In this document: positions 1 through 32,832 of the stretch, one piece after another
Layout of the letters: each line of letters begins with the position of its first letter
Position numbering within the stretch: the stretch's first letter is position 1
UHGV virus genome: UHGV-0377831
Source of the DNA: a virus
Strand: one strand, 5' to 3'
Length of the DNA stretch: 32,832 nucleotides
Made by a program: the position numbers and the translations under genes
The notes under the pieces: model-generated
Seen by the model: only the letters and a program-made list of their open reading frames with translations
Databases searched by the model: none
What the model was told of the DNA's origin: nothing

Positions 1-16
1 CAAGGAGAAGCAGGCT

Positions 17-172
17 ATGAAGCAGCAAAAGGCGATGTTAATCGCCCTGATCGTCATCTGTTTAACCGTCATAGTGACGGCACTGGTAACGAGGAAAGAC
101 CTCTGCGAGGTACGAATCCGAACCGGCCAGACGGAGGTCGCTGTCTTCACAGCTTACGAACCTGAGGAGTAA
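17..172 (+). CDS. hok: Hok/Gef family type I toxin (51 aa small membrane peptide)
   Basis: ATG at 17 preceded by AAGGAG; translation MKQQKAMLIALIVICLTVIVTALVTRKDLCEVRIRTGQTEVAVFTAYEPEE matches the Hok/RelF family as I recall it. Too short to appear in the ORF track. The cognate mok and sok elements would lie mostly upstream of the window. Confidence 0.88.
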   Translation: MKQQKAMLIALIVICLTVIVTALVTRKDLCEVRIRTGQTEVAVFTAYEPEE

Positions 173-240
173 GAGACCTGGCGGGGGAGAAATCCCTCGC
201 CACCTCTGATGTGTCAGGCATCCTCAACGCACCCGCACTT

Positions 241-267
241 AACCCGCTTCGGCGGGTTTTGTTTTTT
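241..267 (+). terminator. Rho-independent terminator downstream of hok
   Basis: Hairpin AACCCGC-TTCG-GCGGGTT followed by a T-rich run (TTGTTTTTT). Confidence 0.6.
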
Positions 268-339
268 CCTGGCATTCTGGTTTACAATTCGCACGTCAGC
301 CTGAACACCTGACACCTGCTGCGCCAGCAGAGAAAACAG

Positions 340-612
340 ATGGCGCACAAAACCAAATTTCACAATTCTGATACCGACCTTGCCATCCGGCATGAGCGGC
401 GTTCACACGCATTTAAAACCGACTGGTACCAACACCCACCATGTACTGAAGAACAGGCCGAATGGCTGATTCATTCTTACCGCAGGCGCGGGTTCGAGGT
501 TAAGAAAGCTCTCAGTCTCGACTATCGGCACTGGATAATCTCTGTCAGGCTGCCTTATTCCGAACGCCCACCACGTCCGTCCCGCACTTTCCAGCAACGG
601 ATCTGGAGGTAA
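340..612 (+). CDS. Hypothetical 90-aa nin-region protein
   Basis: ORF with ATG start and a weak RBS; its stop is 1 nt before the GTG start of the next gene, suggesting translational coupling. Product not recognised; by position it corresponds to the small gene between hokD and ydfU in the E. coli Qin prophage. Confidence 0.5.
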   Translation: MAHKTKFHNSDTDLAIRHERRSHAFKTDWYQHPPCTEEQAEWLIHSYRRRGFEVKKALSLDYRHWIISVRLPYSERPPRPSRTFQQRIWR

Positions 613-613
613 C

Positions 614-1672
614 GTGCGGGTATTACTTAGACCTGTTCTGGTGCCTGAGCTTAGGCTGGTGGTCCTTAAGCCGGGCCGTGAATCCATACAGATATTTCAT
701 AATCCTCGAGTGCTGGTGGAGCCGGAACCGAAAAGCATGTGCGGCCTGCCATCCGGAGTCGTCCCTGCCGTTCGCCAGCCGCTGGCGGAGGATAAATCAT
801 TACTGCCATTTTTCAGCAATGAGCGTGTGATTCGTGCTGCTGGCGGCGCTGGTGCACTGTCTGACTGGCTGTTGCGCCATATTAAATCCTGCCAGTGGCC
901 ACACGGTGATTATCACCACAGTGAAACCGTCATTCACCGTTATGGTACCGGCGCAATGGTGTTGTGCTGGCACTGCGACAACCAGTTGTGTGACCAGACC
1001 TCAGAATCACTTGAGCAACTTGCTCACCAAAACTTGTCAGCATGGATGATTGACGTCATCCGTCACGCAATCAGCGGTACGCAGGAGAGGGAGTTATCGC
1101 TGGCCGAATTATCCTGGTGGGCGGTCTGCAATCAGGTGGCTGATGCGCTTCCGGAGTCTGTATTGTGTCGTTCACTGGGATTACCGGTGGAAAAAATCCG
1201 CTCCGTATACCGTGAGAGTGACATCGTACCGGGAGAACAGACTGCCACCAGCATACTGAAGCAGCGCACAAAAAATATTGCGCTGCCACTTCACGTCCAC
1301 CAGCAACAGCCCCCACTCCAGGAAAAGACGTTAGTAAGCATCGCCGTTGATCCGGAGTCTCCGGCTCAGTATCTCCAGCGCCAGAAACCACAACGGGAAG
1401 AGATGCCTGTATACACGCGCTGGGTAAAAACGCAGAAATGCATGACGTGCGGTAATCAGGCAGATGATCCGCATCACATCATTGGTCATGGCCTGGGAGG
1501 TATGGGAACAAAGGCTGATGATTTGTTTGTTATTCCGCTGTGCCGTAAATGTCATAACGAACTGCACGCCGGGGTAAAAGATTTTGAAGAAAAACACGGC
1601 AGCCAGCTGTTGTTGCTGATTCGTTTTTTAATGCACGCGAGAAATTCGGGTGTCCTGAAGTGGAAAGCATGA
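614..1672 (+). CDS. DUF968-like phage protein (YdfU-like) with a C-terminal Cys/His HNH-like motif
   Basis: 352-aa ORF; GTG start at 614 preceded by GGAGG; C-terminal motif CMTCGNQADDPHHIIGHGLGGMGTKADDLFVIPLCRKCHNELH. Length and context match YdfU-family proteins of lambdoid prophages (from memory). Confidence 0.7.
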   Translation: MRVLLRPVLVPELRLVVLKPGRESIQIFHNPRVLVEPEPKSMCGLPSGVVPAVRQPLAEDKSLLPFFSNERVIRAAGGAGALSDWLLRHIKSCQWPHGDYHHSETVIHRYGTGAMVLCWHCDNQLCDQTSESLEQLAHQNLSAWMIDVIRHAISGTQERELSLAELSWWAVCNQVADALPESVLCRSLGLPVEKIRSVYRESDIVPGEQTATSILKQRTKNIALPLHVHQQQPPLQEKTLVSIAVDPESPAQYLQRQKPQREEMPVYTRWVKTQKCMTCGNQADDPHHIIGHGLGGMGTKADDLFVIPLCRKCHNELHAGVKDFEEKHGSQLLLLIRFLMHARNSGVLKWKA

Positions 1673-2035
1673 ATGACTGAACGCATAGAATTTGTTTTGC
1701 CTTACCCGCCGACGGTGAATACCTACTGGCGACGTCATGGCAATACGTATTTCATCTCGGAGGCCGGAAAGCGTTATCGCCGTGATGTGGCGCTAATTGT
1801 TCGCCAGCAGCGGCTGAAATTAAACCTGTCCGGAAGGCTGGCGATAAAGGTGATTGCAGAGCCACCGGATAAGCGTCGTCGCGACCTGGACAATATCCTG
1901 AAAGCACCGCTGGATGCGCTGACGCATGCGGGAGTGTTAATGGACGATGAGCAGTTTGATGAAATCAATATCGTTCGTGGTCAGCCAGTATCTGGTGGAC
2001 GTCTGGGGGTGAAGATTTACCCCATAATGCATTAA
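1673..2035 (+). CDS. rusA: Holliday junction resolvase RusA
   Basis: 120-aa protein with LPYPPTVNTYWRRHG and RRRDLDN motifs, closely resembling E. coli RusA; ATG immediately follows the stop of the upstream gene. Confidence 0.92.
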   Translation: MTERIEFVLPYPPTVNTYWRRHGNTYFISEAGKRYRRDVALIVRQQRLKLNLSGRLAIKVIAEPPDKRRRDLDNILKAPLDALTHAGVLMDDEQFDEINIVRGQPVSGGRLGVKIYPIMH

Positions 2036-2049
2036 GAGCAGGTCAAAAA

Positions 2050-2871
2050 ATGAAACTGGAAGATTTACCGAAATACTACTCCCCAAAATCCCCTGGCCTG
2101 ACCGATGCATCGGCCTCAACGTCAAAAGATGCGCTGAGTATCACTGATGTGATGGCCGCGCAGGGCATGACACAGAATCGGGCTGAGATGGGTTTTTCTG
2201 CGTTCCTGGGGAAAATGGGCATCAGTATGAATGACAGGGCGCGGGCAACAGAATTACTGGCAGATTATGCACTCAGTCGGTGCGATCGTGTGGCGGCGTT
2301 GAGAAAACTTCCGGCAGAAATAAAACCGGTAGTGATGCGCATTATGGCTTCGTACGCTTTTGAGGATTATGCCCGCAGCGCAGCGAGTAAAAAGCAGTGC
2401 CCTTGTTGCTATGGGGAAAAATTTATTGAAAGCGTAGTTTTTACAAACAAGGTCCAGTATCCGGATGGTAAGCCGCCGGTATGGGCAAAGTGTACGAAAG
2501 GTGTGTATTCGTCTTACTGGGAAGAATGGAAAAAAGTCAGGGAGGTGGTAAAAGTTGCCTGTCCGGAGTGTGGCGGAAAGGGTGAGGTTTCCACCGCCTG
2601 TAAGGATTGCCGTGGGCGTGGTGTCGCCATTCATCGTGAAGAGTCGGTAAAACGTGGTATGCCTGTTATCAGAGACTGCCAGCGTTGTGGTGGTCGTGGC
2701 TATGAAAGACTACCATCAACGGAGGCATTTAATGCTATATGCGAGGTGACAAACCAGATAACACGCGCGTCATGGGAAAAAACAGTTAAGAAATTCTATG
2801 ATGCGCTGGTGACCCGGTTTGATATTGAAGAAGCATGGGCTGAGCGGCAGTTAAAAAAGGTAACTAGGTAA
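2050..2871 (+). CDS. Q: Late gene antiterminator Q (non-lambda Q family with CxxC zinc-finger motifs)
   Basis: 273-aa ORF directly upstream of a promoter/terminator pair and the lysis genes; contains CPCC, CPEC, CKDC and CQRC motifs; position is the canonical Q slot after rusA. Confidence 0.82.
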   Translation: MKLEDLPKYYSPKSPGLTDASASTSKDALSITDVMAAQGMTQNRAEMGFSAFLGKMGISMNDRARATELLADYALSRCDRVAALRKLPAEIKPVVMRIMASYAFEDYARSAASKKQCPCCYGEKFIESVVFTNKVQYPDGKPPVWAKCTKGVYSSYWEEWKKVREVVKVACPECGGKGEVSTACKDCRGRGVAIHREESVKRGMPVIRDCQRCGGRGYERLPSTEAFNAICEVTNQITRASWEKTVKKFYDALVTRFDIEEAWAERQLKKVTR

Positions 2872-2876
2872 CAAGG

Positions 2877-2904
2877 TTGATTTTTCCGGAATCTGTGGTA
2901 AATT
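2877..2904 (+). promoter_or_regulatory. Candidate late promoter PR' (with the Q-utilisation region expected here)
   Basis: TTGATT at 2877-2882, a 16-nt spacer, then TAAATT at 2899-2904, immediately downstream of Q and upstream of a terminator, as for lambda PR'/tR'. The transcription start is not determined. Confidence 0.4.
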
Positions 2905-2952
2905 CGTCATAACAATGGGCTTTTTATGCCTGACGTTAGAAGAGTTTCTACA

Positions 2953-2978
2953 ACCCGCCGCCGAGCGGGTTTTTTATT
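2953..2978 (+). terminator. Rho-independent terminator (tR'-like) downstream of the late promoter
   Basis: GC-rich hairpin CCCGC...GCGGG followed by TTTTTTATT. Confidence 0.6.
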
Positions 2979-3014
2979 GCGGAATTAATTACGGACCGTT
3001 ATTATTCTGCTCCC

Positions 3015-3090
3015 GGCCCTTTAGCTCAGTGGTGAGAGCGAGCGACTCATAATCGCCAGGTCGCTGGTTCAAATCCAGCAAGGGCCACCA
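3015..3090 (+). tRNA. tRNA with anticodon CAU, most similar to tRNA-Ile2 (ileX/ileZ type); tRNA-Met not excluded
   Basis: Cloverleaf: acceptor GGCCCTT/AAGGGCC, D-stem GCTC/GAGC, anticodon loop CTCATAA, T-loop TTCAAAT, encoded CCA. Near-identical to E. coli ileX as I recall it. Confidence 0.88.
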
Positions 3091-3097
3091 TCACATA

Positions 3098-3174
3098 CCG
3101 CCATTAGCTCATCAGGAAAGAGCGCCAGCCTTCGAAGCTGGCTGCGCGGGGTTCAAGTCCCCGATGGCGGTCCA
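3098..3174 (+). tRNA. tRNA-Arg (anticodon UCG)
   Basis: Acceptor CCGCCAT/ATGGCGG, anticodon stem CCAGC/GCTGG with loop CTTCGAA, T-arm CGGGG-TTCAAGT-CCCCG, encoded CCA. Confidence 0.85.
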
Positions 3175-3187
3175 TTATCTGCATCAT

Positions 3188-3264
3188 GCGTTGTTAGCTC
3201 AGCCGGACAGAGCAATTGCCTTCTAAGCAATCGGTCACTGGTTCGAATCCAGTACAGCGCGCCA
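3188..3264 (+). tRNA. tRNA-Arg (anticodon UCU, decodes rare AGA/AGG)
   Basis: Acceptor GCGTTGT/ACAGCGC, anticodon stem ATTGC/GCAAT with loop CTTCTAA, T-arm ACTGG-TTCGAAT-CCAGT, encoded CCA. Same Ile/Arg/Arg tRNA trio and position as in Stx-type lambdoid phages. Confidence 0.88.
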
Positions 3265-3371
3265 TATTCATTCTTCCAGATTCCTTTCGGCAGAGCCTTA
3301 TACTGAAATATACCTGGCTCAGGATATTGTTGAAAATATTATATGTTTGTCAAAAATAAAAGTTCTGTTAA

Positions 3372-3728
3372 GTGTTGATTGAGTGTTTGTTATACGGTCT
3401 AATGGTTTTTTCAGCATTAAATATTTATCATTCATATGGTGTGGGTAGAGTGAATATTGATGACGCGTCGGGGTGTTTCATCCTTAGGCAGCGTATTGAT
3501 ATAGTCAATGCAGAACGAGCAAAGGCCTTCAGCCGTTTGACAGTTTTGTTCTGTACTCCTGATCGTCTTTCGGGAAGAGACGTTATTATTCTGAATAGTG
3601 ATGCTATACAGAGGGTTTGCGATGAGTTCATGGTGGCTAATTCAGAATTATTTGCTCTTGTTCAGGAGTACAACAGAATAGCCAGGACCTGTGGTATGGA
3701 TGAACTTCGGATTACTCATCTGGGGTAG
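3372..3728 (+). CDS. Hypothetical protein (cargo ORF downstream of the tRNAs)
   Basis: 118-aa ORF from a GTG (an ATG at 3402 would give 108 aa) in a lower-GC segment; no recognisable domain. Occupies the slot where Stx phages carry stx. Confidence 0.4.
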   Translation: MLIECLLYGLMVFSALNIYHSYGVGRVNIDDASGCFILRQRIDIVNAERAKAFSRLTVLFCTPDRLSGRDVIILNSDAIQRVCDEFMVANSELFALVQEYNRIARTCGMDELRITHLG

Positions 3729-3808
3729 ATACATATCTGGATTATCACCGGTTACGGTAAAAAGTGATTGCTTACTGTTTTTGTGAATGGCATTGCAGCA
3801 GCCGGATA

Positions 3809-3895
3809 ATGTCAGTGCTGGCTGACGGTGTGCTGGTGGCGGGTGTGGTGGTTGCTGCTTTCCCGTTGCTGAAAAAGAAAACGCCAGACTGTTAG
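3809..3895 (+). CDS. Possible 28-aa hydrophobic peptide (MSVLADGVLVAGVVVAAFPLLKKKTPDC)
   Basis: ATG-initiated short ORF encoding one hydrophobic helix with a KKK tail, resembling small membrane toxin peptides. No clear RBS; could be spurious. Confidence 0.2.
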   Translation: MSVLADGVLVAGVVVAAFPLLKKKTPDC

Positions 3896-4120
3896 CCGGG
3901 TATCAGTTAGCGGGAGAAATTTTTAAATACTTCACAATTCAGGCGGTTGACTGTTGTCTGGTTTGCGGGGAGTTTGTTAAAAGAAACTGGCATGGTGAAT
4001 CCCCCTGTGCGGAGGGGCAATCAGCGAGTAGGTATATGGGATAATCGCGGATTCAGGTGCTGGTACTGAATTCACCGGGAGGCACCCGGCACCATGCAAT
4101 GGCACATAGCGCCACTCTCC

Positions 4121-4150
4121 AGCCCCTCTCCGGAGGGGCTGTTTATATTG
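4121..4150 (+). terminator. Strong hairpin with T-rich tail (rho-independent terminator-like)
   Basis: Perfect 8-bp stem AGCCCCTC/GAGGGGCT with loop TCCG, followed by GTTTATATTGATTTTG. A related weaker hairpin (CCCCT...AGGGG) lies at 4002-4017. Confidence 0.55.
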
Positions 4151-4175
4151 ATTTTGTCAGATGTGAGTAAACTCC

Positions 4176-4511
4176 TTATGGACTTTGTTGTTTTAGCCCA
4201 TAAGGACATATTTGCAGAGTGCAACGGTTATTAAAGCATTCATTCAATACGTTATCTGTATTTGTAGGGCATTCCTGGCTGTTTTTGATTAAATTCCAGA
4301 ATGTTTTATTGAATGGTACTACGTTGTAAATGGTTACAGGTAGCACTTTGTTATTGAGCATGATACCTGTGTGAGTCAGTGTAAATATACTTTCAGGAGG
4401 TAAGAAAGCATCCGATTGATACCAGATTATTAATTTTATTTTACTCCATATGACTGAAAAAGATATTCCGCATGATGGCTGGATAACTGTATCAATCACA
4501 ATCCACTTCAT
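4176..4511 (-). CDS. Hypothetical protein, AT-rich cargo gene on the opposite strand to the late operon
   Basis: 111-aa ORF with ATG start and an AAGGAAA RBS about 6 nt upstream on the minus strand; markedly lower GC than the flanks; product not recognised. Confidence 0.5.
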
Positions 4512-4771
4512 TTAGTTTCCTTGTTTATGCCTTGCTGGTGATGTTCTGAAAAGTATAAATGATATTTTTGATTGTAAACCATAGAGCAGAATTATTTTTC
4601 TGATGTTGTTTATTGTTTATTTAAATGCAGGGTGGTTTATATCTCGTCTTGTAGTTTATCCATGCATATCTGCTTGATGATGAAGTTTTTAATTAAGGTA
4701 TGGTTTTGTGTTTTTTCTGTATTACATGTCAGGTATTTTAAAGAATCATTTTTCAGATGGTGGAAAGAACC

Positions 4772-4960
4772 ATGGCATTTAAACACTATGATGTTGTCAG
4801 GGCGGCGTCGCCGTCAGATCTTGCGGAAAAGCTGACACATAAACTGAAAGAGGGCTGGCAGCCGTTTGGTAGTCCGGTGGCCATAACCCCTTATACCCTG
4901 ATGCAGGCGATTGCAGCAGAAGGTGATGTGGTGGTCAGTGGTGCAACTGAGCCGGAGTGA
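4772..4960 (+). CDS. Small DUF1737-like phage protein
   Basis: 62-aa product MAFKHYDVVRAASPSDLAEKLTHKLKEGWQPFG... resembles the DUF1737 domain found alone or at the N-terminus of NanS-p esterases next to the lysis genes of Stx-type prophages (from memory). An alternative ATG lies at 4757. Confidence 0.6.
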   Translation: MAFKHYDVVRAASPSDLAEKLTHKLKEGWQPFGSPVAITPYTLMQAIAAEGDVVVSGATEPE

Positions 4961-5118
4961 TACTACGTCATCGTACTGGCCCGGCATTCCAGGCCATAAA
5001 AGACGGTCTGGCAGTGGGACTAAATGCACTGACGCTGACGGATATTACCAAAAATGCAACGTATGGCGTTGAGATGGAAAGTCTGGTGCTGGAGATAAAT
5101 GCACCGGCATCATCATAA
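4957..5118 (+). CDS. Possible small ORF (53 aa, GTG start) between the DUF1737-like gene and the holin
   Basis: Open frame ending at TAA 5116-5118; no ATG start and no clear RBS; may be a remnant or a small late-region ORF. Confidence 0.2.
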
Positions 5119-5267
5119 AAAGTGAGCCAGTCAAATGGAAGGTATCGTTAAACTCACCGGTAGTGTCAGTGGGTCGTCTGAGACGCCTGCATGAGTTATC
5201 AGAGCCATCAGTACTTAACTGGTGGCTTTTTTATTGTTGTCAGCTTCCGGATAACGGGAGACGGGGT

Positions 5268-5483
5268 ATGTACCAGATGGAAAAAATCACAACAGGTGTG
5301 TCATACACCACGTCAGCGGTGGGAACGGGCTACTGGTTCCTGCAGTTGCTGGACAGGGTTTCCCCGTCTCAGTGGGCGGCAATAGGCGTGCTGGGGAGTC
5401 TGCTGTTTGGGCTGCTGACATATCTGACTAACCTGTATTTCAAAATCAAAGAGGACCGGCGTAAGGCGGCGCGGGGAGAGTAA
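5268..5483 (+). CDS. S: Class II holin (pinholin), phage 21 S type, with dual-start motif
   Basis: [71 protein letters not shown] matches S21/Stx-phage holins; two Met codons (M1, M4) typical of holin/antiholin dual starts. The upstream extension in the ORF track (5163-5267) is probably not translated. Confidence 0.9.
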
Positions 5484-5487
5484 AGTG

Positions 5488-6378
5488 ATGAATAAAAAAT
5501 ATGAACTGGTTGTTAAGGGGATAAATAATTACGGGGATAAGGTTACTGTTACTGTGAAGCCGGAAGGTGACGGGCAAGCGTCGCTGTTGTTGCCAGATGT
5601 GGCGATTAGTCTTGACCGTACTGAAGGTGCCACGCTGGAGTTTTACGAAGCTGAGGCGAAAAAGCAGGCGAAGCAGTTTTTCATGGATGTTGCTGCCGGG
5701 TTATGTGAAGGGGATGGTCCGTTGCCGGAAAAGCGCCCCGTAATTTTAGAGGCGCAGGATGTGTTGATAACCTACAAAGGAAAGCTACCGGGAAGAATTA
5801 CTTGTTCTCTGAAGATGCCGCCGTCAACACTGCGGTCAGAAAAAGATGATGTTGAATCACGTATTGAAAAACTGGAGAGCTACGTCGTTGAGCTGAATAA
5901 GAAATGGTCGATATTGGTGCCTTCTGGCGATGAAAAGCAGTTTGCTGCGTTTGACGATTATTGTCGGAAAGTGATGAGCAGAAATCTCGCAGAGTGTTTC
6001 AGTATTCATAATGATAATTTCAGTGACCCGGAATGGGAGTGTAACCGGCCATCCTTTGTTGTATCCGGTGATGCTGGGAAAATAACCATCTCAGAAAATG
6101 GGAAAGTAACACCTCCATCGCACCAGCACAGTGAGGAGCTCATTGAATTTGCCATTGATTACCTGAAGAACAATAAAAAGCAGGGGCTGATGAAGCGCGT
6201 TGGCCGTTGCATGGGATATCTGCAGGTAGCTGCTGAGATTGAAGCGCTGGCCAGTGGTGCTGATAAGGATGCAATTGTGCGGGAGGCTCTTCTTCGTGAT
6301 TTTAATACTCCACCCTTTAAAAAAGTGCCGGCTTACTGGCTTCATCCGGGGCTGACTTATCTTAAAGTGCGTATTTAG
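5488..6378 (+). CDS. Hypothetical 296-aa soluble protein inserted between holin and endolysin
   Basis: ATG at 5488 (GTG at 5485) with a GGGGAGAG RBS 8 nt upstream; starts 4 nt after the holin stop; no signal peptide, transmembrane segment or recognisable catalytic motif; AT-rich 5' end. Confidence 0.7.
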   Translation: MNKKYELVVKGINNYGDKVTVTVKPEGDGQASLLLPDVAISLDRTEGATLEFYEAEAKKQAKQFFMDVAAGLCEGDGPLPEKRPVILEAQDVLITYKGKLPGRITCSLKMPPSTLRSEKDDVESRIEKLESYVVELNKKWSILVPSGDEKQFAAFDDYCRKVMSRNLAECFSIHNDNFSDPEWECNRPSFVVSGDAGKITISENGKVTPPSHQHSEELIEFAIDYLKNNKKQGLMKRVGRCMGYLQVAAEIEALASGADKDAIVREALLRDFNTPPFKKVPAYWLHPGLTYLKVRI

Positions 6379-6414
6379 TGGGCCAGGGACAGCGGCTGAA
6401 TATTTAATATATCC

Positions 6415-6948
6415 ATGAACACCAAAATCAAATACGGCCTGTCGGCTGCCGTTCTGGCGCTGATTGCCGCTGGTGCGCCTGCGCCTGACATTCTCGACCA
6501 GTTTCTGGATGAAAAGGAAGGCAAGCACACCACAGCATACCGTGATGGTGCAGGTATCTGGACCATCTGCCGTGGTGCCATCATGGTGGATGGCAAACCT
6601 GTCGTTCCGGGCATGAAGTTGTCGAAGGAAAAATGCGACCAGGTTAACGCCATTGAGCGTGATAAAGCGCTGGCGTGGGTGGAGAAAAACATCAGAGTGC
6701 CGCTGACCGAACCCCAGAAAGCGGGGATCGCGTCATTCTGTCCGTACAACATTGGTCCCGGTAAGTGTTTCCCGTCGACGTTTTACAGACGAATTAATGC
6801 TGGTGATCGAAAAGGTGCCTGCGAAGCGATTCGCTGGTGGATTAAGGACGGTGGCAGAGACTGCCGTATTCGTTCAAACAACTGTTACGGTCAGGTATCC
6901 CGTCGTGACCAGGAGAGCGCGCTGGCGTGCTGGGGTATCGACAGATAA
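6415..6948 (+). CDS. R: SAR endolysin (phage lysozyme, RrrQ/YdfQ-like)
   Basis: 177-aa protein with an N-terminal signal-anchor-release segment (GLSAAVLALIAAGAPAP) and the lysozyme motif EGKHTTAYRDGAGIWTICRG; closely resembles the E. coli Qin prophage lysozyme as I recall it. Confidence 0.92.
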   Translation: MNTKIKYGLSAAVLALIAAGAPAPDILDQFLDEKEGKHTTAYRDGAGIWTICRGAIMVDGKPVVPGMKLSKEKCDQVNAIERDKALAWVEKNIRVPLTEPQKAGIASFCPYNIGPGKCFPSTFYRRINAGDRKGACEAIRWWIKDGGRDCRIRSNNCYGQVSRRDQESALACWGIDR

Positions 6949-7104
6949 GCAGAATATTTTGCTGAAAAATGAGGAATGGCCACGCGGGCGGATAACACGA
7001 AATCCTGCGAACTGGCGAAACGTAAGTGAATAAAAGTAAAAACCCCGTTTGTTGGCACCAAGCGAGGTTTTGTGTTTCTGACCTTGAGTAAGGCAAGGGA
7101 GAAC

Positions 7105-7287
7105 ATGGCGAAGTGTAAACGAATTCTGTTGAGGTTGACTATGAAAAATGGCCTTGAACTGAAAGCGCCTGTAACTGATGACATCAGCAGAGCACTGGCT
7201 TTTGCCATTAAGTGGGTGGCGGTCGGTGTTGCTGTGTCCCCGATGCTGTATGGGCTGGCAAAACTGGTCATTGCGTTGAAATCGTGA
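7105..7287 (+). CDS. Small hypothetical membrane protein (60 aa)
   Basis: ATG with an AAGGGAG RBS; hydrophobic segment [27 protein letters not shown]. The ORF track starts it at an upstream GTG (7072). Confidence 0.45.
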
Positions 7288-7301
7288 AGGGAGGATTAAG
7301 C

Positions 7302-7433
7302 ATGTCAGACAAACTCATAACGCTGGCGAAGATCCTCTGTGTAATTGTCGGCATTTCATTTTCACTAATGCTGGTTGCTCTTTTTCTTTCCATGGCCTGG
7401 ATGATGTTGTCTTCGTCGGGGTTGCTGGGGTGA
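7302..7433 (+). CDS. Small hypothetical single-pass membrane protein (43 aa)
   Basis: ATG at 7302 with a strong GAAGGGAGG RBS; product [43 protein letters not shown]; its stop overlaps the Rz start. Confidence 0.5.
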
Positions 7434-7903
7434 ACATAAACCGAATGCTTTCCGCGTTTATCGTTATTCTGCTGGTGGCCTGTGGTGCGCTGTGGATGGC
7501 AACAGACCATTACCGTGATAACGCGATTACCTACAAAGCGCAGCGCGATAACAAAGCCAGTGAACTGAAGCTGGCGAACGCAACCATTACTGATATGCAG
7601 GTGCGCCAGCGCGATGTTGCTGCGCTCGATGCAAAATACTCGAGGGAATTAGCCGATGCGAGAACTGAAAATGAAACTCTTCGCGCTGACGTTGCCGCTG
7701 GTCGTAAGCGCCTGCGGATCAACGCCACCTGTCCAGGCTCCGTGCGTGAAGCCCCCACCACCTCCGGCGTGGATAATGCAACCGGCCCCCAACTGGCAGA
7801 CACCGTTACACGGGATTATTTCACCCTCAGAGAGCGGCTGATGACGATGCACAAGCAACTGGAAGGGGCACAGGACTATATCCGCACTCAGTGCCTGAAA
7901 TAA
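7430..7903 (+). CDS. Rz: Spanin inner-membrane subunit Rz
   Basis: Aligns with lambda Rz ([15 protein letters not shown]..., [13 protein letters not shown]...). GTG at 7430 or ATG at 7442. Confidence 0.92.
7656..7841 (+). CDS. Rz1: Spanin outer-membrane lipoprotein subunit Rz1 (embedded in the +1 frame of Rz)
   Basis: LPLVVSAC lipobox and the proline-rich [22 protein letters not shown] motif as in lambda Rz1. Confidence 0.85.
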
Positions 7904-8214
7904 GTTTTGTTGATGCGCCGTATCGTCGCTATATTCCCTCATTAACAGAGACCGCAGCCCGACAGGGAGACTCCTCTGCGCGAGTGTGCGGGGATAATTA
8001 AAAACGATGCACACCGGGTTTTTTACCGCGTTAATGATTCGCGGGTTTATCCCGGTGCGATGGTGGAAGAAACAGGAAGCTGTATTACAGAAAGTGCTAC
8101 TACTGTATCCCGATGCGATGTATGTAATGTGAGTCAGATAATGGCACAGGATGTGGTGATGTGGCAGTCTGGAACACAGGATATATTGTCAGAATAAGAC
8201 CCGTAGGAATAAAA

Positions 8215-8541
8215 ATGAAAAGACGCCTTTTACTACTTTTTCTGTTATCTGTCCTGGCAGTGGGATGCTCGCAGCAAAAAGCTGATGAGCCCCGGCAATT
8301 AGTGACGGTGTATCCACGATATCCGGAATATGCTGCAGCAAATTATATCAAGGGGCTGGTTGAGGTTAAGTTCGATATTGGTGCTGATGGGACTGTGACA
8401 CGGATCGTTTTTCTCCGCTCAGAGCCTCATAATTTGTTTCGTGATGAAGTGGTGAAGGCCATGGCGAAATGGCGATTTGAAAAGAATCGCCCCTGTCAGG
8501 GAGTGAAGAGACAATTTATCTTTACGCCGTCACGTCCTTGA
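8215..8541 (+). CDS. Small lipoprotein with a TonB C-terminal-like domain (moron)
   Basis: Signal peptide with lipobox (MKRRLLLLFLLSVLAVGC); the remainder (YPRYPEYAAANYIKGLVEVKFDIGADGTVTRIVFLRSEPHNLFRDEVVKAMAKWRF) matches the TonB C-terminal domain pattern. Confidence 0.7.
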   Translation: MKRRLLLLFLLSVLAVGCSQQKADEPRQLVTVYPRYPEYAAANYIKGLVEVKFDIGADGTVTRIVFLRSEPHNLFRDEVVKAMAKWRFEKNRPCQGVKRQFIFTPSRP

Positions 8542-8663
8542 TGCTTCCAGGTAGAGAGGGGCTGGACGCAGGAGAAAAATGAAAGAGCCAGCGGTTATAT
8601 TTTTGTCATGGCTGACGAGGAATGATGGAAGAAGGCGTTGTATGCCACACAACGCCTCACTGT

Positions 8664-9156
8664 TCATTTCTTCTTTTTCTCTGGTGGAACCCGATGAATA
8701 AGAGTTGCACTGGTTTCCGATGAGATGGCGATATACTCGGGCAAAGTATGCTGGCAGTTTTCCAACTGGTCAAAAATACCTGCTCTCGTCTGTTGCAATG
8801 CCTGCAGCATGCGGCGGCAATGCGCCTTGCTTTTACTAACCATCTTTCCTTCCTCTATCAGTCGCTGCGTGAACTCATCATGTAATACCAGGTAAATGCG
8901 GATGTTATCGGTTTTGGCTACGCAGCATAGTACAAAACGGACAGGTGCATCCCGGGACGGGGGAGGCGTCACATGTCCCTGTGATGGTTGTTCCGGGTAA
9001 TGCACTGTGTGGGGCATAAAAATGTCCGATAATTTTACTTTCTACCGCAGTTAGTTGATTCGTTGGTCCTGGTAGCACATTGGGCGAGGATTTAAATGCC
9101 AGGCAACTGAAGGATGATGTTGCAAGGGAGATAGCGAGAATATTTCTGATTTTCAT
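8664..9156 (-). pseudogene. Possible frameshifted gene for a secreted protein near the right end (same slot as the lambda complement-strand ORF upstream of cos)
   Basis: Two overlapping minus-strand ORFs in different frames (9156-8905 with signal peptide MKIRNILAISLATSSFSCLA; 9017-8664) that would together give about 164 aa. Family assignment uncertain; could also be two genuine genes. Confidence 0.35.
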
Positions 9157-9304
9157 TTGATGATGCCTCTGTGTGAAATGACGGTAAACGACGCACTTGT
9201 GCCGGCACATAATAGCAAGCACCATAATAGATCAGATTCGATTCTTGCTGTAAGTGATAATTATTCTCGTTTTCGGGTCCTTTCCGTCGATCCAACAGGT
9301 TACG

Positions 9305-9316
9305 GGGCGGCGACCT
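9305..9316 (+). other. cosN cohesive-end site (12-nt GGGCGGCGACCT), with cosB following to about 9480
   Basis: 9273-9350 matches the lambda right-end/left-end junction as I recall it (…CAGGTTACG | GGGCGGCGACCTCGCGGGTTTTCGCTATTTATGAAAATTTTCCGG), and nu1 starts about 185 bp downstream. Confidence 0.85.
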
Positions 9317-9499
9317 CGCGGGTTTTCGCTATTTATGAAAATTTTCCGGGAACCATGTCCGGTTTCTCTTCAAGTTAACTATATGAAAAATAAAAAAAGA
9401 GGTCTTCTGTGAACCGGACATGCACAAAAAATAGACATGTAAGCCGGACATGACCGGTTTTGTTGTGATTGTGAAGTGAGAGTTTTTGCGAGGTGAGGA

Positions 9500-10009
9500 G
9501 TGGCTACGCAGACTGAAGTTGCCAGGCATTTAAGTCTGACCGATCGCCAGCTTCGCAGATTGCAGAAATTGCCGGGTGCCCCGATATCGAATAAGCGAGG
9601 GCAACTGGATCTGGATGCCTGGCGCGATTTTTACATATCGTATCTGAGAAGAAGTAAAAACGATGTGCCTGATGGCGATAGCGAAGACGACTATGAGGAG
9701 AAATTGCTTATTGCCAGATGGGAACTGACAGCAGAACAGGCTGTTACACAGCAGTTAAAAAATGAGGTGTCAAAAGGAAAACTTATTGATACCGGGTTCT
9801 GTATTTTTGCCCTCAGCAAGCTGGCAATGGCGTTATCCAGTACGCTTGATTCCATCCCTTTATCCATGCAGCGACAGTTTCCTGATTTAACACCGCGCCA
9901 TCTTGACCATCTGAAAACCCTTATTGCGAAGGGGGCAAATCAGTGTGCGCGGGCGGGGGATAAATTACCGGATTTACTCGATGAATATATCAGAGCAACA
10001 ACTGAATAA
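9500..10009 (+). CDS. nu1: Terminase small subunit Nu1
   Basis: C-terminal half aligns with lambda Nu1; GTG start at 9500 preceded by GAGGTGAGGAG; immediately downstream of cos. Confidence 0.88.
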   Translation: MATQTEVARHLSLTDRQLRRLQKLPGAPISNKRGQLDLDAWRDFYISYLRRSKNDVPDGDSEDDYEEKLLIARWELTAEQAVTQQLKNEVSKGKLIDTGFCIFALSKLAMALSSTLDSIPLSMQRQFPDLTPRHLDHLKTLIAKGANQCARAGDKLPDLLDEYIRATTE

Positions 10010-11909
10010 TATGATGAGTGCTGTCACAACAGCATTACAGCCCCTGATAAGGGCATTGCCGGTGACGCCAGTTGAATGGGCTGATCAAAATTATTATCTG
10101 CCTAAAGAATCTTCATATGGTGAGGGAGAATGGAAAACGCTGCCGTTCCAGATCGCCATCATGAACAGCATGGGGAATGATCAGATCCGGACTGTTAATC
10201 TGATTAAATCTGCCCGTGTTGGCTATACAAAGATGTTGCTGGGGGTGGTCGGGTATTTTATTGAGCATAAATCCCGAAACAGTCTGCTTTTTCAGCCCAC
10301 GGATTCTGCCGCTGAAGATTTTATGAAGTCTCACGTGGAGGCGACGATTCGGGATGTGCCATGTCTGAAAGACCTTTTTCCATGGCTGGGGCGTAAACAT
10401 CGTGACAATACCCTCACGCTGAAACGCTTTTCATCGGGTGTGGGTTTCTGGTGCCTGGGCGGCGCTGCCGCCAAAAACTACCGTGAAAAATCCGTGGACG
10501 TGGTCTGCTATGACGAACTTTCCTCGTTCGAACCGGATGTCGAAAAAGAGGGTTCGCCAACCCTGCTTGGGGATAAACGTATTGAGGGCTCTGTATGGCC
10601 CAAATCCATTCGCGGCTCGACGCCTAAAATCAAAGGCACCTGCCAGATCGAAAAAGCGGCCAACGAGTCGGCGCATTTCATGCGTTTTTATGTGCCCTGC
10701 CCACACTGTGGGGAGGAGCAGTATCTGAAATTTGGCGATGAATCCACGCCTTTTGGCCTTAAATGGGAGAAGGACAGCCCCGAAAGCGTTTTCTACCTCT
10801 GTGAACATCATGGCTGCGTGATCCATCAGTCTGAGCTTGACCAGAGCAACGGGCGGTGGATCTGTGAAAACACGGGGATGTGGACCCGTGACGGTCTGAC
10901 GTTTTTCAGCGCCGCGGATAATGAAATTCCGCCGCCGCGCTCCATCACGTTCCATATCTGGACAGCGTACAGTCCGTTCACCACCTGGGTACAGATAGTC
11001 TATGACTGGCTGGATGCACTGAAAGATCCCAACGGCCTGAAAACCTTTGTGAACACCACGCTGGGCGAGACCTGGGAAGAGGCCGTGGGCGAAAAACTCG
11101 ATCACCAGGTGCTGATGGATAAGGTTGTGCGTTACACGGCGGCGGTGCCTGCCCGGGTGGTTTATCTGACGGCGGGCATTGACTCGCAGCGAAACCGTTT
11201 TGAGATGTATGTCTGGGGATGGGCACCGGGAGAGGAAGCTTTTCTGGTGGATAAAATCATCATTATGGGGCGTCCTGATGAGGAAGAGACGCTGTTACGT
11301 GTGGATGCGGCGATCAACAAAAAATACCGCCATGCGGATGGCACCGAAATGACCATTTCCCGTGTCTGCTGGGACACCGGGGGGATCGATGGTGAAATCG
11401 TCTACCAGAGGTCAAAAAAACACGGTGTTTTCCGTGTGCTGCCGGTAAAAGGCGCGTCTGTCTATGGCAAGCCGGTGATCACCATGCCGAAAACCCGCAA
11501 TCAGCGGGGCGTTTATCTGTGTGAAGTGGGGACGGACACCGCAAAAGAAATTCTCTATGCCCGTATGAAAGCCGAGCCCACGCCTGCGGATGAAGCCACG
11601 TCGTATGCCATCCGTTTTCCTGATGATCCGGAGATTTTTTCGCAGACAGAGGCGCAGCAACTGGTCGCGGAAGAGCTTGTGGAGAAGTGGGAAAAAGGAA
11701 AGATGCGTCTGCTGTGGGATAACAAAAAGCGGCGTAACGAAGCGCTGGACTGCCTGGTGTATGCCTACGCGGCATTACGTGTGTCCGTGCAACGCTGGCA
11801 GCTTGATCTGGCTGTACTGGCAAAATCCCGGGAAGAAGAGACGACCCGGCCAACCCTTAAAGAACTGGCAGCGAAGCTGTCCGGAGGAGTGAATGGTTAC
11901 AGTCGCTGA
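9981..11909 (+). CDS. A: Terminase large subunit A
   Basis: High identity to lambda gpA along its length (VEWADQNYYLPKES..., CPHCGEEQYLKFGD..., WDNKKRRNEALDC...); ATG at 9981 overlaps the end of nu1. Confidence 0.95.
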   Translation: MNISEQQLNNMMSAVTTALQPLIRALPVTPVEWADQNYYLPKESSYGEGEWKTLPFQIAIMNSMGNDQIRTVNLIKSARVGYTKMLLGVVGYFIEHKSRNSLLFQPTDSAAEDFMKSHVEATIRDVPCLKDLFPWLGRKHRDNTLTLKRFSSGVGFWCLGGAAAKNYREKSVDVVCYDELSSFEPDVEKEGSPTLLGDKRIEGSVWPKSIRGSTPKIKGTCQIEKAANESAHFMRFYVPCPHCGEEQYLKFGDESTPFGLKWEKDSPESVFYLCEHHGCVIHQSELDQSNGRWICENTGMWTRDGLTFFSAADNEIPPPRSITFHIWTAYSPFTTWVQIVYDWLDALKDPNGLKTFVNTTLGETWEEAVGEKLDHQVLMDKVVRYTAAVPARVVYLTAGIDSQRNRFEMYVWGWAPGEEAFLVDKIIIMGRPDEEETLLRVDAAINKKYRHADGTEMTISRVCWDTGGIDGEIVYQRSKKHGVFRVLPVKGASVYGKPVITMPKTRNQRGVYLCEVGTDTAKEILYARMKAEPTPADEATSYAIRFPDDPEIFSQTEAQQLVAEELVEKWEKGKMRLLWDNKKRRNEALDCLVYAYAALRVSVQRWQLDLAVLAKSREEETTRPTLKELAAKLSGGVNGYSR

Positions 11910-12099
11910 ACTGCAGGCGCTGCGTCAGGCGCGCCTTGATTTATTAACCGGTAAACGGGTGGTGTCTGTCCAGAAAGATGGACGAAGAATTGAATATACG
12001 GCGGCCTCTCTGGATGAGCTTAACCGTGCGATCAATGATGCTGAGTTGGTACTGGGGACAACCCGCCGTCGCCGTCGTCCGCTGGGAGTGAGGTTATGA
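11893..12099 (+). CDS. W: Head-tail joining protein W
   Basis: 68-aa protein aligning with lambda gpW (LTGKRVVSVQKDGRRIEYTAAS). Confidence 0.9.
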   Translation: MVTVAELQALRQARLDLLTGKRVVSVQKDGRRIEYTAASLDELNRAINDAELVLGTTRRRRRPLGVRL

Positions 12100-13688
12100 A
12101 ACGAACGCCTGTCCTGATTGATGTGAACGGCGTTCCGCTTCGTGAGAGCCTCAGCTACAACGGGGGCGGCGCAGGATTTGGCGGGCAAATGGCGGAGTGG
12201 TTGCCACCGGCGCAGAGTGCCGATGCGGCCCTGCTGCCCGCGTTGCGTCTGGGGAATGCCCGGGCAGATGATCTGGTGCGCAATAACGGGATAGCGGCCA
12301 ATGCGGTGGCCCTGCATAAGGATCACATTGTCGGGCATATGTTTCTTATCAGCTACCGCCCGAACTGGCGCTGGTTGGGGATGCGGGAGACCGCGACAAA
12401 AAGTTTTGTCGATGAGGTGGAGGCGGCCTGGTCAGAATACGCAGAAGGGGTGTTTGGCGAGATCGACGTGGAAGGGAAACGCACGTTTACAGAATTTATT
12501 CGTGAAGGTGTGGGAGTTCATGCGTTTAACGGCGAAATCTTTGTGCAGCCGGTCTGGGATCCGGAGAGCACGCAACTGTTTCGTACGCGTTTTAAAGCCG
12601 TGAGTCCGAAACGGGTGGACACGCCAGGACATGGTATCGGGAACCGTTTTCTGCGGGCCGGGGTGGAGGTCGATCGATATGGTCGTGCCGTTGCGTACCA
12701 TATCTGTGAGGATGATTTTCCGTTCTCCGGGAGTGGACGATGGGAACGGATCCCGCGTGAACTTCCCACCGGGCGTCCGGCCATGCTGCATATTTTCGAG
12801 CCGGTGGAGGACGGGCAGACCCGTGGAGCCAATCAGTTTTACAGCGTTATGGAACGGCTGAAGATGCTCGATTCCCTGCAGGCAACACAGCTTCAGTCGG
12901 CCATAGTGAAGGCGATGTATGCAGCGACGATTGAAAGTGACCTTGATACCGAAAAGGCCTTTGAATATATCGCCGGTGCGCCGCAGGGGCAGAAGGATAA
13001 TCCGCTTATTAATATTCTGGATAAGTTCTCCACCTGGTATGACACGAATAGCGTGACGCTGGGCGGTGTCAAAATTCCGCACCTTTTCCCCGGTGATGAT
13101 CTGAAACTTCAGACCGCGCAGGATTCAGACAATGGATTTTCGGCGCTTGAACAGGCGCTGCTGCGGTATATCGCCGCCGGTCTTGGCGTTTCCTACGAAC
13201 AGTTGTCCCGTGATTACTCGAAGGTCAGTTATTCAAGTGCCCGCGCATCCGCCAATGAGTCGTGGCGCTATTTTATGGGGCGGCGAAAATTTATTGCGTC
13301 CCGGCTGGCCACGCAGATGTTTTCCTGCTGGCTGGAAGAGGCACTTCTTCGGGGGATTATTCGTCCGCCACGGGCACGTTTTAATTTTTATCAGGCGCGA
13401 TCAGCCTGGTCACGGGCTGAGTGGATTGGAGCCGGAAGAATGGCCATTGACGGGCTCAAGGAGGTTCAGGAATCAGTGATGCGCATTGAGGCCGGACTGA
13501 GCACGTATGAGAAAGAGCTGGCGCTGATGGGCGAGGATTATCAGGACATTTTCCGCCAGCAGGTCAGGGAATCTGCAGAGCGGGAAAAAGCCGGACTCTC
13601 ACGTCCGGTGTGGATAGCGCAGGCGTATCAGCAGCAGATAGCGGAGAGTCGCAGGCCGGAAGAGGAGACAACACCACGTGAGACGTAA
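12096..13688 (+). CDS. B: Portal protein B
   Basis: 530 aa, colinear with lambda gpB (VEDGQTRGANQFYSVMERLKMLDSLQATQLQSAIVKAMYAATIES...). Confidence 0.95.
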   Translation: MKRTPVLIDVNGVPLRESLSYNGGGAGFGGQMAEWLPPAQSADAALLPALRLGNARADDLVRNNGIAANAVALHKDHIVGHMFLISYRPNWRWLGMRETATKSFVDEVEAAWSEYAEGVFGEIDVEGKRTFTEFIREGVGVHAFNGEIFVQPVWDPESTQLFRTRFKAVSPKRVDTPGHGIGNRFLRAGVEVDRYGRAVAYHICEDDFPFSGSGRWERIPRELPTGRPAMLHIFEPVEDGQTRGANQFYSVMERLKMLDSLQATQLQSAIVKAMYAATIESDLDTEKAFEYIAGAPQGQKDNPLINILDKFSTWYDTNSVTLGGVKIPHLFPGDDLKLQTAQDSDNGFSALEQALLRYIAAGLGVSYEQLSRDYSKVSYSSARASANESWRYFMGRRKFIASRLATQMFSCWLEEALLRGIIRPPRARFNFYQARSAWSRAEWIGAGRMAIDGLKEVQESVMRIEAGLSTYEKELALMGEDYQDIFRQQVRESAEREKAGLSRPVWIAQAYQQQIAESRRPEEETTPRET

Positions 13689-15183
13689 TCTTTCACACAT
13701 TATTGCCGCAGCATTCAATGAACCGCTGCTTCTGGAGCCCGCCTATGCGCGGGTTTTCTTTTGCGCGCTCGGGCGCGAGATAGGGGCAGCAAGTCTTTCG
13801 GTACCACAACAACAGGTACAGCTTGATGCTCCCGGAATGCTGGCTGAAACGGACGAGTACATGGCCGGAGGTAAACGACCGGCCCGTGTTTACCGGGTGG
13901 TGAACGGTATTGCTGTACTGCCGGTGACCGGCACGCTGGTGCACCGGCTGGGCGGTATGCGGCCATTTTCCGGAATGACAGGCTATGACGGCATTGTCGC
14001 CTGTCTTCAGCAGGCAATGGCGGATAGCCAGGTGCGGGGCGTACTGCTGGACATTGACAGTCCGGGCGGGCAGGCCGCCGGCGCGTTTGACTGCGCTGAC
14101 ATGATTTACCGCCTCCGTCAGCAGAAGCCGGTCTGGGCACTGTGCAATGACACTGCCTGTTCTGCAGCCATGCTGCTGGCGTCGGCCTGCTCCCGACGGC
14201 TGGTTACCCAGACATCCCGTATCGGCTCCATTGGCGTGATGATGAGCCATGTCAGCTATGCCGGTCATCTGGCGCAGGCCGGTGTGGATATCACGCTGAT
14301 TTATGCCGGGGCGCACAAGGTGGATGGCAATCAGTTTGAAGCGTTGCCGGCAGAGGTTCGCCAGGATATGCAGCAGCGGATTGATGCGGCGCACCGGATG
14401 TTTGCCGAAAAAGTGGCGATGTATACCGGGTTGTCTGTGGATGCGGTCACGGGAACAGAGGCCGCCGTTTTTGAAGGTCAGTCCGCTATTAAGGCCGGAC
14501 TGGCGGATGAATTAATCAATGCGTCGGATGCCATCAGTGTGATGGCCACGGCGCTGAACAGTAATGTCAGAGGAGGCACTATGCCGCAATTAACTGCAAC
14601 GGAAGCCGCCGTGCAGGAGAACCAGCGAGTGATGGGGATCCTGACATGCCAGGAAGCGAAAGGACGTGAACAGCTTGCCACGATGCTGGCAGGGCAACAG
14701 GGCATGAGCGTTGAACAGGCCCGGGCGATTCTGGCCGCGGCGGCACCGCAGCAGCCGGTGGCATCCGCGCAGAGTGAAGCCGATCGCATTATGGCGTGTG
14801 AAGAAGCGAACGGTCGTGAACAACTGGCGGCAACGCTGGCGGCGATGCCGGAGATGACGGTGGAAAAAGCCCGCCCGATCCTGGCGGCTGCACCACTGGC
14901 GGATGCCGGGCCCTCACTTCGTGATCAGATCATGGCCCTGGATGAGGCAAAAGGGGCAGAAGCGCAGGCTGAAAAACTGGCGGCCTGCCCGGGAATGACC
15001 GTGGAGAACGCCCGGGCTGTGCTGGCTGCGGGATCAGGTAAGGCCGAACCGGTCTCTGCATCCACAACCGCCCTGTTTGAACATTTCATGGCGAATCATT
15101 CACCGGCAGCGGTGCGGGGTGGCGTGTCACAGACGTCAGCAGACGGTGATGCGGACGTGAAAATGCTCATGGCCATGCCATGA
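13678..15183 (+). CDS. C: Head maturation protease / minor capsid protein C (S49 peptidase family), with an expanded C-terminal repeat region
   Basis: N-terminal 330 aa align with lambda gpC (AFNEPLLLEPAYARVFFCAL..., VLPVTGTLVHR..., GSIGVMMSHV...); GTG start overlapping the end of B; 501 aa versus 439 in lambda. Confidence 0.92.
   Translation: MRRNLSHIIAAAFNEPLLLEPAYARVFFCALGREIGAASLSVPQQQVQLDAPGMLAETDEYMAGGKRPARVYRVVNGIAVLPVTGTLVHRLGGMRPFSGMTGYDGIVACLQQAMADSQVRGVLLDIDSPGGQAAGAFDCADMIYRLRQQKPVWALCNDTACSAAMLLASACSRRLVTQTSRIGSIGVMMSHVSYAGHLAQAGVDITLIYAGAHKVDGNQFEALPAEVRQDMQQRIDAAHRMFAEKVAMYTGLSVDAVTGTEAAVFEGQSAIKAGLADELINASDAISVMATALNSNVRGGTMPQLTATEAAVQENQRVMGILTCQEAKGREQLATMLAGQQGMSVEQARAILAAAAPQQPVASAQSEADRIMACEEANGREQLAATLAAMPEMTVEKARPILAAAPLADAGPSLRDQIMALDEAKGAEAQAEKLAACPGMTVENARAVLAAGSGKAEPVSASTTALFEHFMANHSPAAVRGGVSQTSADGDADVKMLMAMP
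14581..15183 (+). CDS. nu3: Scaffolding protein Nu3 (nested, in frame with the 3' end of C)
   Basis: Internal ATG at 14581 preceded by AGGAGG, at the position corresponding to the lambda Nu3 start within C. Confidence 0.6.
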   Translation: MPQLTATEAAVQENQRVMGILTCQEAKGREQLATMLAGQQGMSVEQARAILAAAAPQQPVASAQSEADRIMACEEANGREQLAATLAAMPEMTVEKARPILAAAPLADAGPSLRDQIMALDEAKGAEAQAEKLAACPGMTVENARAVLAAGSGKAEPVSASTTALFEHFMANHSPAAVRGGVSQTSADGDADVKMLMAMP

Positions 15184-15219
15184 AGTCAGTGCTGACCATC
15201 AATATGAGGTTTTAACAAA

Positions 15220-15567
15220 ATGGTGACGAAAACCATCACTGAACAGCGTGCGGAAGTACGTATTTTTGCCGGTAATGATCCGGCTCATACCGCCACAGGC
15301 AGCAGCGGGATTTCTTCTGCAACACCGGCTCTGACGCCCCTGATGCTGGATGAAGCCACCGGGAAACTGGTGGTCTGGGATGGACAGAAAGCCGGTAGTG
15401 CGGTTGGCATACTGGTACTGCCGCTTGAAGGCACAGAGACAGCGCTGACGTATTACAAGTCGGGAACCTTTGCGACGGAGGCAATCCACTGGCCTGAAAG
15501 TGTGGATGAACACAAAAAGGCAAATGCCTTTGCCGGCACAGCCCTGAGTCACGCGGCTCTGCCGTAA
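15220..15567 (+). CDS. D: Head decoration protein D
   Basis: 115 aa aligning with lambda gpD (DPAHTAT..., LTPLMLD..., VGILV..., YKSGTF..., AFAGTA). Confidence 0.93.
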   Translation: MVTKTITEQRAEVRIFAGNDPAHTATGSSGISSATPALTPLMLDEATGKLVVWDGQKAGSAVGILVLPLEGTETALTYYKSGTFATEAIHWPESVDEHKKANAFAGTALSHAALP

Positions 15568-15624
15568 CACGTTATCAGACCACCATGGTGGCCTGACTGA
15601 TTTCTGAATGAAAGGAACTGATTT

Positions 15625-16653
15625 ATGGGATTGTTTACGACCCGCCAGTTACTCGGTTATACCGAACAAAAAGTTAAATTCCGTGCGCTATTTCTGGAGC
15701 TGTTTTTCCGCCGTACGGTGAATTTCCACACCGAAGAGGTGATGCTGGACAAAATTACCGGAAAAACGCCGGTGGCGGCCTATGTCTCCCCGATCGTTGA
15801 AGGAAAAGTGCTGCGCCATCGTGGTGGTGAAACCCGCGTGTTGCGTCCGGGCTACGTCAAGCCGAAACACGAATTTAATTACCAGCAGGCGGTTGAGCGC
15901 CTTCCTGGTGAAGATCCATCTCAACTGAATGATCCGGCTTACCGCCGTCTGCGTATCATTACCGATAACCTCAAACAGGAAGAGCACGCCATTGTCCAGG
16001 TGGAAGAAATGCAGGCGGTAAATGCTGTGTTGTATGGCAAATACACCATGGAAGGAGACCAGTTCGAGAAAATTGAGGTCGATTTTGGCAGGTCGACGAA
16101 GAATAACATCATACAAGGTAGCGGTAAGGAGTGGTCAAAACAGGATCGTGACACGTTCGATCCTACACATGATATTGACCTCTACTGCGACCAGGCCAGC
16201 GGTCTTGTGAATATTGCCATTATGGACGGTACCGGCTGGCGTCTTCTGAATGGTTTTAAGCTGTTCCGCGAAAAACTGGATACCCGTCGCGGTTCAAATT
16301 CTCAACTCGAAACGGCAGTGAAAGATCTGGGCGCAGTGGTGTCCTTCAAGGGGTATTACGGCGATCTGGCCATTGTGGTGGCGAAAACGTCTTATATAGC
16401 AGAAGACGGTATCGAAAAACGTTATCTTCCAGATGGCATGCTGGTTCTGGGGAATACTGCTGCAGATGGGATCCGTTGTTACGGTGCCATTCAGGATGCT
16501 CAGGCGTTGTCCGAAGGTGTGGTGGCCTCTTCCCGTTATCCGAAACACTGGCTGACGGTAGGGGATCCCGCCCGTGAATTTACCATGACGCAGTCCGCGC
16601 CGCTGATGGTGTTGCCGGACCCGGATGAGTTTGTGGTGGTACAGGTGAAATAA
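15625..16653 (+). CDS. E: Major capsid protein E
   Basis: 342 aa, high identity to lambda gpE (YVSPIV..., GYVKPKHE..., TRRGSNS.LETAVKDLG..., GDPAREFTM.QSAPLM). Confidence 0.95.
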   Translation: MGLFTTRQLLGYTEQKVKFRALFLELFFRRTVNFHTEEVMLDKITGKTPVAAYVSPIVEGKVLRHRGGETRVLRPGYVKPKHEFNYQQAVERLPGEDPSQLNDPAYRRLRIITDNLKQEEHAIVQVEEMQAVNAVLYGKYTMEGDQFEKIEVDFGRSTKNNIIQGSGKEWSKQDRDTFDPTHDIDLYCDQASGLVNIAIMDGTGWRLLNGFKLFREKLDTRRGSNSQLETAVKDLGAVVSFKGYYGDLAIVVAKTSYIAEDGIEKRYLPDGMLVLGNTAADGIRCYGAIQDAQALSEGVVASSRYPKHWLTVGDPAREFTMTQSAPLMVLPDPDEFVVVQVK

Positions 16654-16661
16654 TCCGTGAG

Positions 16662-16690
16662 CGGGGGCGAAATGCCCCCGTGTCTTTTTT
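16662..16690 (+). terminator. Hairpin with U-tract between E and FI (terminator-like)
   Basis: 7-bp GC stem CGGGGGC/GCCCCCG with loop GAAAT, followed by TGTCTTTTTT. Q-modified late transcription would be expected to read through. Confidence 0.4.
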
Positions 16691-16704
16691 CACAGGGGGC
16701 TGAT

Positions 16705-17079
16705 ATGGCAACGAAAGAGCAAAATCTGAAACGGCTTGATGAACTGGCCCTGATTCTGGGGCGTGAGCCGGATATATCCGGGAGTGCCGCAGAGATAGCG
16801 CAGCGGGTGGCAGAATGGGAAGAGGAAATGCAGTCATCCGGCGATGATGTACAGGTTATGAATATGGATATCCGGGAGCGGGAAACCGCGGCTCATGATG
16901 TTCGTGAGGAAACATCCGGCGCGTTAACGCGCATCAGAGTTCTGACCTGCCTCCATCTCTGTGGCGTTGATGGTGAAACGGGGGAATCCGTTGAGCTTGC
17001 GGATGTTGGTCGGGTGATTCTGATTATGTCCTCAGATGCAAAAACACACGTTGATGGTGGAATGGCTGTTTATGCGTGA
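16705..17079 (+). CDS. FI: DNA packaging protein FI
   Basis: Position between E and FII; weak similarity to lambda gpFI, which is a poorly conserved protein; ATG at 16705. Confidence 0.8.
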   Translation: MATKEQNLKRLDELALILGREPDISGSAAEIAQRVAEWEEEMQSSGDDVQVMNMDIRERETAAHDVREETSGALTRIRVLTCLHLCGVDGETGESVELADVGRVILIMSSDAKTHVDGGMAVYA

Positions 17080-17425
17080 TTTTCAGAATGCCTTTGATGC
17101 CGCCCTTGCCGGGGTGGACAGTACGATTGTTGAAGTGATGGGGATCCGTGCGCAGTTCACCTCCGGAGCACAACGTGGCGGCGAAGTTCAGGGGGTTTTT
17201 GACGATCCGGAGTCGCTGGGGTTTGCCGGTGGCGGGGTCCGTATTGAAGGAAGCAGCCCGTCATTATTTGTGCGGACGGATACGGTGCGTGCCGTGCGGC
17301 GTGGTGACACGCTGACCATTAACGGCGAGATGTTCTGGGTGGATCGTGTTTCTCCGGATGACGGGGGAAGCTGTTATCTCTGGCTCAACCGTGGGCAACC
17401 ACCCGCTGTTAACCGGCGACGATAA
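17072..17425 (+). CDS. FII: Head-tail connector protein FII
   Basis: Aligns with lambda gpFII (GVFDDPE..., GVRIEGSSPSLFVRTD..., WVDRVSPDDGGSC.LWL.RG.PPAVNRRR). Confidence 0.9.
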   Translation: MRDFQNAFDAALAGVDSTIVEVMGIRAQFTSGAQRGGEVQGVFDDPESLGFAGGGVRIEGSSPSLFVRTDTVRAVRRGDTLTINGEMFWVDRVSPDDGGSCYLWLNRGQPPAVNRRR

Positions 17426-17440
17426 ACGCAGGGGGAAATT

Positions 17441-17974
17441 ATGGCGATAAAAGGGCTTGATCAGGCGATTGATAATCTGAGCCGGGTTCGTAAAAACGCC
17501 ATTCCGGCGGCTTCAGCAATGACGATTAACCGCGTGGCCACAACGGCGATTAATCAGTCTTCATCACAGGTTGCCCGGGAGACAAAGGTACGCCGGAAAC
17601 TGGTTAAGGAACGGTCCAGACTGAAACGGGCGACGGTCAGAAATCCGAACGCAAAAATTATCGTTAACCGCGGTGATCTTCCAGTGATTAAGCTGGGGAT
17701 CAGGATGCTGGGCCGTCGTCCGAACAGCATACTTAAAGCCGGTCAGCATCGGTATCAGCGGGCATTCATTCAGCGATTAAAAAACGGTCGCTGGCATGTC
17801 ATGCAGCGTGTGGCCGGGAAAAACCGTTACCCTATTGATGTGGTGAAAATCCCGATGGCGGCCCCACTGAAACAGGCGTTTGATGAGAATGTTGACCGTA
17901 TCCGGCGTGAACGCCTGCCCGGAGAACTGGCATCCGCGCTGAAACAACAACTGAGGATTGCGATAAAACGATGA
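17441..17974 (+). CDS. Z: Minor tail protein Z
   Basis: Aligns with lambda gpZ (MAIKGL.QA..NLSR..., QVARETKVRRKLVKER.RLKRATV.NP...). Confidence 0.93.
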   Translation: MAIKGLDQAIDNLSRVRKNAIPAASAMTINRVATTAINQSSSQVARETKVRRKLVKERSRLKRATVRNPNAKIIVNRGDLPVIKLGIRMLGRRPNSILKAGQHRYQRAFIQRLKNGRWHVMQRVAGKNRYPIDVVKIPMAAPLKQAFDENVDRIRRERLPGELASALKQQLRIAIKR

Positions 17975-18366
17975 AACACACTGATATCCGTGCTGCAGTG
18001 CTGGATGCACTCGAGCAGCATGAACACGGGGCGACGCTGTTTGATGGTCGCCCCGTTGTTTTTGACGAAGAGGATTTTCCTGCGATCGCGGTTTATCTGA
18101 CGGATGCAGAGTATACCGGTGAAGAGCTGGATGCAGATACCTGGCGGGCCACACTGCATATTGAGGTGTTTTTACCGGCACAGGTACCGGATTCAGAGCT
18201 TGATCAGTGGATGGAAAGCCGGATTTATCCGGCGATGACTGCGATCCCGGCACTGGCTGGACTGATTACCACGATGGTTACGCAGGGCTATGAGTATCGT
18301 CGTGATGACGATATGGCGTTATGGAGCTCTGCGGATCTGACTTATTCCATTACATACGAGATGTGA
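17971..18366 (+). CDS. U: Tail terminator protein U
   Basis: 131 aa, near-identical to lambda gpU ([44 protein letters not shown]...). Confidence 0.95.
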
Positions 18367-18373
18367 GGACGAT

Positions 18374-19123
18374 ATGGCAACACCAAATCCCCTGGAGCCG
18401 GTAAAAGGTGCCGGTACCACTCTGTGGGTTTACAACGGCAAGGGTGATGCTTATGCAAACCCGTTGTCAGACGCTGACTGGCAGCGACTGGCTAAGGTGA
18501 AGGATCTGACGCCGGGCGAGATGACGGCAGAATCCTACGATGATAACTACCTGGATGATGAAGACGCAGACTGGACCGCGACCGGGCAGGGGCAGAAATC
18601 TGCAGGTGATACCAGTTTTACGCTGGCCTGGAAACCGGGAGAGGAAGGTCAGAAAGGGCTTATAGGCTGGTTTGAAAGCGGCGATGTCCGGGCCTATAAA
18701 ATCCGTTTTCCGAATGGCACGGTGGATGTGTTTCGTGGCTGGGTCAGCAGTATCGGTAAGGCCGTGACGGCGAAAGAAGTGATCACCCGCACGGTGAAAG
18801 TCACTAACGTGGGTAAACCTTCTGTAGCGGAAGAACGCAGCAAAATTACGCCGGTCAGTGCGATTAAGGTGACGCCGACATCCGGTACGGTGGCAAAAGG
18901 GAAAACAACCACCCTGACCGTTACTGTGGAACCGGAAAATGCAACGGATAAGACATTCAGGGCGATTTCCGCCGATCCATCAAAAGCCACCATTAGCGTG
19001 AAAGATATGACGATTACTGTGACGGGGGTTAAGGATGGAAAAGTCAGCATCCCTGTGATTTCCGGTAATGGTCAGTTTGCTGCGGTGGCTGAAATTACCG
19101 TTAATAATGTGCCGGGTGGCTAA
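18374..19123 (+). CDS. V: Major tail tube protein V (with C-terminal Ig-like domain)
   Basis: 249 aa, colinear with lambda gpV ([10 protein letters not shown]..., [40 protein letters not shown]...). Confidence 0.95.
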
Positions 19124-19141
19124 AGAGCTGAGAGATAAGCG

Positions 19142-19573
19142 ATGTTCCTGAAAACAGAACAATTTGAATATAACGGTGTGTCTGTCACGCTTTCCGAATT
19201 GTCTGCGCTGCAGCGTATCGAGCATCTTGCCCTCCTGAAACGGCGTGCAGAACAGGCAGAATCCTGCGGCAACCTGCAGGTAAGCGTGGAAGATCTCGTC
19301 AGAACCGGCGCGTTTCTGGTGGCGATGTCCCTGTGGCATAACCATCCACAGAAAACGCAGTCACCGTCAATGAATGAGGCCGTGATGAAGATAGAGCAGG
19401 AAGTGCTCACCACCTGGCCTGCCGATGCCATTGCCCGGGCGGAAGACGTGGTGTTGTGCCTGTCCGGGATGATCGAAGCTGTTCGTCCGGATACTGATAT
19501 TACTGAAGTGGCGAAAAATAACACGCTGACTGATGATGATTTTTCTGCGGGAAAGTCTTTGACGGCGAGCTGA
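19142..19573 (+). CDS. G: Tail assembly chaperone G
   Basis: Aligns with lambda gpG (MFLKTE.FE.NGV.VTLSELSALQRIEHLAL.KR.AEQAES...). Confidence 0.93.
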   Translation: MFLKTEQFEYNGVSVTLSELSALQRIEHLALLKRRAEQAESCGNLQVSVEDLVRTGAFLVAMSLWHNHPQKTQSPSMNEAVMKIEQEVLTTWPADAIARAEDVVLCLSGMIEAVRPDTDITEVAKNNTLTDDDFSAGKSLTAS

Positions 19574-20013
19574 ACTTTGCCCTCAGACTGGCGCGTGAGA
19601 TGGGGAGACCCGACTGGCGCGCCATGCTTGCCGGGATGACATCCACCGAATATGCCGACTGGCACCGTTTTTACCGCACGCATTATTTTCAGGATACCCA
19701 GCTGGATATGCATTTTTCCGGGCTGACGTACGCTGTACTCAGCCTGTTTTTTTGCGATCCGGATATGCATCCCTCTGATTTCAGTCTGCTTGTCCCCCGG
19801 CATGAGGAAGAGCAGGTGGAGAGGCCGGATGAGGACAAAATGCTGATGCAGAAAGCGGCAGGACTTGCCGGAGGCGTCCGGTTCGGTGGGGACGGAGGGC
19901 GCGATATTTTATCGTCTGCGGATGTGGCGGATGTCATGGTGGATGATGCCGCATTAATGATGGCTTCAGCGGGGATTCCGGGAGGTGTGAGATATGTCCC
20001 AGCCGGTTGGTGA
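19142..20013 (+). CDS. Tail assembly protein G-T produced by a -1 programmed ribosomal frameshift
   Basis: Slippery heptamer GGGAAAG at 19549-19555 near the end of G, with the T frame (-1 relative to G) open to 20013, as in lambda G/GT. Confidence 0.8.
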
Positions 20014-22567
20014 TCTTGTTATTGACCTGAGTCTGGATGCGGTCCGTTTCGATGAGCAGATGAGCCGGGTAAGGCGTCATTTTTCAGGTCTGGATACCGA
20101 CGCCAGAAAAACCGCCAGTGCTGTTGAACAGGGCCTGAGCCGCCAGGCGCTGGCTGCACAAAAAGCCGGGATTTCCGTCGGGCAGTATAAAGCGGCCATG
20201 CGAACCCTGCCCGCACAGTTTACGGATATCGCCACGCAGCTTGCCGGTGGTCAGAATCCCTGGCTGATCCTGCTGCAACAGGGCGGTCAGGTGAAGGACT
20301 CCTTCGGCGGGATGATCCCCATGTTCAGGGGGCTCGCCGGTGCGATCACCCTGCCGATGGTCGGGGTCACCTCGCTGGCGGTGGCGACAGGTGCGCTGGT
20401 GTACGCCTGGTACCAGGGAGATTCCACGCTTTCAGCGTTTAATAAAACCCTGGTTCTTTCCGGTAATCAGTCCGGACTGACTGCCGATCGTATGCTGACT
20501 CTCTCAAGAGCCGGGCAGGCAGCAGGGCTGACGTTTAACCAGGCGAGAGAGTCACTGGCAGCCCTGATGAATGCCGGTGTGCGTGGTGGTGAACAGTTTG
20601 ATGCCATCAACCAGAGTGTCGCGCGTTTTGCGTCTGCATCCGGTGTGGAGGTGGATAAAGTCGCTGAAGCCTTCGGGAAGCTGACCACTGACCCGACGTC
20701 GGGACTGATGGCGATGGCGCGCCAGTTCCGTAACGTGACGGCAGAGCAGATTGCGTATGTTGCACAGCTGCAGCGTTCCGGAGACGAGGCCGGGGCATTG
20801 CAGGCGGCGAACGATATCGCCACGAAAGGCTTTGATGAGCAGACCCGTCGCCTGAAAGAAAACATGGGAACACTGGAGACCTGGGCGGATAAAACAGGGA
20901 AGGCATTCAAATCGATGTGGGATGCCATTCTGGATATCGGTCGTCCTGAATCCTCAGCGGATATGCTCGCCAGTGCGCAGAAGGCATTTGATGAGGCGGA
21001 TAAAAAATGGCAGTGGTACCAGAGCCGGAGCCAGCGCCGGGGAAAGACCTCCTCTTTTCGTGCGAACCTTCAGGGGGCATGGGATGACCGGGAAAATGCC
21101 CGTCTGGGTCTGGCAGCGGCCACGCTGCAGTCGGATATGGAAAAAGCCGGTGAACTGGCGGCAAGGGACCGGGCTGAGCGTGAGGCGTCACAGCTGAAGT
21201 ATACCGGAGAGGCGCAGAAGGCGTATGAGCGCCTGCAGACGCCGCTGGATAAATATACCGCCCGTCAGAAAGAGCTGAATAAGGCCCTGAAAGACGGAAA
21301 AATCCTGCAGGCGGATTACAACACGCTGATGGCGTCGGCAAAAAAGGATTATGAATCGACGCTGAAAAAGCCGTCAGGTGTGAAGGTGTCTGCCGGTGAG
21401 CGCCAGGAAGACCGGGCGCATGCAGCCATGCTGGCGCTTGAAACCGAGCTCAGGACGCTGGAAAAACACAGCGGTGTGAATGAGAAAATCAGCCAGCAGC
21501 GCCGGGATTTATGGGAAGCGGAAAATCAGTATGTGGTCCTGAAAGAGGCCGCCACGAAACGGCAGTTATCTGAGCAGGAAAAATCCCTGCTGGCCCATGA
21601 GAAAGAAACGCTGGAGTACAAACGCCAGCTGGCTGAGCTGGGCGACAAGATTGAACACCAGAAACGGCTGAATGAGCTGGCACAGCAGGCGGCGCGGTTT
21701 GAACAGCAGCAGAGCGCGAAGCAGGCGGCAATCAGCGCAAAAGCCCGCGGACTCACCGACCGTCAGGCGCAGCGGGAGTCGGAAGAGCAGCGCCTTCGTG
21801 AGGTGTACGGTGATAATCCGGCTGCGCTGGCGAAGGCCACATCTGCACTGAAGAACACCTGGTCTGCGGAGGAGCAGCTTCGTGGAAGCTGGATGGCCGG
21901 GATGAAGTCCGGCTGGGGCGAGTGGGCGGAAAGTGCGACGGACAGTTTTTCGCAGGTTAAAAACGCGGCCACGCAGACCTTTGACGGTATTGCACAGAAT
22001 ATGGCAGCGATGCTGACCGGCAGTGAGCAGAACTGGCGCAGCTTCACCCGCTCCGTGCTGTCCATGATGACAGAAATTCTGCTTAAGCAGGCAATGGTGG
22101 GGATTGTCGGGAGTATCGGCAGCGCTATTGGCGGGGCTGTTGGTGGTGGCGCATCCGCGTCAGGCGGTACAGCCATTCAGGCAGCTGCGGCGAAATTCCA
22201 TTTTGCGACCGGAGGATTTACGGGAACCGGCGGCAAATATGAGCCAGCGGGGATTGTCCACCGCGGGGAGTTTGTCTTCACGAAGGAGGCAACCAGCCGG
22301 ATTGGTGTCGGGAACCTGTACCGCCTGATGCGGGGCTATGCGGAAGGGGGGTATGTGGGTGCTGCCGGAAGTCCGGCGCAGATGCGGCGGGCCGAAGGCA
22401 TTAATTTTAATCAGAACAATCACGTGGTGATTCAGAACGACGGTATCAACGGACAGGCCGGGCCGCAGCTGATGAAAGCGGTGTATGAGATGGCCCGTAA
22501 AGGTGCGCAGGATGAGCTCCGGCTGCAGTTGCGTGATGGCGGTCTGTTATCGGGGAGCGGGCGATGA
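19994..22567 (+). CDS. H: Tail tape measure protein H
   Basis: 857 aa, high identity to lambda gpH over N- and C-terminal regions (VGDLVIDLSLDA.RFDEQM.RVRRHFSG..., ...GTAIQAAAAKFHFATGGFTGTGGKYEPAGIVHRGEFVFTKEATSRIGVGNLYRLMRGYA). Confidence 0.95.
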   Translation: MSQPVGDLVIDLSLDAVRFDEQMSRVRRHFSGLDTDARKTASAVEQGLSRQALAAQKAGISVGQYKAAMRTLPAQFTDIATQLAGGQNPWLILLQQGGQVKDSFGGMIPMFRGLAGAITLPMVGVTSLAVATGALVYAWYQGDSTLSAFNKTLVLSGNQSGLTADRMLTLSRAGQAAGLTFNQARESLAALMNAGVRGGEQFDAINQSVARFASASGVEVDKVAEAFGKLTTDPTSGLMAMARQFRNVTAEQIAYVAQLQRSGDEAGALQAANDIATKGFDEQTRRLKENMGTLETWADKTGKAFKSMWDAILDIGRPESSADMLASAQKAFDEADKKWQWYQSRSQRRGKTSSFRANLQGAWDDRENARLGLAAATLQSDMEKAGELAARDRAEREASQLKYTGEAQKAYERLQTPLDKYTARQKELNKALKDGKILQADYNTLMASAKKDYESTLKKPSGVKVSAGERQEDRAHAAMLALETELRTLEKHSGVNEKISQQRRDLWEAENQYVVLKEAATKRQLSEQEKSLLAHEKETLEYKRQLAELGDKIEHQKRLNELAQQAARFEQQQSAKQAAISAKARGLTDRQAQRESEEQRLREVYGDNPAALAKATSALKNTWSAEEQLRGSWMAGMKSGWGEWAESATDSFSQVKNAATQTFDGIAQNMAAMLTGSEQNWRSFTRSVLSMMTEILLKQAMVGIVGSIGSAIGGAVGGGASASGGTAIQAAAAKFHFATGGFTGTGGKYEPAGIVHRGEFVFTKEATSRIGVGNLYRLMRGYAEGGYVGAAGSPAQMRRAEGINFNQNNHVVIQNDGINGQAGPQLMKAVYEMARKGAQDELRLQLRDGGLLSGSGR

Positions 22568-22893
22568 AAACATTTCGCTGGAAAGTGAAGCCGGATATGG
22601 AGGTGAACTCGCAGCCATCGGTGCGTGAAGTGCGTTTTGGTGACGGGTACTCACAGCGTATGGCGGCAGGGCTGAATGCTGACCTGAAAACATACAGGGT
22701 GACGCTTTCCGTGACCCGGGAGGAGGCCCGGCATCTGGAAGCGTTCCTGGCAGAGCACGGTGGCTGGAAGGCATTTTTGTGGAAGCCACCCTATGCATAC
22801 CGGCAGATAAAGGTGACCTGTGCCGGGTGGTCTGCGCGGGTCGGGATGTTGCGCGTTGAGTTCAGCGCGGAGTTTAAGCAGGTGGTGAACTGA
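22564..22893 (+). CDS. M: Minor tail protein M
   Basis: 109 aa, near-identical to lambda gpM (MKTFRWKVKP.M.V.S.PSVR.VRFGDGYSQR...). Confidence 0.95.
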   Translation: MKTFRWKVKPDMEVNSQPSVREVRFGDGYSQRMAAGLNADLKTYRVTLSVTREEARHLEAFLAEHGGWKAFLWKPPYAYRQIKVTCAGWSARVGMLRVEFSAEFKQVVN

Positions 22894-23591
22894 TGCAGGA
22901 TATTCACGAAGAAAGTCTGAACGAGTCGGTTAAGTCAGAGCAGTCACCGCGGGTGGTACTCTGGGAAATCGACCTGACGGTGCAGGGCGGTGAGCGGTAT
23001 TTTTTCTGCAATGAGCTGAATGAAAAAGGGGAGCCGGTGACCTGGCAGGGGCGTGAATATCAGGCGTACCCGATTGAGGGGAGTGGCTTTGAGATGAGCG
23101 GGAAGGGCAGCAGTGCCAGACCGTCGCTGACGGTGTCCAATCTGTTCGGTCTGGTCACCGGGATGGCGGAAGACCTGCAGAGTCTGGTGGGGGCCACGGT
23201 GGTCCGCCGCCGGGTGTATGCCCGTTTTCTGGATGCGGTGAATTTCGTTGCGGGCAATCCGGAGGCCGACCCGGAGCAGGAGCTGACGGACCGGTGGGTG
23301 GTGGAGCAGATGTCAGCGCTGACAGCCATGACGGCCTCGTTTGTGCTGGCCACACCGACCGAGACGGACGGGGCGCTGTTTCCCGGTCGTATCATGCTGG
23401 CGAACACCTGTATGTGGACCTACCGCTCTGATGAGTGTGGTTACACGGGCGGGGCTGTGGCGGATGAGTTCGATAAACCCACCACGGATATCCGTAAGGA
23501 CAGATGCAGCAAGTGCATGCGCGGGTGTGAACTGCGCAGGAATGTCGGCAATTTTGGCGGTTTCCTTTCCATTAATAAACTTTCGCAGTAA
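22893..23591 (+). CDS. L: Minor tail protein L
   Basis: 232 aa, near-identical to lambda gpL (…VVLWEIDLT..GGERYFFCNE.NEKGEPVTWQGR.YQ.YPI.GSGFE...NVGNFGGFLSINKLSQ). Confidence 0.95.
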   Translation: MQDIHEESLNESVKSEQSPRVVLWEIDLTVQGGERYFFCNELNEKGEPVTWQGREYQAYPIEGSGFEMSGKGSSARPSLTVSNLFGLVTGMAEDLQSLVGATVVRRRVYARFLDAVNFVAGNPEADPEQELTDRWVVEQMSALTAMTASFVLATPTETDGALFPGRIMLANTCMWTYRSDECGYTGGAVADEFDKPTTDIRKDRCSKCMRGCELRRNVGNFGGFLSINKLSQ

Positions 23592-23601
23592 ATCCCGGTT
23601 T

Positions 23602-24345
23602 ATGACACAGACTGAATCAGCGATTCTGGCACATGCCCGGCGGTGTGCGCCTGCGGAGTCGTGCGGCTTCGTGATAAGCACGCCGGAGGGGGAGTGGTAT
23701 ATCCCTTGTGTGAATATTTCCGCGGAGCCGGAGGCGTATTTTCGTATCGCACCGGAAGACTGGCTGCGGGCAGAGATGCAGGGGGAGATTGTGGCACTGG
23801 TCCACAGTCATCCCGGTGGGCTGCCCTGGCTGAGCGAGGCTGACCGGCGGCTGCAGATAAAAAGCGCACTGCCCTGGTGGCTGGTCTGCCGGGGTGACAT
23901 TCACAAATTCCGCTGTGTGCCACATCTGACGGGACGGCGCTTTGAGCACGGGGTGACGGACTGTTACACGCTGTTCCGGGATGCTTATCATCTGGCGGGG
24001 ACTGAAATGCCGGATTTTCATCGCGAGGATGACTGGTGGCGCAACGGCCAGAACCTTTACCTGGACAATATGGCGGTCACCGGCTTTTACCGGGTGCCCC
24101 TGTCCTCTGCACAGGCGGGCGATATTCTGCTGTGCTGCTTTGGTGCTTCGGTACCGAACCATGCCGCCATTTACTGCGGTAACGGTGAGCTGCTTCACCA
24201 TCTGCCTGAACAACTGAGTAAACGGGAGAGGTATTCCGAAAAATGGCAACGACGAACGCATTCTGTCTGGCGTCACCGCCACTGGCACGCATCTGCCTTC
24301 ACGGGGATTTACAACGATTTGGCCGCCGCCTCAGCCTGTATGTGA
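23602..24345 (+). CDS. K: Tail assembly protein K (NlpC/P60-like peptidase)
   Basis: Aligns with lambda gpK from MTQTESAILAHARRCAPAESCGFV...; the longer track ORF (from 23341) is an upstream frame extension. Confidence 0.95.
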   Translation: MTQTESAILAHARRCAPAESCGFVISTPEGEWYIPCVNISAEPEAYFRIAPEDWLRAEMQGEIVALVHSHPGGLPWLSEADRRLQIKSALPWWLVCRGDIHKFRCVPHLTGRRFEHGVTDCYTLFRDAYHLAGTEMPDFHREDDWWRNGQNLYLDNMAVTGFYRVPLSSAQAGDILLCCFGASVPNHAAIYCGNGELLHHLPEQLSKRERYSEKWQRRTHSVWRHRHWHASAFTGIYNDLAAASACM

Positions 24346-24923
24346 ACACGGCAGCGGAAGCCATTCGCGCCCTGTCGATGCAGATGCCGGGCTTTCGCCG
24401 TCAGATGAACGAAGGCTGGTACCAGATACGTATTGCCGGTGATGACACGGCACCGGAGGCGGTGTACGCCCGTCTTCACGAACAGCTGGGTGAGGGAACG
24501 GTCATCCACATTGTGCCGCGACTGGCCGGGGCCGGAAAGGGTGGACTGCAGATTGTGCTGGGGGCGGCAGCCATCGTGGGCTCTTTCTTCACTGCCGGTG
24601 CCTCGATGGCGTTATGGGGTACAGCCCTGAGTGCCGGCGGTTTTTCTGCCACCACAATGCTGTTTTCACTGGGTGCCAGCATGATACTGGGCGGTGTGGC
24701 CCAGATGCTGGCCCCGAAGGCAAAAACACCGGATTACCGCGCAACGGATAACGGCAGACAGAACACGTACTTTTCCTCGCTGGATAACATGATTGCCCAG
24801 GGGAACCCGATGCCGGTGCCTTACGGGGAAATGCTGGTTGGCTCCCGCCGTATATCCCAGGACATCAGCACCCGTGATGAAGGCGGGGGCGGAAAGGTCG
24901 TGGTTATCGGGCGGCAGGGGTAA
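24243..24923 (+). CDS. I: Tail assembly protein I
   Basis: 226 aa aligning with lambda gpI (…ARICL.GDLQRFGRR..L.V.T.AEAIRAL..Q.P.FR...); overlaps the end of K as in lambda. Confidence 0.93.
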   Translation: MATTNAFCLASPPLARICLHGDLQRFGRRLSLYVNTAAEAIRALSMQMPGFRRQMNEGWYQIRIAGDDTAPEAVYARLHEQLGEGTVIHIVPRLAGAGKGGLQIVLGAAAIVGSFFTAGASMALWGTALSAGGFSATTMLFSLGASMILGGVAQMLAPKAKTPDYRATDNGRQNTYFSSLDNMIAQGNPMPVPYGEMLVGSRRISQDISTRDEGGGGKVVVIGRQG

Positions 24924-24930
24924 AAAGAAT

Positions 24931-24969
24931 AAAAAAATCCCGCAGTGATCGCGGACAGGAACTGCGGGA
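24931..24969 (-). terminator. Hairpin preceded by A7 on the plus strand (terminator-like on the minus strand)
   Basis: 9-bp stem TCCCGCAGT/ACTGCGGGA with a 14-nt loop; on the minus strand the hairpin is followed by U7. Confidence 0.4.
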
Positions 24970-25136
24970 GAGTTACGAAGATTAAGTGTAAGGAATTATT
25001 CTTATATCACGACAAAAAAATTAACGCAGAGAAATTATACGCGCCACAGTCAGTTTGTGAAAATGTGAAGATATTCAGAATTTTTATGCCATTACCGGTT
25101 TTAACCAACAGGATTATCGGTGGGCATGAAAGAAAA

Positions 25137-25169
25137 CCCCGGTATCTGCTGATACCGGGGTTTCTCTTT
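25137..25169 (+). terminator. Perfect 10-bp hairpin with flanking A- and T-rich tracts (bidirectional terminator-like) in the I-J spacer
   Basis: CCCCGGTATC-TGCT-GATACCGGGG followed by TTTCTCTTT and preceded by GAAAGAAAA. Confidence 0.5.
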
Positions 25170-25266
25170 AGCATGGCAGAAATGTGTTTCATGCTTTTCG
25201 GGCGAAGGATATCCGACTTCTGTACGGAATGGCAAGTGGCGGTTAATTTATTCAGGGGAAGGCTGT

Positions 25267-28200
25267 ATGGGAAAAGGTGGCGGTAAGGCACACACGCCTC
25301 GTGAGGCGAAGGATAATCTCAAATCCACGCAGATGATGAGCGTGATTGATGCGATTGGTGAGGGACCGATAGAAGGTCCGGTGAAGGGACTGCAGAGTAT
25401 CCTGGTGAACAAAACCCCGCTGACGGACACGGACGGTAATCCCGTGATACACGGTGTGACGGCGGTCTGGCGCGCCGGGGAGCAGGAGCAGACACCACCG
25501 GAAGGCTTTGAGTCCTCCGGTGCTGAAACCGGACTGGGCGTGGAAGTGACGAAGGCAAAACCGGTGACGCGCACCATTACGTCCGCGAACATTGACCGCC
25601 TGCGGGTTACCTTCGGGGTGCAGTCACTGGTGCAGACCACGTCAAAGGGCGACCGTAATCCTTCCTCTGTCCGGATTCTGATTCAGTTACAGCGTAATGG
25701 CCGCTGGGTGACGGAAAAGGATGTCACCATTAACGGCAAGACCACCTCGCAGTTCCTGGCCTCGGTGATTCTGGATAATCTGCCTCCCCGGCCCTTTAAC
25801 ATCCGGATGGTCAGGGAGACGGCGGACAGCACCACGGACCAGCTGCAGAATAAGACGCTGTGGTCGTCATACACCGAAATCATCGATGTGAAACAGTGCT
25901 ACCCGAACACGGCCATTGTGGGGCTGCAGGTGGATGCGGAGCAGTTCGGCGGCCAGCAGATGACGGTGAACTACCATATCCGCGGTCGCATCATCCAGGT
26001 GCCGTCAAACTATGACCCGGAAAAACGCACGTACAGTGGTATCTGGGACGGCAGTCTGAAACCGGCATACAGCAACAACCCGGCCTGGTGCCTGTGGGAC
26101 ATGCTGACTCACCCGCGCTACGGCATGGGAAAACGTCTGGGGGCGGCGGATGTGGACAAGTGGGCGCTGTATGCCATCGGGCAGTACTGCGACCAGACGG
26201 TCCCGGATGGTTTCGGGGGGACCGAGCCGCGGATGACCTTTAATGCGTACCTGGCACAACAGCGTAAGGCGTGGGACGTTCTCAGTGATTTCTGCTCTGC
26301 GATGCGCTGTATGCCGGTATGGAACGGCCAGACGCTGACGTTCGTTCAGGACCGTCCGTCGGATGTGGTGTGGCCGTACACCAACAGCGATGTGGTGGTG
26401 GATGATAACGGCGTGGGTTTCCGCTACAGCTTCAGTGCCCTGAAGGACCGGCACACGGCAGTGGAGGTGAATTACACCGACCCGCAGAACGGCTGGCAGA
26501 CCTCCACGGAACTGGTGGAAGACCCGGAAGCCATACTGCGCTACGGACGCAACCTGCTGAAGATGGACGCGTTCGGCTGTACCAGCCGCGGTCAGGCCCA
26601 CCGTGCCGGGCTGTGGGTGATAAAGACCGAACTGCTGGAAACGCAGACGGTGGATTTCACGCTCGGGTCACAGGGGCTGCGTCACACACCCGGTGACATC
26701 ATTGAAATCTGTGATAACGACTATGCCGGGACCCTGACCGGCGGACGTGTCCTGTCCATCGATGCCGCCAGCCGTACCCTGACGCTGGACCGGGAGGTGA
26801 CACTGCCGGAGACCGGCACGGCCACTGTTAATCTGATTAACGGCAGCGGTAAGCCGGCGAGCGTGGCCATCACCGCACACCCCGCGCCTGACCGGATACA
26901 GGTCAGCACCCTGCCGGATGGTGTGGAGACATACGGGGTGTGGGGACTCTCCCTGCCGTCACTGCGTCGTCGCCTGTTCCGCTGTGTCTCCATCCGGGAA
27001 AACACGGACGGCACCTTTGCCATCACGGCGGTGCAGCACGTACCTGAAAAAGAAGCCATCGTGGATAACGGGGCCCGCTTTGAGCCGCAGTCAGGCACCC
27101 TGAACAGCGTTATCCCACCGGCAGTGCAGCACCTGACGGTGGAGGTGAGCGCAGCTGACGGCCAGTATCTGGCGCAGGCTAAATGGGACACGCCGCGGGT
27201 GGTGAAGGGCGTGCGCTTCAGTCTGCGCCTGACCAGTGGTAAGGGAACGGATGCCAGACTGGTGACCACCGCCATCACCGCAGACACGGAGCACCGTTTC
27301 AGCGGCCTGCCACTGGGGGAATACACCCTGACGGTGCGGGCCATTAACAGCTACGGCCAGCAGGGCGAACCTGCGACCACCACCTTCCGGATTAACGCGC
27401 CTGCAAAACCCGCCACCATTGAGCTGACGCCGGGGTATTTTCAGATAACGGCGGTCCCGCGTCTTGCGGTGTATGACCCGACGGTACAGTTTGAATTCTG
27501 GTTCTCAGAAAAACGCATCACGAACACGGCACAGGTGGAAAAATCTGCCCGTTATCTGGGGACCGGCAGTCAGTGGACTGTCCAGGGGAGCCGGATTAAG
27601 CCGGGGACGGATTTCTGGTTTTACGTGCGAAGCGTCAACCTGGTGGGAAAATCTGCTTTTGTGGAAGCCAGCGGGCAGCCCAGCAATGATGGTGAAGGGT
27701 ATCTGGAAATTTTCCGGGGGCTGATAGATGAGACGCTTCTGGGCCAGGCACTGAAAGAGCGCATTGATGCTTCAGCGCTGCGTACGGAGGTCACGCAACT
27801 GGAAGAAGATATCCGTCAGCGGATGGACACGGATATCGCAGAAGTGACCCGGAAAATCGGGAAGGCGGAAAACAGCCTCACGCAGCTGGTTGCGAAAAAG
27901 AATGAGGACCAGACACTGGCCATCGCGCAGGTGAGCCAGAAAGTGGACCGGGTGAGCAGTGAAATCTCACAGACTGTCAGCCAGGGGCAGTCAGAAAACG
28001 CCCGACAGATAGCACAGGTCCGCCAGTACGTGGATAAAAAAGGGAGTGAAATTACCTCGACCACGGATAAAAAGCTGGGTGACCAGGCCGTGACCATACA
28101 GCAAATCCAGCGGGTTCAGTCAGACACGCGCAATGAGCTGAATGCCATGTATATGCTGAAGGTGCAGAAAACAAAAAACGGTATTCCCTATGTGGCCGGG

Positions 28201-28959
28201 ATTGGCGCGGGGATTGAGGATGTTGATGGTCAGACGCTGAGCAGTATTCTGCTGCAGGCGGACCGTATCGCGATGATTACCCCGGAGAACGGCAACACCA
28301 CGCCGCTGTTTGTGGCGCAGGGGAATCAGCTGTTCATGAACGACGTGTTCCTGAAGCGACTGTTTGCGGTGAGCATCACGTCATCCGGCAATCCTCCTAC
28401 GTTTTCCCTGACGCCGGATGGCAGGCTGACAGCCCGCAATGCGGATATCAGTGGAGCCATCACGGCGAATACCGGCACGCTCAATAATGTCACCATTAAC
28501 GAGAACTGTGTCATCAGAGGGAAACTGTCTGCAAACCAGATTGAAGGCGATCTCGTTAAAACAGTGGGTAAGGCTTTCCCCCGTGACTCCCGTGCACCGG
28601 AGCGTTGGCCATCAGGAACCATTACCGTCAGGGTTTATGACGATCAGCCGTTTAACCGGCAGATTGTTATTCCGGCGGTGGCTTTCAGCGGTGCCAGACA
28701 TGAGCAGGAGAACAGCGATACTTATTCGTCATGCCGCCTGATAGTGAAGAAAAACGGTGCTGAAATTTATAACCGTACCGCGCTGGATAATACGCTGGTT
28801 TACAGTGGTGTTATTGATATGCCTGCTGGTCGCGGCCACATGACGCTGGAGTTTTCTGTATCAGCATGGTGGGTAAATGGCTGGTATCCCACAGCAAGTA
28901 TCAGCGATTTGCTGGTTGTTGTGATGAAGAAAGCCACTGCAGGCATCACGATTAGCTGA
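25267..28959 (+). CDS. J: Central tail fibre / host specificity protein J
   Basis: 1230 aa; N-terminal ~900 aa are highly similar to lambda gpJ ([22 protein letters not shown]...); a longer coiled-coil-like middle segment and a divergent C-terminal ~150 aa relative to lambda. Confidence 0.95.
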
Positions 28960-28977
28960 ATTTTATAACCCCAATAC

Positions 28978-29004
28978 GGGCGCCAGAAATGGCGCCTTTT
29001 TTAT
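28978..29004 (+). terminator. Rho-independent terminator after J
   Basis: GGGCGCC-AGAAAT-GGCGCC hairpin followed by TTTTTTATT. Confidence 0.6.
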
Positions 29005-29026
29005 TGCAGAAAAGCGAGAGGTAATT

Positions 29027-29626
29027 ATGCGTAAAGTTTGTGCAGCCATTTTGTCCGCAGCCATCTGTCTGTCCGTATCCGGTGCGCCTGCATGGGCGTC
29101 TGAACATCAGTCCACACTGAGCGCGGGGTATCTTCATGCCCGTACGAACGCTCCCGGCAGCGATAATCTGAACGGGATTAACGTGAAATACCGTTATGAG
29201 TTTACGGACGCGCTGGGGCTGATTACGTCCTTCAGTTATGCCAATGCTGAGGATGAGCAAAAAACGCACTACAGCGATACCCGCTGGCATGAAGATTCCG
29301 TGCGTAACCGCTGGTTCAGCGTGATGGCGGGGCCGTCTGTACGCGTGAATGAATGGTTCAGCGCGTATGCGATGGTGGGTGTGGCTTACAGCCGTGTGTC
29401 GACTTTCTCCGGGGATTATCTCCGCGTAACTGACAACAAGGGGAAAACGCACGATGTGCTGACCGGAAGTGATGACGGTCGCCACAGCAACACGTCTCTG
29501 GCGTGGGGGGCTGGCGTGCAGTTTAACCCGACCGAATCCGTAACCATTGACCTTGCTTATGAAGGTTCCGGTAGTGGCGACTGGCGAACGGATGCATTTA
29601 TTGTTGGTATCGGATACCGTTTCTGA
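29027..29626 (+). CDS. lom: Outer membrane protein Lom (Ail/Lom/PagC family beta-barrel)
   Basis: 199 aa with signal peptide; aligns with lambda Lom (GINVKYRYE.TD..., …AYEGSGSGDWRTD.FIVG.GY.F). Confidence 0.92.
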   Translation: MRKVCAAILSAAICLSVSGAPAWASEHQSTLSAGYLHARTNAPGSDNLNGINVKYRYEFTDALGLITSFSYANAEDEQKTHYSDTRWHEDSVRNRWFSVMAGPSVRVNEWFSAYAMVGVAYSRVSTFSGDYLRVTDNKGKTHDVLTGSDDGRHSNTSLAWGAGVQFNPTESVTIDLAYEGSGSGDWRTDAFIVGIGYRF

Positions 29627-29731
29627 CAACAGACGCCGATTTATCTTCTGTAAATATTGTTATGATACGCAGGTTCATCCACCTTATGGGGTGAACTGCG
29701 TTTGAGGAAACGTAAAGTTACACTGTCCTGA

Positions 29732-29766
29732 AGCCCGTGGCGTCACTGCTGCGGGCTTTTTTTATT
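29732..29766 (+). terminator. Rho-independent terminator after lom
   Basis: AGCCCG...CGGGCT hairpin followed by TTTTTTTATT. Confidence 0.55.
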
Positions 29767-29777
29767 GGTGGAAAAGT

Positions 29778-32711
29778 ATGACAGTAAAAATTTCTGGCGT
29801 GCTTAAAGATGGCACAGGAAAACCAGTACAGAACTGCACCATTGTGCTGAAGGCCAGACGAACCAGCAGCACGGTGGTGGTGAACACGGTGGCCTCTGAA
29901 AATCCGGATGAAGCCGGACGTTACAGCATGGATGTTGAGCATGGCCAGTACAGCGTCACCCTGCTGGTTGAAGGTTTTCCGCCTTCACATGCCGGGACCA
30001 TTACCGTCTATGAAGGTTCCAGACCAGGTACGCTGAATGATTTTCTCGGTGCCATGACGGAAGATGATGTCATGCCGGAGGCACTGCGCCGCTTTGAGCA
30101 GATGGTGGAAGAGGTGTCACGTAACGCCTCCGCGGTTGCACAGAATACGGCAGCCGCGAAAAAATCAGCCAGCGATGCCAGTGCATCAGCCAGCGAGGCG
30201 GCAACTCATGCAACCGATGCTGCAGCCTCAGCACGTGCCGCCAGCACGTCAGCCGGACAGGCCGCGTCGTCGGCTCAGTCAGCGTCTTCCAGCGCAGGAA
30301 CGGCATCGACAAAGGCCCGTGAAGCAGCAAAAAGTGCTGCTGCTGCAGAGTCATCAAAAAGCGCGGCAGCTACCAGCGCCAGTGCCGCGAAAACGTCAGA
30401 AACGAATGCCGCAGCATCACAAAAATCGGCAGCCACTTCTGCATCCACAGCGACCACGAAGGCGTCAGAAGCTGCCACCTCGGCACGGGGTGCGGCGGCC
30501 TCAAAAGAGGCAGCGAAATCTTCAGAAACGAATGCATCATCAAGTGCCAGTAGTGCAGCTTCCTCGGCAACGGCGGCAGGAAATTCCGCGAAGGCGGCAA
30601 AAACGTCCGAGACGAACGCTAAGTCTTCTGAAACAGCAGCGGGACAGAGCGCCTCAGCTGCGGCAGGTTCAAAAACAGCGGCTGCATTATCTGCCAGTGC
30701 CGCGTCAACAAGTGCCGGGCAGGCCTCAGCCAGTGCCACCGCCGCCGGAAAATCGGCAGAAAGCGCCGCATCATCCGCTTCAACAGCCACAACGAAGGCT
30801 GGCAAAGCCACTGAGCAAGCCACTGCAGCAGCGAGGTCTGCTTCTGCAGCAAAAACCTCTGAAACAAATGCAAAGACTTCAGCAGACAATGCTGCTTCCT
30901 CTAAGGCGGCAGCCGCATCGTCAGCCAGTTCAGCGGCGTCATCGGCATCATCTGCGTCTGCTTCAAAAGATGAGGCGACCAGACAAGCGTCAGCAGCGAA
31001 AGGTAGTGCCACGACAGCAACAACGAAAGCATCAGAGGCGGCAGGCAGTGCGACGGCGGCATCTCAGAGCAAAGTTGCTGCTGAATCCGCGGCAACGCGT
31101 GCCGAAACAGCGGCAAAACGGGCAGAGGATATTGCATCCGCCGTGGGGCTTGAGGATGCGAGCACGACGAAAAAGGGGATAGTACAGCTCAGCAGTGCAA
31201 CAAACAGCACCAGTGAAAAGCTGGCGGCAACGCCAAAGGCAGTTAAAACTGTTAAAGATAGTTCAGTTCAAAAAACTGGCGACACAATGGGAGGGCAGTT
31301 AAAAATCAGCACGATAAATGCTCTTCGAATATTCAACCAAGCCTTTGGCCTTATTTTTAGGCGTTCCGAAGATTATCTTCATCTTATTCCGACTAATGAA
31401 GGGGAGGGGGAAAATGGAGACATCGGTTCATTAAGACCATTCTCTATAAACTTAAGATCAGGGTTGGTGTCCATCGGTAATGGACTAAAAGTTGGTGGTA
31501 GTGTTACTGGTAATTTGACCGGAAACGCAGATACTGCGACCAAGATCAAGACAGCACGTAAGATTGGGGGCGTGGCATTTGATGGATCGGCAGATATCAA
31601 CTTGCCTGGAGTCAACGCTACCGGTAATCAAAACACTACAGGTAATGCTGCGACCGCCACGAAACTTCAGGCAGCCAGAACGATTAACGGTGTGTCATTT
31701 GATGGTAGTGCAAATATCACATTGACCCCTTCAAATATTGGGGCATTGGCATTAACTGGAGGGACTCTTTCAGGTGGTTTAACTGCTGCTGGTGAGGTTA
31801 TTTCAAGGTCAGCAAATGGTCTGCGTATTGCCTATGGCAACTATGGATTCTTTATCCGAAATGATGGATCAAACACATATTTTATGTTGACAGATTCGGG
31901 TAACAGTCTTGGTACGCACAATAGCTTAAGGCCGTTTATAATTAGTAACCATACTGGCAATGTTACAATTGCAACTAAATTAAACGCGAGTGGTGGTATC
32001 ACTGGATCTTTATCGGGTAATGCAAGCACAGCAACCAAATTGCAAACTGCAAGGACAATTAACGGCGTAAAATTTGACGGCTCGGCAAATATTGAAGCGT
32101 TTCCGCCAGGTGTTCCGCTGCCGTGGCCATCAGATACACCACCTGCAGGTTATGCAATCATGCAGGGGCAGACGTTTGATAAGGCAGCATATCCGAAACT
32201 GGCTATTGCCTATCCTTCAGGTGTTATTCCAGATATGCGCGGCTGGACAATCAAGGGCAAACCCGCCAGTGGCCGGGCCGTATTGTCTCAGGAACGGGAC
32301 GGCATAAAATCGCACACCCACAGCGCCAGCGCATCCAGTACGGATTTGGGGACGAAAACCACATCGTCGTTTGATTACGGTACTAAAACGACCAGTTCAT
32401 TTGATTACGGCACAAAAACTACGAATAGCGCTGGAAATCATTCACACAATATACCTGTTGGTCACACTGGCGCGGGGAATGGTGTATCAGCCGGTTATAA
32501 CGCTGCGTTAGGTACTGGTACCACGTCGAGCGCAGGCGAGCATGCTCACAATGTATATATCGGTGCCCATAACCACACTATCGGCATTGGTGCTCATGCC
32601 CATTCTGTCATTATTGGTCCCCACGGACACACCATCACCGTTAACGCTACGGGTAACGAAGAAAACACCGTAAAAAACATCGCATTTAACTATATTGTGA
32701 GGCTTGCATAA
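29778..32711 (+). CDS. stf: Side tail fibre protein Stf (Ala/Ser-rich shaft, phage tail-fibre repeats, His-rich C-terminal domain)
   Basis: N-terminus ([22 protein letters not shown]...) and C-terminus (…[35 protein letters not shown]…[39 protein letters not shown]) align with lambda Stf; the central part carries three copies of a T.ATKL.-AR-I.GV.FDGSA.I repeat. Confidence 0.9.
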
Positions 32712-32832
32712 TGACATTCAGAATGAGTGAACACTCACAGACCATAAAAATTTATAATCTACTGACCGGAACCAATGAGTTTATTGGTGAAGGTGATGCA
32801 TACATTCCACCTCATACAGGTCTGCCTGCAAA
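32711..32832 (+). CDS. tfa: Tail fibre assembly protein Tfa (5' part only; truncated by the window end)
   Basis: [40 protein letters not shown] matches the N-terminus of lambda Tfa; the ATG overlaps the stf stop (TAATG). Confidence 0.9.

What the first reader, a model, noticed from the sequence alone, without database searches (positions are those of the whole stretch)
3265..4960. Low-GC cargo island at the stx-equivalent locus (between the tRNA trio and the holin) with ORFs on both strands
The gene order Q, late promoter/terminator, Ile/Arg/Arg tRNAs is that of Stx-converting phages, where stxAB follow the tRNAs. Here that slot carries no toxin-like A/B gene pair. Instead it holds an unrecognised 118-aa ORF (3372-3728), a possible 28-aa hydrophobic peptide, two related GC hairpins, and an AT-rich 111-aa gene on the opposite strand (4176-4511) with its own RBS and an AT-rich upstream region that looks like an independent promoter. 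A convergently transcribed, low-GC gene inside the late operon is typical of horizontally acquired cargo expressed in the lysogen.
Basis: partly seen in the sequence, partly recalled or inferred. Interest (0 to 1): 0.7.

Follow-up and report, generated by a model that had tools for sequence, protein, structure and literature searches.

The report
Known iraL moron beside stx slot
The AT-rich gene on the opposite strand is iraL, an already characterised prophage gene that protects the stress sigma factor RpoS from degradation; the hairpins are a known small RNA (STnc100), and only one small conserved protein in the true Shiga-toxin slot still has no known function.

Summary
Comparison with a Stx2a phage shows that window 3273-3931 lies exactly where stx2AB lies. 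The flank to its right (3932-4991) is shared with Stx2 phages.

- **Minus-strand gene (4176-4511):** this is iraL. [quoted passage not shown] Its mapped sigma-70 promoter and transcription start site (4544) are present here.
- **The two GC hairpins:** they belong to a full-length STnc100-family sRNA (3961-4150, Rfam 132 bits against a cut-off of 47). The second hairpin is its terminator.
- **The "28-aa peptide":** it is the C-terminal part of a 43-aa DUF3927 membrane peptide.
- **The DUF1737 ORF:** it is the stump of a deleted sialate esterase gene (nanS-p).
- **The "118-aa ORF":** it is a real gene, probably 92 aa starting at GTG 3450. It has dN/dS of 0.27, belongs to phrog_2873, and is modelled as a helical hairpin. 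Its function is unknown and PGAP left it unannotated in the records examined.
- **Low GC:** it is confined to iraL with its upstream region and to 3265-3449.

Verdict: a correct reading of a moron island, but already known. Interest is low.

The parts
2876..2975 (+). Late promoter region and tR' terminator downstream of Q (context)
   Evidence: 88% identical to the post-Q segment of a Stx2a phage. Terminator-like hairpin at 2952-2971 followed by a T run.
3015..3264 (+). tRNA trio: tRNA-Ile (CAT, read as Met by ARAGORN), tRNA-Arg (TCG) and tRNA-Arg (TCT)
   Evidence: ARAGORN, Rfam tRNA, PGAP names in an identical record. 93.7% identical to the tRNAs upstream of stx2A in Stx2_EH1910.
3273..3931 (+). 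Cassette that occupies the exact stx2AB slot (ORF92 plus DUF3927)
   Evidence: Homology to the Stx2a phage stops at 3272 and resumes at 3932, and stx2AB lies between those points in the phage. Phage Nil3 has only 23 bp between the matching points. The cassette is present at >= 80% coverage in 1183 of 5426 complete E. coli genomes.
3450..3728 (+). ORF92, a conserved protein of unknown function (phrog_2873). The longer readings from GTG 3372 or ATG 3402 are probably not the true start.
   Evidence: phrog_2873 at E = 5.7e-70. dN/dS of 0.27 in frame against about 1 in the other two frames, compared with a 61%-identical variant. Remote homologues of 91-95 aa start at this position. The GTG at 3372 is GTA in CFT073. 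The L012 variant is frameshifted upstream of the core. AlphaFold2 gives a helical hairpin with pLDDT 88.5.
3764..3895 (+). DUF3927 family small membrane peptide (43 aa).
   Evidence: Pfam PF13064 at 92.7 bits against a cut-off of 25. phrog_1470 'TciB-like' at E = 1.5e-11. One hydrophobic stretch at residues 15-36 followed by KKK. Annotated by PGAP.
3961..4150 (+). STnc100-family sRNA gene. It contains hairpin 1 (4002-4017) and hairpin 2 (4120-4141), which is its intrinsic terminator.
   Evidence: Rfam RF02076 at 132.4 bits (gathering score 47), E = 2.9e-30, model positions 1-206 of 206. Published STnc100 qPCR primers match exactly at 3991 and 4064. The segment is 98.6% identical to the post-tRNA segment of phage Nil3.
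4176..4511 (-). iraL, the RssB anti-adaptor (IraM family)
   Evidence: NCBIfam NF007393 at 162 bits against a cut-off of 121. PDB 8TWD (IraM) at E = 9e-32. 100% identical to CFT073 IraL and 59.5% to K-12 IraM. Same RefSeq protein, WP_000871291.1, in CFT073 and JJ1886.
4544..4578 (-). iraL sigma-70 promoter: -35 TTTACA at 4578-4573, -10 TATACT at 4557-4552, transcription start at 4544. The 33-nt leader carries AAGGAAAC before the ATG.
   Evidence: The first 30 nt of the published 5'RACE end, ACATCACCAGCAAGGCATAAACAAGGAAAC, are found exactly at 4515-4544 on the minus strand. Both hexamers are identical to CFT073 and the promoter is identical to JJ1886 copy 1.
4579..4756 (.). AT-rich region upstream of iraL (4512-4756 as a whole has GC 0.29)
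   Evidence: Composition. About 98% identical to CFT073.
4772..5103 (+). Remnant of the nanS-p sialate O-acetylesterase gene. The N-terminal DUF1737 part (4772-4993) carries a premature TGA at 4958-4960. The C-terminal fragment (5011-5103) is in another frame. Codons of about 75-595 are deleted.
   Evidence: Pfam DUF1737 at E = 4e-17. 88-92% identical to residues 1-74 and 45% to residues 596-626 of the 631-aa NanS-p of Stx2_EH1910. PGAP flags it as incomplete. JJ1886 has the full-length esterase at this position.
5201..5229 (+). Strong terminator-like hairpin (12-bp stem followed by T6) just upstream of the holin gene (5268-5483); right-hand boundary of the island
   Evidence: Window 5199-5491 is 93.5% identical to the holin region of the Stx2a phage.

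Best explanation
The region is the variable 'moron' stretch of a lambda-like E. coli prophage, between the late-operon tRNAs and the lysis genes. It is homologous to the Shiga-toxin locus of Stx phages and is a mosaic of four elements.

1. In the exact stx2AB slot (3273-3931) sits a two-gene cassette: a 92-aa helical-hairpin protein of unknown function and a 43-aa DUF3927 membrane peptide. Both point the same way as the late operon.
2. An STnc100-family small RNA (3961-4150) ends in its own intrinsic terminator.
3. iraL lies on the opposite strand. In the lysogen it is transcribed from its own sigma-70 promoter (start at 4544), independently of prophage induction. IraL binds the receiver domain of the adaptor RssB, so RssB can no longer hand RpoS to the ClpXP protease. 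RpoS therefore accumulates during exponential growth and pre-arms the general stress response.
4. The stump of a deleted nanS-p esterase gene.

What is shown here: sequence identity, synteny, family membership and purifying selection. What is taken from published work on the identical CFT073 protein and its near-identical promoter: promoter activity, RssB binding and RpoS stabilisation. What is inferred: that the same holds in this host.
For: - Identity of iraL.
- Promoter and start site. [quoted passage not shown]
- Further expression data in CFT073: iraL mRNA rises at 37 C (PMC12890032) and IraL levels rise in a fur mutant (PMC7157518).
- Slot mapping against the Stx2a phage and against the empty-slot phage Nil3.
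- sRNA.
- nanS-p remnant.
- ORF92 is a real gene.
- Prevalence: iraL with its promoter is in 1441 of 5426 complete E. coli genomes, and the whole arrangement in 863.
- Four phage records carry a 98.2%-identical IraL.
Against: - No expression data exist for this particular strain.
- The window differs from CFT073 at three positions near the promoter: position -1, one base next to the -35 hexamer, and one base in the leader. Their effect is untested.
- The -35 and -10 hexamers as I place them are only 15 bp apart. The hexamers chosen in the paper are in a figure I could not read.
- ORF92 has no convincing Shine-Dalgarno sequence at any candidate start, and PGAP does not call it.
- The functions of ORF92, DUF3927 and this STnc100 copy remain unknown.
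Confidence: 0.9

Rival explanations
1. The island is silent baggage. iraL here would be repressed, for example by H-NS on the AT-rich DNA or by the three promoter-proximal differences from CFT073, and the whole segment would be decaying together with the nanS-p stump.
For: - The nanS-p gene is clearly degraded.
- The region upstream of iraL has GC 0.29. From general knowledge, that is the kind of DNA H-NS binds.
- The window differs from CFT073 at -1, next to the -35 hexamer and in the leader.
- PMC4045071 itself notes that a second iraL copy with a -35 mutation may not be expressed.
Against: - The IraL protein is intact and 100% identical to the functional CFT073 protein.
- Differences from CFT073 inside the gene are synonymous.
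- dN/dS against iraM is 0.18 and against the Stx2-phage variant 0.16.
- Both promoter hexamers are unchanged.
- The same promoter variant is found in JJ1886, and matches at 99-100% identity over gene plus promoter occur in 868 genomes.
Confidence: 0.12
2. ORF 3372-3728 is not a gene. It would be a chance open frame in the AT-rich leader of the late operon, and the slot would hold only the DUF3927 peptide and non-coding DNA.
For: - PGAP leaves it unannotated in every record inspected.
- No clear ribosome-binding site.
- No Pfam or NCBIfam family.
- The N-terminal 26 codons are not conserved in frame.
Against: - The 92-aa core keeps an open frame at 61% amino-acid identity, with dN/dS of 0.27 against 0.9-1.2 in the other two frames.
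- An exhaustive HMMER search finds homologues at 22-41% identity of the same length.
- They lie in the same place, downstream of a Q antiterminator.
- AlphaFold2 gives a confident model: pLDDT 88.5, pTM 0.75.
- PHROGs already holds the family.
Confidence: 0.1
3. The GC hairpins are simply terminators that insulate the convergent iraL and late-operon transcripts, and the minus-strand 42-aa ORF that PGAP marks there (3980-4105) is a decayed protein gene rather than an sRNA gene.
For: - Hairpin 2 scores as an intrinsic terminator on the plus strand.
- PGAP annotates a partial hypothetical CDS on the minus strand.
- One phage record annotates a 213-nt ORF at the same place.
Against: - A full-length match to the STnc100 covariance model at 132 bits against 47, including an outer helix (3990-3997 with 4087-4094) and four internal stem-loops.
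- STnc100 copies are transcribed in EDL933 and one was confirmed by Northern blot.
- STnc100 was detected by qPCR with primers that match this sequence exactly.
- The 42-aa ORF has no meaningful family hit.
Confidence: 0.08

Closest known systems
IraL of uropathogenic E. coli CFT073 (c1429; Hryckowian et al. 2014, PMC4045071)
   Same: - The 111-aa protein is identical.
- The prophage context is the same: Q, tRNAs, DUF3927, iraL, DUF1737 stump, holin. About 99% DNA identity over 2 kb.
- The promoter hexamers and the mapped transcription start are the same.
   Different: - Three single-base differences around the promoter and leader.
- CFT073 carries an IS200 between Q and the tRNAs.
- The paper describes the location as the 'potB genomic island'. 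The annotated region shows that it is the late region of a lambda-like prophage.
IraM of E. coli K-12 (b1160; structure with RssB, PDB 8TWD, PMC10844676)
   Same: - Same family (NF007393).
- 59.5% identical, with the structured part (residues 1-78) aligning without gaps.
- Both are RssB anti-adaptors.
   Different: - IraM is induced by Mg2+ starvation and contacts both RssB domains. IraL acts in unstressed log phase and binds only the N-terminal domain in two-hybrid assays.
- No flanking synteny: only the coding sequence aligns, at 71% DNA identity.
stx locus of Stx2-converting phages (for example Stx2_EH1910, 2851, 1717)
   Same: - Same order: Q, pR'/tR', tRNA-Ile/Arg/Arg, slot, STnc100, an IraL/IraM-family gene on the minus strand, nanS-p, holin.
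- STnc100 lies 75 nt downstream of stx2 in STEC.
   Different: - stx2AB is replaced by ORF92 plus DUF3927.
- The anti-adaptor gene in the Stx2 phages is a different clade, 70-74% identical.
- nanS-p is full-length there and a stump here.
STnc100 / PasD prophage sRNAs (Rfam RF02076; Zhu, Shabalina and Storz 2026 preprint)
   Same: - Full-length match to the covariance model.
- Position directly upstream of the sialate esterase gene, as reported for PasD and STnc100.
   Different: The targets and function of this copy are unknown. Whether it is nearer to the PasD or the STnc100 sequence type was not resolved here.
PHROG 2873 and Pfam DUF3927 (both uncharacterised families)
   Same: ORF92 matches phrog_2873 end to end (E = 5.7e-70). 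The 43-aa peptide matches DUF3927 (E = 1.3e-26) and phrog_1470, 'TciB-like'.
   Different: - Neither family has a demonstrated function.
- The two are paired only in this cassette. The ORF92 relatives whose neighbouring small ORFs I scanned (L008, L012, L013, L016, L017) have no DUF3927 partner.

Membership tests
IraM/IraL family of RssB anti-adaptors | Sequence membership above the curated family threshold | tested here: met
   NF007393 at 162 bits against a cut-off of 121, covering residues 1-110. PDB 8TWD (IraM) at E = 9e-32.
IraM/IraL family of RssB anti-adaptors | Identity with the experimentally characterised IraL (CFT073) rather than with IraM | tested here: met
   111 of 111 residues identical to CFT073 IraL; 59.5% to K-12 IraM. 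The paper reports 58.9% between IraL and IraM.
IraM/IraL family of RssB anti-adaptors | Own sigma-70 promoter with the mapped transcription start | tested here: met
   The first 30 nt of the 5'RACE sequence are found exactly at 4515-4544. The TTTACA and TATACT hexamers are conserved. Promoter activity in this strain was not measured.
IraM/IraL family of RssB anti-adaptors | Binds RssB and stabilises RpoS against ClpXP | not testable with these tools
   Shown for the identical protein in PMC4045071. Needs a pull-down or two-hybrid assay and an RpoS half-life measurement in this host.
STnc100 sRNA (Rfam RF02076) | Covariance-model score above the gathering threshold over the full model | tested here: met
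   132.4 bits against 47, model positions 1-206 of 206, E = 2.9e-30.
STnc100 sRNA (Rfam RF02076) | Discrete transcript ending at an intrinsic terminator | tested here: inconclusive
   A terminator hairpin at 4120-4141 with a T run is present. I found no convincing -10 element upstream of 3961 by eye, and the scan lists no plus-strand site there. Transcription is shown only for other copies.
Stx-converting phage toxin locus | Synteny: Q, tR', tRNA-Ile/Arg/Arg, cargo, nanS-p, holin | tested here: met
Stx-converting phage toxin locus | Presence of stxA and stxB | tested here: not met
   tblastn with Stx2A and Stx2B against the whole window gives no hit better than E = 0.37. This is not a Stx phage.
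NanS-p (prophage sialate O-acetylesterase) | N-terminal DUF1737 domain | tested here: met
   PF08410 at E = 4.4e-17. 92% identical to NanS-p residues 1-62.
NanS-p (prophage sialate O-acetylesterase) | SASA esterase catalytic domain | tested here: not met
   Only residues 1-74 and 596-626 have counterparts, in different frames and with a stop codon at 4958. This is a remnant, not a member.
Pfam DUF3927 | Score above the Pfam gathering threshold; single hydrophobic helix | tested here: met
   92.7 bits against 25. Hydrophobic stretch at residues 15-36.
Known anti-phage defence proteins (PADLOC) | Any model hit for ORF92, DUF3927 or IraL | tested here: not met
   No families at E <= 0.1 for these three proteins.

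The most novel reading that the evidence does not exclude
ORF92 (3450-3728) is a functional lysogenic-conversion or host-modulating gene that sits in the exact position of the Shiga-toxin genes in about a fifth of complete E. coli genomes, yet PGAP left it unannotated in the records I looked at. It may act together with the neighbouring DUF3927 membrane peptide. It belongs to a very small family confined to the post-Q cargo position of lambdoid phages. A secondary possibility: iraL has no terminator of its own on the minus strand, so its transcript may run antisense across STnc100 and couple the two regulators.
Probability: 0.2. Interest if true: 0.45.

Novelty: already known. Interest (0 to 1): 0.2.

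Why it matters
The main element, iraL, has been a published determinant of raised RpoS in uropathogenic E. coli since 2014. The finding therefore adds no new biology.

Three smaller points come out of this check:
- iraL, described in the paper as lying on a 'genomic island', is a moron in the late region of a lambda-like prophage. It sits in the flank that Stx2 phages share, next to an STnc100 sRNA.
- The true stx slot here holds a conserved gene that PGAP leaves unannotated and whose function is unknown.
- Stx2/Stx2c phages carry a third, uncharacterised clade of the same anti-adaptor family.

These matter for genome annotation and for asking how prophages tune the general stress response. 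They are increments on known systems.

Tried and rejected
**ORF92 function**
- The afdb50 library was unavailable.
- PADLOC gave nothing for ORF92, DUF3927 or IraL.
- Pfam and NCBIfam gave nothing for ORF92 apart from a chance RHIM match below threshold.
- I tested whether DUF3927 is a conserved partner of the ORF92 family. It is not.

**RNA and other features**
- Rfam at E <= 1 over 2700-5400 found no AsxR, AgvB or other sRNA apart from STnc100 and the tRNAs. The Trp_leader hit on tR' (25.5 bits against 41) is chance.
- Whole-segment RNA folding of 3896-4175 was unremarkable on the plus strand (z = -1.5), so the sRNA call rests on the covariance model.

**Comparisons and literature**
- The supplementary figure of the IraL paper, which shows the promoter alignment, is not held. 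I therefore could not confirm which hexamers the authors called -35 and -10.
- The record with 100% identity over the finding (NZ_CP145671) is not collinear with the whole window, so the source strain is not established.
- I looked for flanking synteny with the K-12 iraM locus. Only the coding sequence aligns.
Full report
**1. What the window is**

The window is the late half of a lambda-like E. coli prophage. From the left it carries hokD, a DUF968 gene, rusA and a Q antiterminator (2050-2871; PF03589). Next come a post-Q promoter/terminator segment with a terminator-like hairpin at 2952-2971 and three tRNAs at 3015-3264. After the region in question come a class II holin (5268-5483), a lysozyme, Rz-type lysis genes, terminase, and lambda-type head and tail genes.

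**2. The observation checks out**

- Every ORF, both hairpins and the low-GC character are present.
- Low GC is not uniform:

| Segment | GC |
|---|---|
| whole window | 0.532 |
| iraL | 0.345 |
| 245 bp upstream of iraL | 0.29 |
| spacer 3265-3449 | 0.314 |
| hairpin (sRNA) segment | 0.553 |
| DUF3927 ORF | 0.515 |

- The only 336-bp windows in the whole 32.8 kb with GC <= 0.36 start between 4141 and 4541.

**3. The minus-strand gene is iraL**

- The 111-aa product scores 162 bits against NCBIfam NF007393, 'anti-adapter protein IraM' (cut-off 121).
- It aligns to the crystallised IraM (PDB 8TWD) at E = 9e-32.
- A record 100% identical over 3265-4960 annotates it as WP_000871291.1. The same accession is the gene in the potB prophage of CFT073 and in JJ1886.
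- Direct translation confirms 111 of 111 identity with CFT073 and 59.5% identity with K-12 IraM.
- That CFT073 gene is iraL (formerly ycgW, c1429). Hryckowian et al. 2014 (PMC4045071) showed that it is an RssB anti-adaptor. [quoted passage not shown]
- The first 30 nt of that 5' end occur exactly at 4515-4544 on the minus strand.
- The TTTACA (4578-4573) and TATACT (4557-4552) hexamers are identical to those of CFT073. There are three nearby single-base differences, which JJ1886 copy 1 shares.
- Later work reports more iraL mRNA at 37 C and more IraL in a fur mutant.
- iraL with its promoter is present in 1441 of 5426 complete E. coli genomes.
It is also already published.

**4. Where the stx slot really is**

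- In Stx2a phage Stx2_EH1910 the order is: Q, tRNA-Met(Ile)/Arg/Arg, stx2A, stx2B, an iraM-like gene on the minus strand, nanS-p (yjhS), holin.
- blastn aligns the window to that phage in three blocks:

| Window | Content | Identity to phage |
|---|---|---|
| 2975-3272 | tRNAs | 93.7% |
| 3932-4991 | stretch beginning just after stx2B | 71.5% |
| 5199-5491 | holin region | 93.5% |

- Window 3273-3931 therefore replaces stx2AB precisely.
- Phage Nil3 has the same two flanks only 23 bp apart, that is, an empty slot.
- The hairpins, iraL and DUF1737 are not alternatives to the toxin. They belong to a right-hand flank that coexists with stx2.
- tblastn finds IraL-family genes in 46 phage records. 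In 41 of them, almost all Stx2, Stx2a or Stx2c phages, the gene is 60-80% identical (72-74% in the rows listed) and often unannotated.

**5. The hairpins are an sRNA gene**

- Rfam RF02076 (STnc100) matches 3961-4150 on the plus strand over the whole model at 132.4 bits (gathering score 47; E = 2.9e-30).
- Hairpin 1 (4002-4017) is an internal stem-loop. Hairpin 2 (4120-4141 followed by a T run) is the terminator.
- An outer helix pairs 3990-3997 with 4087-4094.
- STnc100 has 11 transcribed copies in EDL933, one of them confirmed by Northern blot.
- It lies 75 nt downstream of stx2 in STEC, and the qPCR primers used there match this window exactly.
- A 2026 preprint relates STnc100 to the Hfq-associated PasD sRNAs, which lie directly upstream of the sialate esterase gene.
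- The partial minus-strand CDS that PGAP draws at 3980-4105 overlaps this sRNA and is probably spurious.

**6. The DUF1737 ORF is a stump**

- Residues 1-74 of the 631-aa NanS-p align to 4772-4993 at 88% identity, across a TGA stop at 4958-4960.
- Residues 596-626 align to 5011-5103 in another frame.
- Nothing lies between the two pieces.
- JJ1886 has the full-length esterase at this position.

**7. The slot cassette**

*DUF3927 peptide*
- ORF 3764-3895 is a DUF3927 peptide (92.7 bits against 25) with one hydrophobic helix.

*The '118-aa ORF' is real but probably shorter*
- The GTG at 3372 is GTA in CFT073.
- A 61%-identical variant (L012) is frameshifted upstream of the core but intact from the equivalent of GTG 3450.
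- More distant homologues of 91-95 aa begin there too.
- Across the 92 codons, dN/dS is 0.27, against 1.19 and 0.93 in the other two frames.

*Distribution of the family*
- The family is tiny: an exhaustive profile search of 1.84 billion representative proteins finds 20.
- It is already catalogued as phrog_2873 with no function.
- In the loci that show upstream context it lies downstream of a Q antiterminator in lambdoid elements. It is often followed by STnc100.
- The cassette is in 1183 of 5426 complete genomes. PGAP lists only DUF3927 under the match in every record shown.
- Only one of 50,697 phage records has it, mEp460_ev081, where it is also unannotated.

*Structure and function*
- With the deeper alignment, AlphaFold2 gives a confident helical hairpin (pLDDT 88.5, pTM 0.75). 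The conserved TPDR-x-SG motif sits at the tip.
- Structure searches return only generic coiled-coil hairpins.
- PADLOC returns nothing.
- No function can be assigned.

**8. How the island most likely works**

*Shown here*
- The identities, synteny and selection described above.

*Taken from the literature on the identical protein*
- In the lysogen, iraL is transcribed from 4544 towards the sRNA.
- IraL occupies the RssB receiver domain, RssB cannot deliver RpoS to ClpXP, and RpoS rises in growing cells.

*Inferred*
- The same happens in this host.
- On induction, Q-modified polymerase reads through tR', the tRNAs, ORF92/DUF3927 and the STnc100 terminator, and so meets iraL transcription head-on.
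- The shared hairpin has no U-tract on the minus strand. iraL mRNA may therefore extend antisense over STnc100.

**9. Verdict**

The finding is a correct reading of a prophage cargo island, but its headline element is a published gene, and the hairpins and peptide belong to catalogued families. The only open item is ORF92. Novelty: already known. Interest: low.

Noticed in passing
L006 5253-5576 (Stx2a phage Stx2_EH1910); 41 phage records: Stx2, Stx2a and Stx2c phages (2851, 1717, Stx2a_WGPS and others) carry a third clade of the IraL/IraM family, 107 aa as annotated in Stx2_EH1910. It is 70-74% identical to IraL and 65% to IraM. In Stx2_EH1910 it lies on the minus strand between stx2B and nanS-p. 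It is often unannotated. It would have escaped the >= 95% identity survey in the IraL paper, and it may be relevant to STEC strains with high log-phase RpoS that lack iraL.
   Followed up: partly
window 3450-3728: PGAP does not annotate this conserved ORF, which is under purifying selection, in any record inspected (CFT073, JJ1886, NZ_CP145671, or the 40 records listed). Only the neighbouring DUF3927 gene is called.
   Followed up: yes
window 3980-4105 (-): PGAP marks a partial 'hypothetical protein' pseudogene here. It lies entirely inside the STnc100 sRNA gene and is probably a spurious protein-homology call.
   Followed up: partly
window 5119-5245 (+): A structured segment (z = -2.2) ends in a 12-bp hairpin followed by T6 at 5201-5229, immediately upstream of the holin start codon. 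This is the position (between esterase and holin) where the PasA/PasC sRNAs are reported. There was no Rfam hit, and no comparison with PasA or PasC sequences was possible.
   Followed up: partly
window 4120-4175: iraL has no terminator of its own. Reading the minus strand, the only hairpin after its stop codon is the STnc100 terminator, and no U-run follows it. The iraL 3' end may therefore overlap the sRNA in antisense.
   Followed up: no
window 5485-6378: This 297-aa ORF matches phrog_1085 end to end (E = 2e-188), with a DUF1327/YdfR N-terminal part. In a matching record, however, PGAP annotates only a 336-nt 'incomplete YdfR family' pseudogene. It lies between the holin and lysozyme genes.
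   Followed up: no
L008 4625-5360: In one E. coli contig an IS3-family element is inserted immediately upstream of the ORF92 variant. This creates an artificial N-terminal extension (protein P0017). That contig also carries two STnc100 copies.
   Followed up: no
L005 21700-22158 (CFT073): CFT073 has an IS200C transposase between Q and the tRNAs. The window lacks it. Otherwise the two loci are about 99% identical over the 2-kb region aligned (3265-5300).
   Followed up: no
window 2050-2871: The Q antiterminator (273 aa) contains DnaJ-type CXXCXGXG zinc-finger repeats (PF00684 at E = 8.5e-07, below the threshold) within PF03589.
   Followed up: no

What the first reader, a model, noticed from the sequence alone, without database searches (positions are those of the whole stretch)
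3809..4160. Possible 28-aa hydrophobic peptide ORF followed by paired GC hairpins
The ORF encodes MSVLADGVLVAGVVVAAFPLLKKKTPDC, a single hydrophobic helix with a basic tail, the general shape of type I toxin or other small membrane peptides. It is followed within 250 bp by two related hairpins (CCCCTGTGCGGAGGGG at 4002-4017 and the perfect 8-bp-stem AGCCCCTCTCCGGAGGGGCT at 4121-4140), the second with a T-rich tail. This may be a small toxin/regulatory-RNA module or the remnant of a larger deleted gene.
Basis: inference. Interest (0 to 1): 0.45.

Follow-up and report, generated by a model that had tools for sequence, protein, structure and literature searches.

The report
Known prophage sRNA beside truncated gene
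The two hairpins belong to a known prophage small RNA gene (the STnc100/PasD family) and the short ORF is the leftover half of a known small phage membrane-protein gene (DUF3927/TciB-like), so the finding is real but already described and is not a toxin-antitoxin pair.

Summary
Both observations are correct at the stated coordinates, and both features are already known.

**The hairpins.** They lie inside one hit to Rfam RF02076 (STnc100), at 3961-4150 on the + strand, 132 bits, E 3.6e-29.
- Hairpin 4002-4017 is helix P2 of a conserved 5' domain. Hairpin 4120-4141 is the terminator.
- My best model is an sRNA gene of about 157 nt: an extended -10 promoter at 3954-3983, a start at G3990, a folded domain at 3990-4097, a single-stranded linker at 4098-4119, and the terminator.
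- Relatives (PasD1/2, EcOnc27/sRNA103, 11 copies in EDL933) are expressed; PasD and EcOnc27 were shown to bind or depend on Hfq.

**The ORF.** The 28-aa reading is the C-terminal part of a 43-aa GTG ORF at 3764-3895 (Pfam DUF3927, 92.7 bits), which RefSeq already annotates.
- Full-length relatives (TciB-like, 50-54 aa) have two transmembrane helices and evolve under purifying selection (dN/dS 0.09-0.31).
- The window copy has lost the first helix through three small deletions.
- DUF3927 lies upstream of only 21 of 143 phage-set copies of the RNA, and of none of 145 copies from other species.

**Toxin-antitoxin reading.** I found no antisense partner, no RNA-mRNA complementarity above shuffles, and no match to a toxin family.

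**Possibly new.** A covarying pseudoknot in the 5' domain, freely swapped 3' ends, and tandem domain arrays.

The parts
3737..3757 (+). Remnant of the 3' end of a tciA (TerB-like) gene. It marks the left edge of the conserved tciAB-sRNA block.
   Evidence: Aligns with the last 21 nt of tciA in phage JLK-2012. Similarity is lost upstream of it.
3764..3895 (+). 43-aa GTG-start ORF of the DUF3927/TciB-like family, truncated so that only the second transmembrane helix remains.
   Evidence: Pfam PF13064 scores 92.7 bits. PHROG 1470 matches only residues 12-40, to profile positions 23-51 of 54. RefSeq annotates it as WP_001438304.1. Relative to JLK-2012 tciB it carries deletions of 11, 4 and 5 nt. 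Hydropathy shows one hydrophobic peak against two in the full-length protein.
3954..3983 (+). Predicted sigma-70 promoter of the sRNA: -35 TTGTCT at 3954-3959, an 18-nt spacer, TG at 3975-3976, and -10 TAAAAG at 3978-3983.
   Evidence: Read directly from the sequence. It scores 9 in my register scan. Promoter-like matches are enriched in this register across 212 relatives: 29% score >=8, against 3-5% at shifted positions. The homologous PasD1 promoter lies in the same register. The promoter is predicted, not shown for this copy.
3990..4097 (+). Conserved 5' domain of the sRNA. P1 pairs 3990-3997 with 4090-4097. A variable region spans 4027-4048. P4 pairs 4049-4056 with 4066-4073. P5 pairs 4075-4079 with 4085-4089. 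A pseudoknot pairs 4020-4026 with 4058-4064.
   Evidence: Rfam RF02076. My model R1 scores 103.6 bits. Across 142 distinct relatives, 22 of 26 pairs show compensatory changes and 89.8% of cells are paired against 75.9% when shuffled. The pseudoknot is supported by per-sequence complementarity: own 6.2, cross 4.4, 0 of 20000 permutations. The RNA-seq 5' end of PasD1 maps to the homologous G of GCAUGGUG.
4098..4119 (+). Variable, mostly single-stranded linker AAUGGCACAUAGCGCCACUCUC. This is the candidate seed region; the C/U-rich CACUCUCC runs into the terminator.
   Evidence: This segment differs completely between family members: 49 tail clusters. In PasD the RIL-seq seed lies in the equivalent 3' segment. 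The seed role here is inferred.
4120..4151 (+).
   Evidence: The terminator scan finds 9 pairs, 7 of them G-C, and a 4-nt loop. It forms the 3' end of the Rfam alignment. A terminator lies within 100 nt of the core in 99 of 124 relatives.
4176..4511 (-). Context only: an iraM-like anti-adapter gene that converges on the sRNA terminator.
   Evidence: NCBIfam NF007393 scores 162 bits. RefSeq annotates it.
3015..3264 (+). Context only: a prophage tRNA cluster (Ile2/Met-CAT, Arg-TCG, Arg-TCT) downstream of the Q antiterminator gene at 2050-2871. It places the finding in the late-region 'moron' site.
   Evidence: ARAGORN and Rfam. Pfam Antiterm scores 183.7 bits for 2050-2871.

Best explanation
The window is a lambdoid prophage of E. 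coli. The finding lies in the 'moron' site between the Q antiterminator/tRNA cluster and the lysis genes, and it covers two separate, already described features.

**1. An sRNA gene of the STnc100/PasD/EcOnc27 family.**
- A weak extended -10 promoter (3954-3983) starts transcription at about G3990.
- The first 108 nt fold into a conserved four-helix domain closed by P1 and locked by a pseudoknot.
- A 22-nt variable linker follows.
- By analogy with PasD1/2 and EcOnc27, I infer that it binds Hfq and base-pairs with mRNAs through the variable 3' linker.
- I also infer that its terminator stops read-through from moron promoters toward the lysis genes in the lysogen.

**2. A decayed copy of a DUF3927/TciB-like small membrane-protein gene.**
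- Full-length relatives have two transmembrane helices. This copy keeps one and can still be read as 43 aa from GTG 3764.
- Its neighbour tciA has been replaced by another phage gene.
- The ORF and the RNA are frequent neighbours in E. coli phages but are not a functional pair.

**Shown versus inferred.** Identity, structure, conservation and gene decay are shown here. The promoter and RNA ends are shown for a homologue and predicted for this copy. Hfq dependence, seed and targets are inferred.
For: **RNA identity.** RF02076 at 132.4 bits, E 3.6e-29, and still the only credible hit at E<=5.

**RNA structure.**
- MFE -74.6 kcal/mol, z -2.26.
- Covariation on 142 distinct relatives: 89.8% of cells paired against 75.9% shuffled and <=49.7% in slid controls. 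22 of 26 pairs show double changes. The covariation score is 0.397 against 0.144.
- Pseudoknot: 16 classes give own 6.9 against cross 4.1; 86 classes give 6.2 against 4.4. In both tests 0 of 20000 permutations reached the observed value.

**Transcription unit.**
- The promoter is in register.
- The PasD1 5' end, NC_011601:1060260 from Table S6 of PMC8550237, falls on the G of GCAUGGUG, and PasD1 ends after U8.
- 99 of 124 relatives have a terminator at a median of 30 nt after the core.

**Expression and Hfq binding of relatives.** PMC8550237 (northern blot, Hfq-dependent stability, RIL-seq). PMC4104026 and PMC7873438 (EcOnc27: Hfq-CRAC and northern). PMC5331693 (11 copies in EDL933, one northern-positive).

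**ORF.**
- Pfam and PHROG matches and the RefSeq annotation.
- dN/dS of 0.09-0.31 among diverged full-length copies.
- Deletions and a frameshifted stretch relative to JLK-2012 tciB.
- Of 25 copies next to the RNA, 10 are intact, 9 are this truncated type and 6 are otherwise disrupted.

**Independence of the two features.** DUF3927 lies upstream of 21 of 143 phage-set cores and 0 of 145 genome-set cores.
Against: - No transcript data exist for this exact copy. The start site and 3' end are inferred from a homologue and from sequence.
- The promoter is weak: -35 matches 4 of 6 and -10 matches 4 of 6, plus TGn.
- The U-tail is interrupted (UGUUUAUAUU), which is poor for both termination and Hfq binding.
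- The 3' linker differs from PasD and EcOnc27, so targets cannot be transferred to this copy.
- The strong sequence conservation of P2 and P5 across families of Enterobacterales is more than a plain Hfq sRNA needs. The domain may therefore have a function that the base-pairing model does not cover.
- The truncated ORF is very common and nearly invariant (at least 999 contigs), so a residual function of the 43-aa peptide cannot be excluded.
Confidence: 0.85

Rival explanations
1. Type I toxin-antitoxin module: the hydrophobic peptide is a membrane toxin and the downstream structured RNA, or an antisense RNA, represses its translation.
For: The peptide is small, hydrophobic and has a basic tail. 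A structured RNA lies next to it. Prophages of this kind do carry type I systems, such as hokD at window 17-172.
Against: - The RNA is on the same strand, downstream and non-overlapping.
- Its duplex energy with the ORF mRNA is no better than shuffles (179 of 300).
- No minus-strand promoter-like site lies across the ORF.
- No antitoxin RNA family appears at E<=5.
- The only Pfam match above its cut-off is DUF3927.
- The family's full-length form is a two-helix protein usually translationally coupled to tciA.
- The RNA occurs without the ORF in most loci.
Confidence: 0.03
2. The hairpins are only cis-acting: a structured 3' UTR and terminator that ends the upstream moron transcript and insulates the lysis genes, with no trans-acting role.
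For: No terminator lies between the ORF stop (3895) and 4120, so transcripts through the ORF must end at the same hairpin. The position between PR' and the lysis genes is where insulation would matter (PMC4104026).
Against: - A promoter sits in fixed register with the first base of P1 in many diverged relatives.
- The PasD1 5' end lies at P1.
- Relatives are discrete Hfq-bound RNAs with many RIL-seq partners (PMC8550237).
- A terminator does not need a covarying 108-nt pseudoknotted domain.
Confidence: 0.1
3. The conserved 5' domain is the functional unit in its own right. It would be a compact RNA that binds a conserved host or phage factor, or mimics a tRNA acceptor/T-arm stack. The base-pairing 3' end would be an add-on. 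This reading does not exclude the best explanation.
For: - P2, J1/2 and P5 are conserved in sequence across Enterobacteriaceae, Erwiniaceae and Yersiniaceae, even in copies not selected by the 21-mer search pattern. P1, P4 and the pseudoknot keep only their pairing.
- The 3' ends are swapped freely: 49 tail clusters and 33 terminator arms.
- Domains occur head-to-tail without terminators in Pantoea.
- Domains occur 4-7 nt upstream of a tRNA gene in two loci, one of them Citrobacter braakii.
- P5 abuts the 3' strand of P1 with no spacer.
- PasD2 is the most abundant partner in CsrA ternary complexes (bioRxiv 10.64898/2026.08.12.744399).
Against: - No partner has been identified.
- PasD1/2 have a partly deleted P5 yet are abundant and active in RIL-seq (PMC8550237).
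- The tRNA-leader context is rare: 3 of 304 cores.
- ARAGORN finds no tRNA in the domain, and it hits no Rfam family other than STnc100.
Confidence: 0.25
4. Riboswitch-like attenuator: the 3' arm of P2 (CGGAGGGGC) pairs alternatively with the 5' arm of the terminator (GCCCCUC), so that the folding state of the domain decides between termination and read-through.
For: The 3' arms of P2 and of the terminator are identical over 9 nt in the window. About 37 of 123 relatives carry the same terminator type.
Against: Across 33 distinct terminators, complementarity of the terminator's 5' arm to its own core (5.85) equals that to other cores (5.66). Most relatives keep the same P2 with unrelated terminators.
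Confidence: 0.03
5. The conserved core is protein-coding on the minus strand. RefSeq's annotation pipeline (PGAP) places a partial 'hypothetical protein' at 3980-4105.
For: The pseudo-CDS call in RefSeq and a 42-aa GTG ORF at 3977-4105 on the minus strand.
Against: - The substitution pattern is compensatory base-pair change, not codon-like.
- Lengths vary by non-multiples of 3 in the middle of the element.
- The CDS is flagged as incomplete.
Confidence: 0.01

Closest known systems
STnc100 (Rfam RF02076), the Gammaproteobacterial prophage sRNA family
   Same: Full-length match at 132 bits and the same late-region prophage position. It has the same 5' domain and a terminator.
   Different: - The Rfam model starts 29 nt upstream of the likely start site, so it includes promoter DNA.
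- It annotates no pseudoknot.
- Some elements that carry the same core fall below its threshold (L005 and L013).
PasD1/PasD2 of EPEC E2348/69 (EcOnc13 homologues), Hfq-dependent sRNAs of 172-173 nt
   Same: - Same promoter register, same 5' end at GCAUGGUG, and the same P1, P2-like hairpin, P4 and pseudoknot.
- A DUF3927 gene lies 41 nt upstream of PasD1.
- Zhu, Shabalina and Storz (bioRxiv 10.64898/2026.05.13.724894) concluded that PasD and STnc100 share an ancestor.
   Different: - The PasD seed (UGUGAG) and its 3' tail and terminator are absent from the window and from all 125 loci held at that point.
- PasD has a shortened P2 loop and a partly deleted P5.
EcOnc27 / sRNA103, downstream of stx2B in Stx2 phages
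   Same: Same family and same site (75 nt after stx2B in Stx2 phages). It is Hfq-bound (PMC4104026, PMC7873438, PMC12711010, PMC12370729).
   Different: - It is paired with a convergent anti-sRNA (AsxR). The window has no AsxR or AgvB hit and instead faces an iraM-like gene.
- The linker sequence differs.
- Similarity of Stx-phage copies to the window is about 79-87% and confined to roughly 3916-4146.
TciB-like proteins (PHROG 1470; Pfam DUF3927), named after the tciABC locus of phage P1
   Same: The C-terminal helix and basic tail are conserved, and it sits after a tciA remnant.
   Different: - The window copy lacks the first transmembrane helix and the tciA partner.
- The 'colicin/cell division' name is an annotation carried over from P1. 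I could not read the P1 paper and found no functional test of TciB in the library.
Hok/Sok-type type I toxin-antitoxin systems
   Same: A small hydrophobic peptide gene in a prophage, near a structured RNA.
   Different: There is no overlapping antisense RNA, no fold-back mRNA elements were identified, and no family match was found. The real hokD of this prophage lies at 17-172.

Membership tests
Rfam RF02076 STnc100 | Covariance-model score at or above the curated gathering score (47 bits) over the full model | tested here: met
   132.4 bits, model positions 1-206 of 206, E 3.6e-29.
Rfam RF02076 STnc100 | The helices of the family are present and supported by covariation | tested here: met
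   P1, P2, P4 and P5 are all present in the window. 22 of 26 pairs show compensatory changes across 142 relatives. Caveat: that alignment is fitted to the model. The MAFFT alignment gives 74.3% paired against 69.3% shuffled.
Rfam RF02076 STnc100 | Expressed as a discrete small RNA that binds Hfq | not testable with these tools
   Known only for relatives: PMC5331693, PMC4104026, PMC8550237.
PasD sRNAs (EPEC) | Shared 5' domain, promoter register and 5' end | tested here: met
   Comparison with NC_011601:1060260-1060432.
PasD sRNAs (EPEC) | The PasD seed and 3' tail (…CCUUGUGAGUUCUGGCUGCGCAUGG…) | tested here: not met
   No match to the probe-complement sequence in any of the 125 loci then held. 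Direct reading shows that the window tail is unrelated.
Pfam PF13064 DUF3927 / PHROG 1470 TciB-like | Profile score above the curated cut-off | tested here: met
   92.7 bits against a cut-off of 25. PHROG 1470 E 1.5e-11.
Pfam PF13064 DUF3927 / PHROG 1470 TciB-like | Full-length architecture: two hydrophobic helices, about 50-54 aa, start coupled to tciA | tested here: not met
   Only profile positions 23-51 of 54 are matched. Hydropathy shows one peak. tciA is absent apart from 21 nt.
Type I toxin-antitoxin | Antitoxin RNA that overlaps the toxin mRNA or is complementary to it | tested here: not met
   Same strand with a 95-nt gap. The duplex is no better than shuffles. No antitoxin family appears.
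Type I toxin-antitoxin | Membership of a known toxin family (Hok, Ldr, Ibs, TisB, ShoB and others) | tested here: not met
   The Pfam scan returns only DUF3927 above its cut-off.
Type I toxin-antitoxin | The peptide is toxic when expressed | not testable with these tools
   Needs an expression experiment.
Intrinsic (Rho-independent) terminator | G+C-rich stem-loop followed directly by a T-run | tested here: met
   4120-4141: 9 pairs (7 G-C), 4-nt loop, tail TTTATATTGA. The T-run is interrupted, so efficiency is uncertain.
Riboswitch / attenuator | Alternative pairing between the sensor domain and the terminator, conserved across the family | tested here: not met
   Own-core complementarity is 5.85 against 5.66 for other cores, over 33 terminators.

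The most novel reading that the evidence does not exclude
The ~108-nt 5' domain (P1-P2-P4-P5 four-way junction plus the J2/3-L4 pseudoknot) may be an autonomous structured phage RNA module with its own molecular partner.

- Prophages of Enterobacterales would reuse it as the 5' end of different transcripts: sRNAs with exchangeable seed and terminator cassettes, multi-domain arrays, and occasionally tRNA leaders.
- STnc100/PasD would then be a structured-RNA class whose core function is still unknown, rather than only a family of Hfq base-pairing sRNAs.
- The pseudoknot is absent from the Rfam consensus structure for RF02076 and is not mentioned in the 2026 Pas paper, which I searched for the word.
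Probability: 0.25. Interest if true: 0.6.

Novelty: already known. Interest (0 to 1): 0.25.

Why it matters
For the finding as written, little changes. The hairpins are an Rfam family present in more than half of complete E. coli genomes, and the ORF is an annotated DUF family member.

It does matter for annotation:
- RefSeq does not annotate this RNA and instead places a probably spurious minus-strand pseudo-CDS over it.
- The Rfam model appears to include promoter DNA.
- The 28-aa reading is not the unit under selection.

The broader point is that this family sits next to stx2 and other virulence morons and is highly expressed, yet its function is still unknown. Three features give concrete handles for experiments on what the domain does:
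- a covarying pseudoknot;
- near-invariant P2 and P5 across Enterobacterales;
- cassette-like exchange of the 3' seed and terminator.

Tried and rejected
1. **Type I toxin-antitoxin.** Rejected on several grounds:
   - The sRNA's duplex energy with the ORF mRNA is no better than shuffles.
   - No minus-strand promoter lies across the ORF.
   - Sub-threshold Rfam hits include no antitoxin.
   - The only Pfam match above its cut-off is DUF3927.
2. **PasD identity.** The probe-complement pattern was absent from all loci. The E2348/69 hit H61 turned out to be an IS-truncated copy of the window type, not PasD.
3. **Convergent anti-sRNA partner (AsxR/AgvB), as in Stx phages.** None in the window.
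4. **Riboswitch-type antiterminator.** No covariation between terminator arm and core.
5. **tRNA-leader role as a general feature.** Only 3 of 304 cores.
6. **Column-based count of the pseudoknot on the MAFFT alignment.** It gave only 41.9% paired because the loops are misaligned. I replaced it with per-sequence complementarity and permutation tests. A first cross-comparison without class de-duplication was not clean: 6.9 against 5.4.
7. **Two regex attempts to trim the cores.** Both mis-set some 5' ends and were corrected.
8. **The P1 genome paper for tciB.** It could not be fetched, and a search for DUF3927/TciB gave nothing functional.
9. **Mapping the EDL933 STnc100_4 coordinates onto NZ_CP008957.** This failed because the paper used a different assembly.
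Full report
**Context.** The window is 100% identical over its first 12 kb to prophages in several complete E. coli genomes. RefSeq annotation of one of them gives this gene order:
- hokD (17-172), DUF968, RusA, Q-type antiterminator (2050-2871; Pfam Antiterm 183.7 bits);
- three tRNAs (3015-3264);
- a DUF3927 family protein (3764-3895);
- a minus-strand pseudo-CDS (3980-4105);
- iraM on the minus strand (4176-4511);
- then holin, lysozyme and terminase.

The finding therefore sits in the late-region 'moron' site of a lambdoid prophage. That is the place where Stx phages carry stx and where Tree et al. found clusters of Hfq-binding sRNAs (PMC4104026).

**Observation check.**
- The ORF 3809-3895 translates as stated, but the frame is open from GTG 3764, giving 43 aa.
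- Hairpin 1 is a 5-bp stem, 4002-4006 with 4013-4017.
- Hairpin 2 extends to 9 bp at 4120-4141 and is the best terminator-like site in a 2-kb scan. Its T-tail is interrupted.
- The hairpins are indeed related: their 3' arms share CGGAGGGGC.

**What the hairpins are.** Rfam places a single full-length hit of RF02076 (STnc100) at 3961-4150 on the + strand, at 132.4 bits against a gathering score of 47 and E 3.6e-29. It contains both hairpins. At E<=5 nothing else credible appears in 3300-4800: no Sok, AsxR or AgvB. The literature describes this family as follows.
- It has 11 expressed copies in EDL933, one confirmed by northern blot (PMC5331693).
- The copy 75 nt downstream of stx2B overlaps the Hfq-bound sRNA EcOnc27/sRNA103 (PMC4104026, PMC7873438, PMC12711010, PMC12370729).
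- The EPEC sRNAs PasD1/PasD2 were recently shown to be structural relatives (bioRxiv 10.64898/2026.05.13.724894; PMC8550237).
- The 421-bp region 3740-4160 occurs in 2860 of 5426 complete E. coli genomes, with up to 12 places per genome.

**Anatomy of the RNA.** I collected relatives with the 21-mer CACCGGGAGGCACCCGGCACC. This gave 120 viral loci, yielding 123 unique elements, and 120 loci from one-genome-per-species contigs spanning Enterobacteriaceae, Erwiniaceae and Yersiniaceae.

The conserved part is a domain of about 108 nt:
- P1: 3990-3997 with 4090-4097.
- J1/2: AAU.
- A variable insert.
- P4: 4049-4056 with 4066-4073.
- P5: 4075-4079 with 4085-4089, which abuts the 3' strand of P1.

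On a covariance-model alignment of 142 distinct relatives (model R1):
- 89.8% of cells pair, against 75.9% in shuffles and at most 49.7% in slid controls.
- 22 of 26 pairs show changes on both sides.
- The covariation score is 0.397 against 0.144.

That alignment is fitted to the structure. The unfitted MAFFT alignment still shows P1 at 90.6% paired, with GC:38 and AU:36 at one pair.

The segment just after P2 (AUCAGCG, 4020-4026) also pairs with the P4 loop (UGCUGGU, 4058-4064), forming an H-type pseudoknot.
- Across relatives these two segments change together, for example CCAGUC/GACUGG, AAGGUUG/CAACCUU, AAUGACUG/UGGUCAUU and CUAGGC/GUCUAG.
- Own-partner complementarity exceeds cross-partner complementarity: 6.9 against 4.1 over 16 classes, and 6.2 against 4.4 over 86 classes. 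In both tests 0 of 20000 permutations reached the observed sum.
- Rfam's consensus has no pseudoknot, and the 2026 Pas paper does not mention one.

**Ends of the RNA.**
- Many diverged relatives carry TTGACx-17-TAAATT-like promoters at a fixed distance from P1. In a register scan, 29% of 212 unique upstream regions score >=8, against 3-5% at shifted positions.
- The window has TTGTCT (3954-3959), an 18-nt spacer, and TGtTAAAAG (3975-3983). This predicts a start at G3990, the first base of P1.
- The RNA-seq-estimated 5' end of PasD1 (NC_011601:1060260; Table S6 of PMC8550237) falls on the homologous G of GCAUGGUG, and PasD1 ends after a U8 tail.
- The Rfam hit start at 3961 therefore probably includes promoter DNA.
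- Downstream of the core the family is cassette-like. There are 49 unrelated tail clusters. 99 of 124 members have an intrinsic terminator within 100 nt (median 30 nt), with 33 distinct stems.
- The window's tail is AAUGGCACAUAGCGCCACUCUC followed by the 4120-4141 terminator. In PasD the RIL-seq seed lies in this 3' segment, so I infer that the window's seed lies in 4098-4119.

**The ORF.**
- The 43-aa product matches Pfam DUF3927 at 92.7 bits. The exact sequence with an M start is on at least 999 public contigs under that name.
- In phage JLK-2012 the homologous gene is annotated tciB. It encodes 54 aa with two hydrophobic helices and overlaps the stop codon of the TerB-like gene tciA.
- PHROG 1470 (TciB-like) matches the window protein only at residues 12-40, corresponding to profile positions 23-51.
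- The DNA alignment shows deletions of 11, 4 and 5 nt relative to JLK-2012. These remove the ATG and put the first-helix codons out of frame (…AYCFCEWH…). Only 21 nt of tciA survive, at 3737-3757.
- Hydropathy shows one peak instead of two.
- Among diverged full-length copies dN/dS is 0.09-0.31, so the family is genuinely coding.
- Of 25 copies next to the RNA, only 10 are intact. Nine are the window's truncated type and six carry other frameshifts or stops.
The conserved unit is the larger gene, not the 28-aa ORF.

**Are ORF and RNA a module?**
- They are frequent neighbours in E. coli phages. Examples are JLK-2012 and E2348/69 PP4, where a 52-aa DUF3927 gene ends 41 nt before PasD1.
- However, DUF3927 lies upstream of only 21 of 143 phage-set cores and none of 145 cores from other species.
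- In Stx2 phages the upstream gene is stx2B.
- The RNA is on the same strand and does not overlap the ORF. Its complementarity to the ORF mRNA is at chance level.
- The toxin-antitoxin reading is therefore not supported.
- What can be said is that any transcript through the ORF must end at the sRNA's terminator, because no other terminator intervenes.

**Mechanism (best estimate).**
- Shown: family membership, the fold including the pseudoknot, the modular 3' ends, and the decay of the ORF.
- Shown for homologues only: expression, 5' and 3' ends, Hfq dependence, and trans targets.
- Inferred for this copy: transcription from 3990 to about 4147, Hfq-assisted base pairing through 4098-4119, and a cis role of the terminator in keeping moron-promoter transcription out of the lysis genes. 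The cis role follows from established knowledge of Q antitermination and morons.

I tested and rejected a riboswitch-like use of the P2/terminator similarity.

**What remains odd.**
- P2, J1/2 and P5 are nearly invariant in sequence across three families of Enterobacterales, even in 37 copies found by the model rather than by the 21-mer. P1, P4 and the pseudoknot conserve only their pairing.
- Domains occur head-to-tail without terminators in Pantoea.
- A domain occasionally sits 4-7 nt upstream of a tRNA gene.
- PasD2 is the top partner in CsrA ternary complexes (bioRxiv 10.64898/2026.08.12.744399).

This suggests that the domain has a partner or function beyond holding a seed. I give that reading about 25% and could not test it.

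**Verdict.** The structural details of the 5' domain are the only part that may be new.

Noticed in passing
window 17-172 (+): Identical RefSeq prophages annotate this as hokD, a genuine type I toxin. The window begins too late to include its Sok partner, and Rfam found no sok hit.
   Followed up: partly
window 3372-3728 (+): A 118-aa ORF (likely start M11 at 3402) matches PHROG 2873 (unknown function) at 233 bits. It is not annotated in identical RefSeq genomes. It occupies the place where tciA sits in related phages.
   Followed up: partly
window 3980-4105 (-): RefSeq's annotation pipeline (PGAP) places a partial 'hypothetical protein' pseudo-CDS exactly over the conserved RNA core. The compensatory substitution pattern indicates RNA, so the CDS call is probably spurious. 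The sRNA itself is not annotated.
   Followed up: partly
window 3932-4098: Mosaic joints coincide with the conserved RNA core. Similarity to mEp460-type phages runs up to 4098, and similarity to vB_EcoS-640R1-type phages starts at 3932. The core looks like a recombination crossover point between modules.
   Followed up: no
window 4176-4511 (-) and 4172-4207: An iraM-like anti-adapter gene converges on the sRNA terminator. A 9-bp inverted repeat, TCCTTATGG/CCATAAGGA, lies at its 3' end. In Stx phages this position holds the anti-sRNA AsxR instead.
   Followed up: partly
window 4010-4018 and 4131-4139: The 3' arm of P2 and the 3' arm of the terminator share a 9-nt identity, CGGAGGGGC. About 37 of 123 relatives share this terminator type. 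No family-wide antiterminator signal was found, so the identity is unexplained.
   Followed up: partly
L125 3440-3640 (E. coli E2348/69, NZ_LT827011.1): A window-type copy of the sRNA is cut within hairpin 1 by an ISEc13 (IS4-like) insertion. The remaining 142 nt are 98.6% identical to the window.
   Followed up: yes
L183 6650-7020 (-), L160 949-1989 (-), L014 2265-3380 (-), L064 4349-5513 (+): Tandem arrays of the domain hold up to seven copies in about 1 kb on a Pantoea plasmid. In L183 three domains follow each other with 12-21 nt between them and no terminator, which implies multi-domain transcripts.
   Followed up: partly
L197 4620-4824 (+) (Citrobacter braakii); also L206: The domain ends 4-7 nt before a tRNA-Met(CAT) gene, as if it were the leader of a prophage tRNA transcript. 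This is rare: 3 of 304 cores.
   Followed up: yes
L013 5465-5560 (-), L064 5220-5316 (+): Rfam isrI (an Hfq-binding RNA) hits lie next to STnc100-type cores. Cores in L005 and L013 that carry the exact 21-mer fall below the RF02076 threshold, so the Rfam model under-covers the family.
   Followed up: no
L138, L168, L175, L194 (genome contigs): The exact 21-mer also appears on contigs labelled Prolixibacteraceae (388 bp), Streptomyces, Mucilaginibacter and Vagococcus. Contamination by enterobacterial DNA is the likely cause.
   Followed up: no

What the first reader, a model, noticed from the sequence alone, without database searches (positions are those of the whole stretch)
5488..6378. Uncharacterised 296-aa gene inserted inside the lysis cassette, between pinholin and SAR endolysin
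In phage-21-type lysis cassettes the pinholin and SAR endolysin genes are normally adjacent. Here an 891-bp gene with its own strong RBS sits between them, starting 4 nt after the holin stop. The product is soluble (no signal peptide or transmembrane segment) and matches nothing I recognise. It would be co-expressed with lysis proteins from the late promoter, so it could be a lysis regulator, a host-takeover or defence protein, or a selfish moron.
Basis: partly seen in the sequence, partly recalled or inferred. Interest (0 to 1): 0.75.

Follow-up and report, generated by a model that had tools for sequence, protein, structure and literature searches.

The report
Long-form YdfR prophage gene after holin
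The gene between the holin and the endolysin is real, but it belongs to the YdfR/DUF1327 family of E. coli prophage proteins, which usually occupies this position and has no established function.

Summary
An intact 296-codon ORF lies at 5488-6378 (+). It starts 4 nt after the stop of the P21-type holin, has a GGAG ribosome-binding site, and has no membrane segment.

The claim that it is unusual and matches nothing does not hold:
- Residues 1-100 match Pfam DUF1327 (E=4e-40), and the whole protein matches PHROG 1085.
- RefSeq names it 'YdfR family protein'.
- E. coli K-12 has the same layout, essQ-ydfR-rrrQ.
- In 71 viral contigs with this holin, 59 carry a YdfR-family gene in the slot and 12 have it empty.

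New here: this is a long, modular form.
- It consists of a DUF1327 N-domain, a disordered linker, a helical hairpin and a conserved 114-residue C-domain.
- The C-domain has no Pfam model and no significant structural match, and evolves under purifying selection (dN/dS about 0.19).
- The modules also occur alone, fused or in swapped order. The fused form also occurs in Salmonella prophages.

The only experimental lead is that residues 1-72 of K-12 YdfR bind the catalytic half of RNase E. My best guess (about 0.35) is a non-essential late protein that links host RNase E or RNA to an unknown partner. It is an ordinary, already catalogued gene of unknown function.

The parts
5268..5483 (+). P21-type class II holin (pinholin family). 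This is context: the gene immediately upstream.
   Evidence: PF04971 E=7.2e-33 and PHROG holin. The N-terminus MYQMEKIT has Met1 and Met4, as in a dual-start motif.
5475..5478 (+). Shine-Dalgarno GGAG for the YdfR-like gene, lying inside the last codons of the holin gene.
   Evidence: Read directly from the sequence. It is 9 nt upstream of the ATG at 5488.
5488..6378 (+). Long-form YdfR family gene, 296 aa plus stop.
   Evidence: ORF. PHROG 1085 matches 1-296 of 296, E=2e-188. A 100% identical copy occurs in many E. coli chromosomes, named 'YdfR family protein'. The exact protein is seen on at least 1000 contigs.
5488..5715 (+). N-domain (aa 1-76), DUF1327. The fold is three beta strands followed by a long helix.
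   Evidence: PF07041 E=4e-40. 47% identical to K-12 YdfR over 70 residues. AlphaFold strands at 5-14, 18-27 and 38-43 and a helix at 50-73. dN/dS is about 0.57.
5716..5823 (+). Linker (aa 77-112), basic and predicted disordered.
   Evidence: pLDDT is below 50 for residues 73-119. pI is 9.4 for residues 77-120.
5824..6000 (+). Helical hairpin or coiled-coil segment (aa 113-171). This is where variable inserts occur in homologues.
   Evidence: Helices at 113-146 and 149-171. Homologues of 325-333 aa carry insertions here.
6034..6375 (+). Conserved C-domain (aa 183-296): three short beta strands followed by four helices. It is in no Pfam model.
   Evidence: AlphaFold pLDDT 88.6, pTM 0.81. Sixteen columns are invariant between the E. 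coli and Salmonella homologues. dN/dS is 0.19. No Pfam, NCBIfam or PADLOC match. No significant structural match.
6415..6948 (+). Endolysin with a SAR-type N-terminus. This is context: the gene immediately downstream.
   Evidence: PF00959 E=2.8e-24 and PHROG 7 endolysin. RefSeq names it rrrQ/lysozyme.

Best explanation
**Identity (near certain).** This is the long form of the YdfR/DUF1327 family, a non-essential accessory gene of Escherichia, Shigella and Salmonella lambdoid prophages. It takes the translationally coupled position right after the pinholin gene and is transcribed only as part of the Q-dependent late operon.

**Mechanism (inferred, about 0.35).**
- The N-terminal DUF1327 domain docks onto the catalytic half of host RNase E, as shown for residues 1-72 of K-12 YdfR.
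- The helical hairpin makes the protein oligomerise.
- The basic linker and the conserved basic C-domain bind a second partner, either RNA or a protein.
- The protein would therefore act as an adaptor or modulator of RNA decay late in infection, rather than as a component of the lysis machinery.

**Shown:** family membership, position, domain layout, purifying selection on the C-domain, and dispensability of the gene among prophages that carry the same holin.

**Inferred:** RNase E binding by this allele, oligomerisation, the C-domain partner, and any effect on RNA.
For: **Family and position**
- DUF1327 E=4e-40 and a full-length PHROG 1085 match; RefSeq name 'YdfR family protein'.
- K-12 Qin has essQ-ydfR-rrrQ with the same 4-nt junction.
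- The slot is occupied in 59 of 71 contigs with this holin.

**RNase E link**
- K-12 YdfR residues 1-72 bind RNase E 1-597 in a bacterial two-hybrid assay.
- Strep-tagged YdfR co-purifies RNase E 1-598 and RNA (PMC13232886).
- The window's N-domain is 47% identical to K-12 YdfR over that stretch.
- Sister alleles of 296 aa carry an N-domain that resembles K-12 YdfR more closely, on a C-part nearly identical to the window's.

**Two functional modules**
- The hairpin-plus-C-domain part occurs alone (185-213 aa).
- The N part occurs alone (86-176 aa).
- The two occur fused, or as separate genes in swapped order.
- The fused layout is also found in Salmonella prophages. hhalign of the E. coli against the Salmonella N-domains gives 88% probability, E=3e-6.
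- C-domain dN/dS is 0.19. pI is 9.1 for the C-terminal part (aa 191-296) and 9.4 for aa 77-120.

**Late expression only**
- No sigma-70-like promoter lies on the + strand before the gene.
- K-12 ydfR gave almost no RNA-seq reads under standard growth.
Against: - RNase E binding rests on one paper and on the short K-12 protein.
- In that paper, overproduction of YdfR changed few transcripts and did not slow growth. This argues against strong global inhibition of an essential enzyme.
- The RNA co-purification could come from a contaminant, as the authors themselves caution.
- The N-domain is acidic (pI 4.7) and evolves fast (dN/dS about 0.57, up to 1.47). That is odd for a domain that binds a highly conserved host enzyme.
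- No structure prediction of a complex was possible with these tools.
Confidence: 0.35

Rival explanations
1. It is a lysis-timing regulator. The protein is made in fixed ratio with the pinholin through translational coupling, and it modulates holin triggering or SAR-endolysin release from the cytoplasmic side.
For: - It sits inside the lysis cassette, 4 nt after the holin stop, and displaces the endolysin from the coupled position.
- The family is nearly always found within or just upstream of lysis cassettes, including in Salmonella.
- According to PMC13232886, an envelope-integrity screen flagged K-12 ydfR.
Against: - It has no membrane segment or signal peptide, unlike known antiholins.
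- Twelve of 71 contigs with a 99-100% identical holin have no such gene, and the slot content varies freely while the holin stays constant.
- In Salmonella the homologue lies upstream of the holin, once with a different holin family, PF16080.
- The envelope phenotype of a ydfR deletion could be a polar effect on rrrQ (my inference).
Confidence: 0.15
2. It is a conflict gene: a defence, anti-defence or superinfection-exclusion cargo carried in a variable hot spot of the late operon.
For: - GC is lower than in the neighbours: 46.5% against 54%, and GC3 46.5% against 60-68%.
- The slot is highly mosaic and multi-allelic, with presence/absence variation.
- The N-domain evolves fast, with dN/dS 0.57 and some pairs above 1.
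- Salmonella homologues sit in the Q-to-holin cargo region next to a toxin-like gene or a HicAB pair.
Against: - There is no significant PADLOC match; the best is E=0.018 over a 64-residue stretch.
- No own promoter was found, so it would not be expressed in a lysogen.
- Late expression is the wrong time for anti-defence.
- There is no recognisable enzymatic or sensor domain.
Confidence: 0.2
3. It is a functionless passenger: a recombination scar or decaying mosaic filler that persists only because it sits between two recombination-prone junctions.
For: - PGAP treats it as a truncated pseudogene.
- Many relatives are truncated, and a few are split into fragments, for example L101 and L104.
- K-12 keeps only the N-domain.
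Against: - The ORF is intact here and in hundreds of genomes.
- C-domain dN/dS is 0.19 over 241 pairs.
- Sixteen columns are invariant between the E. coli and Salmonella homologues, at 31-41% overall identity.
- The fold prediction is confident, pLDDT 88.6.
Confidence: 0.08

Closest known systems
YdfR of the E. coli K-12 cryptic prophage Qin (P76160; Pfam PF07041 DUF1327)
   Same: The N-domain is homologous, 47% identical over 70 residues. The genomic position is identical, between the class II holin essQ and the lysozyme rrrQ, starting 4 nt after the holin stop.
   Different: K-12 YdfR is 103 aa, consisting of the N-domain plus a short basic tail. The window protein adds a linker, a helical hairpin and a 114-residue conserved C-domain. 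The RNase E binding shown for K-12 YdfR has not been tested for this allele.
PHROG 1085, and orf5 of Stx2-converting phage 86 and the Stx2_95 hypothetical protein
   Same: Full-length homologues with the same slot and the same domain order.
   Different: None in kind. They differ by alleles of the N-domain and by inserts in the hairpin region (329-330 aa forms). All are annotated as hypothetical.
Split arrangement in Stx prophages: a 213-aa C-module protein followed by a 75-aa DUF1327 protein
   Same: The same two modules in the same holin-endolysin slot.
   Different: The modules are separate genes in the opposite order, followed by a convergent small ORF that the window lacks.
Phage proteins that act on RNase E: phiKZ Dip (PMC4980113), T4 Srd and T7 gp0.7 (the last two from my own knowledge)
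   Same: Possible functional analogy: a phage protein that binds host RNase E.
   Different: No sequence or structural similarity to any solved structure was found. Dip binds the RNA-binding segments of the scaffold half of RNase E, whereas YdfR binds the catalytic half. No effect of YdfR on RNA decay has been shown.
RapZ, a host adaptor that binds the RNase E catalytic domain and an sRNA (PMC7430671)
   Same: It behaved like YdfR in the same two-hybrid and co-purification assays, and RNA co-purified with both. The proposed adaptor logic is the same.
   Different: No homology. RapZ has a defined RNA partner (GlmZ), and none is known for YdfR.

Membership tests
YdfR / DUF1327 (Pfam PF07041) | Match to the family HMM above its gathering score | tested here: met
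   136.4 bits against a cut-off of 25, E=4e-40, residues 1-100.
YdfR / DUF1327 (Pfam PF07041) | Location in a lambdoid prophage directly after a class II holin and before the lysozyme | tested here: met
   Same order and same 4-nt junction as K-12 essQ-ydfR-rrrQ. Found in 59 of 71 holin-anchored contigs.
YdfR / DUF1327 (Pfam PF07041) | Binding of the N-terminal ~72 residues to the RNase E catalytic half. This is the only experimental property reported for the family. | not testable with these tools
   Reported for K-12 YdfR only (PMC13232886). The window allele is 47% identical over that stretch.
PHROG 1085 (long-form YdfR) | End-to-end match to the 296-position profile | tested here: met
   Residues 1-296 match profile positions 1-296, E=2.2e-188.
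Antiholins and membrane-acting lysis regulators (S21-71, LydB, T4 RI) | A membrane segment, a signal sequence or a periplasmic domain that contacts the holin | tested here: not met
   The maximum 19-residue hydropathy is 0.75, there is no N-terminal hydrophobic stretch, and the predicted fold is soluble.
Antiholins and membrane-acting lysis regulators (S21-71, LydB, T4 RI) | Strict co-occurrence with its holin | tested here: not met
   Twelve of 71 contigs with a 99-100% identical holin lack it. Salmonella homologues lie upstream of the holin, once with a different holin family.
Moron (independently expressed prophage cargo gene) | Base composition unlike the flanking genes, and variable presence among related phages | tested here: met
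   GC 46.5% against 54%, GC3 46.5% against 60-68%. Presence/absence and allele variation.
Moron (independently expressed prophage cargo gene) | Its own promoter and terminator | tested here: not met
   No + strand promoter-like site lies between 3810 and the gene. The only nearby terminator-like hairpin on the + strand (6337-6354) lies inside the ORF and is weak. This is a consensus scan only.
Known anti-phage defence systems (PADLOC-DB) | Significant match to a defence-protein model | tested here: not met
   The best hit is PbeC, E=0.018 for the full protein and 0.0086 for the C-terminal part, 11-12 bits over about 60 residues.
Structurally known RNase E modulators (phiKZ Dip and others in the PDB) | Sequence or fold similarity | tested here: not met

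The most novel reading that the evidence does not exclude
The long-form YdfR is a two-headed adaptor made in step with the pinholin. Its N-domain holds RNase E and its conserved C-domain holds a specific RNA or protein. In this way it retunes RNA decay, for example by protecting the long late transcript or destroying a host message, in the minutes before lysis. The free-standing N and C modules of other prophages would then be split versions of the same system. The C-domain would be a new RNA- or protein-binding fold.
Probability: 0.2. Interest if true: 0.6.

Novelty: already known. Interest (0 to 1): 0.3.

Why it matters
YdfR-family DNA is found in 3084 of 5426 complete E. coli genomes, with a median of two copies in the genomes that have it. 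It also sits next to the lysis genes of many Shiga-toxin phages. Even so, no function has been established for it.

- If the RNase E link is real, it would be one of few known cases of a temperate-phage protein acting on the catalytic half of RNase E.
- It could also bear on the timing of toxin release and lysis.

There is one practical point. RefSeq annotates this intact gene as a 336-bp pseudogene, which hides a conserved C-terminal domain from family databases.

As a scan finding it is ordinary. The gene, its family and its position are all already catalogued.

Tried and rejected
- **Weak coat-protein resemblance.** The N-domain has weak Foldseek similarity to levivirus and PP7 coat proteins (E 0.5-1.5). 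I considered this as an RNA-binding lead and rejected it as not significant.
- **Sequence profiles against the PDB.** The best E-value was 0.05.
- **Family libraries for the C-domain.** Pfam, NCBIfam and PADLOC gave nothing. DUF6200 was hit by 3 of 17 members at E of 0.006 or worse, well below its cut-off.
- **Exhaustive HMMER search.** Only 74 representatives were found among 1.84 billion proteins, and none has an informative extra domain. A profile search with the C-domain added nothing beyond Escherichia, Shigella and Salmonella hypothetical proteins.
- **Genome-contig scan.** It returned only 3 loci.
- **Convergent small ORFs.** Those next to the E. coli and Salmonella homologues are not detectably related to each other (BLASTP E=15).
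- **Antisense ORF at 6091-6528 (-).** It has no PHROG match and was treated as spurious.
- **Literature.** I found no paper on the gene in the holin-endolysin slot of Stx phages.

Full report
**1. The observation**

The window has an intact ORF at 5488-6378 on the + strand, 296 codons plus TAG.
- The upstream gene (5268-5483) is a P21-type class II holin (PF04971, E=7e-33). Its stop TAA is at 5481-5483, so the ORF begins 4 nt later.
- A GGAG lies 9 nt before the ATG.
- The downstream gene (6415-6948) is a phage lysozyme with a SAR-like N-terminus. Rz and an embedded Rz1 follow.
- The product has no hydrophobic segment; the maximum 19-residue Kyte-Doolittle mean is 0.75.

The description and the coordinates are correct.

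**2. What it is**

The statement that it matches nothing is wrong.
- Residues 1-100 match Pfam DUF1327 (PF07041) at E=4e-40.
- The whole protein matches PHROG 1085 end to end at E=2e-188.
- The same 891 bp occur at 100% identity in many E. coli chromosomes, under the name 'YdfR family protein'.
- Part of the gene matches in 3084 of 5426 complete E. coli genomes, and at least 80% of it in 496.
- The exact protein is recorded on at least 1000 contigs.
- In E. coli K-12 the cryptic prophage Qin has essQ (holin), ydfR and rrrQ (lysozyme) in the same order, and ydfR also starts 4 nt after the holin stop.

**3. How usual the position is**

I took the 80 viral contigs whose holin is 97-100% identical to the window's. 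Of these, 71 also contained the downstream lysozyme.
- In 12 the holin and the endolysin are adjacent. The endolysin ATG then sits 4 nt after the holin stop, in the very place the YdfR-like gene occupies here.
- In 59 the slot holds a YdfR-family gene:
  - about 33 have the N-domain with or without the linker only (86-176 aa);
  - about 14 have the full N-linker-C form (268-328 aa; nine are 296 aa as in the window);
  - about 8 have the hairpin plus C-domain without any DUF1327 domain (about 185 aa);
  - one has a C-module gene followed by a separate DUF1327 gene, and one a C-module gene alone;
  - a few look disrupted.

The occupied slot is therefore the common state for this holin type in E. 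coli prophages. The gene is not needed for the cassette to exist.

**4. Anatomy**

AlphaFold, run with a 23-sequence alignment, gives these parts:
- an N-domain of three strands and a long helix (residues 5-73, pLDDT about 70-90);
- a disordered basic linker (73-119);
- two long helices (113-171);
- a C-domain (190-296).

Modelled alone with 17 diverse sequences, the C-domain is confident: pLDDT 88.6, pTM 0.81, three short strands followed by four helices.

The C-domain has 16 invariant columns between the E. coli and Salmonella homologues, which are 31-41% identical overall. In full-protein numbering these are H214, I223, L226, G239, R240, L245, Q246, A248, A249, P276, K278, W284, P287, G288, Y291 and L292.

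The C-domain matches nothing known:
- no Pfam, NCBIfam or PADLOC model;
- no PDB sequence;

**5. Evolution**

- An exhaustive HMMER search of 1.84 billion representatives found only 74 relatives.
- The named relatives are from Escherichia and Shigella, and the named distant ones from Salmonella enterica prophages; other distant relatives come from unnamed sequencing-run assemblies.
- Most of the distant relatives also have an N-terminal domain, and profile comparison identifies it as a divergent DUF1327 (hhalign 88%, E=3e-6). The fused architecture is therefore shared by E. coli and Salmonella prophages, which suggests it is old, and the short K-12 protein may be a reduced form.
- In the Salmonella prophages examined the gene lies between the Q antiterminator and the holin. 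In one locus it follows a toxin-like gene and in another a HicAB pair. A related unnamed contig has it two genes upstream of the holin.
- In Stx prophages the two modules are separate genes in the opposite order: a 213-aa C-module gene, then a 75-aa DUF1327 gene.
- N-domain alleles are swapped onto nearly identical C-parts.
- Nei-Gojobori estimates give a median dN/dS of 0.19 for the C-domain (241 pairs) and 0.57 for the N-domain (61 pairs, maximum 1.47). The counts are small and recombination is rife, so these numbers are indicative only.
- GC is 46.5% (GC3 46.5%), against 54% (GC3 60-68%) in the holin and the endolysin.
- No sigma-70-like promoter precedes the gene on its strand.

**6. Function**

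The only experiments I found are on K-12 YdfR.
- A genomic two-hybrid screen recovered residues 1-72 as a binder of RNase G and RNase E.
- The full-length protein gave a signal with RNase E 1-597.
- Strep-YdfR co-purified RNase E 1-598 and DNase-resistant nucleic acid.
- Overproduction changed few transcripts and did not affect growth.
- The gene was silent under standard conditions (PMC13232886).
- An overexpression screen listed ydfR among genes that raise the streptomycin MIC threefold (PMC12924614).

Putting this with the anatomy, my best model is an oligomeric late protein. Its N-domain docks on the catalytic half of RNase E, and its basic linker and C-domain engage a second partner. It would be an adaptor or modulator rather than a global inhibitor. 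I put this at about 0.35.

Points against the model:
- the mild overexpression phenotype;
- the acidic, fast-evolving N-domain;
- complete ignorance of what the C-domain does.

**7. Rivals**

- **Lysis-timing regulator (0.15).** It fits the position. It does not fit the lack of any membrane element, the free variation of the slot behind a constant holin, or the Salmonella positions.
- **Conflict gene (0.2).** It fits the composition, the mosaicism and the fast N-domain. There is no defence-model match, no promoter for expression in lysogens, and the timing is late.
- **Functionless passenger (0.08).** It conflicts with purifying selection on the C-domain, its conservation between E. coli and Salmonella homologues, and its confident fold.

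**8. Verdict**

This is a real gene, correctly located, but already catalogued (DUF1327/YdfR, PHROG 1085) and in its usual place. The modest additions from this work are:
- the modular reading of the long form;
- a conserved C-domain that has no family model;
- the finding that RefSeq annotates this intact gene as a 336-bp pseudogene.

Interest 0.3.

Noticed in passing
window 5488-6378; L001 9001-9336; L176 1201-1536: RefSeq/PGAP annotates this intact 296-codon ORF as a pseudogene that covers only its first 336 bp ('YdfR family protein, missing C-terminus'). This leaves the conserved C-terminal 185 codons unannotated.
   Followed up: yes
window 7105-7287 and 7302-7433 (+): Two small hydrophobic ORFs (60 and 43 aa) sit between the endolysin and Rz. 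They match PHROG 1115 and PHROG 4906, both of unknown function. This is a second insertion inside the lysis cassette, and these may be membrane proteins.
   Followed up: partly
window 4757-4960 and 4957-5118 (+): Two short ORFs match the N-terminal and C-terminal ends of the 634-position PHROG 143. RefSeq calls the first a partial DUF1737 protein. They look like the remnant of a NanS-p-type esterase gene after an internal deletion.
   Followed up: partly
window 3961-4150 (+): Full-length match to the Rfam sRNA family STnc100 (132 bits, gathering score 47), lying between the tRNA cluster and the IraM-like gene.
   Followed up: no
window 3015-3264 (+): Three tRNA genes lie downstream of the Q antiterminator, with anticodons CAT, TCG and TCT. 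RefSeq labels the CAT one tRNA-Ile and ARAGORN labels it tRNA-Met.
   Followed up: no
window 4176-4511 (-): An IraM-like gene (anti-adapter protein, PHROG 4407) lies on the opposite strand inside the late region, upstream of the lysis cassette.
   Followed up: no
window 8215-8541 (+): The labels conflict for the gene after Rz. RefSeq calls it 'TonB family protein', while PHROG 1267 is annotated 'Rz-like spanin'.
   Followed up: no
L005 5902-6252 (-); L102 2812-3084 (-); L092 5599-5916 (-); L094 5807-6124 (-); L007 2378-2713 (-): In many related loci a small convergent ORF (90-116 aa) follows the YdfR-type gene. The Salmonella and L007 copies are clearly homologous to each other. The E. coli and Salmonella versions are not detectably related (BLASTP E=15). 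The window has no such ORF.
   Followed up: partly
L102 3190-3735 (+): In this viral contig the N-terminal part of the endolysin is fused in frame to the C-terminal part of Rz. This is apparently a deletion that would disable the lysis cassette.
   Followed up: no
L092 3157-4469 (+): In a Salmonella prophage, two genes precede the YdfR-family homologue. The first has faint Pertussis_S1 and Scabin-like hits, suggesting an ADP-ribosyltransferase toxin in the same cargo region between Q and the holin.
   Followed up: no

Follow-up and report, generated by a model that had tools for sequence, protein, structure and literature searches.

Two short genes, ORF1 and ORF2, lie between the endolysin gene R and the spanin gene Rz in the lysis cassette of a 933W/Stx-type lambdoid E. 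coli prophage, and both very probably encode real membrane proteins. As judged from their aligned copies, both ORF1 and ORF2 are under purifying selection. Both genes are already catalogued, as RefSeq hypothetical proteins and as PHROG families without an assigned function. The slot between R and Rz is a recombination hot-spot in the present lineage, and ORF1 and ORF2 are its accessory cargo. The explanation we favour, tentatively, is that their function concerns lysis and that they are late, non-essential modulators in the inner membrane. The window, as the term is used here, is the whole 32,832-nt stretch of virus genome UHGV-0377831 that was analysed.

Layout and coding evidence for ORF1 and ORF2

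The features of the locus are listed in Table 1. The segment singled out in the first-pass annotation, 7105-7433, runs exactly from the ATG of ORF1 to the stop codon of ORF2, and the distance between endolysin and Rz, given there as about 480 bp, measures 481 bp from the end of R (6948) to the Rz GTG at 7430. This gap is filled by the two ORFs, which lie on the late strand and are tightly packed. Only 14 nt separate the ORF1 stop codon from the ORF2 start, and the ORF2 stop codon TGA (7431-7433) overlaps the Rz start (GTGA, in the junction sequence GGGGTGA), as expected from the earlier statement that ORF2 ends where Rz begins. RefSeq starts Rz at ATG 7445. Since ATG 7445 reads ATT in two related loci, the GTG start at 7430, and with it the overlap with ORF2, is favoured. 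In every junction type compared, the small ORF upstream of Rz stops 0-8 nt before the Rz start. Stx-phage endolysins of the same type as R are described as SAR endolysins (PMC8136144; PMC9239132). Other accessory genes nearby in the window are a TonB_C lipoprotein at the bor position and IraM.

Table 1. Features of the lysis cassette and of the slot between R and Rz
Feature	Position	Strand	Basis
Class II holin, phage-21 (pinholin) type, 71 aa, Met1/Met4 dual start	5268..5483	+	Pfam PF04971 E 7e-33; RefSeq 'class II holin family protein'
Lysozyme R, weakly hydrophobic SAR-type (signal-anchor-release) N-terminal segment	6415..6948	+	Pfam PF00959 E 3e-24; Kyte-Doolittle 1.74
Non-coding, ~90 nt 3' of R stop codon	6949..7038	+	Alignment: kept in 8/8 slot variants
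GC hairpin, terminator-like, A and T runs at flanks	7039..7078	+	Folding -12 kcal/mol
ORF1, 60 aa; basic N-terminus, conserved C-terminal hydrophobic helix	7105..7287	+	PHROG 1115; RefSeq WP_001446668.1
ORF2, 43 aa; single strongly hydrophobic TM helix, invariant VGISFS centre	7302..7433	+	PHROG 4906; RefSeq WP_001280932.1
Rz (i-spanin)	7430..7903 (GTG 7430; RefSeq start ATG 7445)	+	Pfam PF03245 E 5e-47
Rz1 (o-spanin lipoprotein), inside Rz	7656..7841	+	Pfam PF06085 E 4e-20

Both ribosome-binding sites were found as first described. AAGGGAG at 7095-7101 precedes ORF1 with a short spacing of 3 nt to the ATG, and GAAGGGAGG at 7286-7294 precedes ORF2 with 7 nt to the ATG. The claim of one hydrophobic helix per ORF was also borne out, strongly for ORF2 (best 19-residue Kyte-Doolittle mean 2.89) and more weakly for ORF1 (1.88, similar to the 1.74 of the SAR segment of R). 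An AlphaFold2 model of ORF1 consists of helices alone, a short one and a long one (residues 23-59), and a Lys/Arg at position 36 is conserved within the ORF1 helix. ORF2 has an invariant face of small residues, G17, S19 and S21 (G17xxxS21). Beyond the helix, either protein has at most about 10 residues and neither has a lipobox. Both C-termini, ALKS in ORF1 and SSSGLLG in ORF2, carry little or no charge. By the positive-inside rule, both proteins are predicted to be N-in.

ORF1 has a candidate internal start at ATG 7141 (Met13), which would give a protein of 48 aa. Shine-Dalgarno-like sequences accompany both ATG 7105 and ATG 7141. GAGG is present 5' of Met13 in all nine diverged loci, where the adjacent codons vary synonymously and the encoded residues differ in one locus. 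The N-terminal extension of the long form bears K3, K5, R6 and R10.

Evidence of constraint comes from pN/pS, a ratio that reads a sense frame and the antisense frame with the same third positions alike. For ORF1 it was 0.22 in frame, with higher off-frame values, and the ORF1 core, compared over nine diverged loci, gave 0.45 at a pS of 0.65, against 1.29 and 1.53 off frame. The C-terminal domain of ORF1, 34 residues long, is nearly invariant. Constraint on ORF2 was moderate, at 0.52 in frame and 0.66 in one off-frame reading. All ORF2 copies seen are exactly 43 codons long and share an invariant core; the C-terminal third varies greatly. The openness of the two frames across copies is uninformative and not decisive, because the antisense frame and one sense off-frame stay open as well; in addition, the selection of copies for this comparison was circular.

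A lack of conservation, or ribosome profiling that shows no translation, had been named in the first-pass annotation as what would speak against these genes. Neither outcome was seen. ORF1 and ORF2 are kept in related lysis cassettes, and ribosome profiling gives a signal for a homologue of ORF2, XECs191 of E. coli O157:H7 Sakai, which is 67% identical to ORF2 and the same in sequence as ORF50 of BP-4795. XECs191 is predicted to be an inner-membrane protein with one TM helix (PMC5597208). In LB it had an RNA RPKM of 30.0, a ribosome RPKM of 12.6 and a coverage of 0.55 (PMC5597208), a weak signal from uninduced cultures whose reads may be shared among the many prophages of Sakai. The ORF1 family and a third small family described below (gamma) were absent from the Sakai RIBOseq supplement.

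Profile matches to PHROG 1115 (E 3.7e-42, residues 1-60) and PHROG 4906 (E 2.1e-23, residues 1-43) cover the full lengths of ORF1 and ORF2, respectively. Pfam, NCBIfam, PADLOC, a PDB sequence search and Rfam gave no useful match for either. Profile and sequence searches matched neither ORF to a characterised holin, antiholin, releasin, spanin or defence family, and the PADLOC defence models returned zero families for either ORF at E values up to 1. A match of ORF2 to DUF3930 was sub-threshold (E 0.08) and was taken as chance. When the ORF1-family profile was run against 1.84 billion representative proteins, it gave 22 matches, all of them small same-family proteins or fragments, and no tie to a known family. 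A profile search of genome contigs with the ORF1-family alignment gave no match. Literature queries by peptide, accession and topic did not find a functional study of ORF1 or ORF2; Pantoea PA1-LRP, which was considered, is an unrelated protein.

The R-Rz slot and its cargo

The first-pass annotation took Rz normally to follow the endolysin directly. Lambda, DLP12 and Qin fit this, but not one of the 73 related loci studied does. In the K-12 prophages DLP12 and Qin, ORF1 and ORF2 are absent, and Qin has the same holin and lysozyme types as the present cassette. Because Rz comes straight after R in DLP12 and Qin, ORF1 and ORF2 are dispensable for lysis as such. The slot was occupied, and at least one small TM ORF lay between R and Rz, in 73/73 related loci; these loci form one lineage (Rz 83-99% identical), so the constant presence may reflect shared descent. 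The cargo consists of combinations of antirepressors, DNA methylases and three tiny TM-protein families, which are unrelated and replace one another: alpha (ORF1), beta (ORF2) and gamma. Eight slot variants were found between conserved R and Rz. The family set comprises PHROG 1115/4493 for ORF1, 4906 for ORF2 and 6632 for a third small TM family that shares the slot. Rearranged copies also occur, including a C-terminal piece of ORF1 3' of ORF2, a frameshift fusion (P0094) and an ORF1 fragment in one slot class (class G).

ORF2 was found solely in the R-Rz slot, in Escherichia and Shigella phages. ORF1, on the other hand, is a mobile cassette that travels with the terminator-like hairpin upstream of it. 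Its relatives lie directly 3' of an endolysin in six of nine distinct arrangements, and four endolysin types are represented there. Two are lysozymes, namely the E. coli R and one that comes with a holin type of its own; the others are a chitinase-like enzyme and an M15 peptidase. ORF1 relatives are also found 3' of tail-fibre genes and, in a tail module, between the gene for the major tail protein and those for its chaperones. A Salmonella relative has terminators on both flanks, like an autonomous unit. Among 5,426 complete E. coli genomes, relatives of ORF1 and ORF2 were present in 1,750 and 1,598, respectively (about 30%). ORF2 was present in 276 phage records, and both genes are carried by the plaque-forming phages PhiR12/PhiR5.

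The hairpin between R and ORF1 is a weakened copy with one C.A mismatch in its stem. In seven other contexts, an equivalent hairpin (-19 to -23 kcal/mol) is present 35-65 nt 5' of the ORF1 relative. With A/T runs on both sides, the hairpin resembles a bidirectional terminator. Folding of the whole R-ORF1 spacer gave a stability that was not unusual (z -0.97), and Rfam had no match in the spacer 3' of R. A consensus scan of the + strand over 6300-8700 found no promoter-like site, although a weak or non-sigma-70 promoter could escape such a scan. A promoter between the hairpin and ORF1 was looked for specifically and was seen neither by scan nor by eye in six loci. On the coding strand of a further locus (L093), no promoter-like site was present between the hairpin and the ORF1 relative.

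These observations bear on the first-pass argument from position, that small membrane proteins encoded at this place could be antiholin-like lysis timers, lysis inhibitors or exclusion factors. Both ORFs do lie in the lysis cassette, and ORF2 abuts Rz. The argument is weaker than was assumed because the slot, as a recombination hot-spot, takes up antirepressors and methylases too, because the ORF1 family also follows tail-fibre and major-tail genes, and because the K-12 prophages manage with R and then Rz directly.

Possible functions of the two proteins

A late role in modulating lysis is the reading we prefer. Since there is no recognisable sigma-70 promoter and a hairpin lies upstream, ORF1 and ORF2 are probably expressed only from Q-antiterminated late transcripts, and they would be made from these together with Rz and Rz1. 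The two peptides would tune membrane steps of lysis through helix-helix contacts, for which the G17xxxS21 face of ORF2 and Lys/Arg36 of ORF1 are candidate sites. Possible targets are the triggering time or sharpness of the pinholin, the SAR endolysin's release and the time of spanin action. ORF1 may have two products, one begun at ATG 7105 and one at ATG 7141, the longer with an extra basic N-terminal arm. The presence of a small TM ORF in all 73 slots, the replacement of one family by another and the occurrence of ORF1 relatives after four endolysin types suggest the link to lysis. P1 LydD (PMC9025707) and the Mu releasin (PMC9239132) set a precedent for additional small membrane proteins in lysis. 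The non-lysis cargo of the slot speaks against the link, as do the sites of ORF1 relatives in tail modules, which are typical moron sites. Dissimilarity to any characterised lysis protein and the only moderate constraint on ORF2 likewise suggest caution. We consider it unlikely that the more specific form of this idea is right, in which alpha, beta and gamma would be an interchangeable fourth component of Stx/933W-type pinholin/SAR-endolysin/spanin cassettes that times pinholin firing or the release of endolysin or spanin, with ORF1 acting in its dual form.

Lambdoid morons, such as the gene for the HK97 gp15 exclusion protein, are extra genes that often encode small membrane proteins and are often bounded by terminators; they carry their own promoter and are expressed from the prophage. 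ORF1 and ORF2 could be genes of this kind, serving lysogenic conversion or exclusion and aiding the lysogen or the infected cell, with the lysis cassette as a mere insertion hot-spot. Possible benefits would be a block to the entry of other phages' DNA or protection of the envelope. We regard this, the main rival reading, as doubtful. It agrees with the antirepressors and methylases that share the slot, the eight variants in which cargo is present or absent between conserved flanking genes, and the accessory neighbours in the window (TonB_C lipoprotein, IraM). The ORF1 relatives after tail-fibre genes and in the tail module, the terminator-flanked Salmonella copy and the signal of the ORF2 homologue in uninduced Sakai cultures fit as well. 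What speaks against it is that the hairpin is upstream of the genes rather than downstream, and that the + strand in 6300-8700 lacks a promoter-like site, as does the interval between hairpin and ORFs in the window and on the L093 coding strand. The overlap of the ORF2 stop codon with the Rz start means that ORF2 is built into the late lysis operon, PADLOC defence families gave no match, and ORF1 relatives follow four endolysin types far more often than random insertion predicts. The tail sites are less telling than they seem; in phage CSP1, lysis modulator genes can adjoin tail-fibre genes (PMC13577005), and tail contexts are therefore compatible with a role in lysis.

Other explanations were weighed against the same data. 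That ORF1 and ORF2 are extra holins or pinholins beside the phage-21-type holin, as LydD is beside the SAR endolysin of P1 (PMC9025707), appears improbable. Their small size, membrane location and adjacency to a SAR-type endolysin gene, the invariant small-residue face of ORF2 and the possible dual start of ORF1, a holin hallmark, would suit a holin. However, holin families in Pfam, PHROGs and NCBIfam matched neither ORF, though they matched the gene at 5268-5483, which is already a complete holin, and the charged, hydrophilic C-terminal tail typical of holins is missing from both proteins. We give an equally low probability to the view that the ORFs have little or no protein function and are recombination debris or linkers, translation of ORF2 mainly serving to bring ribosomes to the weak GTG of Rz. 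The moderate constraint and variable C-terminal third of ORF2, the fragments and rearranged copies (the ORF1 piece after ORF2, P0094, class G) and the constant 0-8 nt junction with Rz point that way. Purifying selection on ORF1 over deep divergence, its near-invariant C-terminal domain, and the fixed 43 codons and invariant core of ORF2 point the other way, as does the TM helix in all three unrelated families, which coupling alone would not need. It is very improbable that the ORFs are type I toxin-antitoxin membrane toxins with an antisense RNA ending at the bidirectional hairpin. Size and hydrophobicity would fit, the A/T runs could end a leftward RNA, and a promoter-like site lies on the opposite strand inside the Salmonella copy. 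That site matches at 9/12 positions (chance expectation 0.6), and the E. coli copies do not keep its -35 element; moreover, a promoter for the toxin mRNA was not found, Rfam had no match, and the genes are embedded in the Rz operon. Spanin roles were rejected. ORF1 paired with a small lipoprotein (loci L090 and L095) fails because ORF1 has no periplasmic domain. Neither ORF has the long periplasmic domain of an i-spanin or the lipobox of an o-spanin, and Rz and Rz1 are present separately.

Comparison with known systems and significance

Several known systems resemble this locus in part. Like morons, ORF1 and ORF2 are present or absent between conserved neighbours, and ORF1 relatives sit at classic moron sites; unlike morons, they showed no promoter, and ORF2 and Rz are linked in translation. 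The PHROG and RefSeq relatives, BP-4795 ORF50 and XECs191 are direct homologues, equal in size and position to ORF1 and ORF2, but none has an assigned function, so that membership names the genes and explains nothing. In P1, the small holin-like protein LydD shares an operon with the SAR endolysin Lyz, and it is an accessory whose contribution is condition-dependent (PMC9025707). The likeness lies in an additional small membrane protein whose gene accompanies that of a SAR-type endolysin, in a phage with a further holin; ORF1 and ORF2 have no detected sequence similarity to LydD and no holin-family match.

The releasin gp25 of Mu (DUF2730) is a single-pass membrane protein whose gene lies a few genes away from that of a SAR endolysin, and it controls the release of that endolysin from the membrane (PMC9239132). 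It is N-out/C-in with an acidic cytoplasmic domain of 73 residues, whereas ORF1 and ORF2 are predicted to be N-in with almost no soluble domain. They also differ from a Mu-type releasin in having no DUF2730 (PF10805) match, in their lengths of 60 and 43 residues, in a helix that is C-terminal or central and in their basic N-termini. Antiholins (lambda S107, phage 21 S71, T4 RI and the CSP1_021 set; PMC13577005) are small proteins of the membrane whose contacts with the holin time lysis. The candidate dual start of ORF1, which would add positive charge, would follow the principle of the lambda and phage 21 antiholins; those, however, are alternative products of the holin gene, which ORF1 is not. 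In T4 RI there is a periplasmic domain, and no homology of any of these antiholins to ORF1 or ORF2 was found.

Roughly one complete E. coli genome in three has relatives of ORF1 and ORF2, as do most of the Shiga-toxin phages sequenced, and these genes often lack annotation. The operon in which they sit controls when the cell bursts and sets phage and toxin free. If the genes have no role in lysis, they are ordinary hot-spot cargo, and the main gain is in annotation, with a likely GTG start for Rz and a possible internal start for ORF1. If they do tune lysis timing, they would offer a simple, testable handle on Stx release and a new example of tiny membrane peptides that regulate holin, endolysin or spanin machinery. 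Should alpha, beta and gamma indeed be a fourth component of the cassette, they would also time the release of toxin and phage in Stx phages.

Coding status of ORF1 and ORF2

ORF1 (60 aa) and ORF2 (43 aa), located between the lysozyme gene R and Rz, are genes on five grounds: protein families, homologues, substitution patterns, residue conservation, and ribosome profiling. The first-pass annotation had described them as two small membrane ORFs, which was correct, and the sequence confirmed its coordinates, the gap of 481 bp, and the two strings given as ribosome-binding sites. AAGGGAG ends 3 nt before the ORF1 ATG, a poor spacing, and GAAGGGAGG ends 7 nt before the ORF2 ATG, a good spacing. 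The ORF2 helix is strongly hydrophobic (Kyte-Doolittle mean of 2.89 for its best 19 residues) and is preceded by two lysines, K4 and K10. The best hydrophobic segment of ORF1 is weak on this scale (1.88), close to the signal-anchor-release (SAR) segment of R (1.74), and is preceded by eight basic residues. An AlphaFold2 model of ORF1, built from a 14-sequence alignment, has a short helix (residues 2-14) and one long helix (23-59), with a mean pLDDT of 73.

Both ORFs match PHROG families (see table) and are annotated as hypothetical proteins in RefSeq. The openness of a frame is by itself uninformative about coding status here; the substitution patterns favour the annotated frames. For ORF1, pN/pS was 0.22 in frame versus 1.92 and 0.63 off frame, and for ORF2 it was 0.52 versus 0.66 and 1.16, in a test where an antisense frame with shared third positions is not separable from the sense frame. 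Rz and R gave 0.38 and 0.12 for comparison. Across nine diverged loci, the 28-codon core of the ORF1 family had a pS of 0.65 and a pN of 0.29, a ratio of 0.45 versus 1.29 and 1.53 off frame. ORF1 hardly varies over its 34 C-terminal residues, and its N-terminus is variable or replaced. All 43 codons of ORF2 are kept, with K4, V16, G17, S19, and F20 invariant.

Conservation and translation had both been put forward as tests of these ORFs; conservation was found, and a homologue of ORF2 gave a weak signal of translation. Homologues are numerous and narrow in range (Escherichia for ORF2; Escherichia and Salmonella for ORF1). Phage records with an ORF2 relative number 276, most of them from Stx phages and most lacking an annotation of it; 14 records have an ORF1 relative. 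Among 5,426 complete E. coli genomes, ORF2-like DNA is present in 1,750 (up to 11 copies each) and ORF1-like DNA in 1,598. A profile search with the ORF1 family against 1.84 billion representatives returned just 22 hits. As for translation, the ORF2 homologue XECs191 is a "novel gene" of E. coli O157:H7 Sakai (sequence MMGWLMISDKLITLVKSLCVLVGISFLVMLVAIFFSTAWRVLTLSGLVG), which Hücker et al. (2017, PMC5597208) predict to have one TM helix and to reside in the inner membrane. Phage BP-4795 encodes the identical protein as ORF50, and identity to ORF2 is 67%. Its ribosome-profiling signal, from uninduced cultures in LB, was weak (RNA RPKM 30.0, ribosome RPKM 12.6, coverage 0.55; PMC5597208).

Features of the lysis region and its surroundings
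Feature	Coordinates	Strand	Family or remark
Three-tRNA cluster	3015-3264	+	anticodon CAT, Arg-TCG, Arg-TCT
Anti-adapter IraM	4176-4511	-	RefSeq, identical prophage
Class II holin, phage-21-type	5268-5483	+	PF04971
297-residue ORF containing DUF1327	5485-6378	+	between holin and R
Lysozyme R	6415-6948	+	PF00959; N-terminal segment weakly hydrophobic, SAR type
Conserved non-coding segment	6949-7038	+	about 90 nt
R-ORF1 spacer			156 bp
ORF1	7105-7287	+	PHROG 1115 (E 4e-42)
ORF2	7302-7433	+	PHROG 4906 (E 2e-23)
Rz	7430-7903	+	PF03245
Rz1, embedded in Rz	7656-7841	+	PF06085
Lipoprotein with TonB C-terminal domain	8215-8541	+	phrog_1267

The interval between R and Rz

The window is a lambdoid prophage of Escherichia coli. 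Over positions 6350-7950, many E. coli chromosomes match it at 100% identity, and the plaque-forming phages PhiR12 and PhiR5 and many Stx-converting phages do so at 88-95%. Eighty loci were fetched by Rz similarity and their neighbouring genes located. In all 73 that contain both R and Rz, a single lineage with Rz 83-99% identical, the interval is occupied, and in none does R abut Rz. The earlier interpretation of the ORFs as possible antiholin-like timers, lysis inhibitors, or exclusion factors was reasonable, but its premise that Rz directly follows R does not hold for this lineage. In K-12, by contrast, R is followed directly by Rz in the prophages DLP12 and Qin, even though the holin and lysozyme of Qin are of the same types as in the window. 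The small genes are therefore dispensable for this kind of lysis as such.

The contents of the interval form eight arrangements of a few modules: alpha (the ORF1 family), alpha' (a 50-residue relative, PHROG 4493), beta (the ORF2 family), gamma (a third tiny TM family, PHROG 6632), antirepressors of two kinds, and two DNA methylases. Alpha+beta, as in the window, was found in 37 of the 73 loci and gamma alone in 15. Gamma+beta with a 231-residue Ant-like gene and ant+beta (the BP-4795 type) occur in five loci each; gamma+beta+alpha(C-terminal part)+alpha', alpha' alone, and ant+beta+alpha'+methylase in three each; and alpha+beta+methylase in two. One database protein of 83 residues, P0094, from one assembled contig, consists of ORF2 residues 1-30, a frameshifted linker, and the conserved ORF1 C-terminal domain, a natural fusion attributable to the arrangement with an ORF1 fragment downstream of ORF2.

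In all arrangements examined, the ORF directly upstream of Rz stops 0-8 nt short of the Rz start. Six of the eight have a small TM ORF there, and both methylase-containing classes have the methylase. In the window, the ORF2 stop overlaps GTG 7430, and RefSeq places the Rz start at ATG 7445. Since two loci (L060 and L081) have ATT at the latter position and retain the GTG, GTG 7430 is the better-supported start. Positions 7436-7438 are ATA in the window and ATG in other relatives.

Right after the R stop, all eight arrangements share an almost unchanged non-coding segment that contains a small inverted repeat, GGATAACACGAAATCC. Next comes a terminator-like hairpin, which is one of two types. 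The non-coding segment had no match in Rfam and could serve as a 3'-UTR element or a linker for recombination.

Several neighbouring genes were also inspected. The 297-residue ORF carries its DUF1327 (YdfR) domain at the N-terminus, followed by a long extension, and matches PHROG 1085 end to end (E 2e-188); RefSeq has just the first third, as an incomplete pseudogene, and related loci contain many length variants. The TonB-domain lipoprotein occupies the position of bor in lambda. The PHROGs label of its family, "Rz-like spanin", looks mistaken because Rz and Rz1 already lie upstream. As in Stx phages, the tRNA cluster separates the antiterminator gene from the lysis genes; its CAT tRNA is Met according to ARAGORN and Ile according to RefSeq. 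IraM, a host-regulatory accessory gene, is just upstream of the lysis cassette.

Mobility and possible second start of ORF1

ORF1 is mobile. Its more distant relatives, which came from the profile search, were located in other elements. In L087 the relative follows a second lysozyme type and precedes a methylase and Rz, and in L089 it is flanked by a lysozyme and Rz. L090 has it after a chitinase-like endolysin, and in phiSTEC1575-Stx2k (L095) one 93-residue ORF separates it from an M15-peptidase endolysin upstream. In L086 the gene immediately before it encodes a tail fibre; in L088 it has the major tail protein on one side and the tail assembly chaperones on the other; and the Salmonella copy (L093) comes behind gpJ, a tail fibre, and a DUF4376 gene. 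A GC-rich hairpin with flanking A and T runs is located 35-65 nt upstream of every distant relative (-19 to -23 kcal/mol), with differing inner stem sequences; the window's copy has a mismatch and reaches just -12 kcal/mol. Since a hairpin is present in all eight arrangements of the R-Rz interval, it belongs to this interval at least as much as to ORF1.

In the unrelated cassettes of L090 (3465-3799) and L095 (2480-2837), a lipoprotein gene (59 and 60 residues, respectively; LLTGC or LLVGC as lipobox) comes immediately after the ORF1 relative, and neither cassette showed an Rz-like gene. The two genes may be an unrecognised pair, or the lipoprotein may be a small o-spanin-like or exclusion protein.

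Met13 of ORF1 (ATG 7141) is nearly invariant and is the start residue of many database members. GAGG lies 5-9 nt upstream of it in nine diverged loci. Eight of the nine have TGAGGTTG, with the rare Arg codon AGG among codons that vary synonymously; the Salmonella copy, in which the encoded residues are SVEAN in place of LRLT, has TGGAGGCC. The 12-codon extension is itself conserved as protein (pN/pS 0.43). Conservation of Met13, GAGG, and the extension makes it plausible that ORF1 is made in both 60- and 48-residue forms. The tRNA-Arg(TCT) of the window could read the invariant AGG codon. In L054 (~3800-3840) and L089 (~3430-3467), the ORF1 relative begins with a GTG on which an 8-codon upstream ORF, ATGGGTAGGGAGGTGCTTCCCCTGTGA, terminates; this short ORF has an AAGGGAG ribosome-binding site of its own. 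It is missing from the window because of a ~26-nt deletion, which puts AAGGGAG directly against ATG 7105.

Expression and possible functions

No sigma-70-like site was found on the + strand at 6300-8700. Visual inspection of the stretch from the hairpin to ORF1 in six loci revealed no promoter, and the coding strand of L093 had no promoter-like site. Because a terminator-like hairpin lies upstream and the ORF2 stop overlaps the Rz start, ORF1 and ORF2 would most simply be expressed with Rz and Rz1 from the Q-antiterminated late transcript.

We found no link between ORF1 or ORF2 and characterised families, and a literature search found no functional study of them. A role in lysis is tentatively favoured because of the late-operon position and the coupling to Rz, because every related cassette has at least one tiny TM gene with three unrelated families interchanging, as is typical of lysis genes, and because ORF1 relatives lie right after endolysins of four types. 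Additional small lysis proteins of the membrane have precedents in P1 LydD, a pinholin in the operon of a SAR endolysin (PMC9025707), and the Mu releasin gp25 (PMC9239132). Plausibly, the helices of these proteins would make contact within the inner membrane with those of the pinholin, the Rz anchor, or the SAR segment of R. ORF2 could do so through its invariant G17xxxS21 face, and ORF1 through the conserved basic residue 36 of its helix.

A moron role (accessory or exclusion), which we consider somewhat unlikely, would fit the rest of the cargo in the interval, which is unrelated to lysis, the accessory neighbouring genes, and the presence of ORF1 at classic moron sites. The copies in tail modules are also compatible with a lysis role, since the antiholin-like genes of phage CSP1 adjoin a tail-fibre gene (PMC13577005). 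That the products are extra hole-formers is improbable, and so, to the same degree, is the option that they have little function and that their translation mainly feeds Rz. Type I toxins are the least probable of these options, and very unlikely.

Both ORFs are very common and were already catalogued as hypothetical proteins, and a lysis specialist would probably find the results mildly interesting, easily testable, and unsurprising. What is new is the possible dual start of ORF1, the better Rz start, the mobility of ORF1 with its hairpin association, and the recognition of the R-Rz interval as a hot-spot that is always populated by interchangeable tiny membrane proteins.

What the first reader, a model, noticed from the sequence alone, without database searches (positions are those of the whole stretch)
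8215..8541. Moron lipoprotein with a TonB C-terminal-like domain downstream of the spanin genes
A small lipoprotein whose mature part matches the TonB C-terminal domain pattern sits alone after Rz/Rz1, the slot where lambda carries the lysogenic-conversion gene bor. A lipoprotein carrying only a TonB C-terminal-like domain could interfere with TonB-dependent receptors (for example siderophore or vitamin B12 transporters that phages and colicins use), acting as superinfection exclusion in the way Cor lipoproteins block FhuA. This function is a hypothesis only.
Basis: partly seen in the sequence, partly recalled or inferred. Interest (0 to 1): 0.65.

Follow-up and report, generated by a model that had tools for sequence, protein, structure and literature searches.

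The report
Prophage lipoprotein made of TonB's C-terminal domain
A lambda-like prophage carries a small, well conserved gene, active in the dormant prophage, for an outer-membrane lipoprotein that is just the receptor-docking domain of the host protein TonB; it probably acts as a TonB decoy, but nobody has tested what it does.

Summary
Window 8215-8541 (+) encodes a 108-aa protein with a lipoprotein signal peptide (LAVG|C18, Ser at +2) followed by a TonB C-terminal domain. Pfam TonB_C gives E=7e-13. The alignment to E. coli TonB residues 150-230 has no gaps. The model fits TonB bound to BtuB or FhuA at about 1 Å.

It is not new as an annotation. The identical protein is in phage 21 ('TonB C-terminal domain protein'), Perceval, ev017 and others. 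The 1.6-kb Rz-to-Nu1 region that holds it is in 1222 of 5426 complete E. coli genomes.

It is a real gene, not a 'TonB fragment'. dN/dS is 0.12 between alleles. It belongs to a distinct lipoprotein subfamily found in Enterobacterales chromosomes and prophages. Published LF82 RNA-seq shows it transcribed in the lysogen well above the flanking late genes, at about the level of chromosomal tonB.

In prophages it always follows the lysis cassette, but it usually sits beside bor rather than replacing it.

The decoy or exclusion function remains untested. Periplasmic TonB fragments are known to block TonB-dependent uptake, which makes it plausible. Phage 21 uses LamB, so any exclusion would act on other phages or on colicins, unlike Cor.

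The parts
8215..8541 (+). CDS of the 108-aa TonB_C lipoprotein, stop codon included
   Evidence: ORF and sequence. Identical to phage 21 CPT_21_73 and to PGAP WP_000830178.1. dN/dS is 0.12 against the 72% allele.
8215..8268 (+). Lipoprotein signal peptide (residues 1-17) and the lipid-acceptor Cys18 codon (8266-8268); Ser at +2
   Evidence: Read directly from the sequence. Cys18 is invariant in the 13-member lipoprotein alignment. No member has Asp at +2.
8311..8511 (+). TonB_C domain (residues 33-99 by Pfam; the folded region is about residues 28-103)
   Evidence: Pfam E=7.3e-13. PDB alignment to TonB 150-230. Model and Foldseek match.
8205..8208 (+). Shine-Dalgarno AGGA, 6 nt before the ATG
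   Evidence: Sequence. Phage 21 annotates a ribosome-binding site at the equivalent place.
7914..8214 (+). Conserved upstream part of the module. It must hold the gene's own promoter (inferred, not located). It contains the small ORF 8060-8197 (45 aa, = CPT_21_72).
   Evidence: 98.6% identical to phage 21 from window 7914 onward. The gene is transcribed independently of Rz in LF82. The simple scan found no near-consensus sigma-70 site on the + strand.
8579..8701 (+). Small conserved ORF (40 aa, = CPT_21_74), function unknown
8664..8843 (-). 59-aa ORF on the opposite strand (phrog_4843; PGAP hypothetical WP_000253883.1)
   Evidence: PHROG E=3e-46. PGAP annotation. Present in the allele-1 loci that extend far enough downstream.
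7430..7903 (+). Rz i-spanin with the embedded Rz1 o-spanin (7656-7841): the upstream context, a complete spanin pair
   Evidence: PF03245 E=4.5e-47 and PF06085 E=4.4e-20. phrog_13 and phrog_3198.
9275..9304 (+). cosQ and the right cohesive end of the phage 21-type genome. The gene is therefore the last sizeable gene before cos and Nu1 (9500-10009).
   Evidence: Mapped from the phage 21 record. Nu1 Pfam match.

Best explanation
The gene encodes a small lipoprotein. [quoted passage not shown] A linker of about 10-13 residues tethers a complete TonB C-terminal domain there. The protein has no TonB transmembrane anchor, no proline-rich rod and no way to couple to ExbB/ExbD. It can therefore dock but cannot transduce energy. 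The most likely mechanism is a dominant-negative TonB mimic. It would bind, by beta-strand augmentation on its beta3 edge, the TonB boxes exposed at the periplasmic face of TonB-dependent transporters, or the TonB boxes of imported group B colicins. That would keep energised TonB from engaging them. The lysogen would become less sensitive to agents that need TonB: T1- and phi80-type phages, group B colicins and TonB-dependent microcins. The cost would be some loss of siderophore and B12 uptake. Shown here: the domain identity, the lipoprotein signal, purifying selection, the conserved position after the lysis cassette, and (from published RNA-seq) expression in the lysogen. Inferred: lipidation and outer-membrane location, TonB-box binding, and every phenotype. 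Confidence in the identity is about 0.95. The confidence given below is for the mechanism.
For: The best structural matches include TonB as it sits on BtuB and FhuA.

Residues I recall as important for TonB C-terminal function are retained in the gapless alignment (offset +127): Y36=Y163, P37=P164, F53=F180, G59=G186, F75=F202, W86=W213, F88=Y215, F103=F230.

The beta3 strand is present (model strand E94-103). The protein ends 5 residues after it, so the segment equivalent to TonB 236-239 is missing.

Lipobox Cys18 is invariant and no family member has Asp at +2.

There is precedent for a dominant-negative effect. Overexpressed periplasmic TonB domain inhibits TonB-dependent iron import (Howard et al. 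2001). A TonB-box pentapeptide reduces colicin killing and phi80 infection (Tuckman and Osburne 1992). Both are as cited in PMC9841981.

There is also precedent for a phage lipoprotein of the inner leaflet of the outer membrane acting on the periplasmic face of a TonB-dependent transporter: T5 Llp on FhuA.

The gene is functional. dN/dS is 0.11-0.13 between the 72%-identical alleles, and the six other DNA variants of allele 1 differ from the window only by synonymous changes.

It is expressed in the lysogen. LF82_160 reads log2(FPKM+5) 5.0-6.6 in all five conditions, against 2.3-3.7 for Rz and 2.3-4.3 for the small terminase. Chromosomal tonB reads 4.2-7.2 in the same table, so the mimic's mRNA is of the same order as tonB's.

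The 1.6-kb Rz-to-Nu1 region that holds the gene is widespread: 1222 of 5426 complete E. coli genomes.
Against: No binding or phenotype data exist for this protein or any relative (ten literature searches).

Two TonB positions implicated in TonB-box and receptor contacts differ: Q160 is Tyr, and R166 is Tyr in most enterobacterial members of the lipoprotein subfamily. Specificity may therefore differ from TonB's.

TonB-dependent transporters usually outnumber TonB (established knowledge). A decoy made at about tonB's mRNA level might not saturate them.

A general TonB-minus phenotype should be costly in iron-poor hosts, yet the gene is common in pathogenic and commensal E. coli.

Most distant relatives sit in ordinary chromosomal neighbourhoods (next to lacZ/lacI in Raoultella and Klebsiella, and others). 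That suggests a cellular role that need not be anti-phage.

Phage 21 uses LamB, so the gene cannot serve self-exclusion as Cor and Llp do.

There is no match in PADLOC.

The N-terminal tether points the domain's N-terminus towards the outer membrane, whereas in TonB it leads away from it. Whether the docking geometry is still possible was not modelled.
Confidence: 0.4

Rival explanations
1. The TonB-like domain binds a different partner. Candidates are peptidoglycan, another outer-membrane or periplasmic protein, or ExbD. The family would then have a housekeeping or envelope-modulating role in Enterobacterales that prophages merely borrowed as a fitness moron, unrelated to blocking TonB boxes.
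For: Relatives at 31-47% identity are lipoproteins in chromosomal, non-phage contexts in Raoultella, Klebsiella, Serratia, Erwinia, Pantoea and Pseudescherichia. The subfamily clusters apart from true TonBs and has its own conserved signature: Tyr in place of R166, and SEPxHLFD in place of SAQPANMFE. In Raoultella it is adjacent to a DUF1440 membrane protein, and a homologue of that protein is also carried by the Klebsiella phage that has the lipoprotein.
Against: The core and the beta3 edge of the TonB box-binding fold are fully retained. No alternative ligand is suggested by any data. A short tether at the outer membrane places the domain exactly where TonB boxes emerge.
Confidence: 0.3
2. 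The same decoy chemistry applies, but the selected benefit is physiological rather than defensive. The protein would throttle or re-route iron uptake, for example by limiting siderophore-linked toxicity or signalling. This would fit with the TonB-independent SitABCD Fe/Mn importer carried by the same phages.
For: All six distinct phages in the phage collection that carry the identical allele (21, Perceval, ev017, PhiR47_2, PhiR57_1, PhiR63_2) also carry sitABCD. Both are expressed as morons in LF82.
Against: These six phages are close relatives, so the association may be by descent. The window-type prophage in strain Eco889 ends without sit. The 72% allele phages (JLK-2012, Lys8385Vzw, Stx1a phages) are not among the sit carriers. 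About 16 sit-carrying phages lack the TonB_C gene.
Confidence: 0.15
3. It is a lysis protein, a spanin-like or spanin-accessory lipoprotein, as the PHROG label 'Rz-like spanin' implies.
For: Full-length match to phrog_1267, which is labelled Rz-like spanin (E=5e-43). The gene always lies directly downstream of the lysis cassette, on the same strand, in E. coli, Klebsiella and Serratia prophages. No terminator-like site separates it from Rz, so the late transcript should also include it.
Against: The phage already has a complete Rz/Rz1 pair. The protein is a globular TonB fold, not a short proline-rich o-spanin. It is transcribed in lysogens when Rz is not. Chromosomal relatives have no lysis genes nearby. 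The PHROG label is most simply an annotation transfer based on 'lipoprotein next to Rz'.
Confidence: 0.05
4. It is a decaying fragment of a captured tonB gene with no function. This is what database names such as 'TonB fragment', 'partial tonB-like membrane protein' and 'truncated' suggest.
For: The names given in several records.
Against: dN/dS is about 0.12 across alleles whose dS exceeds 1.3, and only synonymous variation is seen within the main allele. The protein has a purpose-built lipoprotein signal with an invariant Cys. It is only about 40% identical to E. coli TonB, and a conserved subfamily spans several genera. It is transcribed in the lysogen.
Confidence: 0.02

Closest known systems
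C-terminal domain of E. coli TonB (residues about 150-239; PDB 1U07, 1XX3, 2GSK with BtuB, 2GRX with FhuA)
   Same: Same fold, with a gapless alignment over 81 residues at about 40% identity. The YP motif, the conserved glycines and all five C-terminal aromatic positions are retained.
   Different: It has no N-terminal transmembrane anchor and no proline-rich spacer, so it has no link to ExbB/ExbD and the proton-motive force. It is anchored instead by a predicted lipid to the outer membrane. Q160 and R166 are both replaced by Tyr. It lacks the last 4 residues. NCBIfam TonB equivalog scores (45-69 bits) are far below the cutoffs (265-448).
Engineered periplasmic TonB fragments (Howard et al. 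2001, as cited in PMC9841981)
   Same: They are also a TonB periplasmic or C-terminal domain present in the periplasm without the energy-coupling N-terminus. Overexpression inhibits TonB-dependent iron import. This is the direct experimental precedent for a decoy.
   Different: Those fragments are soluble, laboratory-made and overexpressed. This protein is natural, lipid-anchored at the outer membrane, diverged in sequence and expressed at a modest level.
Llp of phage T5 and Cor of phi80/N15/HK022 (superinfection-exclusion lipoproteins)
   Same: They are small phage-encoded lipoproteins of the inner leaflet of the outer membrane. They act on the periplasmic face of a TonB-dependent transporter (FhuA) and block phages, colicin M and ferrichrome uptake.
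   Different: The fold is unrelated: Llp and Cor form their own family, and this protein hits only TonB_C. Llp and Cor are specific for FhuA and protect against the phage's own receptor class. Phage 21 uses LamB, so any exclusion here would be against other phage types and potentially across all TonB-dependent transporters.
Bor/Iss lipoprotein of lambda
   Same: It is a lysogen-expressed lipoprotein moron in the region between Rz and cos.
   Different: There is no sequence similarity. Bor is on the opposite strand and has its own regulation: it is strongly induced in DMEM and macrophages, while the TonB_C gene is roughly constant. The two genes co-occur in most carriers.

Membership tests
TonB_C domain family (Pfam PF03544 / TIGR01352) | Profile match above the curated threshold | tested here: met
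   PF03544 scores 49.2 bits against 24.6. TIGR01352 scores 47.4 against 27.1.
TonB_C domain family (Pfam PF03544 / TIGR01352) | [quoted passage not shown] | tested here: met
   The model (pLDDT 88) matches 2gsk_B at TM 0.92 and rmsd 1.0 Å, and 2grx_C at TM 0.92 and 0.9 Å. The alignment used for the model included true TonBs.
TonB_C domain family (Pfam PF03544 / TIGR01352) | Conserved YP motif and aromatic cluster (TonB Y163, F180, F202, W213, Y215, F230; the list of important residues is from my own knowledge) | tested here: met
   Y36, F53, F75, W86, F88 and F103 align to these positions.
TonB energy transducer (full-length TonB; NCBIfam PRK10819 equivalogs) | N-terminal inner-membrane anchor that couples to ExbB/ExbD, plus a proline-rich periplasmic spacer | tested here: not met
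   The protein has 108 aa. Its N-terminus is a cleavable lipoprotein signal, and only about 10-13 residues separate Cys18 from the domain. Equivalog scores of 45-69 bits fall far below the cutoffs of 265-448.
TonB energy transducer (full-length TonB; NCBIfam PRK10819 equivalogs) | Binds the TonB box of transporters | not testable with these tools
   The beta3 edge strand is retained. Binding needs a complex model or an experiment.
Bacterial lipoproteins (signal peptidase II substrates) | Basic n-region, hydrophobic h-region and a lipobox ending in Cys | tested here: met
   The sequence is MKRR-LLLLFLLSVL-AVG-C18. Cys18 is invariant in the 13-sequence alignment. Lipoboxes are present in 12 further relatives from genomes.
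Bacterial lipoproteins (signal peptidase II substrates) | Actual lipidation and outer-membrane sorting | not testable with these tools
   Ser at +2, with no Asp, predicts Lol-dependent outer-membrane sorting by the +2 rule. This is inference only.
Cor/Llp superinfection-exclusion lipoproteins | Sequence or fold membership in the Cor/Llp family | tested here: not met
   The only Pfam hit is TonB_C. The structural neighbours are TonB and TolA domains. Llp and Cor share a different fold.
Cor/Llp superinfection-exclusion lipoproteins | Carried by phages that use the receptor the protein blocks (FhuA) | tested here: not met
   Phage 21, with the identical gene, uses LamB. The window's J receptor-binding domain is 66% identical to that of phage 21.
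Cor/Llp superinfection-exclusion lipoproteins | Blocks phage adsorption or infection and transport through the target receptor | not testable with these tools
   No experimental data were found.
o-spanins (Rz1-like) / PHROG 1267 'Rz-like spanin' | Partner of an i-spanin and needed to complete the spanin pair; a short, proline-rich mature lipoprotein | tested here: not met
   A bona fide Rz1 is embedded in Rz (PF06085 E=4.4e-20). This protein is a globular 10-kDa TonB fold. It matches phrog_1267 as a sequence cluster, but the functional label is not supported.
Morons (independently transcribed prophage cargo genes) | Transcribed in the lysogen independently of neighbouring phage genes | tested here: met
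   Published RNA-seq of LF82: the identical gene LF82_160 is 8-fold above the Perceval background and 4- to 16-fold above Rz and terminase in all conditions. The promoter itself was not located.

The most novel reading that the evidence does not exclude
The protein is a natural, phage-borne TonB mimic that locks the TonB boxes of many or all TonB-dependent transporters from the outer-membrane side. With one small protein it would give the lysogen broad protection against TonB-dependent phages, group B colicins and microcins. This would be a pan-receptor exclusion and immunity mechanism distinct from the receptor-specific Cor/Llp type. In phage 21-type phages it might be buffered by the TonB-independent SitABCD iron/manganese importer carried on the same genome. 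Its chromosomal relatives would then be endogenous brakes on TonB-dependent transport.
Probability: 0.3. Interest if true: 0.75.

Novelty: new variant of a known kind. Interest (0 to 1): 0.5.

Why it matters
TonB-dependent transporters are the entry gates for many phages, colicins, microcins and siderophore-antibiotic conjugates. A natural, lipid-anchored TonB mimic would be a simple, transferable way to shut these gates. It sits in a classical phage (21), and the 1.6-kb region that holds it is in about a fifth of complete E. coli genomes, including AIEC and EHEC prophages. If it works as a decoy, it would affect phage-therapy host ranges, bacteriocin ecology in the gut and sensitivity to 'Trojan horse' antibiotics. 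It would also give structural biologists a ready-made high-occupancy TonB-box binder. It would further correct misleading annotations ('TonB fragment', 'Rz-like spanin'). If it does not act as a decoy, the family still marks an uncharacterised conserved lipoprotein of Enterobacterales.

Tried and rejected
1. A single-sequence AlphaFold model was poor (pLDDT 51). I replaced it with an alignment-based model.

2. The simple promoter scan found no near-consensus sigma-70 site on the + strand upstream of the gene, and no terminator between Rz and the gene. By eye I found only weak candidates, so the promoter is left unlocated.

3. PADLOC defence models gave no hit for the gene or its small neighbours.

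4. Ten literature searches found no functional study. Howard et al. 2001 is not held in the library, so it is cited second-hand from PMC9841981.

5. The search for related loci with the 13-sequence alignment failed on genome contigs because no stretch was conserved enough. I re-ran it with a 6-sequence alignment.

6. I considered that the svsR sRNA of NC-SV-like prophages might lie in this module. It lies at cI instead.

7. I considered homotypic exclusion as for Cor. It is rejected for phage 21, which uses LamB.

8. I considered a strict functional link to sitABCD. It does not hold for the window-type prophage or for the second allele.

9. I rejected the 'pseudogene or fragment' reading on the basis of dN/dS.

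Full report
**1. What is there**

ATG 8215 is preceded by AGGA 6 nt upstream, and the stop codon ends at 8541.

The 108-aa product starts MKRR-LLLLFLLSVL-AVG-C18-SQQ. This is a basic n-region, a hydrophobic core and a lipobox, with Ser at +2.

Residues 33-99 match Pfam TonB_C at E=7.3e-13, which is 49.2 bits against a gathering score of 24.6. They also match TIGR01352.

phmmer against PDB sequences aligns residues 23-103 without a single gap to E. coli TonB residues 150-230, at E about 1e-14 and roughly 40% identity.

A single-sequence AlphaFold model was poor. With a 26-sequence alignment the model reached pLDDT 88. Foldseek then placed it on TonB C-terminal domains, including TonB bound to BtuB (2gsk_B, rmsd 1.0 Å) and to FhuA (2grx_C, 0.9 Å).

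Full-length TonB equivalog models score far below their cutoffs. The protein has no membrane anchor and no proline-rich spacer. It is a TonB C-terminal domain on a lipoprotein signal and nothing else.

**2. Surroundings**

The window is a lambda-like prophage. It holds a Q antiterminator, three tRNAs, a holin, an R lysozyme (6415-6948), Rz with embedded Rz1 (7430-7903), then this gene. After it come cos (about 9304), Nu1 and terminase, head and tail genes, J, lom and stf.

From window position 7914 to cos the DNA is 98.6% identical to the right end of phage 21. The protein is 100% identical to phage 21 CPT_21_73, annotated 'TonB C-terminal domain protein'. It is also identical to proteins of Perceval ('TonB fragment'), ev017, PhiR47_2, PhiR57_1 and PhiR63_2.

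A second allele, 72% identical, is in JLK-2012, Lys8385Vzw and several Stx1a phages. A 41% relative is in Klebsiella phage ST13-OXA48phi12.4.

The 1.6-kb Rz-to-Nu1 region is found at 80% coverage or more in 1222 of 5426 complete E. coli genomes, where PGAP calls the product 'TonB family protein'.

**3. Position relative to bor**

In 80 IMG/VR loci the gene always lies downstream of lysozyme-Rz/Rz1, on the same strand, and upstream of the terminase genes. This holds with two different terminase types.

In phage 21, Perceval and 35 of 55 allele-1 loci where Rz is visible, bor lies on the opposite strand between Rz and this gene. The gene is an additional cargo gene next to bor, not an alternative occupant of bor's slot. 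The window simply lacks bor.

**4. Is it a live gene?**

Yes. Between the two E. coli alleles dN=0.18 and dS=1.4-1.6, giving dN/dS of 0.11-0.13. The six other DNA variants of the main allele differ from the window only by synonymous changes.

An exhaustive HMMER search of 1.8 billion representative proteins found a set of short proteins of 100-135 aa. They align over the whole length, signal peptide included, and most have lipoboxes.

A scan of species-representative genomes found lipobox-bearing relatives in Raoultella, Klebsiella, Serratia, Erwinia, Pantoea and Pseudescherichia.

A pooled Pfam scan of 105 neighbouring ORFs showed mostly ordinary chromosomal genes among the commonest families (lacZ and lacI in Raoultella and Klebsiella, NhaB, SpoVR and others) and no phage lysis families among them. 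One Serratia locus is again a prophage, with a lysozyme 67% identical to the window's directly upstream.

In a neighbour-joining tree of the domain, the lipoproteins group apart from true TonBs (no bootstrap was run). They share their own signature: Tyr where TonB has R166, and SEPxHLFD where TonBs have SAQPANMFE.

The database names 'fragment', 'partial' and 'truncated' are therefore misleading. This is a distinct lipoprotein subfamily with chromosomal and prophage-borne members. The prophage-borne members have repeatedly settled just after the lysis cassette.

**5. Expression**

A simple scan found no near-consensus sigma-70 promoter upstream and no terminator between Rz and the gene. By position, the Q-dependent late transcript should include it.

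Published RNA-seq of E. coli LF82 lists the identical gene (LF82_160, Perceval) as a moron, 8-fold above the prophage background in LB (PMC9928086).

The supplementary tables give log2(FPKM+5) of 5.0-6.6 in LB, in two further bacteria-only culture conditions (probably DMEM at 1 h and 6 h) and in macrophages. In the same tables Rz reads 2.3-3.7 and the small terminase 2.3-4.3. There is no significant change in macrophages. Chromosomal tonB reads 4.2-7.2.

The gene therefore has its own promoter, is expressed constitutively in the lysogen, and has mRNA of the same order as tonB's. GC content of the module (45-48%) is slightly below that of the lysis genes (52-58%).

**6. Mechanism**

The anatomy suggests a TonB mimic that cannot be energised. 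It has an outer-membrane lipid anchor: Cys18 is invariant, and Ser, Thr or Ala is found at +2 throughout the family. A linker of 10-13 residues follows, then a complete TonB docking domain.

That domain retains the YP motif, the conserved glycines and all five aromatic positions of the TonB C-terminus (the list of functionally important residues is from my own knowledge). It also retains the beta3 edge strand that pairs with TonB boxes in 2GRX and 2GSK (for the pairing; for the strand). The chain stops 5 residues after beta3.

There is experimental precedent. Overexpressed periplasmic TonB domain inhibits TonB-dependent iron import. A TonB-box pentapeptide reduces phi80 infection and colicin killing (both cited in PMC9841981). 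T5 Llp shows that a phage lipoprotein in the inner leaflet of the outer membrane can act on the periplasmic face of a TonB-dependent transporter.

I therefore rate a TonB-box decoy as the single most likely mechanism, at about 0.4. Its likely benefit is reduced sensitivity to TonB-dependent phages, group B colicins and microcins.

Several points count against it:
- There are no data of any kind on this family.
- Q160 and R166 are replaced.
- Transporters normally outnumber TonB.
- A TonB-minus phenotype has a cost.
- The many chromosomal relatives suggest a cellular role.
- Phage 21 uses LamB, so exclusion would act on other phage types, unlike Cor and Llp.

**7. Rivals**

- A different binding partner, or a housekeeping envelope role: 0.3.
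- The same decoy chemistry selected for iron physiology, possibly with SitABCD: 0.15. All six phages with the identical allele carry sitABCD, but the window-type prophage and the second allele do not.
- A lysis or spanin role, as the PHROG label implies: 0.05. It is contradicted by the complete Rz/Rz1 pair, the globular fold and expression in the lysogen.
- A dead fragment: 0.02. It is refuted by the selection analysis.

**8. Verdict**

The gene is already annotated and already listed as a moron, so the novelty lies only in the unexplored function. It is a natural TonB C-terminal domain moved to the outer membrane. It is a cheap and well-defined experimental target in a classical phage.

Noticed in passing
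L101:8968-11001 (phage 21 record 21967-24502); phage records listed: All six distinct phages in the collection that carry the identical TonB_C lipoprotein (21, Perceval, ev017, PhiR47_2, PhiR57_1, PhiR63_2) also carry the sitABCD Fe/Mn ABC importer. About 16 other sit-carrying lambdoid phages lack the TonB_C gene. The window-type prophage in strain Eco889 has no sit. This could be a functional pairing (TonB-independent metal supply) or just shared descent.
   Followed up: partly
window 5485-6378 (+): A 297-aa ORF lies between the holin (5268-5483) and the lysozyme. Its first ~100 residues match DUF1327 (YdfR family). In strain Eco889, PGAP calls this region an incomplete YdfR-family pseudogene. 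It is an unusually large insert inside a lysis cassette.
   Followed up: no
window 7105-7287 and 7302-7433 (+): Two small ORFs sit between the lysozyme and Rz. PGAP annotates both as hypothetical proteins. The second (43 aa) looks like a single-pass membrane peptide. Extra genes inside the R-Rz junction are not usual for lambda-type cassettes.
   Followed up: no
window 8215-8541; PHROG phrog_1267: The PHROG family that contains this protein is labelled 'Rz-like spanin' (E=5e-43, full length). The members scanned here are TonB_C lipoproteins. The label is probably an annotation artefact that will spread to phage genome annotations.
   Followed up: partly
L086:6738-7298, L087:6727-7287; L004:232-858: In Raoultella the chromosomal TonB_C lipoprotein is directly followed by a DUF1440 membrane protein. 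A 61%-identical DUF1440 protein is also carried, upstream of the lysis genes, by the Klebsiella phage that carries a TonB_C lipoprotein. The two genes may be functionally linked or may have been captured together.
   Followed up: no
window 4176-4511 (-), 3015-3264 (+), about 17-172 (+): There is other cargo in the late-regulatory region: an IraM-like anti-adapter gene on the opposite strand, three tRNA genes (CAT anticodon called Met by ARAGORN and Ile by PGAP, Arg-TCG, Arg-TCT) just downstream of Q, and a hokD toxin gene at the window's left edge.
   Followed up: no
window 8497-8499 (Cys95 codon) and its equivalents in relatives: The mature protein has a second cysteine (RPC95QG). It is kept in the main 72% allele but replaced by Arg in several close variants (P0004, P0010, L063) and is absent from distant relatives. 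It is therefore unlikely to form an essential disulfide, unlike the Cys pair of Llp.
   Followed up: partly
PMC9928086 supplementary tables (Perceval region): bor, next to the TonB_C gene in Perceval, rises from log2 about 4 in LB to about 8 in the bacteria-only cultures and about 11 in macrophages. The TonB_C gene stays at 5-6.6. The two adjacent lipoprotein morons are therefore regulated differently.
   Followed up: partly

What the first reader, a model, noticed from the sequence alone, without database searches (positions are those of the whole stretch)
24924..25266. 343-bp AT-rich insert between tail genes I and J, flanked by two strong hairpins
In lambda, I and J are separated by only a few tens of bp. 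Here the spacer is 343 bp, lower in GC, and contains a 9-bp-stem hairpin (24938-24969) that would act as a terminator on the minus strand, and a perfect 10-bp-stem hairpin (25137-25160) flanked by A- and T-rich tracts. No convincing protein ORF lies between them. The arrangement suggests a small non-coding RNA gene, a miniature inserted element, or the scar of a lost moron.
Basis: seen in the sequence. Interest (0 to 1): 0.45.

Follow-up and report, generated by a model that had tools for sequence, protein, structure and literature searches.

The report
Prophage small RNA gene (PasB family)
The extra DNA between tail genes I and J holds a small regulatory RNA gene read backwards from its own promoter; it is a diverged copy of the known prophage sRNA PasB/EcOnc22-24, so the finding is real but largely already explained.

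Summary
Gene I stops at 24923 and J starts at 25267.

The left half (24931-25090) is a complete minus-strand sRNA gene:
- a near-consensus sigma-70 promoter (TTCACA-16-TATAAT, 25061..25034);
- a predicted 97-nt transcript (25027 to 24931);
- an intrinsic terminator, which is hairpin 1 plus seven U.

It sits in the same slot and orientation as two sRNAs validated by Northern blot and dependent on Hfq: PasB of EPEC E2348/69 and EcOnc22-24 of EHEC Sakai. It shares their promoter block, terminator and single-stranded core (UUAAUCUUC). The RNA body is only 74% identical to PasB. A covariance model built without window-like alleles finds it at 67.9 bits, E = 2e-10.

The right half (about 25095-25266) is a separately assorting cassette, at least 99% identical in 1,442 E. 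coli records. Its 16-pair hairpin 2 looks like a bidirectional terminator. It occupies the place of a terminator-like hairpin that precedes J in lambda and in the shorter spacers.

There is no conserved ORF and no dispersed element. Verdict: a new, diverged allele of a known prophage sRNA family, of modest interest.

The parts
24243..24923 (+). Tail assembly gene I (left flank)
   Evidence: Pfam PF06805 Lambda_tail_I, E = 1.8e-16. The stop codon TAA is at 24921-24923.
24931..25027 (-). Predicted PasB-family sRNA. The primary transcript is 97 nt from G25027 to the last U at 24931. The 5' end equivalent to the published 83-nt EPEC species would be T25014, giving 84 nt.
   Evidence: The promoter is placed and the terminator. 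The covariance model R1, built from 10 non-window-type alleles, matches 24929-25027 (-) over its full length at 67.9 bits, E = 1.9e-10. The EPEC PasB Northern probe matches 24936-24958 with 3 mismatches, against 0 expected by chance. Alignments to E2348/69 and Sakai are.
24931..24969 (-). Intrinsic terminator of the sRNA: hairpin 1 (24938-24969) followed by U7 (24937..24931 on the minus strand)
   Evidence: Sequence and terminator scan. RNAalifold keeps only this stem across 20 alleles, with 7 invariant pairs. The EPEC PasB 3' end is annotated at the last U of the same run.
24975..24997 (-). Conserved single-stranded core of the sRNA, AAUUCCUUACACUUAAUCUUCGU (UUAAUCUUC = 24985..24977); the candidate seed
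   Evidence: These are the most conserved unpaired columns in alignments of 37 to 47 alleles. They are unpaired in the consensus structure. Zhu et al. 2026 place the PasB seed just upstream of the terminator.
25034..25061 (-). Sigma-70 promoter of the sRNA: -35 TTCACA (25061..25056), 16-nt spacer, -10 TATAAT (25039..25034)
   Evidence: The promoter scan gives 11 of 12 matches. The -10 position is conserved in all alleles as TATAAT, AATAAT, TATCAT, GATAAT or GATAAA.
25064..25079 (.). Conserved dyad TGTGA-N6-TCAGA upstream of the -35, resembling CRP half-sites; likely a regulator-binding site
   Evidence: It is present in 110 of 110 intact PasB loci that were located only by their terminator. 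It carries 5 different central spacers and lies at a fixed 24 (+/-1) nt from the -10.
25095..25266 (.). 'Module B': a separately assorting cassette between the sRNA promoter block and J
   Evidence: It is at least 99% identical in 1,442 E. coli records. It is joined to at least 3 different PasB alleles and replaced by 83-93-nt modules in others. Homology to the E2348/69 and Sakai spacers ends here.
25131..25167 (.). Hairpin 2: perfect 10-bp core (25137-25160) extended to 16 pairs, with an A-run before it and a T-rich run after it, so it looks like a terminator on both strands
   Evidence: Sequence and folds (z = -4.1 and -5.3). Its positional analogues are the pre-J hairpins in lambda and in the short-type spacers, which show one compensatory pair.
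25206..25235 (-). Weak promoter-like site TTGCCA-18-TATCCT. With hairpin 2 as terminator it could give a transcript of about 72 nt (25199 to 25128). Speculative.
   Evidence: The promoter scan gives 9 of 12 matches. No expression evidence was found.
25267..28959 (+). Tail tip / host-specificity gene J (right flank)
   Evidence: Seven GpJ Pfam domains, E values from 1e-25 to 1e-41.

Best explanation
The I-J spacer is a two-part insertion.

Part 1 (24931-25090) is an sRNA moron, a self-contained minus-strand gene. It has a conserved upstream dyad, a sigma-70 promoter, an RNA of 84-97 nt and an intrinsic terminator with U7 that ends 8 nt after the stop codon of I. It is a diverged allele of the PasB / EcOnc22-24 family.

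By homology (inferred, not shown for this allele), the host RNA polymerase transcribes it in the lysogen independently of the silent late operon. The RNA is bound and stabilised by Hfq through its terminator U-tract. It acts in trans by pairing its single-stranded core (around UUAAUCUUC, preceded by the anti-Shine-Dalgarno-like UUCCUU) with host and accessory mRNAs.

On the late-mRNA strand, hairpin 1 is preceded by A7 rather than followed by U's. It therefore does not terminate I-to-J transcription.

Part 2 (about 25095-25266) is an exchangeable cassette whose long hairpin 2 is the positional equivalent of the terminator-like hairpin found just upstream of J in lambda and in the short-type spacers. 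It most likely acts as a terminator or insulator. On the + strand it would stop transcripts not modified by Q before J. On the - strand it would shield the sRNA promoter. It could also act as an RNA-stability stem. This part is the least certain.
For: Anatomy:
- The promoter scores 11 of 12 and a minus-strand terminator is found.

Same slot and orientation as known sRNAs:
- PasB is annotated at NC_011601.1 1466343..1466261 (-), 83 nt, between E2348C_1436 and E2348C_1437 (Table S6 of PMC8550237).
- RefSeq places I's end at 1466255 and J's start at 1466496.
- The EcOnc22/23/24 Northern probe matches the Sakai Sp15 I-J spacer.

Homology:
- The promoter block and terminator are nearly identical, and the RNA body is 74% identical.
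- A chain of 37 alleles links the types.
- The model R1, built without window-type alleles, hits at 67.9 bits, E = 1.9e-10.

Published evidence on homologues:
- Northern bands of about 83 nt (EPEC) and about 85 nt (EHEC).
- The RNA is destabilised without hfq. A DESeq2 fold-change of -6.8 and -2.4 appears in two sheets of Table S2; I read these as the delta-hfq comparisons, but the column headers were not seen.
- 37 RIL-seq interactions and a 7-U tract.
- Expression is higher in overnight LB than in DMEM.
- In EPEC the flanking I and J mRNAs are almost silent (baseMean 5 and 15, against 482-1082 for PasB).

Conservation pattern:
- It fits an Hfq sRNA: only the terminator is structured and the core is single-stranded.

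Pre-J hairpin:
- It is seen in lambda.
- In the short-type spacers 97.8% of cells are paired and there is one compensatory C-G to U-A change.
- Hairpin 2 has strong fold z-scores.
Against: - No expression, Hfq-binding or target data exist for this allele. All functional statements are transferred from alleles that are 74% identical in the RNA body and differ at several seed-adjacent positions.
- The predicted transcription start (G25027, 97 nt) does not match the published 83-nt 5' end derived from read coverage, so the start site or a processing step is unsettled.
- The terminator stem is invariant, so there is no covariation support. Its 3' arm was also fixed by my search pattern.
- No PasB target has been validated, and the published work reported no common target motif for PasB.
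- For hairpin 2, the function is inferred from position only. One contig (L099) lacks it through a 47-nt deletion, so it is dispensable at least there.
- Q-modified late transcription would ignore any terminator.
Confidence: 0.85

Rival explanations
1. The sRNA works mainly in cis. It is perfectly complementary to the I-J intercistronic stretch of the late polycistronic mRNA. It could pair with that mRNA, trigger RNase III cleavage or block ribosomes, and so set J (tail tip) expression or suppress leaky tail-gene expression in the lysogen. This would resemble lambda OOP RNA acting on cII.
For: The gene lies wholly inside the late operon in antisense orientation, overlapping the 3' UTR of I. 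That position is kept in every one of 110 loci. Alleles diverge in sequence yet always remain complementary to their own late mRNA, by construction.
Against: RIL-seq recovered 37 trans partners for PasB, with typical trans-sRNA features. The paired region is more than 240 nt upstream of the J start in this window, with hairpin 2 between them. A conserved seed-like core across otherwise diverged alleles is not needed for a purely cis-acting antisense RNA.
Confidence: 0.12
2. Module B encodes a second, undescribed minus-strand sRNA of about 72 nt (25199 to 25128). It would use the weak TTGCCA-18-TATCCT promoter and hairpin 2 plus UUUUCUUUC as terminator. The spacer would then be a two-gene sRNA island.
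For: There is a promoter-like site scoring 9 of 12. The minus-strand fold has a 5' stem-loop and then a strong terminator, z = -5.3. Other spacers carry a second minus-strand sRNA-like gene in the equivalent position (L017, L057, L080, L052, L047).
Against: The promoter is weak. Module B is almost invariant, so conservation tells nothing about function. No peak or sRNA other than EcOnc22-24 and PasB was reported in I-J spacers in the EHEC CRAC or EPEC RIL-seq tables I could read. However, neither of those sequenced spacers contains module B. One contig lost the hairpin.
Confidence: 0.12
3. The spacer is a miniature mobile element or the decayed remnant of a lost protein-coding moron, with no present function.
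For: The spacer has low GC and a mosaic structure with exchangeable cassettes. An IS3-family element has inserted into the spacer in one contig (L028).
Against: Module B and hairpin 2 occur only in the I-J slot. They are single-copy per prophage. No terminal repeats or target duplications were seen at the cassette borders. The promoter, dyad, core and terminator of the sRNA are intact in 110 of 110 loci. Homologues are abundantly expressed.
Confidence: 0.03
4. A small protein is encoded on the + strand opposite the sRNA (MKINVKELF... in EPEC and EHEC alleles), which would make the pair a type I toxin-antitoxin-like module.
For: Twenty-four of 47 alleles have an ATG followed by K-I-N-V-K/M-E-L-F at this site.
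Against: The start codon is ACG or ACA in 18 of 47 alleles, including the window. The reading frame ends anywhere from 6 to more than 40 codons, because the T-run length varies. The peptide is hydrophilic, unlike type I toxins. The spacer ORFs have no Pfam hit.
Confidence: 0.02

Closest known systems
PasB (E2348CN_0006), Hfq-dependent sRNA of prophage PP6 in EPEC O127:H6 E2348/69 (Pearl Mizrahi et al. 2021, PMC8550237; surveyed by Zhu, Shabalina and Storz 2026, bioRxiv 10.64898/2026.05.13.724894)
   Same: It lies in the same I-J spacer, antisense to the tail genes, and ends a few nt after the stop of I. The promoter block and upstream dyad are nearly identical. The terminator 3' half and U7 are identical. 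It shares the single-stranded UU(A/G)AUCUUC core.
   Different: The RNA body is only 74% identical. The seed-adjacent bases differ (UCCUUACACUUAAUCUUCGUAAC here, UCCUUCACAUUGAUCUUCAUUUG in EPEC). The terminator loop is 14 nt here against 11 nt. With the published survey settings (word size 28, query coverage above 75%) the window allele gives no hit, so it very probably lies outside the published PasB census. The EPEC spacer is 240 bp and has a different pre-J module.
EcOnc22 / EcOnc23 / EcOnc24, Hfq-CRAC sRNAs of EHEC O157:H7 Sakai prophages Sp15, Sp14 and Sp11 (Tree et al. 2014, PMC4104026, Table S2)
   Same: The Northern probe matches the Sakai Sp15 I-J spacer on the J-sense strand. It is therefore the same slot, orientation and architecture. 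The RNA is about 85 nt and is destabilised without hfq.
   Different: It is 74% identical to the window RNA. The papers I read do not link EcOnc22-24 to PasB: Table S6 lists no EHEC homologue for PasB, and the 2026 survey never mentions EcOnc. The published peak coordinates refer to an older genome version, so I tied the RNA to the locus through the probe sequence.
AgvB / AsxR anti-sRNAs (Rfam RF02702, RF02703) of EHEC lambdoid prophages
   Same: They are prophage-borne, Hfq-binding short RNAs carried as non-coding morons. They have a conserved 3' part and a variable targeting part.
   Different: They have a different sequence, they sit downstream of PR' rather than in the tail operon, and they are 51-60 nt long. 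No Rfam hit was found in the spacer at gathering or permissive thresholds.
Lambda I-J intercistronic hairpin (NC_001416 15445-15504)
   Same: It is a G+C-rich stem followed by a T-run on the late strand, immediately before the J ribosome-binding site. This is the same position as hairpin 2 and as the short-type hairpin.
   Different: The sequences are unrelated. Lambda's spacer is 60 bp with no antisense gene. I found no described function for the lambda hairpin. Hairpin 2 is longer and also looks like a terminator on the opposite strand.

Membership tests
PasB / EcOnc22-24 prophage sRNA family | Located in the spacer between tail genes I and J of a lambdoid prophage, transcribed antisense to them, ending just after the stop codon of I | tested here: met
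   The window flanks are Pfam Lambda_tail_I and GpJ. The terminator is at 24931-24969 and I stops at 24923. The geometry is the same in E2348/69 and Sakai Sp15.
PasB / EcOnc22-24 prophage sRNA family | Sequence homology to described members | tested here: met
   A covariance model built from 10 alleles excluding window-type ones hits 24929-25027 (-) over its full length at 67.9 bits, E = 1.9e-10; the next hit has E = 1.4. The PasB probe matches with 3 mismatches against 0 expected. Pairwise identity is 74%.
PasB / EcOnc22-24 prophage sRNA family | Own sigma-70 promoter with the conserved upstream block | tested here: met
   TTCACA-16-TATAAT scores 11 of 12. The dyad TGTGA-N6-TCAGA is present in 110 of 110 intact loci at fixed spacing. 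This is in silico only.
PasB / EcOnc22-24 prophage sRNA family | 3' intrinsic terminator with a long U tract (the Hfq-binding module) | tested here: met
   A 9-bp stem followed by U7. The stem is conserved in 20 of 20 alleles. Table S5 lists a 7-U tract for PasB.
PasB / EcOnc22-24 prophage sRNA family | Discrete RNA of about 83-85 nt, stabilised by Hfq and found in Hfq-bound chimeras | not testable with these tools
   This is shown only for the EPEC and EHEC alleles. No expression data exist for the window allele.
PasB as delimited in the 2026 survey (blastn, word size 28, query coverage above 75%) | Detectable with the E2348/69 83-nt query under those settings | tested here: not met
   There is no hit at word size 28. 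At word size 11 only 25 nt align, 30% coverage. This is an operational limit of that survey, not a biological criterion.
Any Rfam family (including AgvB, AsxR, STnc100, IsrG and others) | Covariance-model score at or above the gathering threshold | tested here: not met
   There is no gathering-level hit in 24800-25400. The best permissive hits score 15-20 bits against thresholds of 40-315.
Type I toxin-antitoxin module | Conserved small hydrophobic ORF opposite or next to the antisense RNA | tested here: not met
   The start codon is absent in 18 of 47 alleles (5 further alleles did not match the test pattern), the stop position varies and the peptide is hydrophilic.
Miniature transposable element / dispersed repeat | Multiple copies at unrelated sites, terminal inverted repeats, target-site duplication | tested here: not met
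   Module B occurs only in the I-J slot (113 of 120 IMG/VR hits; the other 7 are unrelated terminators). The '2 places per genome' is the palindrome matching itself. There is no other copy in the window.
CRP-dependent promoter (class II) | 22-bp CRP site centred at -41.5 relative to the transcription start | tested here: inconclusive
   The half-sites TGTGA and TCAGA match 9 of 10 positions and are invariant. The centre falls at about -44.5 from the predicted start, 3 bp off the canonical position. Higher PasB expression in glucose-free overnight LB than in DMEM fits CRP control but does not show it.

The most novel reading that the evidence does not exclude
The I-J junction of lambdoid prophages may be a dedicated, recombining 'sRNA bay'. 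A fixed promoter, regulator site and terminator scaffold would carry rapidly diversifying targeting sequences, sometimes as two tandem genes. In this window the invariant module B would encode a second, still undescribed minus-strand sRNA (about 25199 to 25128). The regulatory output of one prophage slot would then be far more diverse than the published PasB census suggests.
Probability: 0.15. Interest if true: 0.5.

Novelty: new member of a known kind. Interest (0 to 1): 0.27.

Why it matters
About 30% of complete E. coli genomes (1,662 of 5,426) carry a version of this spacer. The exact window version occurs in 633 records, including reference strains such as ATCC 25922. No genome annotation marks any gene there.

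Recognising the spacer as a PasB-family sRNA gene has three consequences:
- It explains an otherwise puzzling insertion in the tail operon.
- It ties two separately named sets of RNAs (EcOnc22-24 and PasB) into one family.
- It shows the family is much more diverse than a high-stringency BLAST census could see: at least 37 alleles, down to about 70% identity.

Because the targeting region differs between alleles, different prophages may rewire different host genes. The invariant upstream dyad points to a shared, testable transcriptional input.

None of this changes current concepts. It extends a known class.

Tried and rejected
- Rfam, at gathering and permissive thresholds: nothing in the spacer. 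The only strong hits in the window are STnc100 and three tRNAs elsewhere.
- AgvB/AsxR identity, my first recollection: rejected. Those genes lie at the PR' moron site and are 51-60 nt.
- Covariation in the sRNA: none, because the terminator stem is invariant and its 3' arm was fixed by my search pattern.
- Coding potential: the 113-aa and 94-aa spacer ORFs have no Pfam hit. The 'MKINVKELF' frame is not conserved.
- Dispersed-repeat idea for module B: rejected.
- Plus-strand promoter that could use hairpin 2 as the terminator of a divergent sRNA: the scan found none. Inspection by eye found only poor hexamers.
- Other transcripts in the EPEC I-J spacer: none listed in the parts of the RIL-seq tables that are held.
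- Mapping the published EcOnc22 coordinates directly: unsafe because the genome version differs, so I used the probe sequence instead.
- PasB target lists: I could not extract them from the large table within the look-up cap, and I did not attempt target prediction for the window allele.

Full report
**1. The observation**

The ORF at 24243-24923 matches Pfam Lambda_tail_I. The ORF at 25267-28959 carries seven GpJ domains. The spacer is therefore 24924-25266, 343 bp. In lambda itself I ends at 15444 and J starts at 15505, a 60-bp spacer.

GC drops to 0.34-0.46 in the spacer, against 0.53-0.67 around it. Hairpin 2 extends to 16 pairs (25131-25167). The region folds far better than shuffles on both strands, with z = -4.1 and -5.3.

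**2. What the left half is**

The consensus scan finds a minus-strand promoter, TTCACA-16-TATAAT (11 of 12 matches), at 25061..25034. It also finds a minus-strand terminator at hairpin 1 followed by seven T. Together these delimit a minus-strand transcript from about G25027 to T24931, 97 nt. Rfam has no family for it.

The literature does describe it:
- Pearl Mizrahi et al. 2021 (PMC8550237, Table S6) list PasB at NC_011601.1 1466343..1466261 (-), 83 nt, in prophage PP6 between E2348C_1436 and E2348C_1437. The Northern probe is AATCCCGCAGTGATCGCGGAGCT.
- In RefSeq those two genes are the tail assembly protein I (ending at 1466255) and gpJ (starting at 1466496). PasB therefore occupies the same I-J slot in the same antisense orientation.
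- The probe matches the window at 24936-24958 with three mismatches, with none expected by chance.
- Tree et al. 2014 (PMC4104026, Table S2) list EcOnc22/23/24 in Sakai prophages Sp15, Sp14 and Sp11. These are about 85 nt by Northern blot and are destabilised in delta-hfq.
- Their probe GGGAGAGAACGATGAAGATTAAC...GAGTTA lies in the Sakai Sp15 I-J spacer.
- Neither the 2021 table nor the 2026 survey connects PasB with EcOnc22-24.

**3. Homology and diversity**

Alignments of the window with the EPEC and EHEC spacers show three features:
- a nearly identical block covering the -10, the -35 and about 30 nt upstream;
- an identical terminator 3' arm and U7;
- a diverged RNA body.

Identity over the RNA is 74% to each.

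An IMG/VR scan anchored only on the terminator 17-mer returned about 110 intact loci. These comprise 47 distinct modules and 37 distinct RNA alleles, and the window allele is the commonest. The allele one base away from EPEC PasB (C27A) corresponds to the 'PasB-2' of Zhu et al.

A covariance model built from ten alleles that exclude all window-like ones finds the window locus over its full length at 67.9 bits, E = 1.9e-10. The next hit has E = 1.4.

The 2026 survey used blastn with word size 28 and more than 75% query coverage. Under those settings the EPEC query gives no hit in this window, and at word size 11 only 25 nt align. The window allele, present at 99% identity or more in 633 E. coli records, is therefore very probably outside the published census.

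**4. Anatomy of the family**

RNAalifold on 20 diverse alleles keeps only the terminator stem and leaves the body unpaired. The stem is invariant, so there is no covariation evidence. Its 3' arm was also fixed by my search pattern.

The best-conserved unpaired stretch is AAYUCCnUnnnnUURAUCUUYRU (window 24997..24975). This agrees with the seed position proposed by Zhu et al..

Upstream of the variable -35 lies a dyad, TGTGA-N6-TCAGA (window 25064-25079). It is present in all 110 intact loci, has five different central spacers, and sits a fixed 24 (+/-1) nt from the -10. That pattern is expected of a protein-binding site. The half-sites resemble those of CRP, but the centre falls at about -44.5 from the predicted start, not -41.5.

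PasB is reported to be higher in overnight static LB than in exponential DMEM. This fits CRP control but proves nothing.

In EPEC the I and J mRNAs are nearly silent while PasB is abundant. The RNA is therefore made in the lysogen, independently of the late operon.

**5. The right half**

Homology to the EPEC and EHEC spacers ends at about 25095. From there to J the window has a cassette ('module B') that is at least 99% identical in 1,442 E. coli records (1,446 genomes have any match). It is found joined to at least three different sRNA alleles.

Other loci have instead an 83-93-nt module with a + strand hairpin, CAGGCAYCC-N4-GGRTGCCTG, followed by TTGTTTTT. In that hairpin 97.8% of cells are paired, and one pair shows a compensatory C-G to U-A change. 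Only 7 of 500 shuffles reach that level, which is weak but positive evidence.

Lambda's 60-bp spacer also contains a hairpin followed by a T-run just before J. A terminator-like stem before J thus appears to be the ancestral occupant of the junction. Hairpin 2 is its non-homologous counterpart here, and the sRNA gene is inserted between I and that stem.

Hairpin 2 has an A-run before it and a T-rich run after it, so it resembles a terminator on both strands. Its actual role (insulator, terminator for transcripts not modified by Q, or stability element) is inferred, not shown. One contig has lost it through a 47-nt deletion between short repeats.

Module B is not a dispersed element:
- The second BLAST 'place' per genome is the palindrome hitting itself.
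- 113 of 120 IMG/VR contigs with the stem pattern are I-J spacers. The other seven are unrelated terminators with different loops.

**6. Rivals considered**

- **Cis-antisense role.** A role on the late I-J mRNA cannot be excluded, because the RNA is fully complementary to it. The 37 trans partners in RIL-seq and the conserved seed-like core argue that trans action is the main activity.
- **Second sRNA.** A second minus-strand sRNA in module B (weak promoter at 25235..25206, hairpin 2 as terminator) is possible. Some other spacers carry a second PasB-like gene in tandem at that position. There is no expression evidence for it.
- **Small + strand ORF.** An ORF opposite the seed is not conserved.
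- **Longer spacer ORFs.** The 113-aa and 94-aa ORFs have no family match.

**7. Verdict**

However, the RNA belongs to a family known since 2014 and named in 2021.

What is new here is modest:
- this allele is a diverged, apparently uncatalogued member;
- PasB and EcOnc22-24 are the same family;
- the family is far more polymorphic than reported;
- all members share an invariant upstream dyad.

Interest is low to moderate.

Noticed in passing
window 3961-4150 (+) and 3015-3261 (+): There is a strong Rfam hit to STnc100 (RF02076, 132 bits, E = 4e-29). It lies just downstream of three tRNA genes (3015-3087, 3098-3171, 3188-3261). STnc100 is the relative of PasD discussed by Zhu et al., so this prophage carries at least two Hfq-type sRNA genes about 21 kb apart. 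The EcOnc05 probe of Tree et al. appears to match this RNA; I compared it by eye only.
   Followed up: partly
window 25064-25079; all PasB loci L003-L122: An invariant dyad, TGTGA-N6-TCAGA, with a variable centre lies 24 nt upstream of the -10 of every intact PasB-family gene (110 of 110). It resembles a CRP site but is centred about 3 bp off the class II position. The regulator is unknown.
   Followed up: partly
L052 (matches at 538 and 991), L047 (17-33 and 470-486), L017, L057, L080, L042: Some I-J spacers carry two minus-strand PasB-like genes in tandem, about 450 bp apart. Others carry an extra unit with its own terminator (CTCCCG...CGGGAG followed by a T-run) and an AACUCCUUAA core. The slot can therefore hold more than one sRNA gene.
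   Followed up: partly
L028 about 4780-6030: A 1.26-kb IS3-family element (orfA and orfB with a DDE transposase) is inserted in module B, between the sRNA upstream block and hairpin 2. Hairpin 2 is retained at L028 6035-6056.
   Followed up: partly
L099 (spacer module of 139 nt): Here module B lacks hairpin 2 through a 47-nt deletion between short AGAAA repeats. This suggests the hairpin is not essential for prophage maintenance.
   Followed up: no
L243 (lambda NC_001416) 15445-15504: Lambda's own 60-bp I-J spacer contains a G+C-rich hairpin (ACCGCC-TGCG-GGCGGT) followed by TTTTG just before the J ribosome-binding site. I found no described function for it.
   Followed up: no
L022, L095, L100 (short-type spacers, just upstream of J): A 7-nt unit (CAGACAT/TCAGACA) is present in two copies in most Sakai-type spacers and in four copies in L022. 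This is a small length polymorphism close to the J ribosome-binding site.
   Followed up: no
window 29734-29765 (+): A plus-strand intrinsic terminator (AGCCCG...CGGGCT followed by T7) lies after the 199-aa ORF at 29027-29626 and before the long ORF at 29778-32711. It weakly matches the 3' part of the PasB model (13.4 bits, E = 1.4). It is probably an ordinary moron terminator.
   Followed up: no
E. coli genome collection: None of the 30 listed RefSeq records annotates any feature under the 343-bp spacer, although about 30% of complete E. coli genomes carry a version of it.
   Followed up: yes
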